A stretch of 64,000 bases of DNA from an uncultured Christensenella sp. (GTDB lineage: Bacteria; Bacillota; Clostridia; Christensenellales; UBA1242): contig CATKZB010000003.1 in assembly GCA_949841595.1 (NCBI GenBank), positions 32,320 through 96,319 of the forward strand, in the 5' to 3' direction. The notes beneath the pieces are model-generated. The model did no database searches. It worked only from the letters and a program-made list of their open reading frames with translations, and was not told the DNA's origin. A program made the position numbers and the translations under genes. How positions within the stretch are numbered: the stretch's first letter is position 1; each line of letters begins with the position of its first letter. Of this stretch, positions 1-64,000 are shown piece after piece.

Positions 1-215
1 GCACCTCTTCCTCCAGTCAATCTTTCACCGATTTGCAATCTCTTGTCAGCTTTTGAAATCAAAAGAGCTTGTTTGTCTGTGTTGATTGCAACAAATTCAG
101 CCGAAGCAACATTTGCTTCAATCATACGGTTTACGGCGTTGTTTCCACCTCCACCAACTCCAAGAACTTTGATTTTTACTACTGAAGTAGAATTGTTTGT
201 AGCATTGTTTTCCAT
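1..215 (-). CDS. ftsZ: Cell-division GTPase FtsZ, N-terminal fragment (gene continues beyond left edge)
   Basis: My own minus-strand translation from the ATG at 213-215 gives [85 protein letters not shown] is the FtsZ N-terminal nucleotide-binding signature. It lies directly downstream of ftsA. It is absent from the ORF track because it is truncated. Confidence 0.9.
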
Positions 216-304
216 AAGAAACTCCTTAATTTAAATTATTTTACAGCATAAACACAATTTTAGCAACAAATTTAATGTATTTTTAAACAATTTTAAGTTA
301 ATTT

Positions 305-1429
305 TTAGCTATTTTCATCGAGAGCTGCACTCACCAAGCCAAGCATGCTTGCATTTTCTGGCTTGTCCATTGCTGGAATTGGTGGAACACCATATGTAAT
401 ATTTCTGCCAATGCATTTTGCAAAGAAATCTTTTCCACCTTTGATTTTGCTCACCCCAGCCCCACACAAATAGATTGGATAATAAGGCACATATTCTTTT
501 GCAAAAAGTCTGATGCATTCATTCACGGTCTTGGCAATAAGTTCCAGTCTATAGCAAACAACTTCATTTGCAAAGTTTAGTGGAATCTTAACCACTCTGC
601 CACCCAAGGTGACAAGTTCATAAAAATCATTATCTCCACCTTTAAGGGAAAGCACAATTTGTTTTTTAAGGTTTCTTGCATCGTTGTATGCGATTCCACA
701 GGCTTCACTCAAATCACTGGTTACATATGATCCACCCATTGAGAATGATGTCAAATTTGTAAGTCCATCGCCTTTGACGAAAGCCACACTCGTTGACCTT
801 GCACCAACATCAATAACAATGCAAGTCCTTTCTCTCTCTTCTTTTTCCAAAATAAGCATTGCTTCACAAAGTGCTTCGCTTATATATTCAACTTGCTCAA
901 TTCCAATTCTTGTCCAAATTTTGTTGAAAGTTTGAATAAACGAACTTTGTGCCAAAATCACAGACAGTTCTGCAGAGATTTTGCTAGCTTTGATTTTAAG
1001 TGGTTCGGTCGTTTTTCTGCTATCATCCCAAGTGAAGTAAATTGGGTTGATTGACAAAACTTCCATCCCTTCCACGTCTATTTTGCTTGATGCATTTTCG
1101 GAAAGTGTTTGGATATCACTATCTTTCACAGCTCTTTTGAATTTGAATATCAATTGCTCTTTTGCAGAAACAACCTTTGAAAACTCTGCCGGAACACCAA
1201 CATATATTTTTTCTATTTTCTTCTTGTAAATTGACTGAATTTGTGCAAACAAGCTTTTGACTGCATCTTCCAAAAAGGATTTTTCGATAAATTCACCTTC
1301 AAAGAAGCCTGCATATTCAACCACAGCTTTTGCTTTAATGTTGAAAATGCCGTTAACTCCCCTTTGTGCCACAATACATGACAACTTTGAAGAGCCTATT
1401 TCAACAACAGTAACGCATTCTTTTGCCAT
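305..1429 (-). CDS. ftsA: Cell-division protein FtsA (actin-like ATPase)
   Basis: 374-aa ORF with actin-fold motifs (VVEIGSSK, IVIDVGARSTSVAF, LCGAGVSKIKG). It sits immediately upstream of ftsZ in the canonical order. Confidence 0.85.
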   Translation of the reverse strand: MAKECVTVVEIGSSKLSCIVAQRGVNGIFNIKAKAVVEYAGFFEGEFIEKSFLEDAVKSLFAQIQSIYKKKIEKIYVGVPAEFSKVVSAKEQLIFKFKRAVKDSDIQTLSENASSKIDVEGMEVLSINPIYFTWDDSRKTTEPLKIKASKISAELSVILAQSSFIQTFNKIWTRIGIEQVEYISEALCEAMLILEKEERERTCIVIDVGARSTSVAFVKGDGLTNLTSFSMGGSYVTSDLSEACGIAYNDARNLKKQIVLSLKGGDNDFYELVTLGGRVVKIPLNFANEVVCYRLELIAKTVNECIRLFAKEYVPYYPIYLCGAGVSKIKGGKDFFAKCIGRNITYGVPPIPAMDKPENASMLGLVSAALDENS

Positions 1430-1573
1430 AATCCCCTCTTAATATAAGACTATTTTAGATATTTTCTGACAAAATGTCAAACAAAAATCATATTTATACA
1501 TAAAAATTTAGTTTTTTTTATAATTATACATTTTTATATTTTTGTAAATTTTGGATAATCTATGATTAAAAAC

Positions 1574-1842
1574 TTGACAACATCAAAATTTGATGTTAAG
1601 ATTGTTGCATAATTGTCAGTGAAGGGAATGTTGACAAAACTTGTTTTTCAGAGAGTTTGTGGTTGGTGAAAACAAACAAACAGATTGTCATTTCCACCCC
1701 AGAGACATCTGCGATAAGCAGAGCCGATTGCATGGCACAATTTGCAAATTTGAGTGGGAGAACATCCAATTAGAGTGGCACCGTGGTGTGAAAGGCATCA
1801 TCTCTAGAAATCTTAATGATTTTTAGGGATTTTTTGTTTTAA
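1574..1842 (+). promoter_or_regulatory. Sigma-A-type promoter plus T-box leader (Ser) controlling serS
   Basis: TTGACA (1574-1579), a 17-nt spacer, then TAAGAT (1597-1602). The leader contains AGAGA and GGTGAAA stem-I elements and the conserved T-box core AATTAGAGTGGCACCGTGGTG (1768-1788). A T-run follows at about 1831-1840 before serS. A possible UCC-A specifier lies in ATTTCCACC. The 61-aa ORF at 1641-1826 lies inside this leader and is treated as spurious. Confidence 0.8.
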
Positions 1843-1966
1843 AACTAAAAAAAATCAAAAGGAGAACATATGTTCATAAATGCAAACAGAGTTTTCAAAA
1901 AAGTGAGCATATCCCATATGAGATAAACTTTTTGGCTAAACAAAATATATTTTAAGGAGAATAAAA

Positions 1967-3256
1967 ATGATTGATATAAATTTGATAAGAACAAACAAAC
2001 AACTTGTAAAAGAAAACATAAAGAAAAAATTTCAAGATCAAAAACTTCCTCTTGTGGATGAAGTGGAAGAACTTGACAAAAAATATCGTGCTTTGAAGCA
2101 AGAAGGAGATAATTTGAGAGCTGGAAGAAACTCTCTTTCTTCTCAGATTGGTCTTTTGATGAAAGAAAAAAAATTGGAAGAAGCAAACAAAATCAAAGAA
2201 CAAGTTAAGAAAAACAATGAACGCATTGCCGAAATTGAAAAAGAAGAAGAGATTTTGGAAGGAAAAATCAAAACTATTATGATGACAATTCCAAACATCA
2301 TCGATGAAAGCGTACCTGTAGGCAAAGATGACAGTGAAAATGTGGAAATTCAAAAATTTGGAGATCCAAAAGTGCCAGAATTTGAAATTCCTTATCATGC
2401 AGACATTCTCGACAGTTTTTGCTCTTTAGATAAAGACAGTGCTGGAAGAACAAGTGGAAATGGCTTTTATTTTCTTATGGGAGACGGTGCAAGGCTTGTC
2501 AGTGCAATGATAAGCTATGCAAGAGACTTTATGATTGAAAAAGGCTTCACATATTGCATCCCACCTTTCATGATAAGAGGAGATGTCGTCAACGGCGTTA
2601 TGAGTTTTGCTGAAATGGATGCCATGATGTATAAAATTGAAGGTGAAGACCTATATTTGATTGGCACAAGTGAGCACTCAATGATTGGAAAATTTAAAGG
2701 TCAAATCATAAACGAAAATCAACTTCCAATCACAATGACTTCATACAGCCCTTGCTTCAGAAAAGAAGTTGGAGCACACGGGATTGAAGAAAGAGGAATT
2801 TACAGAGTTCATCAATTTGAAAAACAAGAAATGGTGGTGTTGTGCAAACCAGAAGAGAGCATGGATTGGTATAACAAAATGTGGAATTTCTCAGTTGAAC
2901 TCTTCAGAAGTTTAAATATCCCAGTCAGAACGCTTGAATGTTGCAGTGGAGATTTGGCAGATTTAAAAGTTAAAAGTTGCGATATAGAAGCTTGGAGTCC
3001 AAGACAAAAGAAATATTTTGAAGTTTGCTCTTGCTCAACTCTTGGAGATGCACAAGCAAGAAGACTTGGAATCCGTGCAAAAGGAGAAAAAGGGACTTAT
3101 TATCTTCACACCCTAAACAACACAGTGCTTGCTTCAACCCGAGCTTTGATAGCCCTTTTGGAAAACAACTTGCAAGCAGATGGAACAGTAGTTGTTCCAA
3201 AACCACTTCAAATGTATATGGGTGGAAAAACTGTTCTTAAACCAATAAAAAAATAA
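1967..3256 (+). CDS. serS: Seryl-tRNA synthetase
   Basis: 429 aa. It has the N-terminal coiled-coil arm (MIDINLIRTNKQLVKENIKKK...) and class-II core motifs (FRKEVGAHG, HQFEKQEM, TLNNTVLA), and is preceded by a T-box leader. Confidence 0.95.
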   Translation: MIDINLIRTNKQLVKENIKKKFQDQKLPLVDEVEELDKKYRALKQEGDNLRAGRNSLSSQIGLLMKEKKLEEANKIKEQVKKNNERIAEIEKEEEILEGKIKTIMMTIPNIIDESVPVGKDDSENVEIQKFGDPKVPEFEIPYHADILDSFCSLDKDSAGRTSGNGFYFLMGDGARLVSAMISYARDFMIEKGFTYCIPPFMIRGDVVNGVMSFAEMDAMMYKIEGEDLYLIGTSEHSMIGKFKGQIINENQLPITMTSYSPCFRKEVGAHGIEERGIYRVHQFEKQEMVVLCKPEESMDWYNKMWNFSVELFRSLNIPVRTLECCSGDLADLKVKSCDIEAWSPRQKKYFEVCSCSTLGDAQARRLGIRAKGEKGTYYLHTLNNTVLASTRALIALLENNLQADGTVVVPKPLQMYMGGKTVLKPIKK

Positions 3257-3277
3257 GAAGGTTTTTGCCTTCTTTTT

Positions 3278-4687
3278 TTATTTTAAGTTGTCTGGAAGAT
3301 CATTTTCAAACAAAACCACATCACCCTTTTGGAGAATTTTCTTCAAAATCTCTTTTTGTTCTGATCGAGTGTTTGCATAATAGATTTCGCTTAAACCACC
3401 CTCTTTTGCTCCATCATTCAATGCCTTTTTGTTTGTTTGATTCATAATCACAAAAATGTCAGCAACTTTGGCAATCTCTTTGCCTATATCATAGTTCACT
3501 TTTTCCTGTTGCTTTCCAAGTTCAACAATGCCTGGCGAAACCACAATTTTTTTCCCTTCAAAACTTGCCAAAACTTCCAACGCTTGTTTGAAACCTTCAA
3601 AGTTGCTGTTGTAAGAATCATCGATAACATCAACAAATTGACCTTTTATAAGTTCCAATCGATGTGGCGTTGGTTGAATATGTTTGATTGCATTTTGAAT
3701 GTTATACAAACTTTCCCCCAACAAATATGCCATTGCCGTGGCCACCACAATGTTGTCTATGTTTGCCTTTCCCAAAAGTTTTGTTTGGCACAAAAATTGT
3801 TTCCCGTCCAACATCATAACGAACTCTGTGCCATCAGAATTTGAAACAGCATCTTTTGCATAAGCAAAACTCCCTTCTTCACAAACAAGATATTTCTTTT
3901 GAGGATATTTTTTATAAAGTTTTTTTGTAGACTTGCTCTTTCCATTGAAGATGACAACATCTTTTGTGTTTTCACATAATTCATATTTTGTCTTTTCAAT
4001 GTTTTCAATGCTGCCAAAAGTTTCCAAATGGCAATTGCCTATTGGAGTCATAATTCCAAAATCAACGCCCACATATTTTGCCAGGAAACCAATGTCGCCC
4101 ACATGTCTTGCTCCCATTTCAACAATAAAAAATTCGTCAGTTTCTTTCAAATCTTCCAAAATGGTTTTGCAGATTCCCATCGGAGTATTATAGCTTTTTG
4201 GTGTTGCACACACATCAAACTCTTCAGCCAAAATCTGGTACAGTATATTTTTTGTGGAAGTTTTTCCAAAACTCCCTGTTATTGCAATCTTCTTGCAATT
4301 CAATTTTTGAAGCTTTCTTTTTGCTTTTTTTAAATAATGCAATTTAATCAATTCTTCCATAGGTTTTGCAACAGCAAATAAAATGACAATCACAATTGGG
4401 CTAAACAAAATCAAAACAATGCTTAAGCCAAAATTTATCCAAAAATAAGGAATAAGCCCAAAAAACAGAAGAAAATAAGCAAAATTCAATAAAAAATTGA
4501 TTAAAATCAATCTTTTTACTCTTTTTGTGAAAATTAATTTGTTTTTATCTCCAAAAGAAAAATCAAATCTCACAATATTTTTTATGTAACGTTTTATTTT
4601 GTAATTTTCCAACTGAAAATTTTTTATGAAGATAAATCCAATCAAAGTTAGCCCAACCGAAATTAAAAATGCATACAAAACAAACAT
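3278..4687 (-). CDS. MurF-like Mur ligase with an N-terminal multi-pass membrane region replacing the usual domain 1
   Basis: MurF-type motifs are present: ITGSFGKTSTK (P-loop), FFIVEMGARHVGDI, MTPIGNCHLETFGS, DDSYNSNFEGF. The first ~115 aa are strongly hydrophobic (MFVLYAFLISVGLTLIGFIFI; LILINFLLNFAYFLLFFGLIPYFWINFGLSIVLILFSPIVIVILFAVA). Confidence 0.75.
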   Translation of the reverse strand: MFVLYAFLISVGLTLIGFIFIKNFQLENYKIKRYIKNIVRFDFSFGDKNKLIFTKRVKRLILINFLLNFAYFLLFFGLIPYFWINFGLSIVLILFSPIVIVILFAVAKPMEELIKLHYLKKAKRKLQKLNCKKIAITGSFGKTSTKNILYQILAEEFDVCATPKSYNTPMGICKTILEDLKETDEFFIVEMGARHVGDIGFLAKYVGVDFGIMTPIGNCHLETFGSIENIEKTKYELCENTKDVVIFNGKSKSTKKLYKKYPQKKYLVCEEGSFAYAKDAVSNSDGTEFVMMLDGKQFLCQTKLLGKANIDNIVVATAMAYLLGESLYNIQNAIKHIQPTPHRLELIKGQFVDVIDDSYNSNFEGFKQALEVLASFEGKKIVVSPGIVELGKQQEKVNYDIGKEIAKVADIFVIMNQTNKKALNDGAKEGGLSEIYYANTRSEQKEILKKILQKGDVVLFENDLPDNLK

Positions 4688-4696
4688 AATTTCCTC

Positions 4697-5422
4697 CTAG
4701 TTTTCTTTAATAAATTTTTCTAGCTGTGACAGAAATTCCAATCGTCTTTCAACAAAGCAAAAATGTCCAGCGCCTTCAAGCAAAACAAGTTTTGAATTTT
4801 TTATTTTCCTTTTAAACTTTTTAGCCATATATATTGGTGTTGTTTTATCTTCTTTTCCGAAAATAACCAAAGTTTTTGCACGTATGAATGGCAAGAAATC
4901 ATCAAGATGTGTGTTTACAATGCTGTTGAAAACCTTTTTCATATTTTTGTCTAGGGCAAGATAATCACAGCTCCCATATTTTGAAACATCCAATCCCAAT
5001 TTCTTTTTCAATTTGTAAGTGTAGACCTTTAAGTAATACCACAAGCTTCTTCTGGGTTTCAGCCCTGCACTATCTACTAAAACCACCTTCTGAACTTCTT
5101 CTTTGCAAAGCACTGCCATAATAATAGATATCCTTCCACCAAAAGAGTGACCTATCAAATTGAGTTTTTTAAGTTTTAAATGCTGACATAACGATATCAC
5201 CATATTTGCATATGTAAAAACATTCCAATCTTTTGGAAACTTGTCACTTTCGCCAAAAGGTGGAAAATCAATAAAAAGTGAATTTTGCTTTTTTAAATGG
5301 TCTTGGCAAAACAAAAGGCTTTTGTGATTTGCTCCCCAACCATGCAAATAGACATTTGTGACATCACTTTTTTTATCTATAAATTTATAAAATATTTTGG
5401 TGTTTCTATAAACATATATCAT
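4697..5422 (-). CDS. Alpha/beta-fold hydrolase
   Basis: 241 aa with an HGWG oxyanion-type motif, the GHSFGG nucleophile elbow and a C-terminal GAGHF motif. Confidence 0.75.
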   Translation of the reverse strand: MIYVYRNTKIFYKFIDKKSDVTNVYLHGWGANHKSLLFCQDHLKKQNSLFIDFPPFGESDKFPKDWNVFTYANMVISLCQHLKLKKLNLIGHSFGGRISIIMAVLCKEEVQKVVLVDSAGLKPRRSLWYYLKVYTYKLKKKLGLDVSKYGSCDYLALDKNMKKVFNSIVNTHLDDFLPFIRAKTLVIFGKEDKTTPIYMAKKFKRKIKNSKLVLLEGAGHFCFVERRLEFLSQLEKFIKEN

Positions 5423-5431
5423 AAAATCAGT

Positions 5432-6757
5432 TTATGAAATAAAATTATTTTTGTGTAAAATAACCGGCAAATCTCCAGCTCCCAAAAACAACAAAACTGC
5501 ACAACTTTTTTTTAATTGCATTAAAAATTCAAAAAGGTCTTCATAATTATCAAAATATTTTGCATTTTCATTACAATTTTTCAATATTTCAGTAAATCTT
5601 TTTGCACTCATTCCCTCATCTTCTCTTTCTCGAGCAGAATAAGTTTTGAAAAAAACAGGTATTTCAACATCCTTAAAAACATCAATAAACTCAGGTAAGA
5701 GTGTTTTAGTTCGGCTGAAAGTATGTGGCTGAAAGATTGTAATTAATGTTTTGTTTTTGTAAAGTTTTTTTGCTGTCTTTATGGCTTTGGAAATTTCTGT
5801 TGGATGATGAGCATAATCACAAATAACATTGTCAAAATATTGACAATCAACTTTTTCAAAACGTGTTGACACTCCTTTAAATCTCTCCAACCCCATTTTT
5901 ATATAACAATCAGGTATTTGCAAAAGTTTTGCAACCTGATATGCATAAATGCAGTTCTGTGTATTAATTTCTTCACATATGTGCAAATGTAAATCCATAA
6001 TTTTTTTGTTGCCTTCGCAAAGCGAAAAAAGCAAGTAACCATTTTTGTCATGACGTAAATTTTTCGCATGCAAATTATTTTGTCCTTCCACCACAATTTC
6101 AGATTGTTTTCTGAACTGCTCAAAAGAACTTAGCTGCCTTTCAAAAGTTTTAAAATAATCCATATGCTCTTTCTCAACATTTGTGACAACGCTGATATAT
6201 GGAAATAGATTTAAAAAGTTGTCATGATATTCGCAAGCTTCTGTAACAAAAAATTCATTCCCACCATTTTCGTAATTTTGACCATCTTCAATTCTAAAGC
6301 CACCCAAATGCAGTGTAGGATTTTTGCCGGCACACTTCAATATTTCATAAATCATTGCTGTTGTGGTGGTTTTTCCGTGTGAACCTGCAACTGCAATCAC
6401 TTTTTCAAAATCATTTGCAAGCATCCCCAAAAGTTGCCCACGAGTGAGCATCTTTTTTCTATGTTTCTTTGCACATAAATAATGTGGATTGTCTTCTTTG
6501 ATTGCAGACGATAAGACAATGACATCAGCGTTTTTTATTTTTTCTTCGTTGAGCACTAAATCCACCATAATTGAGTGTTTTTCCAAAATCTGTGTTGCTC
6601 TAGAAAAAGTAATATCGCTTCCACCAACTTCAAAGCCTTTTTCTTTAAGCATTATTGCAATAACGGACATAGAAACTCCACCTATGCCCATAAGATAATA
6701 TTTTGCTTTTGTGTCGAATTTTGATGTTTTGTTTTTCTTTAGATTAATCTGTTCCAT
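5432..6757 (-). CDS. murC: UDP-N-acetylmuramate--L-alanine ligase
   Basis: 441 aa with the N-terminal Rossmann motif YLMGIGGVSMSVIAIMLKEKGFEVGGSD and the Mur ligase P-loop AGSHGKTTTTAMI. Confidence 0.9.
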   Translation of the reverse strand: MEQINLKKNKTSKFDTKAKYYLMGIGGVSMSVIAIMLKEKGFEVGGSDITFSRATQILEKHSIMVDLVLNEEKIKNADVIVLSSAIKEDNPHYLCAKKHRKKMLTRGQLLGMLANDFEKVIAVAGSHGKTTTTAMIYEILKCAGKNPTLHLGGFRIEDGQNYENGGNEFFVTEACEYHDNFLNLFPYISVVTNVEKEHMDYFKTFERQLSSFEQFRKQSEIVVEGQNNLHAKNLRHDKNGYLLFSLCEGNKKIMDLHLHICEEINTQNCIYAYQVAKLLQIPDCYIKMGLERFKGVSTRFEKVDCQYFDNVICDYAHHPTEISKAIKTAKKLYKNKTLITIFQPHTFSRTKTLLPEFIDVFKDVEIPVFFKTYSAREREDEGMSAKRFTEILKNCNENAKYFDNYEDLFEFLMQLKKSCAVLLFLGAGDLPVILHKNNFIS

Positions 6758-6882
6758 ATTTGGTTTATATGAAAAAGAAAAAATATTTGATAATTTTGTA
6801 AATTCTTTTGCAATTCATTTTTAGTGTGCTATAATGAAATAAACCAAAGGTGGTTAATCTAAAAAAAGGAAGGTACACAAAC

Positions 6883-7158
6883 TTGAATATTACGGACATT
6901 AGAGTAAGACTTGTAAACAACAGCAACAATGACAAACTTAAAGCAGTTGCTTCAATCACAATTGATGACGAAATCGTTGTTCATGACATCAAAGTCATCA
7001 ACGGCAAAGACGGATATTTCCTTTCAATGCCAAACAGAAAAACAAATGAAGGCGAATTTAAGGATATCGTTCATCCAATCAAAACTGAAGTTAGAGAAGC
7101 TTTAAAAGAAAAGATTCTTGCTGAATATGAAAAAGCACTTGCAAGTGCAAACAACTAA
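6883..7158 (+). CDS. spoVG: Septation/sporulation regulator SpoVG
   Basis: (M)NITDIRVRLVNNSNNDKLKAVASITIDDEIVVHDIKVINGKDGYFLSMPNRK is the typical SpoVG N-terminus. The likely start is the TTG at 6883, 9 nt after the AAAGGAAGG RBS. The track ORF begins earlier, at 6850. Confidence 0.9.
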   Translation: MNITDIRVRLVNNSNNDKLKAVASITIDDEIVVHDIKVINGKDGYFLSMPNRKTNEGEFKDIVHPIKTEVREALKEKILAEYEKALASANN

Positions 7159-7162
7159 AAAT

Positions 7163-7190
7163 AAAAAAGCCACAATAAGTGGCTTTTTTA
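7163..7190. terminator. Bidirectional intrinsic terminator between convergent spoVG and ypeB
   Basis: GCCAC (7169-7173), loop AATAA, GTGGC (7179-7183), flanked by an A-run and a T-run. Confidence 0.7.
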
Positions 7191-7194
7191 TTTT

Positions 7195-8574
7195 TTACAT
7201 CAATTTGCTTCCATCGTCTGTCTTGACAACTTTCAAGATGTTTTCTTCTTTACCAGTTTGTGCATTTAAATAAATGTAATATGTTGATCCGTTTCGTTCA
7301 CACTCAAATTCCAAACACAAAACTTCTCTGTTATAGTCAAGTGGCGACAAACATAATCTTTCATTTTTAATGTTGAAAGAGTCATTTATATTTTCCCTTG
7401 CCTTATCAAATGAAATTAACGCATTGGAAAGAGTTCTGTCAGTATGGTTTGTCCAGTATGCAATAGAATCATACCCTATAACATCACCCTTTTCCATATC
7501 AATCTTAACTTTCACTAAATCTGGATAAAGAATGATTCCGTTTTGTTTTGGTGCAATATTGAAATATGCCTGACTTTTCAAAATTTCATCCCAAACAATT
7601 GTAGCATCTTCCACGCCATTTTCTTTGGCAAAATCCAATGCAATTTTTTCTGCTTGTTCTTTGCTTATGTTTTTAACATCTGATTCTACACTTCCACTGA
7701 CAGTCAAAACATGACCACCAATTTTTGTTGCTTGAACATAAAGCTTTTGGCCATCAGAATTTGTTAATGTATAGTTGTATGTATTAAATCTTCCATCGGT
7801 TTGCCCTTGATATTTGATGCTTGAAACGTTTTTGAAAATCTCATCTATCTTTTTGTAAACATCTTCTTTTGACATTTCGTTTCCAGAAAGCCCTTTAACT
7901 TTTTGATTTACAACTGAGTCAGAGAATGGACCGTCGTATATCATTGTTGGATAATCTGCGTCATCTGTTTTAACTTGAGCAAAATCCAATGTAAACTCAT
8001 CATATTCACCATTCATTCTTGAACTTGCTTCCAAAATGCTGTAACCATGAAGCATTTTGTTTGACAAATGATTGAGATATCTCTTCATTTCTGTCAAAGA
8101 TTCGTGCATATCATTTAAAGTTTTTAAGTCTTGTTCTGTCAAACTTCCACCTTTTGAAACTTTATCTTCCAAAGTTTTTGAATAGCCGGACATTTGATTG
8201 ATAAATCTCACACTTTCCAAAATATTCTCACCAGTAAGAGGAAGTGCTGCAATGCTACTTTGCATTTCTTTAGCATTTTGAGAAATCTCACTAAGCATTT
8301 TTGCTTGATAATCTTCATTATCTGATGCCAAAAGTTTGCTTATTTGCATATCTGAAGAGTTTACACTATCAACAAGTTCGTAATAGTTTTTCTTATAAAT
8401 ATTTTCAAGTTGCATTGAATATCCACTAGCTTGACCTTGAGTGATTCCGTATGCAATTCCAAGTCCAAGTGTTGTTGCTCCCAAAATTCCTGTTGCAACA
8501 GACAACCCTATGATTGCCCCTTTGCTACCTTTGTTTGTTTTGTTTTTTTCGTTTCTATTTTCTTGATTTTTCAT
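7195..8574 (-). CDS. ypeB: Germination protein YpeB (PepSY-domain, membrane-anchored)
   Basis: 459 aa with an N-terminal TM segment (AIIGLSVATGILGATTLGLGIAYGI) and a YpeB-like architecture. It sits immediately downstream of sleB, as in the conserved sleB-ypeB operon. Confidence 0.8.
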   Translation of the reverse strand: MKNQENRNEKNKTNKGSKGAIIGLSVATGILGATTLGLGIAYGITQGQASGYSMQLENIYKKNYYELVDSVNSSDMQISKLLASDNEDYQAKMLSEISQNAKEMQSSIAALPLTGENILESVRFINQMSGYSKTLEDKVSKGGSLTEQDLKTLNDMHESLTEMKRYLNHLSNKMLHGYSILEASSRMNGEYDEFTLDFAQVKTDDADYPTMIYDGPFSDSVVNQKVKGLSGNEMSKEDVYKKIDEIFKNVSSIKYQGQTDGRFNTYNYTLTNSDGQKLYVQATKIGGHVLTVSGSVESDVKNISKEQAEKIALDFAKENGVEDATIVWDEILKSQAYFNIAPKQNGIILYPDLVKVKIDMEKGDVIGYDSIAYWTNHTDRTLSNALISFDKARENINDSFNIKNERLCLSPLDYNREVLCLEFECERNGSTYYIYLNAQTGKEENILKVVKTDDGSKLM

Positions 8575-8584
8575 TCAATCCTCC

Positions 8585-9265
8585 TTACACTGCAAACACA
8601 TGGTTTCCGATTGTAACCGTGGTCTTTTTGTTGTAAATCCATTTGTTTGTAGCTGTTTTTGCATTGTAATAATACAAAGCTCCATATGTAGGATCCCAAC
8701 CATTCATAGCATCTCTTGCAGCGTTATAAGCAGATTGATTTGGCTCTAAGTTTATCTGACCATCATTTACAGCAGTGAAAGCCCAAGGTTGATAGATTAC
8801 ACCTGCAATAGTATTTGGGAAATCGGCACTCTTAACTCTGTTTAAGATAACAGCAGCGACTGCAACTTGTCCAACATAACTTTCCCCACGAGCTTCTGCA
8901 TGAATACATTTTGCAAGCAAATAAAGATCGTTGTTTGAAGTTGTGTTGTCATCAGACTTTAATGTAATTCCCATCGCTTTGGCAGTTTTTGGTCCAACAA
9001 CGCCATCCACTGCAAGTCCATTTTTACTTTGAAACAATCTGACAGCCTTTCTTGTTTGATTTCCATAAATTCCATCAACTGTTCCTTTATAATAACCCCA
9101 TCTTTTCAACTTTGTTTGCACAGTTCTTGTTTGACTTGATGTCAAAGCAGCCTCTGCAACCTCAATGTTTGACTGTATGTAATTTGTTGTTACCACAGCA
9201 ACAGCGCCCATAGACATAATTGCAAAAAGCACAGCAAATGTCAGGGCAATCAATTTTTTCTTCAT
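8585..9265 (-). CDS. sleB: Spore cortex-lytic enzyme SleB
   Basis: It has a signal peptide, a peptidoglycan-binding repeat (LKRWGYYKGTVDGIYGNQTRKAVRLFQSKNGLAVDGVVGPKT) and a C-terminal SleB/CwlJ hydrolase domain (CIHAEARGESYVGQVAVAAVILNRV). Confidence 0.9.
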   Translation of the reverse strand: MKKKLIALTFAVLFAIMSMGAVAVVTTNYIQSNIEVAEAALTSSQTRTVQTKLKRWGYYKGTVDGIYGNQTRKAVRLFQSKNGLAVDGVVGPKTAKAMGITLKSDDNTTSNNDLYLLAKCIHAEARGESYVGQVAVAAVILNRVKSADFPNTIAGVIYQPWAFTAVNDGQINLEPNQSAYNAARDAMNGWDPTYGALYYYNAKTATNKWIYNKKTTVTIGNHVFAV

Positions 9266-9293
9266 GTTTTTATCTTTCTCCTTTTTTGAACGT

Positions 9294-9815
9294 TTAAGTT
9301 ACACTATTTATAATTTCCCAAATTTTGGAAATATACTCATAATTCTCAGGATTTTTTGAAGAAACAAAGCAAACAGCAGGAAACACAACACACCACCAAT
9401 TGTCACCCTTAGCTTCACCTAAATCAATTTTTAAACATTCATAAACCCCTTCTTCAAGCACCAAATTGCCATATGCACGTGTGGGCATATCCTCTTGCGT
9501 TACAGAAATGCTGGCAGAATAATTTTTGCCTTCATTTTTCAAAATCAGTTTCACTATCTCAGTCAATTTTGTTAAGTTTGAACAAACAACTGCTTTTGCT
9601 TCTTCTTTATTTTCAGCCATAGAAAGTTCAGGAATCAAAAACTCAACCACTGCATCTTTAACTTTATATTTGATGTTTTGATCTTCCACAGAATTTGAAT
9701 TTGCAGTAATATGAATCCTTATATAATCATTATCCAATTGTACTTTATTTCCTCCACATAAGAATATTGCACAACAAACAGCGACAAGCCCTAAAAATGA
9801 CAAGATGTATTTCAT
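9294..9815 (-). CDS. spoIIR: Stage II sporulation protein R
   Basis: 173 aa with a signal/anchor segment followed by IRIHITANSNSVEDQNIKYKVKDAVVEFL, the characteristic SpoIIR motif. Confidence 0.85.
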   Translation of the reverse strand: MKYILSFLGLVAVCCAIFLCGGNKVQLDNDYIRIHITANSNSVEDQNIKYKVKDAVVEFLIPELSMAENKEEAKAVVCSNLTKLTEIVKLILKNEGKNYSASISVTQEDMPTRAYGNLVLEEGVYECLKIDLGEAKGDNWWCVVFPAVCFVSSKNPENYEYISKIWEIINSVT

Positions 9816-9952
9816 AAAAATCTCCTTAAGAGAATATTTGTCAGAAAAATGATAAAAAAACCACTGTTTTAGTGGTTTTTTTGACGATTTTTTAAATCTT
9901 TTTTAATTATTTAAACAAAAAGGGATTATTTTTTTCTTTTGTAATAATTGTT

Positions 9953-11482
9953 TTAACCTCTCTTTTGATAGTAGATAACAATATTTTCATCTTTTTCAAG
10001 AGGGAAAGTGAGTTCTGGATTTTGCAAGCATATTGTTTCTTCTCTGACTTTAACATTTTTTGCAATATCCCAAGCAGTTTGACCTTGGTTTGCAAAAACA
10101 AGTTCGATAGCACAGTCTTTTTCTGGATGTTCTGTTGAAGTTTCAATTCTTGAAATAACTGCTCCTATATCTTCGCAATCATATTCCACATTAATTTTAA
10201 GTTTTGCATCAAAATAGAATTCTCTTCCTTTCTTAACAACAACATCTACATCATATAACACAGCAGATGCTTCAACTTGTGCATTTTCACATTCAACACT
10301 AGCCTTATCAGAAACCACAAAAGGAACTTCGATTGTCACACTGTGCAAAGAATTTGTTTCATCATTCAAATAAACAACATTAGTTTTGGTCACACCTTCA
10401 ACAAAAACTTCACCGTTTTTAAGATATGCATTTGTAAGGCAAAGATTTGACCCACCAACAAACATAATCTTATCAACTCTTGGTCTATCTTCATCCAAAC
10501 TTAAATTTCCATCTATCTTAGCTTCAAAATAGTCTCCTGCAAGTTCTTTTGACATTTCAAAAGATTCGGTCGAAACTTCAAGTTCGCACTTTGTGCTGTA
10601 AACATCTTTAATCACCACTTCATTTCTTTCTTGATAAGAAATAACTCTGATTTCAACAGGTGTAGTCAATTTGATATTTACGCCTTTTTCAACTTCTTCA
10701 AGTTCGCATCTGACAGCATTCTTCTTTACACATGCCAAGGCTTCACTTATCGATTCTCTTGTTACACCTTCAAGCTCCAATTCTTCTTTGAAACTTTCAG
10801 TAACATAACAAGATTCAAATCTGTCTTTTTCTGTCAAATACAAAATTCTTGTAACAACTTCTCCTCCAACAGAGACGAAATTGACTCCACTTTCAACACT
10901 CTTGACAGAAACTTGGCTGTCTGACAGCAAAACTTTTTTCACAGGTTCTTTGATTGAAACTTCAGTTTCAACAGAGAAGACTTCTTTTGCTTCTCCAACC
11001 AAAGTGTTGATCAAAATTTCATCTTCTTTCAGACATGTGTCATCATCACCACATTTAACATTGTTCACTTCTCTTGTCAAAATCAAAACACCTGATTGAA
11101 CACATGTGCAATCGATTTTGATGTTGTTTGAAGTCACACTGTCAACTTGGCAATCTTCAACTTCAACTTTAATGCCGACCTTGTCACCGACACAAATCAT
11201 TTCATCATCAAACTTAGACGTGAATGGACACGAAGATGTGATTGTCCCGATTTCACCATCAACTGTGCAATAAAGCACACACAAATCTATCGTTCCTGCG
11301 TAATTTACGACTCCATTCAAAATCTCTGCTGAATCAACTTGTGCAGTATGGCAAACAGACAATATTTTGTCTATCTCCACTTCCACAGCAACGTTGCATT
11401 CAACATTGAATTGAGATTTTTCAAGTCGTTTTTTCTTCACCACTGTAAATTTGTTCATTTCAAAAGACATAATCCCCTCCAA
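9953..11482 (-). CDS. Repeat-rich protein, possibly DUF3794/SPOCS-type (sporulation-associated), function unknown
   Basis: 509-aa ORF that is acidic and valine-rich, with internally repeating beta-rich segments. The family assignment comes from memory of similar clostridial proteins and is not verified. Confidence 0.5.
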   Translation of the reverse strand: MEGIMSFEMNKFTVVKKKRLEKSQFNVECNVAVEVEIDKILSVCHTAQVDSAEILNGVVNYAGTIDLCVLYCTVDGEIGTITSSCPFTSKFDDEMICVGDKVGIKVEVEDCQVDSVTSNNIKIDCTCVQSGVLILTREVNNVKCGDDDTCLKEDEILINTLVGEAKEVFSVETEVSIKEPVKKVLLSDSQVSVKSVESGVNFVSVGGEVVTRILYLTEKDRFESCYVTESFKEELELEGVTRESISEALACVKKNAVRCELEEVEKGVNIKLTTPVEIRVISYQERNEVVIKDVYSTKCELEVSTESFEMSKELAGDYFEAKIDGNLSLDEDRPRVDKIMFVGGSNLCLTNAYLKNGEVFVEGVTKTNVVYLNDETNSLHSVTIEVPFVVSDKASVECENAQVEASAVLYDVDVVVKKGREFYFDAKLKINVEYDCEDIGAVISRIETSTEHPEKDCAIELVFANQGQTAWDIAKNVKVREETICLQNPELTFPLEKDENIVIYYQKRG

Positions 11483-11582
11483 ATCAAAAACTATTATATA
11501 TTACTTTGCAACTTTGAAGGTTAGAACAAAAATTTGAATAAATTTTATCCTTTGTGTCAAAAATCATCAAAAGGAGTTGACA

Positions 11583-11813
11583 ATGAGAAAAATAAATTAT
11601 GGTCTTGATGAAATCAAGCTCAAAATATCAAATTTAAAAGGTCAGAATGTGAAAATGAGCATAAATCGAGGGCGAAAAAAGATTGAATCACTCACTGCAA
11701 TCATAAAAGATGTCTATCCAAGTGTGTTTACAATCAAGACATCCGATGAAAAGCTTCAAACTTTTTCTTATTTTGATGTGATGTGTGGAAATGTCGTTTT
11801 AAATGAGGGATAA
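11583..11813 (+). CDS. veg: Veg protein (biofilm/sporulation-associated small DNA-binding protein)
   Basis: LDEIKLKISNLKGQNVKMSINRGRKKIESLTAIIKDVYPSVFTI matches the B. subtilis Veg pattern (GGRRK...ETYPSVF). The ATG at 11583 follows an AAGGAG RBS. Confidence 0.85.
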   Translation: MRKINYGLDEIKLKISNLKGQNVKMSINRGRKKIESLTAIIKDVYPSVFTIKTSDEKLQTFSYFDVMCGNVVLNEG

Positions 11814-11864
11814 CCCCTCTTTTTACATAAAAAACATCTCTTGGATTTAAGAGATGTTTGTTTT

Positions 11865-14519
11865 TTATTTTTTTCTTCGGAAGAAACTTTTCTTACTCCT
11901 TGAATATCGAATTGCAGATTGAGCTGCTGCCAACCTTGCAACTGGCACTCTGTAAGGTGAACAAGAAACATAATTTAAACCTATTCTATGGAAATATTCA
12001 ATTGCAACCGGTTCTCCACCATGTTCTCCACACACACCTAGTTCTATATCTGGTCTTGTGCTTTTCCCAAGTTCTGAGGCAATTCTCAATATTTTGCCAA
12101 CTCCATTTTGGTCAAGTTTAACAAATGGATTGGAATCAAATATTTTCTTTGAATAATAATCATCCAAAAATTTCCAAGAATCATCTCGAGAAAATCCATA
12201 TGTGAGTTGAGTCAAGTCGTTTGTTCCAAAAGAGAAAAATTCAGCAAACTTGGCAATTTGATCAGCAGTTATGGCTGCCCTTGGGACTTCAATCATTGTC
12301 CCAACTTTATATTTCAAACTAGCGTTTGTCTCTTGCAAAATCTTGTCTGCTTTTGCAACAACAATATCTTTAACAAACTTAAATTCTGCACAGTCACTTG
12401 TAAGAGGGATCATAAGTTCTGGACAAAGTTCCGTTCTGTTTTCTTTTTGAACTTCAATTGCTGCTCTTATGATTGCTTCAGTTTGCATTTCCACAATCTC
12501 AGGATAAGAAATTGCAATTCTCAAACCTCTATGCCCCATCATAGGATTGACTTCATGCAAACTGTTTACTTTTGCTTTAAGCTCGTCAAAAGTCATATTT
12601 AAAGATTTTGCCAAAGAAGTAAGTTCTTCATCACTTTGTGGCAAGAACTCATTAAAAGGAGGATCAAGAAATCTTATTGTGACAGGTTTTCCTTTCATTG
12701 CTTTGAAAATAGCTTTGAAATCTTCTTTCTGTTTTGGCAACAGCTTGTTTAAAGCTGACATTCTTTCTTTAACTGAATCCGATATAATAAGTTCTCTAAT
12801 CAATTTCAGACTTGTTTTATCCAAAAACATATGTTCAGTTCTACATAAACCAATGCCTTCTGCACCAAGTTTTGCTGCAAGTTCAGTGTCATTTGCATTG
12901 TCTGCATTTGCTCTGACGCCCATTTCTCTATATTTATCTGACCACTTCATGATTGTTACGAAATCATTAGAAAGTTTTGCTTCTTCAGTTGGAATTTCTC
13001 CTTCATAAATCTTTCCTGTTGAACCATCAAAAGATATGTCATCGCCTTCTTTATATTTATTTCCTCCCAAAGTGAATGATTTTTTGTCATCAGCAAAAAC
13101 AATATCACTGCATCCTGCCACACAACAAATTCCATTTCCTCTTGCAACAACTGAAGCATGAGATGTCATACCTCCTCTTGTTGTCAAAAAGCCTTCAACA
13201 AAATTAAGTTGTCTCACATCTTCTGAAGAAAGTTCTGGAACAACAAGCACAACTTTTTCTTTTTTTGCACTGGTTCTTATTGCTTTGTCTGCACTAAAGC
13301 ATATTTTTCCACTTGCTGCACCAGGAGAAACTGGAATCCCTTCACCAATAGGTTTTGCTTTCTTAATTGCACTATCGACAAAAGCTTGATGCATAAGTGT
13401 GTCCATCTGCCTTGGATCAATCATAAGGAGTGCATTCTTTTCATCTAAAACTTTTTCTTTAACAAAGTCCATGGCAATTTTCAGTCCTGCTTTTGCTGTT
13501 CTTCTGCCATTTCTTGTCTGAAGTATATACAATTTGTTCTTTTCAATTGTAAATTCCACTTCTTGCATGTCTTTGTAATGTTTTTCCAATTTTTGCAAAA
13601 TTGTGACAAACTGAGTGTAAATTTCTGGGCTTTTTCTTTGCAATTGAGAAATTGGAAGCAAAGTTCTTGTTCCAGAAGTTATGTCTTCTCCTTGAGCATT
13701 GATTAAAAATTCACCATAAATTTCTTTTTTGCCTGTTGCAGGGTTTCTTGTAAACACAACACCTGTTGAACAATCATCTCCCATGTTTCCAAAAACCATA
13801 GTCTGAACACTTACACCCGTCCCCCAACTGTAAGGAATGTCGTGCATTTTTCTGTACACTTCTGCTCTAGGGTTGTCCCAAGATTTAAAAACAGCCTTAA
13901 CAGCTTCAACCAACTGAACTTTTGGATCTTGTGGCAATTCTGCATTTTGAATTTCGCGATACAGCCTTTTATACATCAAAACAATTTTCTTCAAAGCTTC
14001 TATGGAAAGATCTTTATCAAGAGCAACACCTTGTTTTGCTTTAACTTGATCTAAAATCTCTTCATATCTTTGTACGTCATGTTGCATAACAAGTGTTGCA
14101 AACATAAAAATAAAACGGCGATAAGAATCGTAAGCAAACCACTCATTCTTAGTGAGTTTTGCAAGTCCTTTGACAACTTCATCATTAATACCGACATCCA
14201 AAATGGTGTCCATCATACCTGGCATAGAAACCCTTGCTCCTGATCTTACTGCAACAAGAAGTGGATTTTCAGCTTTGCCTAAATTTTTTCCTGTCAATTT
14301 TTCAAGTTGCTCCAACTTTTTTTCAATTTGAGCACTTATATCATTTTTTAATAACTTTCCATCTTCAAAATATTTTGTGCAAGCTTCTGTTGTAATTAAA
14401 AATCCTTGTGGAACAGGCAAACCAATTTTTGTCATCTGTGCTAAATTTGCCCCTTTTGCACCAAAAAGCACTTTATCTTCCCCATCAGCTTCTTTAAACA
14501 AATAAACAAACTTCTTCAT
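11865..14519 (-). CDS. ppdK: Pyruvate, phosphate dikinase
   Basis: 884 aa. It has the N-terminal MKKFVYLFKEADGEDKVLFGAKGANLAQMTKIGLPVPQGF, the phospho-histidine region GGMTSHASVVARG and a C-terminal PEP-utilising domain. Confidence 0.95.
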   Translation of the reverse strand: MKKFVYLFKEADGEDKVLFGAKGANLAQMTKIGLPVPQGFLITTEACTKYFEDGKLLKNDISAQIEKKLEQLEKLTGKNLGKAENPLLVAVRSGARVSMPGMMDTILDVGINDEVVKGLAKLTKNEWFAYDSYRRFIFMFATLVMQHDVQRYEEILDQVKAKQGVALDKDLSIEALKKIVLMYKRLYREIQNAELPQDPKVQLVEAVKAVFKSWDNPRAEVYRKMHDIPYSWGTGVSVQTMVFGNMGDDCSTGVVFTRNPATGKKEIYGEFLINAQGEDITSGTRTLLPISQLQRKSPEIYTQFVTILQKLEKHYKDMQEVEFTIEKNKLYILQTRNGRRTAKAGLKIAMDFVKEKVLDEKNALLMIDPRQMDTLMHQAFVDSAIKKAKPIGEGIPVSPGAASGKICFSADKAIRTSAKKEKVVLVVPELSSEDVRQLNFVEGFLTTRGGMTSHASVVARGNGICCVAGCSDIVFADDKKSFTLGGNKYKEGDDISFDGSTGKIYEGEIPTEEAKLSNDFVTIMKWSDKYREMGVRANADNANDTELAAKLGAEGIGLCRTEHMFLDKTSLKLIRELIISDSVKERMSALNKLLPKQKEDFKAIFKAMKGKPVTIRFLDPPFNEFLPQSDEELTSLAKSLNMTFDELKAKVNSLHEVNPMMGHRGLRIAISYPEIVEMQTEAIIRAAIEVQKENRTELCPELMIPLTSDCAEFKFVKDIVVAKADKILQETNASLKYKVGTMIEVPRAAITADQIAKFAEFFSFGTNDLTQLTYGFSRDDSWKFLDDYYSKKIFDSNPFVKLDQNGVGKILRIASELGKSTRPDIELGVCGEHGGEPVAIEYFHRIGLNYVSCSPYRVPVARLAAAQSAIRYSRSKKSFFRRKK

Positions 14520-14620
14520 GTAAAACTCCCTTTCTTAATGTTATTATATCAAAAACAATTTTTGTTTAGCAAACAAATTGAATTTTTTTCTTTATATATA
14601 AGAAAAAGGCATTCAGCCTT

Positions 14621-15199
14621 TTAAATTATGTTTCCAATATATTCCAACAATTTCTCTTTTCCATAAAAATTTTCAGAAGAAAACCCCATTATCAATTCTC
14701 TTCTCACGCCTATTTCCTTGGCAATTGCATTGCATGCTTGAGGAATCTTTGATTTTGCAATTTTATCCACTTTGGTTGCAATAATAAGGTATGGTATTTG
14801 ATAATTATTTAAAAACTCAAGCATCATCTTATCAAGTTCGTTTGGCTTATGTCTTGAATCCAGAAGCACAAAAACGGTTTTTAGATTGGGTGAATTTAAA
14901 AGATAGTCCTCCATAAGTCCTGCCCAATTTGCAATGTGTTTATGACCTGTTTTTGCATAACCATATCCTGGCAAATCGACAATCCTAAATCTTTCATTGA
15001 CAACAAAATAGTTTATCATTTTTGTAAGGCCGGGAGTGGACGATGTTTTTGCCAAATTTTTCTGCCCCACCAAAGCATTGATAAGAGAAGACTTGCCAAC
15101 ATTGCTTCTGCCGACAAATGCAAACTCAACCATATCATCTTTCAATATATCTTTAGAATTAACCACTGAAGTTAAATATCTTGCACTAGTAATTTTCAT
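14621..15199 (-). CDS. engB: Ribosome-biogenesis GTPase EngB/YsxC
   Basis: 192 aa with G1 GRSNVGKSSLINAL, G3 DLPGYGY and G4 TKVDK. Confidence 0.9.
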   Translation of the reverse strand: MKITSARYLTSVVNSKDILKDDMVEFAFVGRSNVGKSSLINALVGQKNLAKTSSTPGLTKMINYFVVNERFRIVDLPGYGYAKTGHKHIANWAGLMEDYLLNSPNLKTVFVLLDSRHKPNELDKMMLEFLNNYQIPYLIIATKVDKIAKSKIPQACNAIAKEIGVRRELIMGFSSENFYGKEKLLEYIGNII

Positions 15200-15303
15200 A
15201 TGATGATTATATCATGAAATTCTGGCAAAATCAAATAAAAAATATTTAAAAAATTTTAACTTTTACTTTACTTTTTTTAATTAAAAAAATTATAATATGT
15301 ATT

Positions 15304-15795
15304 ATGAAAAATCAAAATGTTTGGCAAGCAATAAAATTTTTGTTATTTTCGATTTCTGCTGGAGTAATTCAAATTGGCAGTTTCACAATCTTAAATGAAT
15401 TTATCATCAAAGATACTGGAATGGAATATGGGTGGTCATATTTTATTTCTTTGACACTTTCTGTTTTATGGAATTTCACATTCAACAGAAAATTCACTTT
15501 TAAATCTGCGAATAATGTCCCAATTGCAATGCTGGAAGTTGTGGCATATTATGTTGTTTTTACACCACTCTCAATTTGGTGGGGAGAAGCGCTAACAAAT
15601 CAAGCTCATTGGAATGAATATTTGGTGCTTGCTTTCACGATGGTTATTAATTTTGTCACTGAATTCTTATATCAAAAATATGTTGTATTCAGAAATTCAA
15701 TTGACACGGCTGTGAAAAAACAAAAGAACAAAAAAGTTGAAGATAACACAGAACTTGAGCAAACTTCAGAGAATAAAGAAAATAAAAATGACTAG
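15304..15795 (+). CDS. GtrA-family membrane protein
   Basis: 163 aa with four hydrophobic segments, the GtrA-like N-terminus (AIKFLLFSISAGVIQIGSF) and a conserved NF.FNRKFTF motif. Confidence 0.7.
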   Translation: MKNQNVWQAIKFLLFSISAGVIQIGSFTILNEFIIKDTGMEYGWSYFISLTLSVLWNFTFNRKFTFKSANNVPIAMLEVVAYYVVFTPLSIWWGEALTNQAHWNEYLVLAFTMVINFVTEFLYQKYVVFRNSIDTAVKKQKNKKVEDNTELEQTSENKENKND

Positions 15796-15829
15796 TTTAT
15801 ACATATAAAAATAAGGGAAAAGTGTTTAA

Positions 15830-16498
15830 ATGAAAAAAGAATATGACAAGTCTTTGCCAAATTTCACCAAAGGAGAAGAAATTTTTAATGCAGTCACCCA
15901 TATAGTTGGTGGTGGTTTTGGTGTTATTTTTCTTTTTGCTGGCGTTGTGTGTGCCCATTTATATAGTGATTGGGTCGGAATCTTAAGTATGTATATTTAT
16001 GGTATTTGCATGATTATTGCCTATACTATGAGTGCAATTTATCATTTCCTTCGCCCAAATCGTGCAAAAAAAGTTTTCAGAATTTTCGATCATTGTTCAA
16101 TTTTTCTTTTGATAGCAGGCTCTTACACTCCCTATTGTCTTGTGACATTGTCCACTGTACCTGCTTGGGGCTATACACTTTTTGCTGTTGTTTGGGCACT
16201 TTCAATTTTGGGAATTGTGCTGAATGCAATCAATATGTATAAATGGAAAGCTTTAAGCATGGTTTTATATCTGGCACTTGGTTGGTGCATTGTCATTGCT
16301 TTTGTCCCTCTTACACAAAATTTGAACATGGCAGGTTTTTGGTGGCTGCTTGCAGGTGGAATACTTTACACAGTTGGTGCCGTTTTCTTTGGACTAGGAA
16401 GAAAAATCAGATACATTCACAGCATTTGGCATCTTTTTGTCTTGTTTGGTAGCATCTGTCAGTTTGTCTCAATATTGTTTTATGTGATAATAAAATAA
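15830..16498 (+). CDS. Hemolysin-III / PAQR family membrane protein
   Basis: 222 aa, 7-TM, with conserved NAVTHIVG, DHCSIFLLIAGSYTP and HSIWHLFVLFGS motifs. Confidence 0.85.
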   Translation: MKKEYDKSLPNFTKGEEIFNAVTHIVGGGFGVIFLFAGVVCAHLYSDWVGILSMYIYGICMIIAYTMSAIYHFLRPNRAKKVFRIFDHCSIFLLIAGSYTPYCLVTLSTVPAWGYTLFAVVWALSILGIVLNAINMYKWKALSMVLYLALGWCIVIAFVPLTQNLNMAGFWWLLAGGILYTVGAVFFGLGRKIRYIHSIWHLFVLFGSICQFVSILFYVIIK

Positions 16499-16503
16499 GT
16501 CGA

Positions 16504-17379
16504 TCACTTCGACTTATTTTTTTCTTTAACTATCCAATGATCATCTTCAAAAAATAGTGTTTTGTTCGGTTTTAAATTTCTCTTAAACTTTTCATCTCCA
16601 AAGCCACAATCTTGAATTTCATACCATTCTTTTGCCACTCTTTGAGTGACTTCAAAGGTTTGTTTCATAAGTTTTTCAGAACGGCTCTTTTCATCTGGCA
16701 AAGTTTTGTCTATTTCAATAGGCTTGCAGATTGCAAAATAAAGTTTTGTTTTAAATTTTCCATTCTTTTTAGGTTTTCTTTTAAAAAGCACAACAAGAGG
16801 CAGAACTGGCACATCATTTTTAACAGCCATAGAAAACGCACCTCTTTTATAAGGCCTGATTTCTCTATATCCTGGCCATAACGAGCCTTCTGGATTATAA
16901 AGGACAGGTTTTCCTTTCTTAAGCAAAAAGCTGATATCTTCATTAAACTTTTTCATGCCAGAAATGCTTTCAGCTGGGATTGGAATTCCTCCCAACGAAC
17001 GCAAGAAGAATCCTATCATAGGTCTTTTAATGTTTCTGTCGAGTGTTGTGAAATAGATTTTTCTCCAACAAAACAAATTTGAACCGACGCTTAAATCATC
17101 AAACAAATGCACGTGATTGCATGTGATAACAAAGGGTTTTCCTTTCAATTTCTTTTGATTTTCCACCCCAAAAGTCCACATATGATATTTCAAAACCATA
17201 TAAGGATTGAAAACCATTATTGCAAGCGCCCTAAAAAACGCTGACCACATTCTGAAAAAAATGTTTCGTGGACGGAAGCTATAATTGCCATCAAACTGAA
17301 CTTTTCTTTTTTCATTCTTGATTGTCAAAACATTGCCATCAAGCTGATCTGGTCTTTCTACACCATCTTTATCTATCAT
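16504..17379 (-). CDS. Lysophospholipid (1-acyl-glycerol-3-phosphate-type) acyltransferase
   Basis: 291 aa with the HX4D motif (CNHVHLFDD) and an NPEGS block typical of the PlsC family. Confidence 0.75.
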   Translation of the reverse strand: MIDKDGVERPDQLDGNVLTIKNEKRKVQFDGNYSFRPRNIFFRMWSAFFRALAIMVFNPYMVLKYHMWTFGVENQKKLKGKPFVITCNHVHLFDDLSVGSNLFCWRKIYFTTLDRNIKRPMIGFFLRSLGGIPIPAESISGMKKFNEDISFLLKKGKPVLYNPEGSLWPGYREIRPYKRGAFSMAVKNDVPVLPLVVLFKRKPKKNGKFKTKLYFAICKPIEIDKTLPDEKSRSEKLMKQTFEVTQRVAKEWYEIQDCGFGDEKFKRNLKPNKTLFFEDDHWIVKEKNKSK

Positions 17380-17391
17380 AATTTCTCCTTA

Positions 17392-17637
17392 TCAGTATCT
17401 TCCTTCAAGTTCTATATCTTTAAAGAGTTCATCATTAAAAAAATCATAAATGCTGATTTCCAATGCTTGACAAAGGTCAAGAATTGTTCTTGTCCCCACA
17501 TTCTTGCTTTTGCCATAAAAAATGCTTTTCAACGACCCAGCTGGCATGCCAGCCATGGTTGCAAGTTTGTTTGGAGTTATATTTCTCTCAACACAAAGTT
17601 TGATAATACGTTCACTTATTGCTCTATCAAGTATCAT
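17392..17637 (-). CDS. XRE-family helix-turn-helix transcriptional regulator
   Basis: 81 aa with the HTH_3 pattern (ITPNKLATMAGMPAGSLKSIFYGKSKNVGTRTILDLCQAL). Confidence 0.8.
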   Translation of the reverse strand: MILDRAISERIIKLCVERNITPNKLATMAGMPAGSLKSIFYGKSKNVGTRTILDLCQALEISIYDFFNDELFKDIELEGRY

Positions 17638-17814
17638 TTCATCCTCGCAGTTAAATCTTCTATTATTCTAACAAACTAACCTTATAAACATGGAAGACAT
17701 ATATTCTATTTAAACTTATTTGGAAATTTATATTAGTTGATTTGAACATTCAAAAATTTAAAAACTTAACCTTTAACGAATACTTAACATAAATATTCTT
17801 GATAGGAGATTTTT

Positions 17815-19116
17815 ATGAGTAACTATTTTGGCACAGATGGCATCAGAGGAGAATATGGAAAAGCACTTACTGCAAATTTGGCATTTTCAATTGGAAATGC
17901 TTTAACGCAAATCAAAATCAAACCCAAAGTGATAATCGGACACGACACACGATTGTCTGCCGATCCACTGTTATTGGCTTTGAGTGCAGGGATTGTTCAA
18001 GGTGGAGGAAGTGTGATTAATGTGGGTACAATTCCAACTGCAGGCATCTCTTTTTTAACAGATAAAGAAAAGTTTGATTTTGGAATTATCATCACTGCAT
18101 CCCACAATCCACCAAATTACAACGGAATAAAAATTTTTGACAGCAATGGGGTCAAATTATCTGATTCAAAAGAAAACTTTTTGGAAGAATTTTTCAAAAA
18201 CAATTTCACAAGTGACACATGTGGTTCGTTTAAAGAAGATGAGAAATTTCAAAATAAATATATAAAGCATCTTTTAGACAGTGTATCTTGCCATATGGAA
18301 AACATGAAAATTTGTCTAGACGGAAGCAATGGCGCAAGCTATAAAATTGCACCAAAAGTGTTTAAAACACTCGGGGCAAAAATTTTCACTTATGCATGTA
18401 AAAATGATGGTGCAAAAATAAACACAAACTGTGGCTCACTTCACATTGAACATTTGACAAACAAAGTGTTGAAAAACAATGCTGACATTGGTTTTGCATT
18501 TGATGGTGATGCTGATCGTGTTGTTGCAGTCAGCAAATCAGGAAAAGTTTTTGATGGCGATAAATTATTGTATATTTTGGCATGTCACATGAAGGAACAA
18601 GGACTTTTGTATGCCAATTCAGTTGTTGGCACAAGCCACACAAACAGTGGAATTATGGTTGGGCTCAATCGACACAAAATAAACTTGATAAGGACTGATA
18701 TTGGAGATAAATATGTCATTGAAGCCATGAATAAAATGAATTTGATACTAGGTGGTGAACAATCTGGACATATAATCATCAAGACTCATGCTCAAACTGG
18801 TGACGGAATTTTAACAGCTCTAAAAATATGTGAAATTATCAAGATAACAGGCAAGTCGTTGGATGAACTTTTTGATGCACAACTCATTCCACAAGCAAAC
18901 ATAAATCTTAAAGTTAAAGATAAGATCAAAATCTTAAACAATGAAAATCTTAAAAATTTGATAAACAAAATTGCAAATGAGATTGCCCCTGCAGGAAGAG
19001 TTATGGTAAGAGCAAGTGGAACAGAAGAAAAAATAAGAATCATGATTGAACATCCAAATTTGTCAAAAGCAAATTGCTATGCCAATCAAATCAAAACTTT
19101 GATAGACAAAATATAA
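17815..19116 (+). CDS. glmM: Phosphoglucosamine mutase
   Basis: 433 aa with YFGTDGIRG, the active-site TASHNPPNYNGIK, FDGDADR and GEQSGH motifs. Confidence 0.92.
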   Translation: MSNYFGTDGIRGEYGKALTANLAFSIGNALTQIKIKPKVIIGHDTRLSADPLLLALSAGIVQGGGSVINVGTIPTAGISFLTDKEKFDFGIIITASHNPPNYNGIKIFDSNGVKLSDSKENFLEEFFKNNFTSDTCGSFKEDEKFQNKYIKHLLDSVSCHMENMKICLDGSNGASYKIAPKVFKTLGAKIFTYACKNDGAKINTNCGSLHIEHLTNKVLKNNADIGFAFDGDADRVVAVSKSGKVFDGDKLLYILACHMKEQGLLYANSVVGTSHTNSGIMVGLNRHKINLIRTDIGDKYVIEAMNKMNLILGGEQSGHIIIKTHAQTGDGILTALKICEIIKITGKSLDELFDAQLIPQANINLKVKDKIKILNNENLKNLINKIANEIAPAGRVMVRASGTEEKIRIMIEHPNLSKANCYANQIKTLIDKI

Positions 19117-19117
19117 G

Positions 19118-19144
19118 AAAAAACCACATTTTCATGTGGTTTTA
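19118..19144. terminator. Bidirectional intrinsic terminator between glmM and the MarR gene
   Basis: CCACAT (19124-19129), loop TTTC, ATGTGG (19134-19139), with flanking A and T runs. Confidence 0.7.
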
Positions 19145-19573
19145 TGCTTTCTCTTTATCAATTTGCTCGGTCATTATTTTCATTATCTTGTCAATTTTTT
19201 TGCATTCTTTCTTATCTAAATTTTGTTTTAGGTCATTGACAATAACATAATCTTCTTTATTTTCGTAAAAATCAAAAAACTTTTGTGTTGGAACTAAAAT
19301 ATATTCCCTTCCATCTTTTTTGGATTTCTCTTTTGTGATAAATCCTTTCTTAATCAATTGCTTAACTTTGTAAGTTGCATTTGGTGAAGAAATGTCCAAA
19401 AAGTTTGCAAATTGTGAAACTGTTGGATTCCCCATAAGATAAATACATTCAAGACAAAAATATTCCGAAGATGACAACGATTCTTCTTTGTCACTGATTC
19501 TGTGGAACATGTTCTTGTAAATTATCAACTTTATCTTTTTATAAAACTTATTTACTGATTTTTTTAATTTCAT
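19142..19573 (-). CDS. MarR-family transcriptional regulator
   Basis: 143 aa with a winged-helix segment (TVSQFANFLDISSPNATYKVKQLIKKGFITKEKSKKDGREYIL). Confidence 0.75.
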   Translation of the reverse strand: MKLKKSVNKFYKKIKLIIYKNMFHRISDKEESLSSSEYFCLECIYLMGNPTVSQFANFLDISSPNATYKVKQLIKKGFITKEKSKKDGREYILVPTQKFFDFYENKEDYVIVNDLKQNLDKKECKKIDKIMKIMTEQIDKEKA

Positions 19574-19674
19574 ATTTCCTTCTCAAAATTGAATGTATTT
19601 TAACATTATCCAGAAAGAAAAACAAGTGTTTTATTAAAAGTTTTTAACTATTTTACAAAATTGTTAAAATTTCT

Positions 19675-20115
19675 TTAACTTAAAATTTTATTTCTCAATG
19701 TTTTATATTCTTCATCTGTTATAACGCCATTTTCATGCATTCTTTCCAAATCTTCCAATTCCTGCTTAATTTTGTCTATATTATTGTTTGAAGGTTTGGA
19801 ATCATCTGTGTTATCTTTAATTGTTTCGGCAGATTTCATTTCATTGATTGTGTTGTAAGTCAAAACTGCAAACACAATAGCAATTGCTCCTGCAGGCAAT
19901 GTGCAAGCTCCAAAAATCACTCCCCAAACCAACAAAGTTGTGTTGTTTTCTTTAAGTTGTTTTTGGCTGTAATTTTCTGCCTTTCCCATTGCATTAGATC
20001 CAATGATCATAGGCACACCAAAAATTATACCTATCAACGTGATACATAACAAAATACCCACAATAAGCATAAAAATTCTCATTAAATTGAAATAAACTTT
20101 AACATCAACTTTCAT
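19675..20115 (-). CDS. Membrane protein with C-terminal SHOCT domain
   Basis: 146 aa with hydrophobic helices and a C-terminal LERMHENGVITDEEYKTLRNKIL (SHOCT pattern). Confidence 0.7.
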   Translation of the reverse strand: MKVDVKVYFNLMRIFMLIVGILLCITLIGIIFGVPMIIGSNAMGKAENYSQKQLKENNTTLLVWGVIFGACTLPAGAIAIVFAVLTYNTINEMKSAETIKDNTDDSKPSNNNIDKIKQELEDLERMHENGVITDEEYKTLRNKILS

Positions 20116-20200
20116 ATTTTCTCCTTACAAAATAAGTTTACAACAAATTTCGCAAAATGTCAATGTGAAAAAACTAATTTATTTTTATTATTAAATTTTA

Positions 20201-20229
20201 TTGAAAATTTTTCTTTTTTATGTTAATAT
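20201..20229 (+). promoter_or_regulatory. Sigma-A-type promoter of tRNA-Glu
   Basis: TTGAAA (20201-20206), a 17-nt spacer, then TAATAT (20224-20229), about 20 nt upstream of the tRNA 5' end. Confidence 0.5.
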
Positions 20230-20248
20230 ATAAGTGCAAAGATATCAT

Positions 20249-20323
20249 GGTCCTATGGTCAAGTGGTTAAGACGCCACCCTCTCACGGTGGAATCAAGGG
20301 TTCGATTCCCTTTAGGACTACCA
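20249..20323 (+). tRNA. tRNA-Glu, anticodon CUC, with encoded CCA
   Basis: Hand-folded cloverleaf: acceptor GGTCCTA/TAGGACT, anticodon stem CCACC/GGTGG, loop C-T-CTC-A-C, T-arm AAGGG-TTCGATT-CCCTT, and 3' ACCA. Confidence 0.9.
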
Positions 20324-20398
20324 ACCGAGCATAAAGCGAACTATTATTTCAAAGGTGGCTTTGCAATAACAATTTGGCTTTAAGAAAAACAGCATCTA

Positions 20399-21034
20399 TC
20401 AAGGTGCTGTTTTTTGTTGTTTATATAATTGTTTTAACAAATCATAATTGTTTATTTCAAAACTTGTTTTACCTATCTTTAAAACATCTTTTACGATTTC
20501 AGCCTTTTTAACAAGCCAATCTGGAGCATTATTGATAATTCCGCTTCCAATTTCTCTATAAGCTAAATATGCCCCAATCAAGTATGGAATATCTTCTTTA
20601 TAAATCTTTTGGTGCATTTTAAACTTTACGATATAAATATTGCTCTCTCTAGTTATTTTAGTGCTGTGATATTCAGCAATAATTTCATCTATTAAAATTT
20701 TTCGATTATCTATCTTCTTATCTTTGAAAAAGTCCTCAATTTGTTTATAGAAAATTAAATGTGTTATTTCGTGATAAATATTGTTTCTATTTATAATCGT
20801 TGCTATATAGTTTTCATTTTCAATAAAAGAGAATTTGCCCCCTAATTTCATATTATCAGCACTTATTGCTTCTTTAATCTCGTATGCAAACTTTGGTGCA
20901 TCAATATTTTTTACATCTTCTATATTAGACAAAGCATAAAAATGAAATTCTGGTAAATAGCCAAAATATGATACAATTTTTTCTTTTTCTACTTCTGTGA
21001 GGGCTGTTTCGTTTATCATATTACCATTATACAA
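20399..21034 (-). CDS. HEXXH metallopeptidase-like protein (possible ImmA/IrrE-type anti-repressor protease)
   Basis: 211 aa with an HEITH motif in NIYHEITHLIFY. It lies directly downstream of, and co-oriented with, an XRE regulator, which is the ImmR/ImmA-like arrangement. Confidence 0.55.
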   Translation of the reverse strand: MYNGNMINETALTEVEKEKIVSYFGYLPEFHFYALSNIEDVKNIDAPKFAYEIKEAISADNMKLGGKFSFIENENYIATIINRNNIYHEITHLIFYKQIEDFFKDKKIDNRKILIDEIIAEYHSTKITRESNIYIVKFKMHQKIYKEDIPYLIGAYLAYREIGSGIINNAPDWLVKKAEIVKDVLKIGKTSFEINNYDLLKQLYKQQKTAP

Positions 21035-21064
21035 ATAAAAACGCCTATAATCAAATATAAGCGT

Positions 21065-21382
21065 TTATTTTTTATATAAATTCATTATTGCTTCTTTTTG
21101 GTAAGGAGATAAAGTTTTTAAGAACTCTAATGTTTGTTTATCTTGTTTATATTGATTTATGTCATAAGAGAAAAATTCTTCTGGCGTAGATCCACACACT
21201 TCTATTATATCAAGTAAAACTGATAAAGATGGTTCAAAAGTTGTTTTACTGCTTTCCAGCAAATGTATATAACTTGCATTTTTACCTATTGCTAAACTCA
21301 ATGCCCTTGCTGAGAGATTTGCTCTGGTTCTTATTATGCCTATTCTAGCAACAATTTCTTTTATGTCCATAACCGCCTCCAT
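21065..21382 (-). CDS. XRE-family HTH regulator (island copy 1)
   Basis: 105 aa with an HTH_3-like segment (RTRANLSARALSLAIGKNASYIHLLESSK). Confidence 0.7.
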   Translation of the reverse strand: MEAVMDIKEIVARIGIIRTRANLSARALSLAIGKNASYIHLLESSKTTFEPSLSVLLDIIEVCGSTPEEFFSYDINQYKQDKQTLEFLKTLSPYQKEAIMNLYKK

Positions 21383-21524
21383 TTTTATACATATATTTTA
21401 ATGGTTATAAGACTTTTTATGATTTAACTATACATAACAAAATGAATTATTATTCAATAATATATTTAATAATACTAGATATTTTTATAAAAATATGTTA
21501 TAGTATATAAATATCGAGGTAATT

Positions 21525-22121
21525 GTGAAACAAGATGCTGAATTTGGTTTTAGATTTTTTGGATTATGCATACTGCCAATAGTAATTGCAATGATTTTTG
21601 CTGGCTACATATCTCAAATAAATTCTATTATAATAATGGGATTTGTAATGCTTGCATTTTGCTTGGGCTCCATACTGATTTCGATACTTATAAAAATAAA
21701 TAAAACCAAAAAAGAAAGAGAACTGCAAGAAGCCATAATTAAATCAAATATATCACAAATTGATAATCTAACACCATATATGTTTGAAGAATGGGTCGCA
21801 AGACTTTTAAGAAATATGGGTTTCAAAGCCACAATAACAAGAAAGTCGGGAGATTATGGCATAGATGTTATTGCTGAAAAAAATCAAACTCAAACAAAAA
21901 TAGGAATACAAGTCAAGAAATACAATAAGTCAGTCGGCATAAAGGCGGTGCAAGAGGTTATTTCTGGAATGAGTTATTATGATTGTAATGAAGGCTGGGT
22001 TGTTACATCGGCGAATGACTTTACCCCAGCAGCAAAAAACCTTGCAAATAAAAGAAATATAAAACTTATAACTAGAAATGATTTGGCTATGATATTAAAT
22101 AAACTATCTAATCAAGTTTAA
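21525..22121 (+). CDS. Membrane-anchored Mrr-type (PD-(D/E)xK) restriction-endonuclease-domain protein
   Basis: 198 aa. Two N-terminal hydrophobic helices are followed by FEEWVARLLRNMGFKATITRKSGDYGIDVIAEK...IGIQVKKY, the Mrr_cat catalytic pattern. Confidence 0.75.
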   Translation: MKQDAEFGFRFFGLCILPIVIAMIFAGYISQINSIIIMGFVMLAFCLGSILISILIKINKTKKERELQEAIIKSNISQIDNLTPYMFEEWVARLLRNMGFKATITRKSGDYGIDVIAEKNQTQTKIGIQVKKYNKSVGIKAVQEVISGMSYYDCNEGWVVTSANDFTPAAKNLANKRNIKLITRNDLAMILNKLSNQV

Positions 22122-22132
22122 AAGGATTATAT

Positions 22133-22615
22133 ATGAAAAACAAATTAAGAATTATTATTTTATTAATGATCATACTACTGCCTATGACGTTTTTGTGTGC
22201 TTGTTCAAACGATAATAATGACACAGTTGATGAATTTAAAATTGAAATTGTTGGCATAACACCACCACATAGTAGCGAAATCGATTTTAAAACCACTCAT
22301 AGCATATTATTTAGGTTTTTATATACTGAAGAAATGTTTAACTATGAAATAAGGAATTCTTCTGCTGGCTTATTATTTTATCTTTCTATAAATGGTGGCG
22401 AAGAGAAACCCCTACAAAATGGAAATGTAAATCTAATGTATGGTATACCTTACGGTAATGGAAGCCGAATTTTGGCTTTCAAGCCAAATGAGTATGTTTA
22501 TTTTTATATGGCTCTTGAACCAAACCATTATGAAATAAACTTTAAATTATATTATGCTGACTATTCGCCTTATAAATTGTTAGAAACCTGCAAGGTTGTC
22601 TTTGATATAGAATAA
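22133..22615 (+). CDS. Lipoprotein of unknown function
   Basis: 160 aa with a signal peptide and lipobox (LPMTFLCAC-S). It starts 12 nt after the nuclease gene. Confidence 0.65.
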   Translation: MKNKLRIIILLMIILLPMTFLCACSNDNNDTVDEFKIEIVGITPPHSSEIDFKTTHSILFRFLYTEEMFNYEIRNSSAGLLFYLSINGGEEKPLQNGNVNLMYGIPYGNGSRILAFKPNEYVYFYMALEPNHYEINFKLYYADYSPYKLLETCKVVFDIE

Positions 22616-22696
22616 CTTGATGGGCGACCCATTATTTCAAAAACAACTTTCACTTTTATCACATCCAAAAGCATTATATATTTTATATATAAAAAT

Positions 22697-22725
22697 CGAG
22701 CAAAACCTTTAATGAGTAATGCTCG
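22697..22725. terminator. Hairpin with A-run/T-run flanks, a possible bidirectional terminator
   Basis: CGAGCA (22697-22702) pairs with TGCTCG (22720-22725). AAAAA lies upstream and TTTATTTTT downstream. The loop is long (17 nt), so confidence is moderate. Confidence 0.45.
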
Positions 22726-22892
22726 TTTATTTTTGCCGACAAACCCCATACACCCCTAAAGATTATAAGAGTATTTAGAGAGTAAATTTTCAAACGACCT
22801 ATATTTTTAAACTCAACTGCTTTGATTTGGAGTTTAGAGAGTTTTCTCCCTATAGGTGCTAAAAGTTGCTGGAGTTTCAAACTATTGCACAT

Positions 22893-23260
22893 TGTTCAAT
22901 GCGTAGATTATGTTATGGCTCTTCGTTTTACTTAACTACTTCCGCCACCGATAGCGTGTGAATTGTTTCGGTCTTTTAAAAGAAATTTCGTTCTCAACTG
23001 CTTCGACTTATCGTTCTATTGAGTTCGCCCTCAGCCAACTAGTGCTATGATGCACGGACTATCTATACCCCGTCCATAATTGACTGCTCCCGACTTTCGT
23101 CTATAGACTTCCAACCCAGATTGTTATTTATACACCTCGCTGTGTGGTGCTCTTAGTGGTGCGTTTTGTGGGCACACCACCGTCAATTCACAACGGTTAC
23201 TAACCGCCTTAGACGACATCGTCATTCAGCCGAACCGCTACCTGCACTTTAAATCTAAAT
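22893..23260 (-). ncRNA. Candidate large structured non-coding RNA of unknown class (strand tentative)
   Basis: No ORF of 60 aa or more on either strand. The core 22921-23250 is about 46% G+C by hand count, against about a third in the flanks. There are multiple hairpins and palindromes, including GAC-GAAA-GTC on the minus strand. The block is co-oriented with the upstream small ORFs and the downstream hairpin plus T-run. Confidence 0.45.
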
Positions 23261-23269
23261 TATTGCAAT

Positions 23270-23473
23270 TTATTTGTCCCTTTCTTCCTTTAGCTTTTCT
23301 TCTATGACTTCTAGTTCTTTTCTAGCATCTTCATCGGTATCTTGTATTGATCTTAGATAATCAATGTAGAGTGCTTTATTTTGCTCGATAAATGGGGTTA
23401 TAAGGTCTTTTATAAGGCAAGCAAAGGAATTTACTTGTTTATGGCTTATTTTCACTTGATTGTGTGTAAACAA
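23270..23473 (-). CDS. Hypothetical small acidic protein (67 aa; start uncertain, TTG)
   Basis: ORF from the track. It has a coiled-coil-like acidic C-terminus (DTDEDARKELEVIEEKLKEERDK), no clear RBS, and overlaps the 3' end of the upstream 52-aa ORF. Confidence 0.35.
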   Translation of the reverse strand: MFTHNQVKISHKQVNSFACLIKDLITPFIEQNKALYIDYLRSIQDTDEDARKELEVIEEKLKEERDK

Positions 23474-23597
23474 CCATATCAGCCTGCTTTGACCAGAACT
23501 TTTTATTGTATTCTTTTATCTTGTCTTTGTTGTTCTTTCGCCAGTTCTTGTAATAATCTCGGCGAGCCTGAATAAGTTGTTCGTTTTTAGTAGCCAT
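23439..23597 (-). CDS. Hypothetical small basic protein (52 aa)
   Basis: My own translation gives MATKNEQLIQARRDYYKNWRKNNKDKIKEYNKKFWSKQADMVVYTQSSENKP. The ATG at 23595-23597 follows an AAGGGG RBS. The RRDYY..WR..N..K..EYN..FW pattern resembles small proteins I recall seeing in Firmicute mobile elements. It falls below the ORF-track length cutoff. Confidence 0.45.
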   Translation of the reverse strand: MATKNEQLIQARRDYYKNWRKNNKDKIKEYNKKFWSKQADMVVYTQSSENKP

Positions 23598-23628
23598 AAA
23601 ATTTACCCCTTTTATCTTTTCTTTTTGC

Positions 23629-23664
23629 TTGACAAAATTGTTACATTGAATTATAATAGTAACA
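23629..23664 (+). promoter_or_regulatory. Consensus sigma-A promoter of the XRE-recombinase operon, with an operator-like inverted repeat around the -10
   Basis: TTGACA (23629-23634), a 17-nt spacer, then TATAAT (23652-23657). The inverted repeat TGTTAC (23639-23644) / GTAACA (23659-23664) brackets the -10. The palindrome ATTATAAT also offers a minus-strand TATAAT. Confidence 0.6.
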
Positions 23665-23756
23665 GATTTTGCTTATATAAATATTATATAGGTAAAATAA
23701 AATTTGGTATAAAAAACAAAAGAAAAGTAACAAAAAAGATACAAGGGGTTTGAATT

Positions 23757-24260
23757 ATGAAAGAATGTAACACTATTGGAGAGAGAATTAGAGCATTAAG
23801 AGAAGAGAAAGGACTTACTCAACAGCAACTTGCAAAAGCACTCTACACTTCAAGAGTAAATGTCAATTATTGGGAGAATGACGAGAGAAATATAAAATCA
23901 GACATTATAATTGCTTTGGCTGAGTTTTTTGATGTATCGTGTGATTATCTTCTTACTGGCATCAGTTCAAAAAATATAGGCATATATAGAGAATTTGGCT
24001 TAGATGATGATGCTGTCAACAATATTAAGACTGTAGAAAAACATTTTAAAGGTTTAACCAATAAATTTATAAAAAACAATAACTTTATTTTCTTAATGAA
24101 TAGCATAAGAGAACATATAAAATATCAGTGTAAAAATCACGATATTAAAGAAAAAAAGGAAATTCAAAATGCTCTTATATTGGAAGCGGGCTACAAACAA
24201 CTTTGTCATAATGAACTTGATGATATTTTAGGAACTATGGTTTGGGAGGCTAAAAAATGA
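23757..24260 (+). CDS. XRE-family HTH regulator (island copy 2, 167 aa)
   Basis: The N-terminal HTH_3 segment is IGERIRALREEKGLTQQQLAKALYTSRVNVNYWENDER. The stop overlaps the recombinase start (ATGA). Confidence 0.8.
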   Translation: MKECNTIGERIRALREEKGLTQQQLAKALYTSRVNVNYWENDERNIKSDIIIALAEFFDVSCDYLLTGISSKNIGIYREFGLDDDAVNNIKTVEKHFKGLTNKFIKNNNFIFLMNSIREHIKYQCKNHDIKEKKEIQNALILEAGYKQLCHNELDDILGTMVWEAKK

Positions 24261-25798
24261 ATGTTGTTATTTATGCTAGGTTTTCATCTCATCATCAAAC
24301 AGAACAAAGCATTGAGGGACAATTAAAAGAATGTTATGACTATGCTCGAAGAAATAACTACACTGTCGTTGGCGAATACATTGATAGAGCCATTTCTGGA
24401 ACTACTGACAATCGACCAGAATTTAAAAGAATGATTGTTGACAGCAAAAGTCATTTGTTTCAAGGAGTATTAGTTTACCAACTTGATAGATTTGCTCGTA
24501 ACCGTTATGACAGTGCTACATACAAAGCCAAATTGAAGAAAAACGGAGTTAAAGTAATTTCGGCTCGAGAAAATATAAGCGATGATGCGAGTGGCGTTTT
24601 AATGGAAGCAGTGCTTGAGGGAATGGCTGAATATTACAGCAAAGAACTAGGACAAAAAGTAATGCGAGGTATGAAAGTGTCTGCATCCAAATGCTTGAGC
24701 ACTGGCAGTTATATTCCACTAGGTTATAAGATCGTTGACCGCAAATATGTGATAGATGAACACGGAGCGGAAGCGGTCAAATACATATTTGAAAAATATG
24801 CTACTGGAACACCTATTGTTGAAATCAATCAATATCTAAATGATAACCACTACAAAACATCTCGTGGCGGAGATTTTAATAAAAACTCTTTAAGAAGAAT
24901 ACTGAGCAATAAAAAATATATAGGCATCTATAAATATAGCGATGTAATCGTGAAAGATGGCATTCCTAGAATAATCTCCGATGAATTGTTTAATGAGGTT
25001 CAAAAACGCCTTGTAATCAATAAAAAAGCCCCAGCAAGAACAAGGGCTAAAGAAGATTACATATTAACAACAAAATTGTTTTGCGGTCATTGCAGAAGCC
25101 TTATGACTGGTGCTAGTGGAACTTCTCATACTGGAGAAAAACATAGTTACTATATATGCAATAAAACAAAGGTTAAACAATGTGGTAAGAAGCGAGTAAA
25201 AAAGAATTACATTGAAGATTTAGTTATACAACATTGTCGCTCAATTCTTACTGATGACAACATAGAAATAATTGCCAAAGCGGTGGCGGAGGCTTGCCAG
25301 AATGACGCTCAAAACACTATAATAAAGCATCTTGAGAAGATGTTAAAAGAAAACGAAAAGGCTGTAGAAAACCTATTTAAAGCCCTTGAAAGCGGTGCTA
25401 TTGTAGAACAAATAACAAGTCGTATTCAAGAGAAAAACAAAGAGCATTTAGAGTTAGAAAAGCAAATGGCGGCGGAACGAAAGAAAGGCACTATTTTAAC
25501 CAAGCCACAAGTTAAGTTCTTTTTAAAGCAACTACAAAAAGGCAACGACAAAGACATCAAAGTTCGCAAGGCTATAATCTCAGTATTTGTAAATGCTATC
25601 TACCTTTACGATGATAAAGTAACATACATTTTAAATGCTGGTAACGAGCAAGTAACAATCACTGATGACTTACTCGATGAAATAGAAACATCAGCCCAAA
25701 GTTCTCTTATTAACTCACTTGGACTACCAAATATATTACATTCTTGTCACATCTCATTGAAAATGAGTTTTTTCATTATTAAAGTATTAAAAAACTAA
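24257..25798 (+). CDS. Large serine recombinase (integrase)
   Basis: 513 aa. The resolvase catalytic domain is MNVVIYARFSSHHQTEQSIEGQ...VLVYQLDRFARN. It is followed by a recombinase domain, a zinc-ribbon (CGHCRSLMTG...YYICNK...CGKK) and a coiled coil. Confidence 0.9.
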   Translation: MNVVIYARFSSHHQTEQSIEGQLKECYDYARRNNYTVVGEYIDRAISGTTDNRPEFKRMIVDSKSHLFQGVLVYQLDRFARNRYDSATYKAKLKKNGVKVISARENISDDASGVLMEAVLEGMAEYYSKELGQKVMRGMKVSASKCLSTGSYIPLGYKIVDRKYVIDEHGAEAVKYIFEKYATGTPIVEINQYLNDNHYKTSRGGDFNKNSLRRILSNKKYIGIYKYSDVIVKDGIPRIISDELFNEVQKRLVINKKAPARTRAKEDYILTTKLFCGHCRSLMTGASGTSHTGEKHSYYICNKTKVKQCGKKRVKKNYIEDLVIQHCRSILTDDNIEIIAKAVAEACQNDAQNTIIKHLEKMLKENEKAVENLFKALESGAIVEQITSRIQEKNKEHLELEKQMAAERKKGTILTKPQVKFFLKQLQKGNDKDIKVRKAIISVFVNAIYLYDDKVTYILNAGNEQVTITDDLLDEIETSAQSSLINSLGLPNILHSCHISLKMSFFIIKVLKN

Positions 25799-25908
25799 AT
25801 GGTTACATCAAAAATCTTCTAGGAGAAAAGAAAAACAAAATCCCTTATGATTACAAATCTTAAAACACCAAGGTAAATAAAAACACACTTTGAAAAAGTG
25901 TGTTTTTA

Positions 25909-26583
25909 TTATTTTTCCAATTCATAAAGACTCATCAGATAATCAATGTTTGATTGTTTATCTTTTGGAATTGCAATAAGTTGAATTGTGGTTGTATTAA
26001 TAACGGTTATTGTAACTTCATTGTCATTAAAAAGGTCATTATCCATATCCAAAAATTTAATTATGTTGTTTCTTTCATAAGTCCATCTTGATATTACTGG
26101 TAAATTTACTTCATCAGCTCCAATCAATGTCATTACAAATTGACCATTCTTTGCAAATTCCCAAGTTCCAAATGTTGCATGCCCTGGAATTTCTACATCA
26201 GGAGTTCCATCATTATAATGTAATAAATCTCTTTTACAAACAAATTTTCCCATAACAAAAGAATCAACTCTGTAAGACAAATTCAAAGACTTTGTTTCAT
26301 ATTTTATGGTCAAATGTTTTTCACCAATAGCTGTTGTGTCAAAGTTCTTAATCATGTCACTTGTTATAGAAATCTCTGTTGTATTGCCATTATTAAGTGT
26401 AACCACCAACTTTGAATTCATAGCATCAAATTCTTCATTTAACAAATAATCTGTTTTAACATTCTGTGTTAAATCAATTCTTTTGACTGCTACTGGATCT
26501 TCATTGTTATTGCAAGCTGTCAATCCCAAAACAGCACACAAAACCAACGCAGGCAAAACAAAAATTTTCGCAAATTTTTTCAT
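25909..26583 (-). CDS. Lipoprotein with an Ig-like repeat pattern
   Basis: 224 aa with the lipobox LGLTAC-N. The segment VKTDYLLNEEFD...KLVVTLNNGNTTEISITSDMIKNFDTTAIGEKHLTIKYETKSLNLSYRV resembles bacterial Ig-like surface domains. Confidence 0.7.
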   Translation of the reverse strand: MKKFAKIFVLPALVLCAVLGLTACNNNEDPVAVKRIDLTQNVKTDYLLNEEFDAMNSKLVVTLNNGNTTEISITSDMIKNFDTTAIGEKHLTIKYETKSLNLSYRVDSFVMGKFVCKRDLLHYNDGTPDVEIPGHATFGTWEFAKNGQFVMTLIGADEVNLPVISRWTYERNNIIKFLDMDNDLFNDNEVTITVINTTTIQLIAIPKDKQSNIDYLMSLYELEK

Positions 26584-26615
26584 TTAATTATCCCCTTTTC
26601 TTTTGATTTCAACTC

Positions 26616-26643
26616 ATTATAGCACGGGGGGGGGACTTGTCAA
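26616..26643 (-). promoter_or_regulatory. Promoter with a 9-nt homopolymer (poly-C on the coding strand) in the -35/-10 spacer
   Basis: The minus strand reads TTGACA-agtCCCCCCCCCgtgc-TATAAT. The -35 is at 26638-26643, G9 on the plus strand at 26626-26634, and the -10 at 26616-26621. The spacer is 16 nt. Confidence 0.65.
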
Positions 26644-26715
26644 CATTTTTTACAAAAATAAGCGAAATTTTCAGATTTATTTTGATAATAAGAAAAAAAT
26701 TGCTATAATCTTTTC

Positions 26716-27495
26716 ATGATAAAACTAACTTGGTATGGGACAGCAACAATTTTGCTTGAAATTGATGATGAAAAATTGTTGTTTGATCCTTTCTTCAGAA
26801 TGAATAAAAAATTGGAACAACCACAGCTTAAAGAATTTTGTGACGTGGATTATATTTTCAACACTCACCCACATTTCGATCATTTGTGTGACCTTCCAAA
26901 AATTTTGAAAAACACAAAAGCAAAAATTTATGGAACCCCAACCATGTATTTAAGATTGGAGACTCAATCTGTTGATGTTGACAACAAAACAGAAATTCTG
27001 TGTCCTCATGAAACTTTGAAAACAAAAAATACAACAGTTTCTTTGCATAGAAGCAAACATGTGACAAACAACTTGGGTATAATTTTGAAAACTGCATTCA
27101 GAATCATTTTCAAATTTCAATTTAAAAAAGCAATAAAAATTTTGAAAACTCACAACAATTTCAGAATGGGTGGAGATATTGTTGCATTTGAAATAAATGC
27201 TCAAAACAAAAAAATTCTTCTTTTTGGATCTGCTGGTTTTGATGAAAAAGCGATCTTACCAAAAAATGTTGATATTTTGATTTGGCCTTATCAAGGAAGA
27301 ACGCATATGGCAAAATATTCTCTGCCAATAATTGAAAAAATAAATTCAAAAATGGTGATTCTTGACCACTTTGATGACGCCTTTCCACCAATAACTGGAA
27401 AAGTTGACACAAAAAAATTTATGAAAATAATGTCAAAAAAACATCCTGAAATCAAGGTTATTTTGCCAGAATTTAAAAAATCTATAATTTTATAA
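26716..27495 (+). CDS. MBL-fold metallo-hydrolase
   Basis: 259 aa with an HxHxDH motif (NTHPHFDHL). Confidence 0.75.
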   Translation: MIKLTWYGTATILLEIDDEKLLFDPFFRMNKKLEQPQLKEFCDVDYIFNTHPHFDHLCDLPKILKNTKAKIYGTPTMYLRLETQSVDVDNKTEILCPHETLKTKNTTVSLHRSKHVTNNLGIILKTAFRIIFKFQFKKAIKILKTHNNFRMGGDIVAFEINAQNKKILLFGSAGFDEKAILPKNVDILIWPYQGRTHMAKYSLPIIEKINSKMVILDHFDDAFPPITGKVDTKKFMKIMSKKHPEIKVILPEFKKSIIL

Positions 27496-27524
27496 AAAAA
27501 TAAAATAGGCAATCGCCTATTTTT

Positions 27525-28193
27525 TTAATCTTGAGCTTTTAAAGTTGCAACTGCGTTTTTTCTGTTTTTACTGTTGTAAACATAAGAACCACTCACCAAA
27601 ATGTCCACCCCGTTTTCAATAAGTTTTTTTGCCGTTGTGACATTCACTCCACCATCAAACTCAATTTTAAATTTCAAATTGTTTGAAGTTCTAAATTCGT
27701 CTATTTCTTTAACTTTGTCTATCATTTCAGGAATCAAAGCTTGTCCACTTGCACCCGGTTCAACCCCCATGACAAGCACAACATCACAATTGAAAACGAA
27801 TGAACGAATTTCTTTAAACTGAGTGTTGGGTTTCAATGAAATCCCCACCAATGTGTCATTTTCTTTGATAAAGTTTATTGCATTCACCAAATCTTGTTTG
27901 TTTTCAAAAGCTTCATAATGCACTGTAAGAATGTTTGCGCCAGCTTCAATATATTTTGGGATATCAACACTAGGTTCATCCACCATCAAATGCACATCCA
28001 ACATAATAAGGCTGTTTCGATTGATATTTTTTACCAAATTGTAGTCAAAACTATTTTTAGGCACAAAATTTTCATTCATAATGTCACAATGCAAAAAATC
28101 TGCAATCCCCTGCATTTGTTTTGCATATTCAATTATATTTTGAAAATCATTTATTGGATCTGTTGAAACAGAGACATCCACATTTCTTTTCAT
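27525..28193 (-). CDS. rpe: Ribulose-phosphate 3-epimerase
   Basis: 222 aa with HCDIMNENFVP, DVHLMV and VMGVEPGASGQ motifs. It is in the conserved position after rsgA. Confidence 0.85.
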   Translation of the reverse strand: MKRNVDVSVSTDPINDFQNIIEYAKQMQGIADFLHCDIMNENFVPKNSFDYNLVKNINRNSLIMLDVHLMVDEPSVDIPKYIEAGANILTVHYEAFENKQDLVNAINFIKENDTLVGISLKPNTQFKEIRSFVFNCDVVLVMGVEPGASGQALIPEMIDKVKEIDEFRTSNNLKFKIEFDGGVNVTTAKKLIENGVDILVSGSYVYNSKNRKNAVATLKAQD

Positions 28194-28234
28194 ATTTTCT
28201 CCTTAAAATAATTTTACCAAATTTATTTAATTTT

Positions 28235-29083
28235 TCAAAACCATTTGATATTTTTTATTGTTTCCACCAATTTTTGATAATTTTGATAGCGATCCTTAGA
28301 TATTTCCCCACTTTTTACAGCTTTAATAACTGCGCAGTCTTTGCTGTTTATATGCAAACATGATTTATATTTACACCTTTCTGCAAACTTTAAAAATTCG
28401 GGATAATAGTCTTTGATTTCACTTTCTTTAAGATTCAACAACTTTTCGTCAAGTTTGGAAAACCCTGCTGTGTCTGCCAAATATTTATTTTTGCCAAACC
28501 TGAAAAGCTGAACAGTTCTTGTAGTTTGTTTTCCTCTTTCAATCTTTTTGCTGAATGTGTCCACCTTTGTAACGTTATCTTTTTTTAACGCATTTATGAT
28601 TGAAGATTTGCCAACAGCACTTTGTCCTGCCAAAACGCAAATTCCTTTTATTTCTTTTTCCAATGCTAAAACACTTTCATCCAAACTAGAAAAAATCAAA
28701 ACTTTTGCAATTTTTTCATATATTTTTGCAATCTTTTCACAAAATGATTGGTTTAAATCAGATTTGTTGATGCAAATCACAGGTTCTATGTTGTTAAGCT
28801 TGCAAAACAAAAACATTTTATCAACAGTGTATAAATCGGGTTTTGGCACAGGTGCAACCACAATAAACATCTTGTTAATGTTTGCAACTGGTGGACGAAT
28901 TAAGATGTTTTTTCTTTCGCCCAATTTGCAAATGGCAGAATCTTCATCCAAAAAGACTTTATCTCCCACAAAAATTCCGTCTTTTTTAAGAATTTTTCTT
29001 GCCACACAATCAACAACATTTCTGGTTTCTAATTCAACACTGAAAATATCAGCCTGTTTTTTTAACACCAATCCCTTAATCAT
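28235..29083 (-). CDS. rsgA: Ribosome small-subunit-dependent GTPase A
   Basis: It has a circularly permuted GTPase (NKSDL, GQSAVGKSSIINAL) and a C-terminal zinc cluster (CKYKSCLHINSKDCAV). The start chosen is the ATG at 29081-29083 (MIKGLVLKK...), which overlaps the rlmN stop. Confidence 0.88.
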   Translation of the reverse strand: MIKGLVLKKQADIFSVELETRNVVDCVARKILKKDGIFVGDKVFLDEDSAICKLGERKNILIRPPVANINKMFIVVAPVPKPDLYTVDKMFLFCKLNNIEPVICINKSDLNQSFCEKIAKIYEKIAKVLIFSSLDESVLALEKEIKGICVLAGQSAVGKSSIINALKKDNVTKVDTFSKKIERGKQTTRTVQLFRFGKNKYLADTAGFSKLDEKLLNLKESEIKDYYPEFLKFAERCKYKSCLHINSKDCAVIKAVKSGEISKDRYQNYQKLVETIKNIKWF

Positions 29084-30104
29084 TCTTTGCTCCCACACGA
29101 TTTCTAAGTTGACCACATGCCCCTTCAATATCTTCACCCATAGTTCGCCTTACTGTTGCACTGATTCCCAGTTTTTCAAGTTTTCCAGCAAGTTGATATG
29201 CTCTTTTTCTCGTTGCCCCCAAAAGTTGTTTTTCTTTGACAGAGTTGAGTGGAATCAAGTTGACATGACAAGAACGCCCCTTCAAAATCGAAGCAAGTTG
29301 TTCAATTGTTTTGTCATCGTCATTTTTGCCACTAATAAGAGAGTATTCAAAAGCAATTCTTCTTCCTGTCTTATCAAAATAATAATCACAGGCACTTAAA
29401 ATCTCTTTGATTGAATAAGCATTCGCAATTGGCATGATTGTTTTACGGAGCTCATCATTTGGTGCATGAAGAGATATTGTCAACGTCACAGAAAATCCAT
29501 CATCTGCCAACTGATAAATTTTGGGAACAATCCCACATGTGGAAAGCGAAATGTTTCTTTGGCTTATGTTGAGTCCTTCTTCAGCTGAAACCAACCTCAA
29601 AAATTTTGCCACATTGTCATAATTATCCAATGGTTCTCCACAGCCCATAAGCACCACATTGGTCACTTTTCTTTCCTTTAAAGTTCCACCAAGGTATTTA
29701 TTGAAAAACAAAACTTGTGACAAAATTTCCCCTGCAGATAAATTTCTTTGAAGACCATTAAGTGTTGAAGCACAAAATTTGCACCCCATACGACAGCCCA
29801 CTTGTGTTGAAACACAAACCGTGTATCCATATTTATATTTCAACAAAACACTTTCAACAATGCTTCCGTCTTCAAATTTGATGGCAATTTTTTGTGTTTC
29901 ATCCTTGCTCACAAGATGCGCCACAATTTCAAACTTTATATAATCATTTTCAATTTTTTCTTTAAAGATTTTTGGCAAATTTGAAATTTCTTCCAAAGTT
30001 TTACCCAAAGTGCAGGCTTCAAAAAGTTGTTTTGCTCTGTACGCCGGTTCGTTGAGATTTTTTACATATTCGCAAACTTCAGCATAGGTCATGTCTTGAA
30101 TCAT
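29076..30104 (-). CDS. rlmN: 23S rRNA/tRNA (adenine-C2)-methyltransferase RlmN (radical SAM)
   Basis: 342 aa with the CRMGCKFCAS radical-SAM cluster and a C-terminal GEDIEGACGQL motif. Confidence 0.92.
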   Translation of the reverse strand: MIQDMTYAEVCEYVKNLNEPAYRAKQLFEACTLGKTLEEISNLPKIFKEKIENDYIKFEIVAHLVSKDETQKIAIKFEDGSIVESVLLKYKYGYTVCVSTQVGCRMGCKFCASTLNGLQRNLSAGEILSQVLFFNKYLGGTLKERKVTNVVLMGCGEPLDNYDNVAKFLRLVSAEEGLNISQRNISLSTCGIVPKIYQLADDGFSVTLTISLHAPNDELRKTIMPIANAYSIKEILSACDYYFDKTGRRIAFEYSLISGKNDDDKTIEQLASILKGRSCHVNLIPLNSVKEKQLLGATRKRAYQLAGKLEKLGISATVRRTMGEDIEGACGQLRNRVGAKND

Positions 30105-31015
30105 ACGTTTGCCACCCTTGTTTTAAAACGATAGCCATTTAAAAAGACATTAGCATCCAAAACCTTTCCACCTGAGGCTTGACACTTCAAAATTTCAAAG
30201 ACTCCATCACTTGCCTGAACCAAAAATCTCTTTTTGTTTGGAATTATTTCCCCAACATTTGCATCTATGGTCATATCAGCAACCTTTGCCTTATAAACTT
30301 TTATTCTGTCTTCCCCCAAAGTAAAGAAAGCAACTGGACTTACAACATATGCTCTTGTTTTGTTGACCAAACTTTCAACAGGCATAGAAAAATCAAGCAG
30401 TGCATCTTCTTTTTGTATAAGTTTAACAAAAGTTGCTTTTTCATGTTCCTGTGGCGTTCTTTTGGCAGTTCCGTTTTCAATTTTTATTAATGTTTCCATC
30501 AAAAGTTCAAGACCAATTTTTGCAAGTCTTGGCATAAGAGAAAGATAATCTTCATCTGGCATGATTTCAACTTCTTTTTGAACGAAAATATCTCCATCGT
30601 CCATCCCCACTTCAGTTTTCATAATGGTAACACCAGTTTTTTTATCACCATTTAACAATGCCCCTTGAATTGGCGTTGCTCCACGATATTTTGGCAGCAT
30701 TGAAGGATGAACATTGATGCATGGTTTGATTTCCAACAATTTTCTTGGCAAAATTTTGCCATAAGATGCTGTGACACCCAAATCGTAATCAATCTTCTTG
30801 AATTCTTCAATATATAAAGATAATTTTTCAAATTGGTAAACTGGCAGATTATGAGCTTTTGCAATTTCAACAATATGTGGTGTGACAAGTTTCTTTCCCC
30901 TGCCTGCTGGTTTATCATTTTGGCAAACCACTCCAACAACTTCAAAGCCGTTTTCCAACAATCCATTCAAAACAATTTCAGAAAAAACTGGAGTCCCAAA
31001 AAACAAAATTTTCAT
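30101..31015 (-). CDS. fmt: Methionyl-tRNA formyltransferase
   Basis: 304 aa with MKILFFGTP, NVHPSMLPKYRGATPIQ, and the conserved def-fmt order. Confidence 0.92.
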   Translation of the reverse strand: MKILFFGTPVFSEIVLNGLLENGFEVVGVVCQNDKPAGRGKKLVTPHIVEIAKAHNLPVYQFEKLSLYIEEFKKIDYDLGVTASYGKILPRKLLEIKPCINVHPSMLPKYRGATPIQGALLNGDKKTGVTIMKTEVGMDDGDIFVQKEVEIMPDEDYLSLMPRLAKIGLELLMETLIKIENGTAKRTPQEHEKATFVKLIQKEDALLDFSMPVESLVNKTRAYVVSPVAFFTLGEDRIKVYKAKVADMTIDANVGEIIPNKKRFLVQASDGVFEILKCQASGGKVLDANVFLNGYRFKTRVANV

Positions 31016-31498
31016 CTAATTAACTCCTTTTTTGGTTTTATAACTTTTACCTTCATCTGTCAGATCCACAAAAAGCACTCCGTCCAAATGGTCAATTTCA
31101 TGACATATACATCGTGCAACATAATCTTCGCCTTCAAACTCAAACTTTTGTCCATTTCTGTCAAAAGCTTCAATTTTCACATACTTAGGTCTTTCCACAT
31201 CAGTATAAAATCCAGGAACACTCAAACATCCTTCACTTTTTTTGACTTTTCCTTTGGTTTTGAGAATTGTTGGATTGACAATTTCAAGATATTCACCAGG
31301 TTCAGTTTCCACAATAACTGCCCTACGCAAAACTCCCACTTGAACAGCTGCAATTCCCATTCCATTTTTTTCCACCATTGTTGTTTTCATATCGTCCAAA
31401 AGTGACGCCAAAGAAGAATCAAAACTCACAACAGGTTTTGATTTTTTTCTTAAAGTTTCATTTCCAAGTTCAACAATTTTTCTTGTTGCCATAATCAC
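31016..31498 (-). CDS. def: Peptide deformylase
   Basis: 160 aa carrying the three PDF motifs GIAAVQVG, EGCLSVPG and HEIDHLDG. Confidence 0.95.
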   Translation of the reverse strand: MIMATRKIVELGNETLRKKSKPVVSFDSSLASLLDDMKTTMVEKNGMGIAAVQVGVLRRAVIVETEPGEYLEIVNPTILKTKGKVKKSEGCLSVPGFYTDVERPKYVKIEAFDRNGQKFEFEGEDYVARCICHEIDHLDGVLFVDLTDEGKSYKTKKGVN

Positions 31499-31501
31499 TC
31501 C

Positions 31502-33682
31502 TTAACTCAAATTGTTTGGATTTATTTCAAAGAAAACAGAACTTTTTGTTTTCTCGTCCACACTTTCAAAGATTTTCTTTTCGATTTCGTCAGCTTTATC
31601 AAGTTTGAATCTCATCATGATTTGATAACGAAATTTGTTTTTGATTTTGTTTAGTGGAGCTTTCATAACATCCAAATAAACAAACTCATTTTGATATTGT
31701 TCTTTAATTTCTTTCACCTTATTATAACACAGTTTGCATTCTTGTGCCACAATATTTTCGTTTTCATGAGAAAATAAAATTCTGACAATTCTGGCATAAG
31801 GTGGAAAGTTTGTAACTTTCCTTAAATTGACTTCTTTTTTGAAAAATCCTTTATAGTCATAATTTGTTGCAAAGCGATAAACATAATGTCTTGGGCTGTA
31901 AGTTTGCAAAATAACTCTCCCTTGTTTTTCACTTCGTCCTGCACGCCCTGAAACCTGAGTGATAAGTTGAAAAGTTCGTTCGATGCTTCGGAAGTCTGAT
32001 TGATAAAGGCTTTGGTCTGCATCAATGATCCCAACAAGCAAAACATCTTCAAAATCATGTCCCTTTGCAATCATTTGAGTCCCCACAAGAATTGCAGGTT
32101 TGGTGTTTTTAAATTCATTCAAAATTTCTCGGTGACCGTTCTTTTTTGAAGTGGTGTCATTGTCCATTCTCAAAATTCTCACTTCTGGGAAAAGTTTGTG
32201 TAATTCTTCCACCACTCTTTCTGTGCCAACAGCGCCTTGCTTAATGTCTTTGCTTCCACAACTTGGGCAGATATCAAGTGCTTTGAATCTTTTTCCACAA
32301 TAATGGCATTTCAATCTATCTTCAAAACGATGATAAACAAGTGAAACATCACAATCGGTGCATGTCGCCACATAGCCACATTGGCGACATCTTTGAAAAG
32401 AAGAAAATCCCCTTCGGTTGATGAAAATCATGGCCTGTTTTTTCTGTTCAACAATGTTTCTAAGTTCATAGATAAGTGGAATAGAGAAAATTTGGTTGTT
32501 TCCTTGTTGCATCTCTGTCAACATGTCAATAACAACAATTTTAGGCATTTCCATGCCATTAACTCGGACTGGCATCTCCACCAATTGAAATTCCCCATCT
32601 ATTGCTTTTGAATAACTCTCAATTGATGGCGTTGCACTGCCCAAAACCAAGGTGCAATCGTTGTAGTTTCTTCTAAATTCAGCCACCATGTGAGTGTCAT
32701 ATCTTGGATTACTTTCAGAGATATAGCTCTGTTCGTGTTCTTCGTCTATAATGATAATTCCTAAATTTTCAAGTGGACAAAAGATTGCAGATCTTGCACC
32801 CACAACCACCTTTGCTTGTCCAAAGAAAATACGCTTCCATTCATCAAAACGCTCGCCGGCAGAAAGCCCACTGTGAATAAGTGCCACATTGTCGCCAAAA
32901 CGGGCTTTAAAATTTGCCAAAACTTGTGGAGTGAGCGAAATTTCTGGCACAAGCATAAGTGCAGTTTTTCCACGTTCAAGCTGACGCTCAATCAAATTCA
33001 TATAAACTTCAGTCTTTCCACTTCCTGTCACGCCATGAAGCAAATATGTTTTGTTTTCGCAGATTGAATCAACAGCTCTCTGTTGCAGTGGCGTAAGTTT
33101 TTTCACATCTTTTTTCATAACATCAAAAGCTGGTGCACGCAGTTCTTGATTTTCTTCCACAAGCACAACGCCCTTTTTTACCAAAGCATTGAGTGCTGCA
33201 TAACCAAACATATTTGAAACATCAGCAAACTTTTGTGATTGATTTTCTTGCAAAAATCCGACAATTTGAAGTTGTTTTCCTGCCCTTGCAGAAGGCATTT
33301 CAAATTCTGGAGCAAGTTTGACATATCTGACAACAAGTTCTTTCACTTTGTCAGTGCGCATTTCGCTTGGCAAAAACAATCTTAAAATGCTGGCAAGCTT
33401 AAGGTGCAACTTTTCAGCCATATATTTCATAAGTTCCAACATTTCTTTTTTTATCACAGAAAAATTTTCAATTTTTTGAAGAATTGGCTTAACTTTGTCT
33501 TCGTCATAACTGCAAGAATCGCAAATGTCAACAATAAATCCTTGAAGATTGCGACTTCCAAACGGAACAATCACTCTTTCTCCAACAGCCACCTGCATAT
33601 CGTCAGGGATTTGATATTCAAAAACTTTGTCCAAGGCTTTTGCATCTTGGTCAATTATGATTTTGGCAAACAAACACAACAC
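31502..33682 (-). CDS. priA: Primosomal replication-restart helicase PriA
   Basis: 726 aa with Walker A GVTGSGKTEVY, DEEH, and a Cys-rich zinc-binding insert (CRQCGYVATCTDCDVSLVYH...CHYCG...CPSCGS). Confidence 0.93.
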   Translation of the reverse strand: MLCLFAKIIIDQDAKALDKVFEYQIPDDMQVAVGERVIVPFGSRNLQGFIVDICDSCSYDEDKVKPILQKIENFSVIKKEMLELMKYMAEKLHLKLASILRLFLPSEMRTDKVKELVVRYVKLAPEFEMPSARAGKQLQIVGFLQENQSQKFADVSNMFGYAALNALVKKGVVLVEENQELRAPAFDVMKKDVKKLTPLQQRAVDSICENKTYLLHGVTGSGKTEVYMNLIERQLERGKTALMLVPEISLTPQVLANFKARFGDNVALIHSGLSAGERFDEWKRIFFGQAKVVVGARSAIFCPLENLGIIIIDEEHEQSYISESNPRYDTHMVAEFRRNYNDCTLVLGSATPSIESYSKAIDGEFQLVEMPVRVNGMEMPKIVVIDMLTEMQQGNNQIFSIPLIYELRNIVEQKKQAMIFINRRGFSSFQRCRQCGYVATCTDCDVSLVYHRFEDRLKCHYCGKRFKALDICPSCGSKDIKQGAVGTERVVEELHKLFPEVRILRMDNDTTSKKNGHREILNEFKNTKPAILVGTQMIAKGHDFEDVLLVGIIDADQSLYQSDFRSIERTFQLITQVSGRAGRSEKQGRVILQTYSPRHYVYRFATNYDYKGFFKKEVNLRKVTNFPPYARIVRILFSHENENIVAQECKLCYNKVKEIKEQYQNEFVYLDVMKAPLNKIKNKFRYQIMMRFKLDKADEIEKKIFESVDEKTKSSVFFEINPNNLS

Positions 33683-33745
33683 TCCAATAAAAAATTCTAC
33701 TGCACTTTTTCAGCAGTAGAATTATAACACAAAAACCTTTCCAAA

Positions 33746-33949
33746 TCAATCATTTATATCGCTTGGAGCAATTTTACCTTCATAGATTTCGTCAAGTGCA
33801 ATGCTGATTGCTTTTTTGTCAGCAGTTGCAAGTTCAGTTCTGCGAACAGTTTCAATTTCTTTAGCTCTTTTTGAAGCAAGAATTGAAAGGACATATTTGT
33901 TTCCGTTTGCTTTTTGTGCAAGAGTATCAATAGGTGGTTCAATCATCAT
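33746..33949 (-). CDS. rpoZ: DNA-directed RNA polymerase omega subunit
   Basis: 67 aa; the sequence PPIDTLAQKANGNKYVLSILASKRAKEI is the RpoZ signature. Confidence 0.85.
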   Translation of the reverse strand: MMIEPPIDTLAQKANGNKYVLSILASKRAKEIETVRRTELATADKKAISIALDEIYEGKIAPSDIND

Positions 33950-34045
33950 AATATCATTCTCCTAAAATTTAATCGTGACTATTTTAGCACACACTTGCAA
34001 AAAAGTAAAGTCTTTTGTTTGGATTTTAACGCAAATTTTTGCTTA

Positions 34046-34399
34046 TCAGCTGACAAAACCGAGAGAAATCAAAAGTGCACGGTTTATTTCTTTCATTTTT
34101 CTTTCGTCAAGCACCGTGATTTTGTCTTTCAATCTCCTTTTGTCAAGAGTGCGAATTTGCTCCAAAAGCACCACCGAATTTTTTGGTAAATTATATTCAG
34201 CAGATGAAAGTTCGATGTGAGTTGGAAGTTTTGCTTTTGAAAGTTGGCTGGTTATTGCCGAAACAATGACTGTTGGGGAATATTTGTTTCCGACGTCGTT
34301 TTGGATGACAAGCACAGGGCGAATTCCACCTTGCTCACTCCCAACAACGGGACTAAGGTCAGCAAAATATACATCTCCTCGTTTAACTAAATTCTCCAT
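34046..34399 (-). CDS. mazF: MazF/EndoA-type mRNA interferase toxin
   Basis: [52 protein letters not shown] is near-canonical for EndoA/MazF. The start chosen is the ATG at 34397-34399. Confidence 0.9.
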
Positions 34400-34631
34400 T
34401 TTCCTCGCCAAGCTTTTTTTGAAAGTCCAGAAGATCGGCAAGTTCCAAGTCAGAAAGTTCTTGATAAACCTGCTTCATTTCATCATAGACAGAAGAGTTT
34501 TGCTCTTCCATTCTCATTCTATGTTGATCACCCCAAATTGTTGTTTGCACGACAAAATTTTCAAGACTGCCATAATTTTCTTCAATTTCTTTAAGCCTTT
34601 TTTCCAATTGGTGAAAAACATTTTTATCCAT
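34383..34631 (-). CDS. Putative cognate antitoxin, not recognisably RHH or AbrB type
   Basis: 82-aa acidic ORF that overlaps the mazF start by 17 nt. The assignment rests on position and charge only. Confidence 0.5.
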
Positions 34632-34754
34632 AAAAATATCTCCCGTTCATCAAGATTTTATACAATATTGTGTTTATTGTAGAAAATTTTATTCTTTAGT
34701 TAAACAAAATAAAAAAAGCGTCAATCAATGTGACACTTTTCTTGCAAAAACAAC

Positions 34755-35108
34755 TTATTCAACAACAACCACAGCTCCGACAACACTTTTCTGATGAGAA
34801 ATTGAAATGTCGATTTTTTTAGCTTTTAAGGCTTCAAAGCGTTTTAATGCGTTTCCATGCAGTTTAATGAATGGAAAACCTGTTTCTTTGTGACAAAGCT
34901 CGATTTCTTTGAAAGAAATTTCACCTGCCGAAACATCCAAAGCTTTGAAAACAGCTTCTTTCACAGCCCACAGACTTGCCACTTTCAATTTGAAATCACG
35001 CTTAAATTTTTGTATGTAATCTATTTCACTTTGAAGAGCAATTTTTGAGAGCAATTTTTCTTCATTTCTTATTTTTTTGACTTCTTGCAAATCAAATCCA
35101 ATCATCAT
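34755..35108 (-). CDS. acpS: Holo-[acyl-carrier-protein] synthase
   Basis: 117 aa with IGFDLQEV, WAVKEAVFKAL and ISISHQ motifs. Confidence 0.88.
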   Translation of the reverse strand: MMIGFDLQEVKKIRNEEKLLSKIALQSEIDYIQKFKRDFKLKVASLWAVKEAVFKALDVSAGEISFKEIELCHKETGFPFIKLHGNALKRFEALKAKKIDISISHQKSVVGAVVVVE

Positions 35109-35727
35109 TTTCTCCTTCGTAATTTTTCAGTGCGTTGTTGCTGGCTTTTTGTGCCACACTGTAATCATACCCCTTATACACCAAATGTGCAACACATTTC
35201 TGTTTCGTTTTTGTAGATTTTTCACGATTTTTAACGAATTTTTCTGCCAGCTTAGTTGCTTTTTCAATTTCGTCCTCTTCGTCCACCGTTTCAAGCAAAC
35301 TTTCCACAATCTCACTTGAAATCCCTTTTTCACGAAGCTTGTTTGCAATGGCACGTTTTCCTTTGCTGGCTGTCAGACTTTCAAAATAATTCTTTGCAAA
35401 CCTTTCGTCATCAACAAACCCATATTCCCTAAGTTTTTCGACAGTCTGCTCGATTATCTGCCAATCAAACGCTTTTTTCTTTAAATAGTCCTTTATGCCC
35501 TTCTCACTCACCACATAACGTTCCATATAACCAACAGCCATGTCAAAAGCAAGTTTTTCGTCATTTTCTTTTTTTATTCGGCTAAATTCGACAGCATCCA
35601 CCATTTGACCTGTTTTGAAACCATATCTTGCCAAAGTTTCGTCAAGAAAAATCCCAAACCACTTTTCATCAACATATATATGGAAACGATTTGTGCTTCC
35701 AATTCGCTTAATTTTTGTTATTATCAT
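35092..35727 (-). CDS. recX: RecA regulator RecX
   Basis: 211 aa with three helical repeats and an N-terminus typical of Firmicute RecX (ITKIKRIGSTNRFHIYVDEKWFGIFLDETLARYGFKTGQ). Confidence 0.8.
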   Translation of the reverse strand: MIITKIKRIGSTNRFHIYVDEKWFGIFLDETLARYGFKTGQMVDAVEFSRIKKENDEKLAFDMAVGYMERYVVSEKGIKDYLKKKAFDWQIIEQTVEKLREYGFVDDERFAKNYFESLTASKGKRAIANKLREKGISSEIVESLLETVDEEDEIEKATKLAEKFVKNREKSTKTKQKCVAHLVYKGYDYSVAQKASNNALKNYEGENDDWI

Positions 35728-36650
35728 TTATTCTCCCTTAAATCATATTGCTTTCGTGGGAACACTATCAGATTACCTCCCGTACATCTATTCAAAACAA
35801 ATTTAGGTAAAAAACTACTAATATATTCTTCTTCTAATGAATAAATGTCTTTAGTAAAATAAGCATATATTCTTGTGGTATCCAAATGTCTAAAACTATC
35901 AATTGACAACTTTGATGTCGTTACAGCATGCCACGGAAATATCAATCTGTCAAATTCTTTTTTCGATTGCCAATGAGAACATATTCTCTTAGCTATATTA
36001 TCAGTTGTTCCAACATAAATCTGTTTATATTCATCTAAAACCATTATATAATAACCGGATTTAAACATTGCATTATTTAAATCAAAAATTTCTTCAAATT
36101 CTTTATTATTTTTTAAAAATTTATCAATTTCTTCGTCGAACTCTTTTTTATTTAAAGATGAAAAATATTGCATATTTAATTTATAATTTTCCTTAACCTC
36201 AGACTCTTGTATTCTACACCAATCTTTACTATACAACCTGCCTTCAATAGATTCTTCAAAATCGTAATTATTTAATCTCTTAAGATATTTAGATTCGTAT
36301 AACTTAATCTTTTCTTTATCTTTTTTATTTAGTTTGTAAATATGACATAGTATTTTTTCATGTCTATCATTTCGGAATTTTTTAGCTTTTTCTAAAATTT
36401 TTTTTGCATTAGTTTGAATTCTTTTTTGTTTGCTAGATAATTTATCACAATTATCATAAAATTTTAGCAGAGCTGTTAAATAATTAAGCAAAAATATTTT
36501 AGGATATTTTTCATAATCTAATAAAACCATTTCCACAAAAAATGGCAATGAGACTTTATTGTTTGGCAAACAATATTCATTTTCTACAAGTTTAAAATCA
36601 TATTTTCGTCTTTGAAATTCCATACCAAAATGCTTTATTTTTTGAATCAT
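35724..36650 (-). CDS. Hypothetical protein with a C-terminal GIY-YIG nuclease-like domain
   Basis: 308 aa. The C-terminal segment GYYIMVLDEYKQIYVGTTDNIAKRICSHW...LEEEY...NR fits the GIY-(x10)-YVG...R...H...E...N pattern. The N-terminal ~190 aa are lysine-rich and of unknown fold. The gene overlaps both neighbours by 4 nt. Confidence 0.6.
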   Translation of the reverse strand: MIQKIKHFGMEFQRRKYDFKLVENEYCLPNNKVSLPFFVEMVLLDYEKYPKIFLLNYLTALLKFYDNCDKLSSKQKRIQTNAKKILEKAKKFRNDRHEKILCHIYKLNKKDKEKIKLYESKYLKRLNNYDFEESIEGRLYSKDWCRIQESEVKENYKLNMQYFSSLNKKEFDEEIDKFLKNNKEFEEIFDLNNAMFKSGYYIMVLDEYKQIYVGTTDNIAKRICSHWQSKKEFDRLIFPWHAVTTSKLSIDSFRHLDTTRIYAYFTKDIYSLEEEYISSFLPKFVLNRCTGGNLIVFPRKQYDLRENK

Positions 36651-37000
36651 TTAAGCACCTCGCTGGCTGTTTTGGTATACATTCTCACAAGCCCACCAGC
36701 ACCAAGTTTTATTCCACCAAAATATCTTACCACAAAAACACAAACATCTTGAATGTTTTTCTTTTGCAAAACAGACAAAATAGGTCTGCCAGCCGTTCCA
36801 CCTGGTTCGCCATCGTCCACAGCCTTTTCCAAAAATGGAGAAGAAAGAGAATATGCAAAACAAATATGTGTGGCTTTTTTGTGTCTATTTTTAAGCTCAT
36901 TTAATGCCTTTTGCACTTCTTCCACTGTTTTGCAATGCAAACAATATCCAATAAATTTTGATTTCTTTTCAATCAACTCAACTGTTTTGTCAAATTCCAT
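36647..37000 (-). CDS. YigZ/IMPACT-family protein, N-terminal (UPF0029) domain only
   Basis: EKKSKFIGYCLHCKTVEEVQ...HKKATHICFAY...DDGEPGGTAGRPIL...VVRYFGGIKLGAGGLVRMY. At 117 aa from the ATG at 36998-37000, it lacks the usual C-terminal domain. Confidence 0.8.
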   Translation of the reverse strand: MEFDKTVELIEKKSKFIGYCLHCKTVEEVQKALNELKNRHKKATHICFAYSLSSPFLEKAVDDGEPGGTAGRPILSVLQKKNIQDVCVFVVRYFGGIKLGAGGLVRMYTKTASEVLK

Positions 37001-37285
37001 CAATCTTCCAATCCAAAAATATAATCCATAGAGACATTGAAATACTTTGCATACATCAACAAAATTTCAATGCTAGGTTCTCTAAGTCCCCTTTCCCAAC
37101 GTGAAATTGTTGTATGACTTGCCATTAAAACTTGTCCTAATTCATTTAAAGACATGTTTTTGTTTAATCTTAATTCTCTTAATTTTTCACCAATAGTTTC
37201 CATAATTTTCTCCTTGTGTATGAAAATTATAACAAACCAAAAATAAAATTACTTTGATTGAACCAATTGGTACATAAATTATTTT
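36951..37285. repeat. Tandem duplication, unit A (5' end of yigZ, XRE gene and its promoter/operator)
   Basis: It aligns by eye with 37387-37712 at an offset of 436 bp, with few substitutions. Confidence 0.85.
37000..37203 (-). CDS. XRE-family HTH regulator, duplicate copy A (67 aa)
   Basis: METIGEKLRELRLNKNMSLNELGQVLMASHTTISRWERGLREPSIEILLMYAKYFNVSMDYIFGLED is a complete HTH_3 domain. Confidence 0.85.
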   Translation of the reverse strand: METIGEKLRELRLNKNMSLNELGQVLMASHTTISRWERGLREPSIEILLMYAKYFNVSMDYIFGLED

Positions 37286-37376
37286 AACATATTTGGCACA
37301 AAAAGCAAAATATTAAAAATAAAAAGTGATAATGGACATAAGTAATTTTGTAATTTTTCTACTATTTTACAATGAT

Positions 37377-37436
37377 TCAGTAATCTATAAATTTTGATTT
37401 CTTCTCAATATACTCAACTATTTTGTCAAACTCCAT
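37377..37436 (-). pseudogene. Relic of the yigZ 5' end (19 codons then stop)
   Basis: My own translation gives MEFDKIVEYIEKKSKFIDY*, compared with the intact yigZ MEFDKTVELIEKKSKFIGY... It has the same TGATG overlap with the XRE stop as in copy A. Confidence 0.7.
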
Positions 37437-37712
37437 CAATCTTCCAATCCAAAAATATAATCCATAGAGACGTTGAAATATTTTGCATACATCAGCAAAA
37501 TTTCAATGCTAGGTTCTCTAAGTCCCCTTTCCCAACGTGAAATTGTTGTATGACTTGCCATTAAAACTTGCCCTAATTCATTTAAAGACATATTTTTATT
37601 CAATCTTAATTCTCTTAATTTTTCACCAATAGTTTCCATAATTTTCTCCTTGTATGAAAATTATATCAAACCAAAAATGAAATTACTTTGATTTGTCCAA
37701 TTGGACAAAAGA
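37387..37712. repeat. Tandem duplication, unit B
   Basis: Same as unit A. It contains the second XRE gene and a 19-codon relic of yigZ. Confidence 0.85.
37436..37639 (-). CDS. XRE-family HTH regulator, duplicate copy B (67 aa, protein identical to copy A)
   Basis: The translations are identical in the ORF track. The DNA differs from copy A at 7 positions by my alignment. Confidence 0.85.
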   Translation of the reverse strand: METIGEKLRELRLNKNMSLNELGQVLMASHTTISRWERGLREPSIEILLMYAKYFNVSMDYIFGLED

Positions 37713-37771
37713 AATTTTAAAATACAAAAAAACATCAAAAATAAAAAGTGGAAACAATTTCCACTTTCTTT

Positions 37772-39010
37772 CTAACAAACTTTAACTTTGATAAAGTTTT
37801 TCTTTCCTTTTTTAAGCAATGCCCCGTCGCCTATGTCGTCTGCTGAGATGCTTTGTGCAAAATCAGAAACTTTTTCATTTTTAAAAGTTATTGCTCCACC
37901 TTGAACAAGACGTCTTGCTTCGCTCTTTGAAGGTGCAAGCCCTGTTTTAAACAAAACATCACAGATGTTCATTGGAAACTCGGCTTTTGCAATTTCCACA
38001 ACAGGTGCATCATCTCCCCCATTCGCAAACAGGTTTTCGCTCATGTTTTGTGCTGTTTTTGCATCTTCTTCCCCACGAACAAACTTTGTCATTTCAAAAG
38101 ACAAAACTTTTTTTGCATTCACAATGTCTTTTGCAATCATTTCTCTTACCGTTGACATTGGAATGTCTGTGAAGAGTGCAAACATCATCTCAACACAAGC
38201 ATCTGGCGTTTGATAAACCCCTTGATAAAAATCATAAGCAGAAATTTTGTCTTTATCAATCCAAATTGCGCCTTTTTCTGTCTTTCCCATTTTCTTTCCA
38301 TCTGGAGTCATCAAAAGTGGATTTGTTGCACCCACAAGTTGAACATTTGTTCCATTTGCAAAATTCAGTTTTCTTTGAAGTTCCACTCCTGCAACAATGT
38401 TTCCCCATTGGTCTTGTCCACCGTATTGCAAAACACAGCCATGAGACCTGTTGAGATGAACAAAGTCATATGCTTGCATAAGCATGTAACCCATTTCAAA
38501 GAAAGTCAAGCCCCCTTCTTCAATTCTGTTGGCATAAATCTCATTTGAGAGCATTTTGTTCACATTGAAATGAACGCCAATATCTCTCATAAAATCAACA
38601 TAATCATATCCCTTAAACCAATCAGCATTGTTGACAATGATTGCAGGATTTTCTCCGTCAAAATCCAAAAACACCTTCAATGTGTTCTTTATTTTTTCTA
38701 TATTTTTTTCGACATCTTCTTTGGTGAGCATCTTTCTCAACTCTTGTTTGCCACTTGGGTCACCAACACATGCTGTTGCCCCACCCATAAGAAGAACAAC
38801 CTTATGCCCTGCTTTTTGAAAACGTCTTAAAATGCAATATGGCACACAATGCCCAATATGCAAACTGTCTGCTGTTGGATCTGTCCCTTCATATAATGTG
38901 ATTGGCTTGCCACTTTCAAGAAGTTTCTTTAAAGCCTCTTCATCTGTGCATTGATACAAAAGCCCTCTTTCCTTTATTGTGTTAAACAAATTTGTGTCAA
39001 TCTTACTCAT
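37772..39010 (-). CDS. tyrS: Tyrosyl-tRNA synthetase
   Basis: 412 aa with class-I HIGH (LHIGHCVP) and KMSKS-type (KMGKT) motifs and a C-terminal S4-like domain. Confidence 0.95.
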   Translation of the reverse strand: MSKIDTNLFNTIKERGLLYQCTDEEALKKLLESGKPITLYEGTDPTADSLHIGHCVPYCILRRFQKAGHKVVLLMGGATACVGDPSGKQELRKMLTKEDVEKNIEKIKNTLKVFLDFDGENPAIIVNNADWFKGYDYVDFMRDIGVHFNVNKMLSNEIYANRIEEGGLTFFEMGYMLMQAYDFVHLNRSHGCVLQYGGQDQWGNIVAGVELQRKLNFANGTNVQLVGATNPLLMTPDGKKMGKTEKGAIWIDKDKISAYDFYQGVYQTPDACVEMMFALFTDIPMSTVREMIAKDIVNAKKVLSFEMTKFVRGEEDAKTAQNMSENLFANGGDDAPVVEIAKAEFPMNICDVLFKTGLAPSKSEARRLVQGGAITFKNEKVSDFAQSISADDIGDGALLKKGKKNFIKVKVC

Positions 39011-39019
39011 CTTTCACTC

Positions 39020-39353
39020 CTTAACAAAAAAGCACACTCTTCCTGATTTTTAGGACGAAGTGTGCATTCGTGGTACCACCTAAATTCAATTGGGAAAATC
39101 TCAACTCCGTTTAACGCTGACACGAAAAACAAAAGTTTTTCTAAACAGCCTCTGTCGTTGTTTTCTTCTCCCAATCCTTATTTGCCATTCGCTGGCATCT
39201 TGCGCAAAACTTGAAACGACTGTAATTCAATTTTTGTTGGTCAAGGTTTTTCATCTGCCAACCCCTTTCTGCAGACAGCCCAAAAATCTACTGCTTTTCG
39301 CTCCACCATTTTGATTATGTGTGCATTTTATCAAAAACAAAACCATTTGTCAA
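39020..39353 (-). promoter_or_regulatory. Promoter plus T-box leader (Tyr) controlling tyrS
   Basis: The minus strand has TTGACA (39348-39353), a 17-nt spacer and TAAAAT (39325-39330). There are stem-I AGAAAG/GGCAGATGAAA elements and a UAC-A specifier candidate in GAATTACAG. The T-box core AATTTAGGTGGTACCACGAA is at about 39066-39088. The terminator is GCACACTTCGTCC...GGAAGAGTGTGC plus a T-run. The 74-aa ORF at 39090-39314 inside the leader is spurious. Confidence 0.85.
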
Positions 39354-39464
39354 CAAAATGCACTTTGTTTGTTTATTTTGAATAAAAACTCTTGTAACAA
39401 CTTTTTATATTCACTTTGAAAATGCCCTTATTTTTGTTATACTTTCTTTGAAAAGGAGATTTAA

Positions 39465-40145
39465 ATGGAAAAAAACAAAAACTGTGTAAAAAACATGCAC
39501 GGTCATGGTCCTTCACCTATCCCACAAGAGGGTAAATGGGATCAAACAAAAGAGATTACTCAAATTTCTGGGTTTTCCCATGGTTGTGGAACTTGTGCCC
39601 CACAACAAGGTGCATGCAAACTCACTTTGAATGTCAAAAATGGCATAATCAAAGAAGCACTCATCGAAACCATTGGCTGTTCTGGAATGACGCATTCTGC
39701 TGCCATGGCTGGAGAAATTTTGACGGGAAAAACACTGCTTGAAGCCTTGAACACTGACCTTGTTTGTGACGCCATCAATGACGCAATGAAAAACATCTTT
39801 CTTCAACTTGTTTATGGAAGAAGTCAATCAGCTTTTTCACTTGGTGGACTTGAAGTGGGCTCATCTATGGAAGATTTGGGAAAACACAAAACAAGCCAAG
39901 TCGGAACAATTGTTTCTACTGAAGAAGGTGGTGTGAGATATCTCAACTTGACGGAAGGTTACATCACAAAAATGGCTCTTGACAAAAATGGCGAAACAAT
40001 AGGCTATGAATATGTCAACCTTGGGCTTTTACTCAAAAATTTGCAAGACAAAAATTTGACAAAAGAAGAAGCTATTGAAAAATCAACCAAACATTATGGA
40101 AGATTTGACGAAGCTTGCAGAATTGTCAATCCAAGGGAGGAATAG
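39465..40145 (+). CDS. NifU/IscU-like Fe-S scaffold-domain protein with a C-terminal extension
   Basis: 226 aa with Cys motifs HGCGTCAPQQGAC and GCSGMTHSAAMAGEILTGKTLLEAL, resembling the IscU/NifU N-domain. Confidence 0.6.
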   Translation: MEKNKNCVKNMHGHGPSPIPQEGKWDQTKEITQISGFSHGCGTCAPQQGACKLTLNVKNGIIKEALIETIGCSGMTHSAAMAGEILTGKTLLEALNTDLVCDAINDAMKNIFLQLVYGRSQSAFSLGGLEVGSSMEDLGKHKTSQVGTIVSTEEGGVRYLNLTEGYITKMALDKNGETIGYEYVNLGLLLKNLQDKNLTKEEAIEKSTKHYGRFDEACRIVNPREE

Positions 40146-40147
40146 TC

Positions 40148-41137
40148 ATGGAAGAATTGAAAAAATATGCAAATTTGCCAAAAGTTTTGAAACAATATGG
40201 CTTCAAAACAATCGAAGATGCAAAAAAATTATGCTTGGAAAACAACATTGACGTTGAAAAAATAGTTCGTGAAATTCAACCTATCTGCTTTGACTCTGCC
40301 GTTTGGGCTTACACCCTTGGCACTGCAATTGCACTCAAATCAGATTGCAAAAATGCAAGCGAATATGCCGAAAAAATTGGTGAAGGTTTGCAAGCTTTCT
40401 GTGTTGCAAGTTCTGTTGCTGACGAAAGACAAATCGGACTTGGCCATGGCAGACTTGCAGGCAGACTTTTGGACGAAAACACAAAATGTTTCTGTTTCTT
40501 GGCTGGGCACGAAAGTTTTGCAGCAGCTGAAGGTGCTATGGGCATCGCAAGAACAGCAAACAAAATCAGAAAAACACCTCTTAAAATCATCTTGAATGGA
40601 CTTGGAAAAGACGCTGCTTACATCATTGCAAGAGTCAATGGCTTCACTTATGTAAACACAAGATTCAATCGTGACACCCAAAAATTGGAAATTTTGAAAG
40701 AAATTCCTTTCTCAACAGGAGAAAAGGCAAAAGTTAAAATTTACGGTTCTTTTGATGTAAGTGAAGGTGTGGCAATCATGCAACATGAAGAAGTGGATGT
40801 TTCAATCACTGGAAATTCAACCAATCCAACAAGATTCCAACATCCTGTGGCTGGCACTTACAAAAAATGGTGTTATGACAACGGAAAGAAATATTTTTCA
40901 GTTGCTTCTGGTGGTGGCACTGGCAGAACACTGCACCCAGACAACATGAGATGTGGTCCTGCAAGTTATGGAATGACAGACACCATGGGAAGAATGCACT
41001 GTGACGCCCAATTTGCTGGCAGTTCTTCCGTGCCTGCTCATGTGGCTATGATGGGCTTTATTGGAATGGGCAACAACCCAATGGTTGGAGCAACGGTTTC
41101 TCTTGCTGTGAACGTTGCACTCGCAAAAAACAAATAA
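40148..41137 (+). CDS. GGGtGRT-family protein (conserved, function unknown)
   Basis: It contains the eponymous motif ASGGGTGRTLHPDNM. The ATG at 40148 follows a GGGAGG RBS and overlaps the end of the upstream gene. Confidence 0.7.
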   Translation: MEELKKYANLPKVLKQYGFKTIEDAKKLCLENNIDVEKIVREIQPICFDSAVWAYTLGTAIALKSDCKNASEYAEKIGEGLQAFCVASSVADERQIGLGHGRLAGRLLDENTKCFCFLAGHESFAAAEGAMGIARTANKIRKTPLKIILNGLGKDAAYIIARVNGFTYVNTRFNRDTQKLEILKEIPFSTGEKAKVKIYGSFDVSEGVAIMQHEEVDVSITGNSTNPTRFQHPVAGTYKKWCYDNGKKYFSVASGGGTGRTLHPDNMRCGPASYGMTDTMGRMHCDAQFAGSSSVPAHVAMMGFIGMGNNPMVGATVSLAVNVALAKNK

Positions 41138-41148
41138 GGAGATTTGAT

Positions 41149-42042
41149 ATGAACAAATTTGATAAAATCGATCAAGCAGTTATATTGATGGCAGGACTTG
41201 GGACACGCTTCCTGCCAGCCACAAAAGCAGTGGCAAAAGAGCTTTTCCCAATCGAAAACAAACCAGCACTTCTGTGTCACCTTCAAGAATTATATAAAAG
41301 TGGAATCAAAAGAGTTTGCCTAGTTATTTCAAAAGAAAAAGATTCTGTGAAAGATTTTCTGAAACACAACAAAAGATTGGAAGAAAGCCTTAAAAACACA
41401 GGAAAACTTGATTTGCTTAAAGAACTTAATGAAATAATCGACAACATGCAAATTGACTTTGTTTATCAAGGCAAAATGAATGGCTCTGGTGGAGCGATTT
41501 ATTCAACAAAAAAATGGACAAAAAACAAACCATTCGCACTTATTCTTGGTGATGACCTTTGCAAAGTGGAGAAAAACAAAACTCCAGCAATCGGACAACT
41601 TATGAAAGCTTACGAAAAAACTGGAAAATCTGTGATTGGTGCAAAACCTTTCCCAAATGATGTTATATACAAATATTCTTCAATTGTGAAAGGCAAAAAG
41701 CTTTTTGACAAATGTTTTGAAATGCAAAACATCATAGAAAAACCAGCCAAAGGCACAGAACCTTCAAACTTGGTTGGACTTGCCAGATATGTGCTCACCC
41801 CTGACATTTATCCAGAACTTCTGAAATGCCCTAAATTTGCAAATGGAGAAGTTAGATTCACAGATGCTGTCAGTGTTTTGGCTCAACAAGGCAAAGCAGT
41901 ATGTTTTGAATTTGACGCAAAATATTATGACTGTGGAAACAAACTTGAATATGTTAAGTGTATTGTTGAACATGCTCTTGAAGACAAAACAATTTCATCT
42001 GACCTTTTGGAATATCTTAAAACCTTAAACAAAAAAGCATAA
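41149..42042 (+). CDS. galU: UTP--glucose-1-phosphate uridylyltransferase
   Basis: 297 aa with AVILMAGLGTRFLPATKAVAKELFPI and VEKP-type (IIEKPAKG) motifs. Confidence 0.9.
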   Translation: MNKFDKIDQAVILMAGLGTRFLPATKAVAKELFPIENKPALLCHLQELYKSGIKRVCLVISKEKDSVKDFLKHNKRLEESLKNTGKLDLLKELNEIIDNMQIDFVYQGKMNGSGGAIYSTKKWTKNKPFALILGDDLCKVEKNKTPAIGQLMKAYEKTGKSVIGAKPFPNDVIYKYSSIVKGKKLFDKCFEMQNIIEKPAKGTEPSNLVGLARYVLTPDIYPELLKCPKFANGEVRFTDAVSVLAQQGKAVCFEFDAKYYDCGNKLEYVKCIVEHALEDKTISSDLLEYLKTLNKKA

Positions 42043-42080
42043 ATTCCCTCCTCTTGCACACAATAAAAGCAGGAGGGATT

Positions 42081-42245
42081 ATGTCACATAAATATAGACC
42101 TGGAGATCAAGTTCCAGCAACAGGAAACTACACTGCTTTTGACAAAGAAGGTCAAGACGGTGGAACAACTTACCTTGAAAGAGGCAAAAGATTTCCTGCC
42201 ACACAACACGAAGGCAGCTACTACGTTTTAACAGACGAAATTTAA
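42081..42245 (+). CDS. YjzC-like small protein
   Basis: MSHKYRPGDQVPATGNYTAFDKEGQDGG...RFPATQHEGSYYVL. The ATG follows an AGGAGGG RBS. The family assignment is from memory. Confidence 0.55.
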   Translation: MSHKYRPGDQVPATGNYTAFDKEGQDGGTTYLERGKRFPATQHEGSYYVLTDEI

Positions 42246-42272
42246 AAAAAGACGGCAAAAGCCGTCTTTTTT
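42244..42272. terminator. Bidirectional intrinsic terminator
   Basis: GACGGC (42251-42256), loop AAAA, GCCGTC (42261-42266), with flanking A and T runs. Confidence 0.75.
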
Positions 42273-43131
42273 ATTCATCAATTTTATTTTTATTTTCTTC
42301 AAAAATCTCATTAAATTCATGCAGTTTGCCATTCAACTTATAACCCACAAAAGTGTCGACATTGACATTATGAATGCTCCTAAAAATATGATTTTCAACT
42401 TCTGGTATTGATTTCTTTAAGTTTTTAATCAAATTTTTAACTTCTAACCTTGCTGAAGGAGAAATTTCATCTGCCCTTATTGCACACTTTTCTGTAAATC
42501 TGCAAGCACATTGCAAAAATGTCAAATTGTTATGATTTTTCCAAGAAATTATGTCCTCCTCATGCACACAATAAAGTGGTCTGATAAGTTCCATTCCTTC
42601 AAAATTTTGTGAACGCAATTTTGGCAACATCGCTTGAAGTTGTGCCCCATAAAGCATTCCCATAACTGTAGTTTCAATCACATCACTGAAGTGATGCCCC
42701 AAAGCAATTTTGTTGCAACCCAATTTTTTTGCTTCGTTATATAAATGTCCCCTGCGCATCCTGGCACATAAATAACATGGCGACTTTTCAATGTTCACAA
42801 CACTATCGAAAATCTCAGTTTCAAAAATGGTAAGTGGAATTTCTAATTTTTTTGCATTTTCTTCAATTTGGTTTCGATTTGCACTGTTATAGCCTGGATC
42901 CATACACAAAAACACAAGATCAAACTTTGTTTCACTATATCGTTGCAATATTTGCATAAGCTTTGCTAATAACATGCTGTCTTTGCCACCTGAAATGCAC
43001 ACAGCAATTTTATCTCCATCATTCACAAGTTTATATGTTTTCAAAGCAAGAATAAACTTAGACCAAATGGTCTTTTTATATTTTTTCATAATGCTTCTTT
43101 CAATAAATTGTGCTTGCGATAATTCTTTCAT
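42271..43131 (-). CDS. ttcA: PP-loop ATPase of the TtcA / tRNA 2-thiocytidine biosynthesis family
   Basis: 286 aa with the PP-loop VCISGGKDSMLL and Cys motifs CYLCARMRRG and CACRF. Confidence 0.8.
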   Translation of the reverse strand: MKELSQAQFIERSIMKKYKKTIWSKFILALKTYKLVNDGDKIAVCISGGKDSMLLAKLMQILQRYSETKFDLVFLCMDPGYNSANRNQIEENAKKLEIPLTIFETEIFDSVVNIEKSPCYLCARMRRGHLYNEAKKLGCNKIALGHHFSDVIETTVMGMLYGAQLQAMLPKLRSQNFEGMELIRPLYCVHEEDIISWKNHNNLTFLQCACRFTEKCAIRADEISPSARLEVKNLIKNLKKSIPEVENHIFRSIHNVNVDTFVGYKLNGKLHEFNEIFEENKNKIDE

Positions 43132-43197
43132 AAAAATATATTACTATTTTTTTAAGATTTTTTCAATAATTTCTTATAAGTTGCACAAACTATTTTT

Positions 43198-43311
43198 ATG
43201 AAAAAACGAAAAAAGAAAAATTTGTTGCAAAGCAAAAATGACCCATTAGGTTCTTACACAGGCAATCCTGTAGATGACTTTGACATTGTTCAAGACGCTG
43301 ATGATCTATAA
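43198..43311 (+). CDS. Possible 37-aa small protein (MKKRKKKNLLQSKNDPLGSYTGNPVDDFDIVQDADDL)
   Basis: My own translation. The ORF is followed at once by a strong hairpin plus T-run (CTCAAGA...TCTTGAGA). No SD-like RBS is visible. The antisense 64-aa track ORF at 43196-43390 looks spurious. Confidence 0.35.
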   Translation: MKKRKKKNLLQSKNDPLGSYTGNPVDDFDIVQDADDL

Positions 43312-43344
43312 AAAATCTCAAGATTTCTCTTGAGATTTGTTTTT

Positions 43345-44127
43345 TTATTTTTTCGGAATCAACCTTATAATGAGTTTCAAAATTCTCCAAATATAATATA
43401 AAAGTTGATTTACAAAATCAAGCACATAACTTGTTATATAAGTTTGATACAAAAGTTTTGCGTCTTCAATTTCTTCACTATTTAAAAGATTGATTTTTTC
43501 AATAAACTCAATGGCTTTGTTGCAAGCTTTCTTTTCAATTGGAATATTTAATATAACCACAATGAATGCTGCAAGATACCAAACAACAGCAATAGCAGTA
43601 AAGATAATAGTGAAAAGACCTAAATTGTTCATTGCCAAAATGTCAATCAACACACCGATTAAAAACAAAGGTAAAACTGCAAAAGGTGCAAAATAACCCA
43701 TTGTCATCAAAACTGATCTCGTTTTGATTTTCTTATCTCCATCTTTGTCCATTTTTGCCAATGCAACTTTCTGTGTTGCCAAAGCAACTGCTGTTAAACT
43801 TGAATTGTTATATATATTCTTTCTAAGTCTTATCTTTTTTGCAAAAGGACTGTAACTGTTTCCTAAAAACAAAGCTGAAAAGAAATTGCACTTAACAACT
43901 CTGACATCATCAATACCCAATCCTTTCAAAAGTTGTTCTGCAGTTTGAGCTCCTGTCAAACCATTCGACACTTGGTGTTTGTTGAATTTCACATATCTTG
44001 CTGCAAGAACATATTTCCAAATCGAAGCAACCAAGGAAACCCCTGCAAATATCGCCAAAACGACGATAGCAACAATGCTTAAAGTTGAAACTAATGCACT
44101 TGATGTGTCTAAAAGTAAACTGAACAT
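43345..44127 (-). CDS. YugP-like membrane protein (Zn-peptidase_2 fold family) lacking the HExxH motif
   Basis: 260 aa with N- and C-terminal TM helices. The soluble core aligns from memory with YugP-type proteins (GLTGAQTAEQLL...IDDVRV...KIRLRKNIY...), but AAHExGHA is replaced by VALATQKVALA. Confidence 0.55.
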   Translation of the reverse strand: MFSLLLDTSSALVSTLSIVAIVVLAIFAGVSLVASIWKYVLAARYVKFNKHQVSNGLTGAQTAEQLLKGLGIDDVRVVKCNFFSALFLGNSYSPFAKKIRLRKNIYNNSSLTAVALATQKVALAKMDKDGDKKIKTRSVLMTMGYFAPFAVLPLFLIGVLIDILAMNNLGLFTIIFTAIAVVWYLAAFIVVILNIPIEKKACNKAIEFIEKINLLNSEEIEDAKLLYQTYITSYVLDFVNQLLYYIWRILKLIIRLIPKK

Positions 44128-44142
44128 TTTAACCTCCTAAAT

Positions 44143-44862
44143 TTATTTTTCAATAATTTTTTGTCTCATAGATTTATATTCTTCTTCTGTTATGAGCCCA
44201 GATGATTCCATTTCATCAAGTTTTTTCAATTCTTCTTCCATATTTTTAACTGATTTTTGATCATTTTCTTTGCTTAAAGCACCAAAATCAATATTGCTTG
44301 AAACAGGTTGTGTTTCTCTAACTTTAACATCTGCTTTTCCGGTTTTAACTCTTTTGTTAAAGATTGCCAAATCAACAATCTTGATAACTGCAGAAAAGAG
44401 CAAAAGTGCTGCAATTATTAAGAACAAAATTCTTATGTCTTCGTTGAATGCTATTGCGATAAACAACATAAGAGCCATCAAAATAAAGTCTGTAACAATG
44501 GTAAAAATAACAAAGCCTTTTCTGTTGTAGTATGCTTTATCATTTTTGAATGCTGAAATTACCAACATTATTCCTAAAACGATGTAACAAATGCTAACCA
44601 CCAACGAAAATGCAACAAAAACAAACATAAGAGGAAGGAAAATTATCCCCACCAATCCCATAGCAATACCAGTTGCTGCATCATCATTCCCTTGTTGGAA
44701 AAAATTTGGTATTACATAACCAATAACATATCCAATACATATTATCAATGCAACTGCAAGCAGAAAACTTATCACTCCTGAAAAGAATGTCAGCCATTTC
44801 GCTTTGCTTTTCTTTTGCACAACAGCCACTTCTTCTGTTTGAAAATCATTAACTTCTTTCAT
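44143..44862 (-). CDS. Multi-pass membrane protein with C-terminal SHOCT domain
   Basis: The start is the ATG at 44860-44862, after a GGGGAGG RBS. The C-terminus is LDEMESSGLITEEEYKSMRQKII. Confidence 0.7.
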   Translation of the reverse strand: MKEVNDFQTEEVAVVQKKSKAKWLTFFSGVISFLLAVALIICIGYVIGYVIPNFFQQGNDDAATGIAMGLVGIIFLPLMFVFVAFSLVVSICYIVLGIMLVISAFKNDKAYYNRKGFVIFTIVTDFILMALMLFIAIAFNEDIRILFLIIAALLLFSAVIKIVDLAIFNKRVKTGKADVKVRETQPVSSNIDFGALSKENDQKSVKNMEEELKKLDEMESSGLITEEEYKSMRQKIIEK

Positions 44863-44997
44863 ATCCTCCCCTTTTATGTGATTAGTATAACATAATGTAT
44901 GAGGAATACAAACCAATTTAATAATTTTTTTGCAATTGTTTTAAATATTTTGAAACAAAATGCTTTTGTGTTAAACTTGATTTAAGGAGAACTAATT

Positions 44998-45972
44998 ATG
45001 ACAAAACCAAAGAAGATAATTTTTGTTTCACTCTCCATTATTTTTGCTGTTATATCAATTTTTATGATATTTTGGTATTTTGGAGATAGTTATCATGAAT
45101 TTTATTCTATTTCATCAAAAGAATTTAAAATAATGGGTCTTGATGAAGGTTTCACTCCACAGGGGCTATGTTATGAAAGCGACACTGAAAAATTTTTGAC
45201 ATGTGGTTATATGAAAAACGGTTCTGCCTCCAGAATTTATGTAGTGGACAAAAAGAAAAATAAAACAGACAAATATTTCACCTTAAGACATAATGCTGAC
45301 ATCTACACAGGTCATGCTGGTGGAATCGCCACCAACGGAATAAGCGTTTGGATTGTTGGAGATGGAATGGTACATAGATTTGATTATTTCAAAGTTCAAA
45401 CCGTTGAAAACGGTGGCATTATTGACATTGTTGATAGTTTTGAAACTAAAAATGGTGCTGATTTTGTCACTGTCGAAAACAACAATTTATGGGTAGGTGA
45501 ATTCCATAAAAAAGGAAAGTATGACACCCCTGATTCCCATTTTATTGAAACTGAAACAGGTTCAACAAATTCGGCAATCAGTTTTTGTTATGAAATTTCT
45601 GATAACGAAAAGTGTGGTGTTACTTCATTAGTTCCAACAAAAGCACTGTCAACAGGGTCATTGGTTCAAGGAATGGTTGTTCTGGATGATAAAATAATTC
45701 TGTCAACTTCATATTCATTAGCAAATTCGCACATATATACATACGAAAACATTTTAAGTGGCACTGCGTCCACTTTTGATTTTGAAGGTACTGAAATTCC
45801 ATTGTTTATATTAAGCGACAAGCAATTGATAAAAGACTTAGAAACTCCATGCATGAGTGAAGAAATCACTTTTGCTGAAGGAAAGATATATATCATGTTT
45901 GAAAGTGCTTGCCAAAAATATAGACTGTTCACTCGCGAACCTTTATATAATAGCTATAGCTACAAAATATAA
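44998..45972 (+). CDS. Membrane-anchored hypothetical protein
   Basis: 324 aa with an N-terminal TM helix followed by a beta-rich ectodomain. I recognise no motif. Confidence 0.6.
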   Translation: MTKPKKIIFVSLSIIFAVISIFMIFWYFGDSYHEFYSISSKEFKIMGLDEGFTPQGLCYESDTEKFLTCGYMKNGSASRIYVVDKKKNKTDKYFTLRHNADIYTGHAGGIATNGISVWIVGDGMVHRFDYFKVQTVENGGIIDIVDSFETKNGADFVTVENNNLWVGEFHKKGKYDTPDSHFIETETGSTNSAISFCYEISDNEKCGVTSLVPTKALSTGSLVQGMVVLDDKIILSTSYSLANSHIYTYENILSGTASTFDFEGTEIPLFILSDKQLIKDLETPCMSEEITFAEGKIYIMFESACQKYRLFTREPLYNSYSYKI

Positions 45973-45998
45973 AAAAAACTTGAGAATTCTCAAGTTTT

Positions 45999-47342
45999 TT
46001 ATTTCCCTTTCTTTTGAAAACTTATTTTAAAGCAAGTTGGAACATCTTTGTCCACTTTAACTTTTTCGCTTATTTCAACACCTGCAACAACATAAACTTC
46101 ATTTTCATATGCAAGCACTGGAATATAATCACGCAGTCTCACAGGAATTTTTTTGTCGATCAGGAAAGATTTAAGTTTTTTTGTCCCTCCACCAAATTTT
46201 TCAAAAACATCTCCGTCTTCGCGATAACGCCATCTGGCTTCCTTAGGAACTTTTCTATAATCAATGTAAAGAGCGTCAGACTCTCCCATTTTTTCTGTTT
46301 TAACTCGTTTAACAGATATTGTTCCATAATTTGGAGCTTCAAATTCTTCGCATTTAAGAATTTTAGATAATTGTGGCTTTTCAATATAATTGTTTTCAAA
46401 AGTCAAATAGTCATATTCCTTGCTCACAGTCACATCAAAAGGAAGTTTGATTTTTTTGCCATTGTCCATGTTGAGAGCCAAATCTTTAACCATAAGAATA
46501 TGTTTTCTTTCAATATCTTTTTTCACACCAATCAAAGATAAGGCTTTGAAAACTATTCTGCTGTAAACTGAACTGCTTGTTTTGAAATAACTGCAAGGCA
46601 TTTGAACAATTTTGTCGTCCACAAGAAGAGCATTTGTGCCGATACGTGATTTGATGTATTCATCATCTTCACTAACTGAAAGTGCAAAATTGTTTATTGC
46701 TTCAATGGCATTTGGCCATTTTTTCAAGATGTCTTTCATCACAACATTTCTGACATAATTTCTTGCATAAGATATGTCAGAGTTGCTTGAATCTTCAACA
46801 AAATCAATGTTATTTTCTGAAGCATAATTTGCAATTTCTTCTTTTGAAACTGGAAGCATAGGTCTGATGTAAATTTTGTCTCTGATCGCGTCCATGCCTT
46901 TTGCACCAGCAACTCCTGCACCTCTGAAGATATGCATCAAAATTGTTTCAGCTTGATCACTTTGGTGATGTGCCAATGCAATTTTGTCAACAATGTCTTT
47001 TCTTGCAAGTGCTTCAAAAACACCATATCTGCCTTCTCTTGCAGCAGTTTCAATGCTGATTCTTTTGTCTTTTGCGATTTTTGGTGAATCAATTGAAAAT
47101 TTGTAAACTCTTATTCCCATCTCACGGCACTTTTGCAAAACAAAACGAGCTTCATCATCACTTTCTTCTCTTATACCATGATTGATGTGAATTGCAACCA
47201 CATCTATATCCAAAGCTTGTTTATGTTCGTTGAGAAAATGTAACAAACACATAGAGTCAATTCCACCACTCACTCCAACACCAACAACTTCTCCAGCTTT
47301 GATCAATTTGTTTTTCTTTATAAAGTCTAAAATCTTATCCAT
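45999..47342 (-). CDS. tilS: tRNA(Ile)-lysidine synthetase
   Basis: 447 aa with the PP-loop VGVSGGIDSMCLL. It sits in the conserved position next to spoIIE. Confidence 0.9.
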   Translation of the reverse strand: MDKILDFIKKNKLIKAGEVVGVGVSGGIDSMCLLHFLNEHKQALDIDVVAIHINHGIREESDDEARFVLQKCREMGIRVYKFSIDSPKIAKDKRISIETAAREGRYGVFEALARKDIVDKIALAHHQSDQAETILMHIFRGAGVAGAKGMDAIRDKIYIRPMLPVSKEEIANYASENNIDFVEDSSNSDISYARNYVRNVVMKDILKKWPNAIEAINNFALSVSEDDEYIKSRIGTNALLVDDKIVQMPCSYFKTSSSVYSRIVFKALSLIGVKKDIERKHILMVKDLALNMDNGKKIKLPFDVTVSKEYDYLTFENNYIEKPQLSKILKCEEFEAPNYGTISVKRVKTEKMGESDALYIDYRKVPKEARWRYREDGDVFEKFGGGTKKLKSFLIDKKIPVRLRDYIPVLAYENEVYVVAGVEISEKVKVDKDVPTCFKISFQKKGK

Positions 47343-47468
47343 TTTTTCACCTTCAAAAATTTTCTTAAATAGTATACATTAATTTTTTTTAAAAAACAAT
47401 ATGTTTTAATAAAAAAATGCTTATTTTCAAGCATTTTTCATGTTTTTTTATAACTTTTTATAAAATTT

Positions 47469-49769
47469 TTAAAAATCTAAAATTTTTATAACAATAACAG
47501 TCATGTCATCCACAGCATATCCATTGTTGCAAGCAAGCGCTCTTTCCAGAATTTCATCAGCAAATTCTTGAGGATTTTTTGTCTTGATTGACTTGATGCA
47601 TTCTTGCAATTCTTCACTGGTTTGAAAGCTGTCACTGATCCCATCTGAAAACAAAATAACAAAGTCTTTGCTGTTTATCACATTCTTTTTCACAAGTGGT
47701 TTGGTTTCATCCACAATGCCAATTGGCAATGCCCCTGCTTGCACAACCTGGCATTCATCTTCATTAAGAATATAAGAATTTGGAGATGCCATTTTAATGA
47801 AATCCACCATACCATTCTTTTCATCCAATATGCAAATATCCAAAGCACTGAAAATTTCTTCCTTGTGAAGATTTAAAAGTTTGTTTACGGTGGACAAAAT
47901 CAAATCGTTGTCAAAGCCTGCTTTATAGAAATTTTCCACAAGGCTGATTGAAAGCTCGCTGACATTTTCTGCCTTCTCTCCACTTCCCATTCCGTCACTG
48001 ATTGCAAACAGAATTTTTTCTCCATCCAATTTGACAATGCTGTAAGTATCCCCACTGACCTTAGAACCATTTTTTGTTTTCTGACTGACACCAAACAAGC
48101 AATCAAATTTTGGAGCAGTTTTCAAATTTACCACACTATATCCTGGACGGGAACTTGGAAAAATCTCATAGACAGCCATTTTGCAACCACAGACTTTACT
48201 TACAACTTCGGCAAGACGCAACTTCTCACTGTCTTCGTTTCTCACAACCAAAGACGCTACCATTGTCCATATATCTTTTTGAAAAACAACGACATCGATG
48301 CAAATTACATTATAATAGGTCAATTCATCCAAGATTTTGTTTTCTCTGACTGTGTCAAAAGAGATGTTTGTTTCAATTTCTTTTGAAAGTCCACCCATAA
48401 TTTTGGATATGCCAAGAAGTTGTTCTGCAATGATAACCTTGCTAGTGTCAACATCATTGACCATGGTCATATATTTTTTGTATTGTGCTGTCAAAGTGTT
48501 GATGCTTCCTAATATTGAATTTGTTTGTTTACATCTGGATGTCAAATAAGAAGGGATATCAAGAAGGGTTGCTCGACCTCTTTCAAACGAAATAGTTATA
48601 AGTTCATCAAACACCTGCTTTGTGTTTTCAGAAAAAGTTCTGTGACAATGATTTCTTTCTGGACAAAAAGAACAAATCTTGTCCGTGATTTCTTGCTCAA
48701 GCAAAGTCTTAACCTCGTCCAAAGTCATTCCTTTTTTAAGCATGTTGCGATATATTATGTTCATATCATTGAAAATTTCAGATAGATTTCCAAGTCGTCT
48801 ATGCAAAATCTCACGATTTCGATTGACAACATTTTTCATTGCCATTCTGTCTTTTGAAAGATTGAAAATGACAGCAATTTCGTTGCACCAAGCTTTTGGC
48901 AAACAGAAGAATCCCAGCGAAGATAAAAGCACTGGCAAAATTTCGATAATTCCAAACGATGTGTAAAGTTTAAAATAATATCCCATGATAAGCTCGACAC
49001 ATATAAGGGAAATTATCATGAAAATTCTGTATCTGTTTTTAAACAACAAAACACTCAAAGCCCAAATGACAAATGGTGCAACAAAAATTGGATTGTTTGT
49101 TGCAATAAGTGCACCTATACCTGCCACTGAAGCCACAAGCAGTGTAAGCAATGGTGTTGAGCAAAAAGCGAAAATCAGCAAAATGAAGCTTACAAACAAT
49201 TTCAAAAAACTGAAGGTTTCAATGTTGAGCATGACAAGTCCACCACAAAGTGCTGCAATGATTGAAAACAAAGAAACAATTTCAAGACTTGTAAGTTTGT
49301 TTGTAAAACCTCTTATTATGATTGCTTCAAAAACATTTATGCAAGCAAACATAAAAAGCACTCCAAGCAAAACGCTCACAACAGAAAGGATTGGAGAAAG
49401 ACCTCCCAAAATGGCAAAAACAACATTTGCCGTCTGTCCAACAATCGCAAACAGAGCAAATTCCCATTTTTTCATATTTTTCTTGCAAAGCACATGCACA
49501 AAATATGGCACAAGCAAACAAAACATGCACACAAGCATGCAAATCGCAAACTCCATTGTTGGCTTAAATATGACTCCTGCAATTATGTAAGCTGGTGCAA
49601 CAAGCCAAACTTTTTGATTTGCCCAAGCAAGAGCAAACAGCATTCCAAAAGCAAAAGGAAAAATAAGATAATTCACACTTGAATTAAACAAAACAAAAAA
49701 CAATCCAACAAAAAGCACAAATTTGCAAGCAAGCATCAAATAATTGTTTATTTTCAAATTCATAAACAC
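47469..49769 (-). CDS. spoIIE: Stage II sporulation protein E (membrane PP2C phosphatase)
   Basis: 766 aa with about 10 N-terminal TM helices and a C-terminal PP2C domain (GDTYSIV...AISDGMGSGEKA...FSDGISD...DDMTVIVIK). Confidence 0.92.
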   Translation of the reverse strand: MFMNLKINNYLMLACKFVLFVGLFFVLFNSSVNYLIFPFAFGMLFALAWANQKVWLVAPAYIIAGVIFKPTMEFAICMLVCMFCLLVPYFVHVLCKKNMKKWEFALFAIVGQTANVVFAILGGLSPILSVVSVLLGVLFMFACINVFEAIIIRGFTNKLTSLEIVSLFSIIAALCGGLVMLNIETFSFLKLFVSFILLIFAFCSTPLLTLLVASVAGIGALIATNNPIFVAPFVIWALSVLLFKNRYRIFMIISLICVELIMGYYFKLYTSFGIIEILPVLLSSLGFFCLPKAWCNEIAVIFNLSKDRMAMKNVVNRNREILHRRLGNLSEIFNDMNIIYRNMLKKGMTLDEVKTLLEQEITDKICSFCPERNHCHRTFSENTKQVFDELITISFERGRATLLDIPSYLTSRCKQTNSILGSINTLTAQYKKYMTMVNDVDTSKVIIAEQLLGISKIMGGLSKEIETNISFDTVRENKILDELTYYNVICIDVVVFQKDIWTMVASLVVRNEDSEKLRLAEVVSKVCGCKMAVYEIFPSSRPGYSVVNLKTAPKFDCLFGVSQKTKNGSKVSGDTYSIVKLDGEKILFAISDGMGSGEKAENVSELSISLVENFYKAGFDNDLILSTVNKLLNLHKEEIFSALDICILDEKNGMVDFIKMASPNSYILNEDECQVVQAGALPIGIVDETKPLVKKNVINSKDFVILFSDGISDSFQTSEELQECIKSIKTKNPQEFADEILERALACNNGYAVDDMTVIVIKILDF

Positions 49770-49818
49770 TCCTTTTCTGATTTTAAATCATATCAAGAAA
49801 AGGAGTGCTCAATTTATC

Positions 49819-49835
49819 TGTCAAAATTTGTCAAA
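49819..49835 (-). promoter_or_regulatory. Two tandem Spo0A-box-like heptamers upstream of spoIIE
   Basis: On the plus strand, TGTCAAA occurs at 49819-49825 and 49829-49835, exactly 10 bp apart. Each is one mismatch from the 0A box TGTCGAA. They lie about 50-65 nt upstream of the spoIIE start. Confidence 0.35.
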
Positions 49836-49852
49836 AAATGTCTGTGTTTGTC

Positions 49853-50554
49853 CTATGCCATTTTAAAATATAAAAGCATTCCACAAAAGATGTTGTAACA
49901 AAACTTATTTATATATTCTTCTTCTTGCAGCAAAAGTTCTTCTTCTGGATTTGACAAAAAGCCACATTCCACCAAAATGCTTGGACTTTGAGAACAATTT
50001 AAGATGTAATAATCCCCCACTTTGGCAGTTTTGTGTGAATTTTCAATGTTTTTAAACAAAATCTCTTGAACGCTGTCAGCAAGCTGTTTTCCACTTTCAG
50101 AACCATCTGCATAAAACACATGTGCTCCTCTTGTTGACGAATTTGGAAAACTGTTCATATGGATGCTCACCACCATATCTGGCTTAGCCTTGTTTATAAT
50201 CTCTTTTCGCTTTTCCATTTCACTTCTCTTTTTGTTTGAAGCAAAAGGAGAATAAAGTCCATTCATATCCGAACGAGTCAAAACAACTTTAAAACCATAT
50301 TCTTCACAAATAGCTTTCAGTGCCAAAGAATATTGCAAATTCAAAAAACTTTCAGTCACATCTGTGGTTTTGCCCACAGCTCCACCATCCTTGCCACCAT
50401 GCCCAGCATCAATCACAATTGTGTGAACAGCCTTAGGCGAAACTGTTGCTTTTACAGTGAAATATGTTGCACAAACAGTTGCAATGCAAAGCAAAACGCA
50501 CAACGCAATCACACAATGAGCTTTTTTTAAAGTAAAAAATTTTATGTTTTTCAT
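49853..50554 (-). CDS. cwlD: N-acetylmuramoyl-L-alanine amidase, CwlD-like (germination-specific)
   Basis: It has a signal anchor followed by VIDAGHGGKDGGAVG and SIHMNS motifs (Amidase_3). The start chosen is the ATG at 50552-50554 (MKNIKFF...). Confidence 0.8.
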   Translation of the reverse strand: MKNIKFFTLKKAHCVIALCVLLCIATVCATYFTVKATVSPKAVHTIVIDAGHGGKDGGAVGKTTDVTESFLNLQYSLALKAICEEYGFKVVLTRSDMNGLYSPFASNKKRSEMEKRKEIINKAKPDMVVSIHMNSFPNSSTRGAHVFYADGSESGKQLADSVQEILFKNIENSHKTAKVGDYYILNCSQSPSILVECGFLSNPEEELLLQEEEYINKFCYNIFCGMLLYFKMA

Positions 50555-50740
50555 ATAAATTATTTTATTTGACAAAATTCTTAAATAGCACATATTTTTG
50601 GACAAAGTGTCCAAATTAAATCAATATTAAATAAAAAATTAAATTTTCACAATTTTTCAAAAAATATCTTAACAAAATCCCCCACCACAATGTCATAATT
50701 AATTATGACAAGCGATAAACTTGTAAGAAAAGGAGAATAT

Positions 50741-51454
50741 ATGAAAAAATTAAAAAAATATTTGTTTGGTTTTGCTTTAGTAATGTTGGTCGGGATGTGT
50801 CCTCTTTTGCTTTTGGCCTGCACTGGAACATACAACGGTAAAAAAATTGAAAAAGCGATGGACTCTTCAATCACAGTTTTAAAAAATCATAACTCTGCTG
50901 AAGTTAGCGCCACTAATTTAAATCTCGTTGAAGTTGAAGGGGAAACAACTAATTTGTTTTTGTTAGACTTTTTGAAAGAAATTTCAGCATCTTCACAATT
51001 TGATGACTCTCCACACGCTTTTGCTTCAGACTTTACTGTTACAGATGGCACAAATTATATGCAAATTTTCACTCTCAACAGGCTTTTAATCAATGGTAAT
51101 AAAGTTTCAGTTGAAATTGTTTACACATATGAAGACAGTTTTGAAAATGCAGATTATGAACGTATGGAAATCGACTATGATTTTGATGGTGACAAACTTG
51201 TTTCATTTAAATGGTATTCATATCTTGCCAGTGACGAAAGATCACTTAATTATTATGAGTACATTGATGAAACTCTGAAAACTATTAATGATTATGAATC
51301 TGACGAAGCTCAATCATTAAAGACTGAAGTAAAATCTAAGGCTTTAGCCCTTTATAACAGTGACCAAGTTTCAAATAAAACATATGACTTTGGACAAGAA
51401 TATGTAAATGTATATAACAAATACAACCCATCACAACAAATCCAAAAAGTATAA
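50741..51454 (+). CDS. Lipoprotein of unknown function
   Basis: MKKLKKYLFGFALVMLVGMCPLLLLAC-T provides the lipobox. The ATG at 50741 follows an AAGGAG RBS. Confidence 0.7.
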   Translation: MKKLKKYLFGFALVMLVGMCPLLLLACTGTYNGKKIEKAMDSSITVLKNHNSAEVSATNLNLVEVEGETTNLFLLDFLKEISASSQFDDSPHAFASDFTVTDGTNYMQIFTLNRLLINGNKVSVEIVYTYEDSFENADYERMEIDYDFDGDKLVSFKWYSYLASDERSLNYYEYIDETLKTINDYESDEAQSLKTEVKSKALALYNSDQVSNKTYDFGQEYVNVYNKYNPSQQIQKV

Positions 51455-51584
51455 TTCAAAAAAAAGCATATCGAATTGATATGCTTTTTCTTTTTTGACA
51501 CATTGTCTTTTTTTATCAAATCTTTCATGCTATTTTATTTTTAAAGATGTAAAAATCTTTGAATTTAAAAGGAGATATGTTAAA

Positions 51585-52172
51585 ATGAATGTGTTTGAAA
51601 GAGAAGAAATTCTTAAAGCTACACTTGAAAAAATCAAAACAAACGACATCACTTACAAACAATATTTGCATAGGGCAATTTGCAGATTAGGTCCGTGTGG
51701 AGATCCAAAAGATGATTCAAATGAATTGTGCTGTGCTCCATTTATATGGTGCATTCATGCATCAAATCAACTGCATGTTTTGCCAAAACATCCAAATTGC
51801 GATTGTTTTTATAAAGATGTCAAAACAAAACCACTTGGTTCAATATCAACAAGAAGTCCATCCCCCGACTTATGGTTAAAAATGTTCGGCAAGCTTCCAG
51901 ATTATTACATAACAAAACAAGAAGCAATAGAAACCTATGGATGGAAAAGAGGTCAAGATTTATCTAAACTATCCCCCAATAAAATGATAGGTGGGGATGA
52001 ATATTTTAACAAAAATCATATTTTGCCTGAAAAGGAAGGTAGACAATGGTTTGAATGTGATATAAATTATGAAAATGGAAAAAGAAATTCTTTGAGATTG
52101 TTCTATTCAAATGATGGCTTAATGTTCTATTCCACTGATCATGGAAATACTCAATTCTACTGGATAAAATAA
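51585..52172 (+). CDS. Barnase-domain ribonuclease toxin with a Cys-rich N-terminal region and no signal peptide
   Basis: The C-terminal ~110 aa align with barnase: KLPDYYITKQEA..GW, IGGDEY, RQWFECDINY (Glu73 equivalent), GKRNSLR (Arg83/Arg87) and STDHGNTQF (His102). The N-terminus contains CCAPFIWC...HPNCDC. The ATG at 51585 follows an AAGGAG RBS. Confidence 0.85.
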   Translation: MNVFEREEILKATLEKIKTNDITYKQYLHRAICRLGPCGDPKDDSNELCCAPFIWCIHASNQLHVLPKHPNCDCFYKDVKTKPLGSISTRSPSPDLWLKMFGKLPDYYITKQEAIETYGWKRGQDLSKLSPNKMIGGDEYFNKNHILPEKEGRQWFECDINYENGKRNSLRLFYSNDGLMFYSTDHGNTQFYWIK

Positions 52173-52183
52173 AAGGAGACAAA

Positions 52184-52516
52184 ATGAAAGAAATAATTTT
52201 TAATAGAAAAGATTATAAAAGTTACAAAGATATGTATGAAGATATTGCAAAAAAAACTAATTCAATAAATATCAAAGATTACTTTGATTCATCTAATTAT
52301 GATTATAATCCAAATATTCTTTGGGAATGTTTATGCTGCGATTATGGATTTGCAAGTAATAATATAAAACTTATTTGCCTAAATTTCAATAAGGAAAAAA
52401 TTGCTTTACAAAAAAACTTTAATGATTATAATTTTAATATTATATTAGAAGTTTTCAACGATTTTGTTCAAAAATTTCCAAACAACCAGCTCGAATTTAT
52501 AATGGAAGAAGAATAA
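52184..52516 (+). CDS. Barstar-like immunity protein 1
   Basis: 110 aa and acidic, lying immediately downstream of the barnase gene. NILWECLC corresponds to barstar LDALWDCL. Confidence 0.7.
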   Translation: MKEIIFNRKDYKSYKDMYEDIAKKTNSINIKDYFDSSNYDYNPNILWECLCCDYGFASNNIKLICLNFNKEKIALQKNFNDYNFNIILEVFNDFVQKFPNNQLEFIMEEE

Positions 52517-52519
52517 TTT

Positions 52520-52840
52520 ATGAAAGAAATAATTTTTAATAGAAAAAACTATAAAAGTTATAAAGACTTTTATACACAAATTTATAAAGATTTAGAAGGC
52601 AATAAAATTCAAGATTGGGAAGATTATGAAAACTTATGTTATAGTGCAGATGGCTTAGTGGAATTCTTATGGTACTATCATAACGATAGTATAAAATATA
52701 TTTTCAAGAACTTCGACAAAGTTAAGATTCAACAACAAAAAAATTACGACAATTATGAGTATAATTTAATAATAGAAATTTTCGAAGACTTCGTAAAAGA
52801 ATACCCAAACAACCAACTCGAATTTAAAATGGAAGATTAA
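52520..52840 (+). CDS. Barstar-like immunity protein 2 (paralog)
   Basis: 106 aa. The N- and C-termini are near-identical to immunity protein 1 (MKEIIFNRK.YKSYKD...PNNQLEF), while the central segment has diverged. Confidence 0.7.
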   Translation: MKEIIFNRKNYKSYKDFYTQIYKDLEGNKIQDWEDYENLCYSADGLVEFLWYYHNDSIKYIFKNFDKVKIQQQKNYDNYEYNLIIEIFEDFVKEYPNNQLEFKMED

Positions 52841-52841
52841 A

Positions 52842-52870
52842 ATGTATGTCCCTATGACATACATTTTTTA
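52842..52870 (+). terminator. Intrinsic terminator after the barstar genes
   Basis: ATGTATGTC (52842-52850), loop CCTAT, GACATACAT (52856-52864), then TTTTTT. Confidence 0.8.
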
Positions 52871-52961
52871 TTAAATAAATTTAAAAACATTCTCAATCAC
52901 TGTTTAATAATTCATTTTTCGTCTTTTATAATCAAATTTGCAACTTTTTTATAAAAGGGAC

Positions 52962-52989
52962 TTGACAAGTCCCCCCCCCGTGTTATTAT
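52962..52989 (+). promoter_or_regulatory. Promoter with a C9 tract in the -35/-10 spacer (LRR lipoprotein gene)
   Basis: TTGACA (52962-52967)-agtCCCCCCCCCgtgt-TATTAT (52984-52989). C9 lies at 52971-52979 and the spacer is 16 nt. The -35 sits inside the palindrome GGGACTTG-A-CAAGTCCC. Confidence 0.65.
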
Positions 52990-53042
52990 TAAGTAACAAT
53001 TGGTAAGTTGCAATTTAAAGTTGCCAATCAAGGAGGAATTAT

Positions 53043-54473
53043 ATGAACAAAATAATTAAAAAAATCGCAGACAAAACAGTGGTAATTAAACAAAAAATTA
53101 TTGAAAAAAAAGATTTAATTAAAAATGTTGCTGCAGTATCAATAGCAAGTATAACAATGGTAACCACTTTTATAACTGGTTGTTTGGCGATGAGTCAAAA
53201 TAGTGAGACTCTTGACAACCAGCCAATCACAGAAGATTCATATAACTTTGTAAATGAGCAAGAGTCAAACAACATTGATGCGAACATTAAAAACGAAAAA
53301 AATTATACCACGGAATATAAATTAATTGATAAAACCATTAATGATGGAACTCTGGTTTATGTGTTAAACACTTTACCCGACGAATTCGGATTGGAAATAT
53401 CAAGTGTGTGTCTAACATCAAATTCAGTTATAGATCTTGAAATTCCAAAAGAATATAATAATATGCCTATCAAAAGAATTGGCAGTAATGCTTTTGTTGG
53501 ATGTGAAAACATCTCACAAGTTTTTTTGCCTGATAGCATCACATCAATTGGAAACAGAGCATTTTATTATTGTAAAAATTTAAAACAAATTTCAATCCCT
53601 GACAGTGTTGTATCTATAGGCACAAATGCTTTTGGAACTTGCGAAAAATTACAAGGTATAGAAGTAGATTCAACAAATAAAAATTACATAAGCCACGATG
53701 GGGTACTTTTTAATAAAAATATGACAACTCTCATTCAATGTCCTTCAGCAAAAATTAATCTTGAAAACTATGAAATTCCTGAAAGTGTAACTTCAATTTC
53801 TAAATTTGCTTTTTTTAATTGTGATAATTTGTCTCGCATCTCAATTCCTAATGGTGTGACCTCGATAAATGAAGGAACTTTTTCACAATGCGACAATCTA
53901 ACTCAAGTTACTCTTCCTGATAATATCACATCAATTGACGCAGACGCTTTTAGGGGTTGTAAAAATCTTACGAAAATAAATGTACCAGATACTGTAACGT
54001 CTATAGGTAATTATGCTTTTTCAAACTGTGAAAATTTATCAGAAATCAAATTGCCTAACAACATATCTTCTATCGGTGCAAGTGCATTTTCAGAGTGTAA
54101 AAATTTAACAAAACTTGCACTTCCTGATAACATCACTTCAATTGATAACTTCACTTTTTATAAATGTGATAATCTTTCTCAAATTACTATTCCAGATAGC
54201 ACCAAATACATTGGCGAATTTGCCTTTTGCGATTGCAAAAATCTTACTCAAATAAATGTTAAAGAAACTGGAAAAAGAAATGACGACACCCGTACTTCTT
54301 TGGATTATAAATGTTTGGAAGGGACATCTGTTTCAACGTTAAACATACCAAAAGGTTTTAAATTGGATTCCATATCAGCAGCAGGTATAAGTTCCAATAA
54401 CTTGTTCCGTGATGTTGAAATAAATGAATACACTCCAAGCAATTCACATGAAAATAACTCACATGAAAAATAA
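53043..54473 (+). CDS. BspA-type leucine-rich-repeat surface lipoprotein
   Basis: 476 aa with a long n-region followed by the lipobox FITGC. There are about 10 tandem ~23-aa repeats of the form IPDSVTSIGNxAFxxCxNLTxI. Confidence 0.85.
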   Translation: MNKIIKKIADKTVVIKQKIIEKKDLIKNVAAVSIASITMVTTFITGCLAMSQNSETLDNQPITEDSYNFVNEQESNNIDANIKNEKNYTTEYKLIDKTINDGTLVYVLNTLPDEFGLEISSVCLTSNSVIDLEIPKEYNNMPIKRIGSNAFVGCENISQVFLPDSITSIGNRAFYYCKNLKQISIPDSVVSIGTNAFGTCEKLQGIEVDSTNKNYISHDGVLFNKNMTTLIQCPSAKINLENYEIPESVTSISKFAFFNCDNLSRISIPNGVTSINEGTFSQCDNLTQVTLPDNITSIDADAFRGCKNLTKINVPDTVTSIGNYAFSNCENLSEIKLPNNISSIGASAFSECKNLTKLALPDNITSIDNFTFYKCDNLSQITIPDSTKYIGEFAFCDCKNLTQINVKETGKRNDDTRTSLDYKCLEGTSVSTLNIPKGFKLDSISAAGISSNNLFRDVEINEYTPSNSHENNSHEK

Positions 54474-54490
54474 AACTGCTTTAAAAAAAT

Positions 54491-54516
54491 GTATGTCATG
54501 ATGACATACTTTTTTT
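54491..54516 (+). terminator. Intrinsic terminator after the LRR gene (homologous to the one at 52842)
   Basis: GTATGTC (54491-54497), loop ATGAT, GACATAC (54503-54509), then a T-run. Confidence 0.8.
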
Positions 54517-54606
54517 ATGAAACAAATTTAAAAACATTCTTAATCACTATTTAATTGGTTGATATTCATCCTTAATAATCAAATTTATAATTTTTTTAAA
54601 AATCTA

Positions 54607-54634
54607 TTGACAAATCCCCCCCCCGCTTTATAAT
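54607..54634 (+). promoter_or_regulatory. Promoter with a C9 tract in the -35/-10 spacer (InlB-B-repeat lipoprotein gene)
   Basis: TTGACA (54607-54612)-aatCCCCCCCCCgctt-TATAAT (54629-54634). C9 lies at 54616-54624 and the spacer is 16 nt. Confidence 0.7.
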
Positions 54635-54674
54635 AGTTTTGAAATTAGTAAAACCTATCAAAAAAGGAGAAATT

Positions 54675-55448
54675 ATGAAAAATTTTAGAAAAGTGATCAC
54701 TACCATTGCTCTTACGCTTATTATTGGGATTTCAACTGTCGTGCTTTTTGCTTGTGGAACAACTGAAACGAATCAATTTACAATTAACTTATCTGCAAAT
54801 AATAACAGTTATGGTTCTGTATATGGAGCTGGAACTTATGCACAAGCTGAACAAATAACAATTTATGCAGTGCCTAAAGACGGCTATGAGTTTGTCAACT
54901 GGAGTGACTCTAGTGATGAAAGGTCACCTGTTAGAGTTATTGCAGTAGACAAAGATATAAGTCTAACAGCAAACTTTCAAGCAAAAACAACCCAAGAAGT
55001 TAAAACACAATATTTTTTGAATAGTATTTCTTTATGGATATCTGATTATCATGGTGATGCTGTTTCAAATGCTGGGCTTTATAGTTTAAAAGTTTCAGTA
55101 AATTCCAACAGCCTTGGTGGATTCAATGCAGACCCCGACAGATATGCTCCAAATGGATCATCACCATTTATATTTAATGAAACAGATATTCTGCACCCTT
55201 CAGATAAACCACTTGTTATATATTTAGATAAAAATGAATACAATGTATTTGATGAAAATTCAACGGCTAATATAAGAATTTGGTATTTGCTTTCATGTAA
55301 CCCTAGTGATGGTAATGGACATTTAAGAGAATACAATGAAAATTACTCAATTAAAGTTAGAGCAAACAGCATAGATGTTAAGGTTTTATATAATGATACA
55401 GATCACAACTATACAATTTCAATGTCTTTCAATTTTGTAGAATGTTAA
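54675..55448 (+). CDS. Lipoprotein with a divergent InlB B-repeat-like domain
   Basis: The lipobox is VVLFAC-G. FTINLSANNNSYGSVYGAGTYAQAEQITIYAVPKDGYEFVNWSD fits the InlB B-repeat pattern. The ATG at 54675 follows an AAGGAG RBS. Confidence 0.75.
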   Translation: MKNFRKVITTIALTLIIGISTVVLFACGTTETNQFTINLSANNNSYGSVYGAGTYAQAEQITIYAVPKDGYEFVNWSDSSDERSPVRVIAVDKDISLTANFQAKTTQEVKTQYFLNSISLWISDYHGDAVSNAGLYSLKVSVNSNSLGGFNADPDRYAPNGSSPFIFNETDILHPSDKPLVIYLDKNEYNVFDENSTANIRIWYLLSCNPSDGNGHLREYNENYSIKVRANSIDVKVLYNDTDHNYTISMSFNFVEC

Positions 55449-55450
55449 TA

Positions 55451-55481
55451 AAAAAAGTATGCCATTTTGGCATGCTTTTTA
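55451..55481. terminator. Bidirectional intrinsic terminator
   Basis: ATGCC (55459-55463), loop ATTTT, GGCAT (55469-55473), with flanking A and T runs. Confidence 0.7.
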
Positions 55482-56735
55482 TTTATTATTCAAAATTTCG
55501 TTGATTCCACTTAATATTCCGAGTTTTCCATATTCGTATGCAAGTCCCCCTTGCATGAAAACTGTGTAAGGTTCGGTCACTGGAGCATCACATGTAAACT
55601 CAATTGTTGAGCCACTTGTAAATGTCCCTGCTGCCATAACTTCTTCATGTGGATAACCTGCAATTTCATAAGGTTCTGGGGTGACAAACGAATCGACTGG
55701 AGAGCCTTTTTGCATTCCTTTGCAGAATAACACTAAATCCTCTTTATTTCCTAAATCAAAAGTCTGAATGATATCTGTCCTTACTCTATCAAATTTTGGA
55801 GAGACGTTCTTACATCCAAGTTTTTCCAACATATAGCTTGCAAAAATTGCAGTTTTGACAGCATTGCAAACTGCATGTGGCGCCATATAAAGACCTTTCA
55901 AAAATTTCATATTTTGATTGTAGTTTGCGCCCAATTCTTTGGCAATTCCTGGGGCTGTGAGTCTTTCTGCAATTTGATAAATCAAATCTTCTCTTCCTGC
56001 GATATATCCACCCGAAGTTGCAACTCCACCACCAAGGTTATGCATCAATGAGCCTGCAATAACATCAGCTCCAACATCTGTTGGTTCTTTTTCTTCCACA
56101 AGTTCTCCATAACAATTGTCAACAAAGATAATTATGTCTTTGTCAATGCTTTTAACAAGTTTGCAAACTTCTTCAATCTGTTTGATAGACAAGCCTTCTC
56201 TGTGAGAATATCCTCTTGAACGTTGAATCTCTACCAATCTGACCTTGCCCTGTTTAAGTCTGTTTTCAATCTTTTTCAAATCAAATTCATTGCCAATAAG
56301 GTCAATTTGTTCATATTTTACACCATTATTAATAAGTGATTGAGTACTATCCCCAGCAATTCCAATAATCCCTTGCAATGGATCATAAGGAAGCCCAGAG
56401 ATGCAAATCATTGTGTCTCCGTAATGCAAAAGTCCAGATAAAGAAAGCCAAATTGCATTAGTTCCCGACATAATCTGTGGTCTTACCAATGCGTCCTCTG
56501 CCCCCAAGACTTCAGCGAAAACTTTTTCAATTTTGTCTCTGCCTGCATCATAAAATCCATATCCATTGATTTCTTGAAAATCCTGATATGACACTCTGTT
56601 TCTGATAAATGCTTCCAAAACTTTTCTACAGTTTTTTTCACAAACCTTGTTTGCCACTTCAAAATAATCTTTCAAATCCACTTCAGCTTGTTCAGCTAAT
56701 TGAATCAATTTTTCGTCAAATTCAAGTATTTCCAT
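55479..56735 (-). CDS. PLP-dependent YnbB / aluminium-resistance-family protein (Cys/Met-metabolism fold)
   Basis: The sequence MEILEFDEKLIQLAEQAEVDLKDYF...NGYGFYDAGRDKIEKVFAEVLGAEDALVRPQIMSGTNAI is typical of the YnbB family. The ATG at 56733-56735 follows a GAGAGG RBS. Confidence 0.75.
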   Translation of the reverse strand: MEILEFDEKLIQLAEQAEVDLKDYFEVANKVCEKNCRKVLEAFIRNRVSYQDFQEINGYGFYDAGRDKIEKVFAEVLGAEDALVRPQIMSGTNAIWLSLSGLLHYGDTMICISGLPYDPLQGIIGIAGDSTQSLINNGVKYEQIDLIGNEFDLKKIENRLKQGKVRLVEIQRSRGYSHREGLSIKQIEEVCKLVKSIDKDIIIFVDNCYGELVEEKEPTDVGADVIAGSLMHNLGGGVATSGGYIAGREDLIYQIAERLTAPGIAKELGANYNQNMKFLKGLYMAPHAVCNAVKTAIFASYMLEKLGCKNVSPKFDRVRTDIIQTFDLGNKEDLVLFCKGMQKGSPVDSFVTPEPYEIAGYPHEEVMAAGTFTSGSTIEFTCDAPVTEPYTVFMQGGLAYEYGKLGILSGINEILNNK

Positions 56736-56844
56736 AATTACCTCTCTGATTGTAATTATAACATAAAAATATCGCAAAGTCCAGAAAACAAAATAAAGAA
56801 AAGCTTTGACAATAACATCAAGTTTTTGGTATAATACCACAGTT

Positions 56845-57669
56845 ATGGAAAAAACAACATTTAAACAAAAGACAAAAAAATTGTGGAATTATTTCAATAC
56901 ATACGAAAAGATTTGGTTTGTAAGTCTTTCTGTTCTATCAATTGTTTTTGCTTTTGTTTTTCCTGAAACCGACACAAATGGAGTAAACGGAGCCGTCATC
57001 ATGACTCTGTATGTTTTTGACGTCGTTTTAGCTTTGCTTTGCGAACTTCTAACTTCAAAACAAAGCAAATGGAGTTTCTTTATTTACAATTTTGTTGAAA
57101 TCATTGAAATCGCAACTTTGATTATTTTAAAAGCTCGCTTTGCTACAATGGCTGTTTCCATATTCTTTTGGCTTCCAATGCATATAGTCAGCTTTATCAA
57201 TTGGCATAAACACCCCGATAAACAAAAAAAAGATTTAACTGTTGTGCGTTCATTAAAATGGTGGCACTCCTTGCTGGTTATTCTTGCTTGTGCAGTGTGG
57301 ACGTTTGTCATTGGATATGTGATGGCTGCCTATGGTCCTGAAACTGATTTCTATAACAGTGAGTTGATATTTAAAATAGTCGCTTATTTTGATGCTTGTG
57401 TAAGTGCCGTAGCCATTGCAAATGGGATTCTGTTGTTTTTCAGATTTAAAGAAAATTGGATTGTTTGGTATCTATCAGTCATTCTTGAAACCGTAATTAA
57501 CATTATATCTGGACAATGGGTACTTCTTATTTTAAAGGCTGGTTATTTCTCAAACACAACATATGGATTTATACAATGGAGTAAATATATCAAACAGCGA
57601 AATCAATCTTCTGGACAAATCGCTAAAAATCCTACTCTAAATTCTCCCCCCCCACAAAATAATTCTTAA
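56845..57669 (+). CDS. pnuC: Nicotinamide riboside transporter PnuC family
   Basis: A multi-TM protein with N-terminal YEKIWFVSLSVLSIV and a WLPMHIVSFINW motif typical of PnuC. The start is the ATG at 56845. Confidence 0.7.
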   Translation: MEKTTFKQKTKKLWNYFNTYEKIWFVSLSVLSIVFAFVFPETDTNGVNGAVIMTLYVFDVVLALLCELLTSKQSKWSFFIYNFVEIIEIATLIILKARFATMAVSIFFWLPMHIVSFINWHKHPDKQKKDLTVVRSLKWWHSLLVILACAVWTFVIGYVMAAYGPETDFYNSELIFKIVAYFDACVSAVAIANGILLFFRFKENWIVWYLSVILETVINIISGQWVLLILKAGYFSNTTYGFIQWSKYIKQRNQSSGQIAKNPTLNSPPPQNNS

Positions 57670-57749
57670 AAAGCGCATACCAAATCTTGGATACGCTTTT
57701 ATTTTTTCTTTCACTTGACTTTTGTTTTGTTATGATGTTTAATATTGAT

Positions 57750-58403
57750 ATGAAAAAATTCTTAATCGCAGTTTTGTTTATGTTTTGTGTTCTGTCAGCA
57801 TTAAACATTCAAAATGTTCAAGCTGAAAACACGAATGATACTTTTGTGGTAACAGGAAACTTTGCCACAGTTTTTGAGATGCCTGATTTTGCTTCCGAAA
57901 AAATGATCACAATTAAACATAACACAGAGATTAAATTGGAAATAGAAAATTCTAAACCAAAAGAATATAACGCTGGGACTTATGTTTTTTATAAAGTCAT
58001 TGAATACCAAAATTTGGAAGGTTACATTTTTGCAGATCTTGTTACACCAAAACAAAATGTAATCACGTCTATTCCAAATTTTAATGGACAAACAAACAGC
58101 AAATGTAATGTTTATTTTTTGCAAGATAACAACTTTGTTGAAAGTGACATAACTTTGGATGATAATCAAAGAATCTTTTTATATCAAGGTTTTAACAGCA
58201 AAAAAGAATATAATGCAATTGCATTTGTTAACGACAATCAAGTGTTGTATGGCTACCTTAAAACTAAAAACATAGATCCAGACGGAATTAATCCTATCAT
58301 CATCGCTTGCATATGTGTCATAATTGCAGTTTTAGGAATCATATTCACATGGCTTTTTATGAAAAACAAAAAAATTAAACTGAAAAAAGCAAAAAAATCT
58401 TAA
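57750..58403 (+). CDS. Secreted, C-terminally anchored protein with SH3b-like repeats
   Basis: It has a signal peptide (MKKFLIAVLFMFCVLSALNIQNVQA-E), two beta-rich SH3-like segments ending in GYIFADLV and YGYLKTKNI, and a C-terminal TM helix plus a basic tail. Confidence 0.55.
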   Translation: MKKFLIAVLFMFCVLSALNIQNVQAENTNDTFVVTGNFATVFEMPDFASEKMITIKHNTEIKLEIENSKPKEYNAGTYVFYKVIEYQNLEGYIFADLVTPKQNVITSIPNFNGQTNSKCNVYFLQDNNFVESDITLDDNQRIFLYQGFNSKKEYNAIAFVNDNQVLYGYLKTKNIDPDGINPIIIACICVIIAVLGIIFTWLFMKNKKIKLKKAKKS

Positions 58404-58481
58404 AAATTTATAATTTTGACACTTCCTATTGTGATTTTTCTCCTTTAACATTAAACTTGATCTTGTTAAAGGAGTTTTATT

Positions 58482-59045
58482 ATGGCAATTGATAATTCAA
58501 AAATAGATTTAGAAAAACTTAAAAATGACGTGGAAATTATGCAAATAGATGTAGAAAATTTAATCAAAAGATTTTCTTACATTGACAAAGCTGTCAATTC
58601 CAACACAGGATCTTCAGGTGGAAATGGTGGCTCGAGTTCTGGAAATAATCAAAATTGGACAGTGCTTTATGACAAAGAAAGTGAAGATGTCAACTTAAAT
58701 TTAAACAAGCCACAAGGTATAATAGGAAGCACTCGAATTGTTGAAAATCTTCCTGACTTAGATCCATATAATTTTATTAAGATACAATTTTATGCTGCAG
58801 GATCTAAAAAAGATTTTATTTATGACATTTCAAACAAAGAAGACAATGGAATGTACATTATGATGAACAACAACTTGACCACTATATTATATGGTTTTGG
58901 AATGACTCTTACATATGTCAATGGAAAAAGAATAATAGATTTTGGAAATTGCACACGAATAAATTTTTATAGCACAAAGAACACTGGCATTACAAATCTT
59001 CAATCAGACAAAACAGTTTATATATGCAAAATTTCTGCAAAATAA
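58482..59045 (+). CDS. Hypothetical protein (coiled coil, Gly/Ser/Asn linker and a beta-rich C-domain)
   Basis: 187-aa ORF with a good RBS (AAAGGAG). I recognise no motif. Confidence 0.5.
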   Translation: MAIDNSKIDLEKLKNDVEIMQIDVENLIKRFSYIDKAVNSNTGSSGGNGGSSSGNNQNWTVLYDKESEDVNLNLNKPQGIIGSTRIVENLPDLDPYNFIKIQFYAAGSKKDFIYDISNKEDNGMYIMMNNNLTTILYGFGMTLTYVNGKRIIDFGNCTRINFYSTKNTGITNLQSDKTVYICKISAK

Positions 59046-59064
59046 AAAGCACAAATTTGTGCTT

Positions 59065-60000
59065 TTAAAGATTTGTTCGGCTTTTTAAAAAATCATTTAT
59101 CTTCTTTTCATAAAGAACTCCTGCCACAGAATAAGATAATCCATGCCCTGCACCTTCCACAACATATTTGTCTCTTAAATTTGATGGGGTTGAATTGTAA
59201 AGATCGTACATGTTTTCAATAGGCACATATGAATCCTCATTTCCATGAATAAAAAGAATAGGAACTTTTGTGTTTTTAACTTGTTTTATTGCATCCACTT
59301 TCAAAACATCAAAAGAATGAACTCGCTTTGCATAATCATAGAGATGCTTTTTTAATACTTTTCCTATTATTTTATATTTTTTCAACACGAAATCAATTTG
59401 TTTATCCCCATTTGCAAAGGCACAATCAGAAATAATACCCACAACATTTTTGGGAAGTTTTTCACCTGAAACACAACAAACTGCAGTTGCACCCATAGAA
59501 AGTCCAAACAATATGATTTTTTTCTCTGGAAATTTTTGATTTAATAGTTCAATCCAATAGAGTAAGTCCAATCTGTCCACCCAACCAAATCCAATACATT
59601 TCCCTTCACTTTCTCCATGTGCTCTGTTTTCAACAGCCAAAATATTGAAATTTTTCTCATAGAAAAATTTGCAAAAATGTTGCATCTCTCGATAGTTTCC
59701 ACCAAATCCATGCACAACTATCACAGTCTTGTCTGACTTGTTGTCAAAATAATGTCCAACAAGCTTTAATCCATCAAAACTTTTGATAGACAAAACTTGA
59801 AATTTATATTTCTCCCACCAACCCAAGTCGATTTTGTGTTCTTGAATCTGCTGGTCTATTCCCTTCTTCATAACTCTGTCATGCAAACTTTTTCTGGAAA
59901 AGGAAAACTTGAATATTATCTTCCCTACCACAAGATAATACAAAAGTGCAAAAATAACAAACAAAACAATTCCAAGCACAACCCATGCAAAGACTCTCAT
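59065..60000 (-). CDS. Membrane-anchored alpha/beta hydrolase
   Basis: 311 aa with an N-terminal TM helix, an HGFGG motif, the GLSMGA nucleophile elbow and a C-terminal GAGHG motif. Confidence 0.75.
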   Translation of the reverse strand: MRVFAWVVLGIVLFVIFALLYYLVVGKIIFKFSFSRKSLHDRVMKKGIDQQIQEHKIDLGWWEKYKFQVLSIKSFDGLKLVGHYFDNKSDKTVIVVHGFGGNYREMQHFCKFFYEKNFNILAVENRAHGESEGKCIGFGWVDRLDLLYWIELLNQKFPEKKIILFGLSMGATAVCCVSGEKLPKNVVGIISDCAFANGDKQIDFVLKKYKIIGKVLKKHLYDYAKRVHSFDVLKVDAIKQVKNTKVPILFIHGNEDSYVPIENMYDLYNSTPSNLRDKYVVEGAGHGLSYSVAGVLYEKKINDFLKSRTNL

Positions 60001-60010
60001 ACAATCCCCT

Positions 60011-60955
60011 CTAATCTAAAATTGCTCGTATAGGTTCTCCTGTTGTAGCGTCTTGGTATGTCAACCAATATCCAAATCCTTGCATGTTGTCTTTATCTAA
60101 AGGAAGCCAAATTGGATATCCAGAAAGTTCTTTTGGAGGTTCTTCTTCAAAGACAGCCGGAACTCCATAACAAACATATTTGACATTGTCATTTTCATCA
60201 TAAAGCAAGCCAAAAACATAGAAATCTCCGTCATCTTCATATTCTACTTTAACCCACTTTGAAGAAGGAATCAATCTTTGTAAGTTTGATTCTGTTGGAT
60301 TACTTTCAAAAAGCTTGTCGATTTGAGGTTTAAGTTTATCAATAAAGATTATTTCAGGCTCTTCAGCTGGAATTTCAATATCTTTTTCTTGATTTTCTTG
60401 AATTGTGCAAGCACTGGCAGTTTCTGACGGATTATGTTCATAAAAATACTTTTTATAGATACAATTAGAACAATTTTCACAGGATTGACTTAAAGCAACA
60501 TCAATATCTTTTTCCACCTGTTTTTGTTCATCTTCTTCAAACTGAACATCAAACCTATCCAAAACTTCTTTTGTGTTTTTTAAAGAATTGTCTTTTGAGA
60601 TCTCAGAAATGATGCTGCCATAAATGTTGTCATCACTTCCTTCACTAGACCCATATAAAATTGGCGAAGCAACAGCATTTTGAAAGTTTACAACAGCACA
60701 AGAAAATTTGTTTGGAATTTCTTTTAAGTCAATAAAAAATTCATAAAGCATGTGTGACTTGTATGTCAAACCTGCCTTATAAACTTTTGAATCTACATAA
60801 AAACCTAAGGATGAAATTCCGTTCAATTCCTTAGAAAAATTATACAAACGAAGGGTGCCACGCACGCCTACATTGTCTTCTTCCAAGGTTAAAACAGCTT
60901 TTTTGTTTGTATTTTGATCTGTGTCACTCAACACAACGCTTTTTTTCTTAAACAT
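60011..60955 (-). CDS. Hypothetical protein
   Basis: 314-aa ORF with a Cys cluster (CENCSNC) and an acidic central region. Function unknown. Confidence 0.55.
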   Translation of the reverse strand: MFKKKSVVLSDTDQNTNKKAVLTLEEDNVGVRGTLRLYNFSKELNGISSLGFYVDSKVYKAGLTYKSHMLYEFFIDLKEIPNKFSCAVVNFQNAVASPILYGSSEGSDDNIYGSIISEISKDNSLKNTKEVLDRFDVQFEEDEQKQVEKDIDVALSQSCENCSNCIYKKYFYEHNPSETASACTIQENQEKDIEIPAEEPEIIFIDKLKPQIDKLFESNPTESNLQRLIPSSKWVKVEYEDDGDFYVFGLLYDENDNVKYVCYGVPAVFEEEPPKELSGYPIWLPLDKDNMQGFGYWLTYQDATTGEPIRAILD

Positions 60956-61070
60956 AAAATCCTCACTAACATTTTAAAAAGGCAATTCTTCTGCCTTTAT
61001 ATAAATAATATTTTACAAGTTTAGATTTTATGCTGAAAGTCAAACTATGTTACATTTTGTCAATTTTTAT

Positions 61071-63041
61071 CTATTTTTGTGCTTTAAACTTTGTTTCAAC
61101 AAACTTAACAACATTTTTTACATTAAAGCCTGATTTTAGATAAACTTCTTCGCCGTTGCCACTGTGAACATAGTTTTCTATGCCAAAAGAAACTCCATTT
61201 TTGCCTAATATTTTAAGCCATTTGGTGTCGTTGCTTGCTTCTATTGAAACAACAAGCTCAGCATCTTTGTTTATAACTTTGTTTTTGTAAGCTGGAGTTT
61301 GTTTTTCAAACATTTCAATAGATGGCATGGAAACGACATTTACAAGATATTTTTTTCTTAATTCTTTTGCCACTTTAACTGCCAGTTCGACCTCAGAACC
61401 ACTTGCCACCAAAATAATATTTGGTTTTTGTGTTGTGTTTTCCAAAAGGTAACCACCATTTAAAGCACCTTCATAAGAAGTTCCATCAATATGCCCAACA
61501 TTTTGTTTTGTGAGAGCAAAAGTGACAGGCATATATTCTTTCACACAAATGTTATATCCAGCCACAAGTTCTTTATAATCACAAGGTCTGTAAACTGTGT
61601 TGCCTATGATTGCACGAAGTTGTGTAATTTGTTCAATTGGTTGGTGTGCTGTTCCATCTTGCCCCACAGTCAAAGAATCATGAGTAAAGAAGGACATAAC
61701 TGGAAGTTTCATCATACATCTCATTCTTATAGCTGGGATTGCATAGTTGGAAAAAGTTAAATATGATGAATCAAAGGTGATGAAATCTTCATATAGCGCT
61801 ATACCATTGCAAATAGCTGACATTGCATGTTCTCTTACACCAAAATGAATATTTTTCCCTCTGCGATATCTTGCAGAAAAATTCCCAGCATTATCCACAA
61901 AAGTCATAGTCGTTGGAGCAACATCTCCAGTTCCTCCCAAAAGTTGAGGACACTGATATGCAAGCTCACTAAGAGCATAGTGATTTACTTTTCTTGTGCT
62001 TTGTCCGTCATATTTAGCAATGTTTCTTATGATTCTTTCAAAATTGATTTTCTTTCTGTCAAAAAAAGCAATCAAAGATTTGTAAAGCTCTGGATGAGTG
62101 CTTGAATACATAGCTAAATTCTGATTCCACTTTTCGTGATTAAGTTTGCCCCTTCTTGTGCTTGCCATGCAAAGTTCTCTGACATCACTTGGAATATAAA
62201 AACTTTCTCTAACTTTCAAATTTTCTTTGAAAACTTCCAACTCTTCCTTAGAAAGAACTGCAGAATGAACAGCTGAAGTCCCTTCTTTTTGAGTTCCTAT
62301 TCCGATTGTTGTGTTGAAAATGATAATGGTAGGTTTTTTGCTTTTCTTTGCTCTTGCGATTGCACGAGTGCAGAAGAAATAACTGTTTCCTTTTGAAACT
62401 TTTATAACATTCCATCCCATTGCTGAAAATTTTTTAGCAACATTTTCTTTATTTGTCATGTTAAGTGGTCCATCTATGGTGACGTCATTGCTGTCATAAA
62501 GCAAAATCAATTTGTTGAGATTCAAGCTTCCTGCAAGACTGACTGCTTCCATGGCAACTCCTTCCATCAAATCTCCATCACTCACAAAACAATATGTGAA
62601 ATTATTTATCATTTCAAAGCCAACTGTGTTGAATCTTTCTTCCATCACAGCTTCTGCAATTGCCATTCCAACTGCATTGGCAACCCCTTGCCCCAATGGT
62701 CCTGTTGAAACTTCCACACCTTCTGTTTTTCTATATTCAGGATGTCCTGGAGTTTTTGAGTCATATTTTCTGAAATCTTTCAAATCTTGAAGACTTACAT
62801 TGAACCCGAACATTGAAAGAAGACTGTAATAAAGTGGGCTTGCATGCCCGGCTGACATGACAAGTCTGTCTCTATTTAAAAAATCTGTGTCAGACACATC
62901 AAAGTTATAATGATCCTTAAAAAGTGCAAACAAAATAGAAGACGCACCAAGGCTCACTCCCAGATGCCCTGATTGAGCATTTGTGATTGTTTCAGCAGAA
63001 AGTGCTTTTAAATAATTCAACGCTTTTTGATTTATATTCAT
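61071..63041 (-). CDS. tkt: Transketolase
   Basis: 656 aa with SGHLGVSLGAS, the ThDP motif GDGDLMEGV and HDSLTVGQDGTAHQPIEQ. Confidence 0.95.
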   Translation of the reverse strand: MNINQKALNYLKALSAETITNAQSGHLGVSLGASSILFALFKDHYNFDVSDTDFLNRDRLVMSAGHASPLYYSLLSMFGFNVSLQDLKDFRKYDSKTPGHPEYRKTEGVEVSTGPLGQGVANAVGMAIAEAVMEERFNTVGFEMINNFTYCFVSDGDLMEGVAMEAVSLAGSLNLNKLILLYDSNDVTIDGPLNMTNKENVAKKFSAMGWNVIKVSKGNSYFFCTRAIARAKKSKKPTIIIFNTTIGIGTQKEGTSAVHSAVLSKEELEVFKENLKVRESFYIPSDVRELCMASTRRGKLNHEKWNQNLAMYSSTHPELYKSLIAFFDRKKINFERIIRNIAKYDGQSTRKVNHYALSELAYQCPQLLGGTGDVAPTTMTFVDNAGNFSARYRRGKNIHFGVREHAMSAICNGIALYEDFITFDSSYLTFSNYAIPAIRMRCMMKLPVMSFFTHDSLTVGQDGTAHQPIEQITQLRAIIGNTVYRPCDYKELVAGYNICVKEYMPVTFALTKQNVGHIDGTSYEGALNGGYLLENTTQKPNIILVASGSEVELAVKVAKELRKKYLVNVVSMPSIEMFEKQTPAYKNKVINKDAELVVSIEASNDTKWLKILGKNGVSFGIENYVHSGNGEEVYLKSGFNVKNVVKFVETKFKAQK

Positions 63042-63514
63042 AATAAACTCCCCAGTTTTTCAATGACTTTGTCAAAAACAAAATCAAGGTCTGTCTTTTT
63101 AATATTTACGCTTAAATCTGAAATATTTTGCAAGGTTTCAGATCTTTTTTGATAAGAAATCAAATCAACAACATTTCCATTAGTTTTAATGTAGTTTTTT
63201 GAAAGGTTTAAAAAAACAATAACACTCCCTTCTCTCAAAATCTCTAAATTGCTGATCAGATAATCATAATTGATGGATACAACCACATTTTCAAAAGAGG
63301 CAATACGTTTTAAAACTCTGTTTTCACACAAAAGCAGATATTCTTCTGTACAAAAACTCAATATGGTTTTTTTGTCAATAAGTTCATATTCAATCAAATC
63401 TTTTGTGCTACAAAACATCATCCCCAAATTTTGTGATAAGAAATTCCCAAACTCTTTGGTATAAGAATCACACAACGAAACAACGATTATTTTGTTATAT
63501 TTGCTTATATTCAT
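63038..63514 (-). CDS. Shikimate-kinase-like small protein with a degenerate Walker A
   Basis: 158 aa. Its layout resembles AroK (..LGMMFCSTKDLIEYE...), but the P-loop position reads VVSLCDSYTKE instead of GxxGxGKS/T. It overlaps the tkt start by 4 nt. Confidence 0.35.
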   Translation of the reverse strand: MNISKYNKIIVVSLCDSYTKEFGNFLSQNLGMMFCSTKDLIEYELIDKKTILSFCTEEYLLLCENRVLKRIASFENVVVSINYDYLISNLEILREGSVIVFLNLSKNYIKTNGNVVDLISYQKRSETLQNISDLSVNIKKTDLDFVFDKVIEKLGSLL

Positions 63515-63586
63515 AAATTTATTTTAACACAATATAAAATTAATACAAAATTTTTTGAAGATAAAATATATTCGCATAATATAATT

Positions 63587-64000
63587 CTATTTTTTTAAAC
63601 TCTTATACTTTTTAAATTTTTTCGGTTTATTAGAATTATTCAAGTTTATAAACATAAAAATTATTAAACTTGAAAGCACTAAAATTAATGGAACATCAAC
63701 GAATGTTGTTTCTGTTTTAATTAAATATTCTCCATCGGCTTGAATTCCAATTCCAATCATCCCATCTGTTTTCGTGCAAAAAACTTCTTTAACGCCCACT
63801 TCCTTTAATCTTGTTAAAACAGCATTGGATGGAAAATGTTTGTTTGCAGAACTTACAATTGCATATTGAGGATTGATTAAATCCAAAAATTCTTTTGTCG
63901 AACTTAAACTTGAGCCATGGTGTGCCACAAGAAGAAAATCAACATTTACGTCAATGCCATTTTTCTTGATTTTTTCAACAAATTCTTTTTCTCTGTCTTT
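63587..64000 (-). CDS. C-terminal part of a ComEC/Rec2-type MBL-fold protein (continues beyond right edge)
   Basis: The frame stays open to the window edge (..DFLLVAHHGSSLSSTKEFLDLINPQYAIVSSA..). It ends with a TM helix and a basic tail. Confidence 0.6.
   Translation of the reverse strand, partial: KDREKEFVEKIKKNGIDVNVDFLLVAHHGSSLSSTKEFLDLINPQYAIVSSANKHFPSNAVLTRLKEVGVKEVFCTKTDGMIGIGIQADGEYLIKTETTFVDVPLILVLSSLIIFMFINLNNSNKPKKFKKYKSLKK

Follow-up and report, generated by a model that had tools for sequence, protein, structure and literature searches.

Noncoding RNAs longer than ~350 nt with complex conserved folds are few in bacteria, perhaps a dozen or so classes. ColE1 RNA II is a structured RNA of ~550 nt that acts in place of a protein initiator of replication, with G-rich segments toward the 3' end; Rop, a two-helix hairpin protein of ~63 aa, is encoded near it. 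The P4 CI RNA and the P1/P7 C4 RNA are early-operon noncoding RNAs beside the lysogeny switch of an integrated element; they are ~70-80 nt long, are processed from the operon leader and pair with repeated target sites. The IS1111 seekRNA is a guide RNA of a recombinase. The IS110 bridge RNA is a structured noncoding RNA beside a recombinase gene on a mobile element (PMC11208160). Most of the large RNAs mentioned first are ribozymes, RNP scaffolds or, as found recently, RNA-only cages, and ROOL (RF03087) and GOLLD (RF01998) are large ornate RNAs of prophages and Firmicutes (PMC12286853).

The block studied here lies at 22893-23260 of the window, that is, of the whole stretch of 64,000 nt of DNA that was analyzed. 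A sequence-only reading had proposed it to be a large structured RNA of no known class, with ROOL and GOLLD as the comparators. Like these two, the RNA would be several hundred nt long with many helices, belongs to an integrated mobile element, and forms a G+C-rich island within A+T-rich DNA (PMC12286853). The comparison is thus apt in size and mobile-element context, but not in family membership, as there was no covariance-model match. Moreover, the RNA is ~2.4 kb away from the tRNA instead of adjacent to it, belongs with one particular small ORF (ORF67) and with the early operon of a mini-island that has a serine recombinase, and occurs in four lineages, whereas ROOL and GOLLD have thousands of members.

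By analogy, the locus may also be likened to ColE1 RNA II and Rop, since the RNA is at the position of the replication genes of its relatives, its tail has G-runs and ORF67 is predicted to have two helices. However, the two systems do not resemble each other in sequence or by covariance model, no solved structure gave a significant fold match to ORF67, and the host belongs to the Clostridia-type Firmicutes instead of the enterobacteria. Compared with the P4 CI and P1/P7 C4 RNAs, this RNA is at least five times larger and is located at the 3' end of its operon, and no conserved complementary target turned up for it. It shares with the IS110 bridge RNA and the IS1111 seekRNA that a structured noncoding RNA stands beside the recombinase gene of a mobile element. 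The enzyme here, however, belongs to the large serine recombinases, which bind DNA through domains of their own, and not to the DEDD transposases, and the RNA is absent from all other examined loci of related recombinases. An RNA of the bridge or seekRNA type was rejected on the domains of the adjacent enzyme, which has Resolvase, Recombinase and Zn_ribbon_recom and no DEDD (RuvC-like) recombinase.

The best joint explanation of the data, which includes a role in propagation and which we consider likely, is that the block is the gene for an undescribed large structured noncoding RNA. That the block encodes such a highly folded RNA, ~450 nt long, is very likely, and it is the best-conserved part of a small mobile island inserted at a tRNA gene. 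As judged from sequence comparison, it is a real structured RNA of a new and rare family, which is not a general partner of the recombinase and has ORF67 as its steady companion.

Distribution, conservation and coding capacity

The comparative set consists of four lineages, of which lineage A is the window; lineages B, C and D come from Logan/ENA assemblies and were reached via the neighboring proteins. The block is 100% identical to a MAG contig of an uncultured Clostridia bacterium (CALWEA010000005.1). Lineage B (L059-L064 and L067) is 92-94% identical to the window over the module, lineage C (L070) has a recombinase of 66% identity, and lineage D (L082) is a contig of 661 nt that was reached via its ORF67 homolog. 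These are four distinct sequences, two of which (A and B) are 97% alike in the core.

Within the module, conservation is highest in the RNA core, with 87% identity between A and C as against 55-66% for the adjacent genes (all percentages in this comparison are nucleotide identities, and ranges are given where two computations differ). The core shows 97% identity between A and B and 88% between A and D. The corresponding A-B and A-C values are 90-93% and 59% for the ORF67 gene (73% for A-D), 92-94% and 58% for the ORF52 gene, 70% and 55% for the XRE gene, 90% and 66% for the recombinase gene, and 84-90% and 56% for the 3' tail of the RNA. At its 5' end, the RNA starts with ~80 nt that do not differ among A, B and C. 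The RNA is rare, and the islands are carried by low-GC gut-type Clostridia.

The composition of the block was borne out as GC-rich and ORF-free. Its G+C content is 43-47% in comparison with ~29% in the flanks; 200-nt windows over 22900-23299 range from 0.435 to 0.475 and those of the surrounding DNA from 0.23 to 0.34, and the main domain of ~297 nt has a G+C content of 0.47. No ORF of 60 aa or more is present in 22893-23269. Across 22641-23269 there are 7-21 stops in each of the six frames, and all three kinds of stop are present, so that a hidden or stop-recoded gene is excluded. The core contains an ORF of 33 codons (23225-23124; 33 aa), which is intact in A and C, is interrupted by a stop at codon 20 in B and by a frameshift in D, and has no Shine-Dalgarno sequence upstream; because it is broken in B and D, it was rejected as a gene. 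There is, then, no conserved reading frame across the lineages, where homologs with an intact ORF had been named as the sign of a decayed pseudogene. If the block were a fragment of a decayed gene or the gene of a 33-aa protein, with its structure incidental, the ORF intact in A and C could be taken in support, but it is lost in B and D and lacks a Shine-Dalgarno sequence, stops occur in every frame, and decay would neither leave the block better conserved than the neighboring genes nor yield the compensatory changes described below. This explanation has hardly any probability, and it is the only one of the four alternatives weighed in this work that is largely excluded.

The RNA is new both by sequence and by covariance model. 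Searches against Rfam 15 gave no match at E<=10 on either strand of 19500-26500, no match of the block at the gathering threshold when the whole window was searched, and no match at E<=5 in the homologous loci L059, L070 and L082. Membership in ROOL, GOLLD, OLE, raiA, HEARO or any other Rfam 15 family was rejected accordingly, and tRNA-Glu(CUC), detected at 20249-20323, is the sole RNA gene that these scans gave for the window. The absence of an Rfam match in the four lineages, together with the compensatory changes, supports the proposal that the block encodes a large structured RNA outside the known classes. In phage collections, BLASTN of 22620-23270 found nothing; a match in Acinetobacter plasmids was dismissed as chance, being 37 nt long and AT-rich. 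Exact-seed scans of IMG/VR (seven DNA seeds), GTDB species genomes (three seeds) and JGI metagenomes (one seed) recovered the block only in CALWEA010000005.1. The loci L068, L069, L075-L081 and L083-L091 had seed-only matches and were set aside as unrelated DNA, mostly high-GC or coding. Searches with nhmmer and the covariance model through ~850 kb of related-recombinase loci found no additional copies. Literature searches with the sequence strings and for structured RNAs linked to serine recombinases gave no match, the supplement of PMC8040213 being covered to the extent of 200 of its 408 files.

Fold and strand of the structured core

The structured core of ~375 nt runs on the minus strand from 23259 to 22885 and has 17 helices by RNAalifold, pair counts over the four lineages, a strand test and the structure conservation index (SCI); conserved sequence extends to ~22812. 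RNAalifold on the minus strand of the four lineages gave 96 pairs. One weak helix was then swapped for a GAAA-capped hairpin that the variation favors. Counted on the MAFFT alignment, the edited model (17 helices with 93 pairs) has 98.1% of the cells paired, with the consensus structure derived from the same four-lineage alignment on which the pairs were counted, whereas 29-41% are paired in slid controls with the partners shifted by 1-3 columns. Eight pairs are changed on both sides among the four sequences, and they are spread over six helices (P4, P7, P8, P9, P15 and P16); the slid controls have 0-1 such pairs, and none of 500 shuffles reaches 8. The covariance model R1 covers 23244-22948, and the alignment fitted to it, which mends a misplaced indel in L070, has 99.0% of cells paired and six double-changed pairs in the main domain of ~297 nt; the overall range of the slid controls is 29-43%. 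The fold is a multi-branched domain rather than a single long hairpin: a domain of ~280 nt is closed by P2 (23242-23236/22956-22950) and P6 (23192-23184/22965-22957), both of which are long-range helices. Most helices, including all long-range ones, are invariant across A-D; P2, P6, P10 and P13 are among them.

The compensatory changes can be read from individual helices. P4 (23223-23220/23215-23212) has an A-U pair in A, B and C and G-C in D, and P15 (22947-22944/22919-22916) has U-A in A, B and C and C-G in D. P7 (23181-23173/23163-23155) has two such positions, which are G-C and G-C in A and B, G-C and G·U in C, and A-U and A-U in D. The 3-bp stem of P9 (minus strand, 23101-23099/23094-23092) reads GAC/GUC in A and B, GC/GC in C and AGC/GCU in D, with two of its three pairs changed on both sides and the GAAA tetraloop invariant. 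This hairpin, GACGAAAGTC on the minus strand at 23092-23101, had been proposed as a GNRA hairpin from the window alone and was afterwards confirmed by the changes in C and D; the sequence-only reading had counted a lack of covarying pairs against an RNA, and pairs with changes on both sides do exist. P4, P7, P8 and P15 are already present in the minimum free energy fold of the window sequence alone, and the variants found later are therefore an independent test of them. Variable columns make up 15% of the paired and 34% of the unpaired positions. Single-sequence folding of the block was no better than chance against shuffled controls (z = -0.67 on the plus strand and -1.25 on the minus strand), and the case for structure thus rests on the comparative data.

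Other elements that had been pointed out in the block fared differently. The palindrome GTCTATAGAC is at 23099-23108 in the window, but it is broken in lineages C and D, whereas the P9 hairpin, which overlaps and competes with it, covaries. The GGAC/GTCC hairpin element occurs at 23056-23075, and the 10-nt repeats CTCAACTGCT (22812-22821 and 22993-23002) and TTTAGAGAGT (22774-22783 and 22833-22842) are found as described. The two copies of GTGGTGC (23144-23150 and 23156-23162) and CACCAC (23175-23180) are also in place, but they do not form the mutually exclusive helices that had been suggested for them, as the comparative data put the two copies into separate helices, P7 and P8 (23150-23146/23136-23132). 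A classical 11-nt receptor for the GAAA tetraloop was considered by eye: UAUGG and CUAAG are both present, but in different helices of the model, and such a receptor is not claimed.

The strand of the RNA is indicated by several measures. G·U pairs account for 38 of 371 paired cells (10%), and they would be A·C mismatches if the plus strand were the RNA; the paired cells are 98.1% on the minus strand versus 87.9% on the plus strand. For the minus strand, RNA folding of the consensus yields -94.8 kcal/mol, as compared with -71.6 kcal/mol for the plus strand, and the SCI is 0.88 versus 0.76. The G·U cells, the consensus energy and the SCI together place the RNA in the same orientation as the small ORFs, as had been suggested before. 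The four-lineage comparison thus shows a strand-specific multi-helix fold without coding capacity, which is maintained by selection under a constraint stronger than that on any protein gene of the island.

Single-stranded DNA, too, can pair in a strand-specific manner and form G·T wobbles, and the block might accordingly be a single-strand origin or an oriT-like site of an excised island that is mobilized or replicated via a single-stranded intermediate. Two further observations agree with such a site: the block occupies the position of the replication genes in relatives, and GCGAAAGC, a very stable DNA mini-hairpin, is found in lineages C and D. Nevertheless, a domain scan of ten proteins from the island and its flanks found no Rep, relaxase or other single-strand-processing domain, although a relaxase could be supplied in trans. 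Seventeen helices, long-range closures of 9 and 7 bp over ~280 nt and 10% G·U are what one expects of an RNA, and known single-strand origins, with ~150-300 nt, are unlike this fold. The block is moreover placed as part of a transcription unit, right after an ORF on the same strand and ahead of a hairpin plus U-run. We therefore consider a DNA site of this kind very unlikely and treat the fold as that of an RNA.

The island and its putative transcription unit

The island of ~5.4 kb lies beside tRNA-Glu(CUC) (20249-20324, plus strand), at the 3' end of this gene. The sequence GGACTACCAA, which consists of the last 10 nt of the tRNA gene plus one base (20315-20324), recurs at 25721-25730. Similarly, the 3' end of tRNA-Ile in L070, AGTCCTACCA at 1643-1652, recurs at 6714-6723, just past the recombinase gene. 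Each of these 10-nt repeats is weak when taken alone (E ~0.07). The copies at 20315-20324 and 25721-25730 are probable island junctions. Near 25704 the recombinase gene ceases to be homologous to that of lineage C, and in its annotated form it runs at the 3' end through the repeat at 25721-25730. Moreover, the ~130 nt after the tRNA are 73% identical between the window and the L070 island, and the left ends are homologous. The tRNA-end repeats and the homologous left ends suggest that these are related islands of ~5 kb at tRNA 3' ends that carry variable cargo.

The left part of the island in the window encodes an HExxH protein (20399-21034, minus strand), an HTH protein (21065-21382, minus strand), the 3' end of whose gene matches the 3' end of a 101-aa gene in L070, and two pieces of variable cargo, namely a membrane-anchored Mrr_cat nuclease with PADLOC matches (21525-22121, plus strand) and a lipoprotein (22133-22615, plus strand). 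On the other side of the RNA are the genes of an XRE-family HTH repressor-like protein (23757-24260, plus strand) and of the large serine recombinase with Resolvase, Recombinase and Zn_ribbon_recom domains (24257-25798, plus strand). This operon and the two small minus-strand ORFs divergent from it are arranged as the sequence-only reading described. A and B cease to be homologous at ~22641, and past that point A, B and C have genes that are not related to one another; the RNA, ORF67, ORF52, XRE and the recombinase thus make up the conserved unit, which is retained in A, B and C where the cargo differs. These comparisons show that the RNA is a constant component of ~5-kb islands at tRNA 3' ends that have a serine recombinase, an XRE repressor and variable cargo.

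The first gene of the minus-strand operon is ORF52 (23439-23597, minus strand; PHROG 14214), homologs of which also open the equivalent operon in relatives that bear replication genes (50% identity in L073/L074 and 31% in L092). It is followed by ORF67 (23270-23473, minus strand), which has 55-67 aa and is directly upstream of the RNA in all four lineages. ORF67 is seen only in these four RNA-bearing lineages, and the putative link between it and the RNA consists in their co-occurrence there. It is predicted to be a two-helix hairpin (AlphaFold2, pLDDT 87.6) and has no informative match in Pfam, PHROGs, PADLOC or IMG/VR, or by Foldseek against the PDB. The divergent promoter region (23598-23756, both strands) was examined by sequence scan. 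It bears a perfect TTGACA-17-TATAAT on the plus strand (23629-23657) for the XRE-recombinase operon and a weaker TTTATA-17-TATTAT on the minus strand (23681-23653) for ORF52, ORF67 and the RNA. No sigma-70-like site for the RNA itself was found within 160 nt upstream on the same strand in any lineage, and the conserved sequence of the RNA begins 2-25 nt past the ORF67 stop in all four.

In the tail downstream of the core, conservation is poor outside three patches. The first is GGGAGAAAACUCUCUAAACUCCAAAUCAAAGCAGUUGAG (22812-22850, minus strand), which is nearly invariant in A-D, forms a small hairpin and includes the second copy of a 17-nt repeat, AGCAGUUGAG; the second consists of two G-runs, UAGGGGUGUAUGGGG (22744-22758, minus strand), conserved in A, B and C; and the third is an A-rich stretch ahead of a hairpin plus U-run. 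This hairpin, CGAGCA...UGCUCG followed by AUUUUUAU (22690-22727, minus strand), is the likely 3' end. It has a stem of 6-9 bp, a loop of 17 nt and a U-run in A and B (22697-22725 in the window), a strict terminator scan gave no hit, and in lineage C the corresponding place is taken by a different, non-homologous hairpin with a U/A-rich run. In the window the transcript probably ends at the hairpin plus U-run near 22697, and ORF52, ORF67 and the RNA would form a single transcript ending there. A complementarity between 22910-22920 of the RNA and the start region of ORF52 (23592-23602) has no match in the ORF52 start region of lineage C by eye, and was thus treated as chance.

An RNA that has no promoter of its own, begins a few nt past the ORF67 stop and always accompanies ORF67 could be a cis-acting 3' untranslated region that serves only to stabilize, process or terminate the ORF52-ORF67 mRNA. 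Such a region is expected to need much less than 375-450 nt, 17 helices and a covarying GNRA hairpin, and it is difficult to reconcile with the RNA being 87% identical between A and C when the ORFs are 58-59% identical; we regard a purely cis-acting function as quite unlikely. More plausibly, transcription would start at the promoter facing the repressor gene and run through ORF52 and ORF67 into the RNA as its 3' part. The RNA would then be produced upon derepression of the island. With less confidence, it may act as a folded molecule in its own right, probably in concert with ORF67, which occurs only with it.

Recombinase relatives and a proposed role in propagation

The RNA was also suggested to be the partner of this recombinase family, which did not hold at the loci of related recombinases. 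Neither the 56 genome loci (L002-L057) with recombinases of 26-56% identity nor six further loci with recombinases of 61-64% identity contain it, and no analogous GC-rich ORF-free block is present at those 29 of the 56 loci that have at least 2.5 kb upstream (30 when the source contig L001 is counted). The relatives of 61-64% identity have the same layout of the switch, with a primase-helicase or a DUF6291 gene downstream of the small ORFs; in L092, DUF6291 is accompanied by an IstB/DnaC-like gene. Because the RNA sits where these relatives carry their replication module, and because it stays with the recombination-regulation core while cargo is exchanged, it is most likely that the RNA functions in propagating the island once it has been induced, and not as exchangeable cargo or in the cis-regulation of a downstream gene. 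The first of these two reasons is a positional argument.

A more specific version, which we consider rather unlikely, is that the RNA, with ORF67, takes over the task for which phage-satellite-like islands have a protein module of replication or propagation. This could be, for example, a Rep-independent RNA-primed origin that uses the G-runs of the tail, as in ColE1, or an RNA or RNP assembly that exploits a helper phage. If the RNA does replace protein-coded functions in replication or hitch-hiking, it would represent a new route to minimizing mobile elements, and an RNA-based propagation would be a new mode for a minimal integrative element as well as a function for a new class of large ornate RNA. 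The remaining parts of the island are well understood, with an integrase, a repressor and an att site on a tRNA, and a dedicated small protein is present. As the element is small, clean reconstitution and deletion are feasible, and the function of a large orphan RNA becomes directly testable.

It might also be argued that the RNA is cargo for defense or interference, such as an anti-phage RNA acting as decoy, sensor or scaffold. The island encodes a membrane-anchored Mrr-like nuclease with PADLOC matches, the relatives look like phage satellites or prophage modules, and ROOL and GOLLD, the nearest analogs by size, are associated with prophages (PMC12286853). However, the protein cargo has been swapped among the lineages and the RNA has stayed with the recombination-regulation module, which fits a core function better; a defensive role is accordingly given little likelihood, and propagation of the island is preferred. 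Among the relatives of the recombinase, whose loci resemble phage satellites or prophage modules, L071 and L072 show a weak match to a small terminase-like domain (GP3_package).

XRE divergence and the recombinase 3' end

The XRE proteins of lineage A, carried by the window (23757-24260), and of lineage B (L059:1441-1941) share only ~61% identity; elsewhere the two lineages are 94% identical in the recombinase, 87% in ORF52 (a small minus-strand gene upstream of the structured RNA) and 97% in the RNA. This divergence looks like the diversification of repressors of the immunity type. Moreover, the L064 locus bears an ORF67, the other small gene upstream of the RNA, of the lineage B type, yet the N-terminal part of its XRE protein is 92% identical to that of lineage A, and this combination suggests mosaicism.

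The annotated recombinase ORF in the window encodes 513 aa, and the last stretch of it (25704-25798) appears to continue across the repeat that marks the island junction (25721-25730). Because the recombinase homology between the window and lineage C (L070) stops at about 25704 and the enzyme of lineage B has only 493 aa, it is probable that the final ~25 codons in the window were derived from the flank.

Repeats in the RNA and ORF-free stretches

The minus-strand RNA contains two copies of a 17-nt motif, one at window positions 22993-23009 (AAGUCGAAGCAGUUGAG) in core helix P13/P14 and the other at 22812-22828 (AAAUCAAAGCAGUUGAG) in a conserved patch of the tail. In lineage C both copies show the identical A-to-G change (GGAGCAG and AGAGCAG), which hints that they have a common partner or pair alternatively. 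The lineage C locus also has three direct repeats with ~47-nt spacing (L070:3270-3420; core TTTATAAATCGAGGTGC / AAAAATCGAGGTGC), located between the cargo gene and the point where the RNA tail ends. These repeats may serve as iterons or as sites resembling operators; no such array was seen in the window.

Several loci of distant recombinase relatives bear 450-800 nt without an ORF and with ordinary G+C upstream of the recombinase operon. None of these stretches, found at about 5270-5732 in L019, L030-L032 and L035, at 3960-4757 in L022 and at 3796-4525 in L023, resembles the island RNA.

The tRNA-proximal end and island cargo

Despite the different tRNAs (Glu in the window and Ile in L070), the two islands share 73% identity over the ~130 nt after the tRNA (window 20324-20428; L070:1628-1760), and a hairpin (AAAAACAGCA...TGCTGTTTTT) lies inside this shared stretch. 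In Rfam, the L070 stretch matched the antisense RNA HPnc0260 below threshold (50.6 bits; gathering score 59), and the window stretch gave a very weak match to STnc50 (E 6.3).

A minus-strand ORF of 211 aa with an HExxH motif (IYHEITHLIF; 20399-21034) had no match in Pfam, PHROG or PADLOC and is missing from the lineage C island. In the window it adjoins a small HTH gene (21065-21382), an arrangement that resembles ImmA/IrrE protease-repressor pairs. The product of the plus-strand gene at 21525-22121 is predicted to be anchored in the membrane, and Pfam places an Mrr_cat nuclease domain at its C-terminus (6e-32). In PADLOC it matches the Mrr-like domain of ZorD, PDC-S02 and type IV restriction enzymes, and the protein is possibly a defence cargo of the island.
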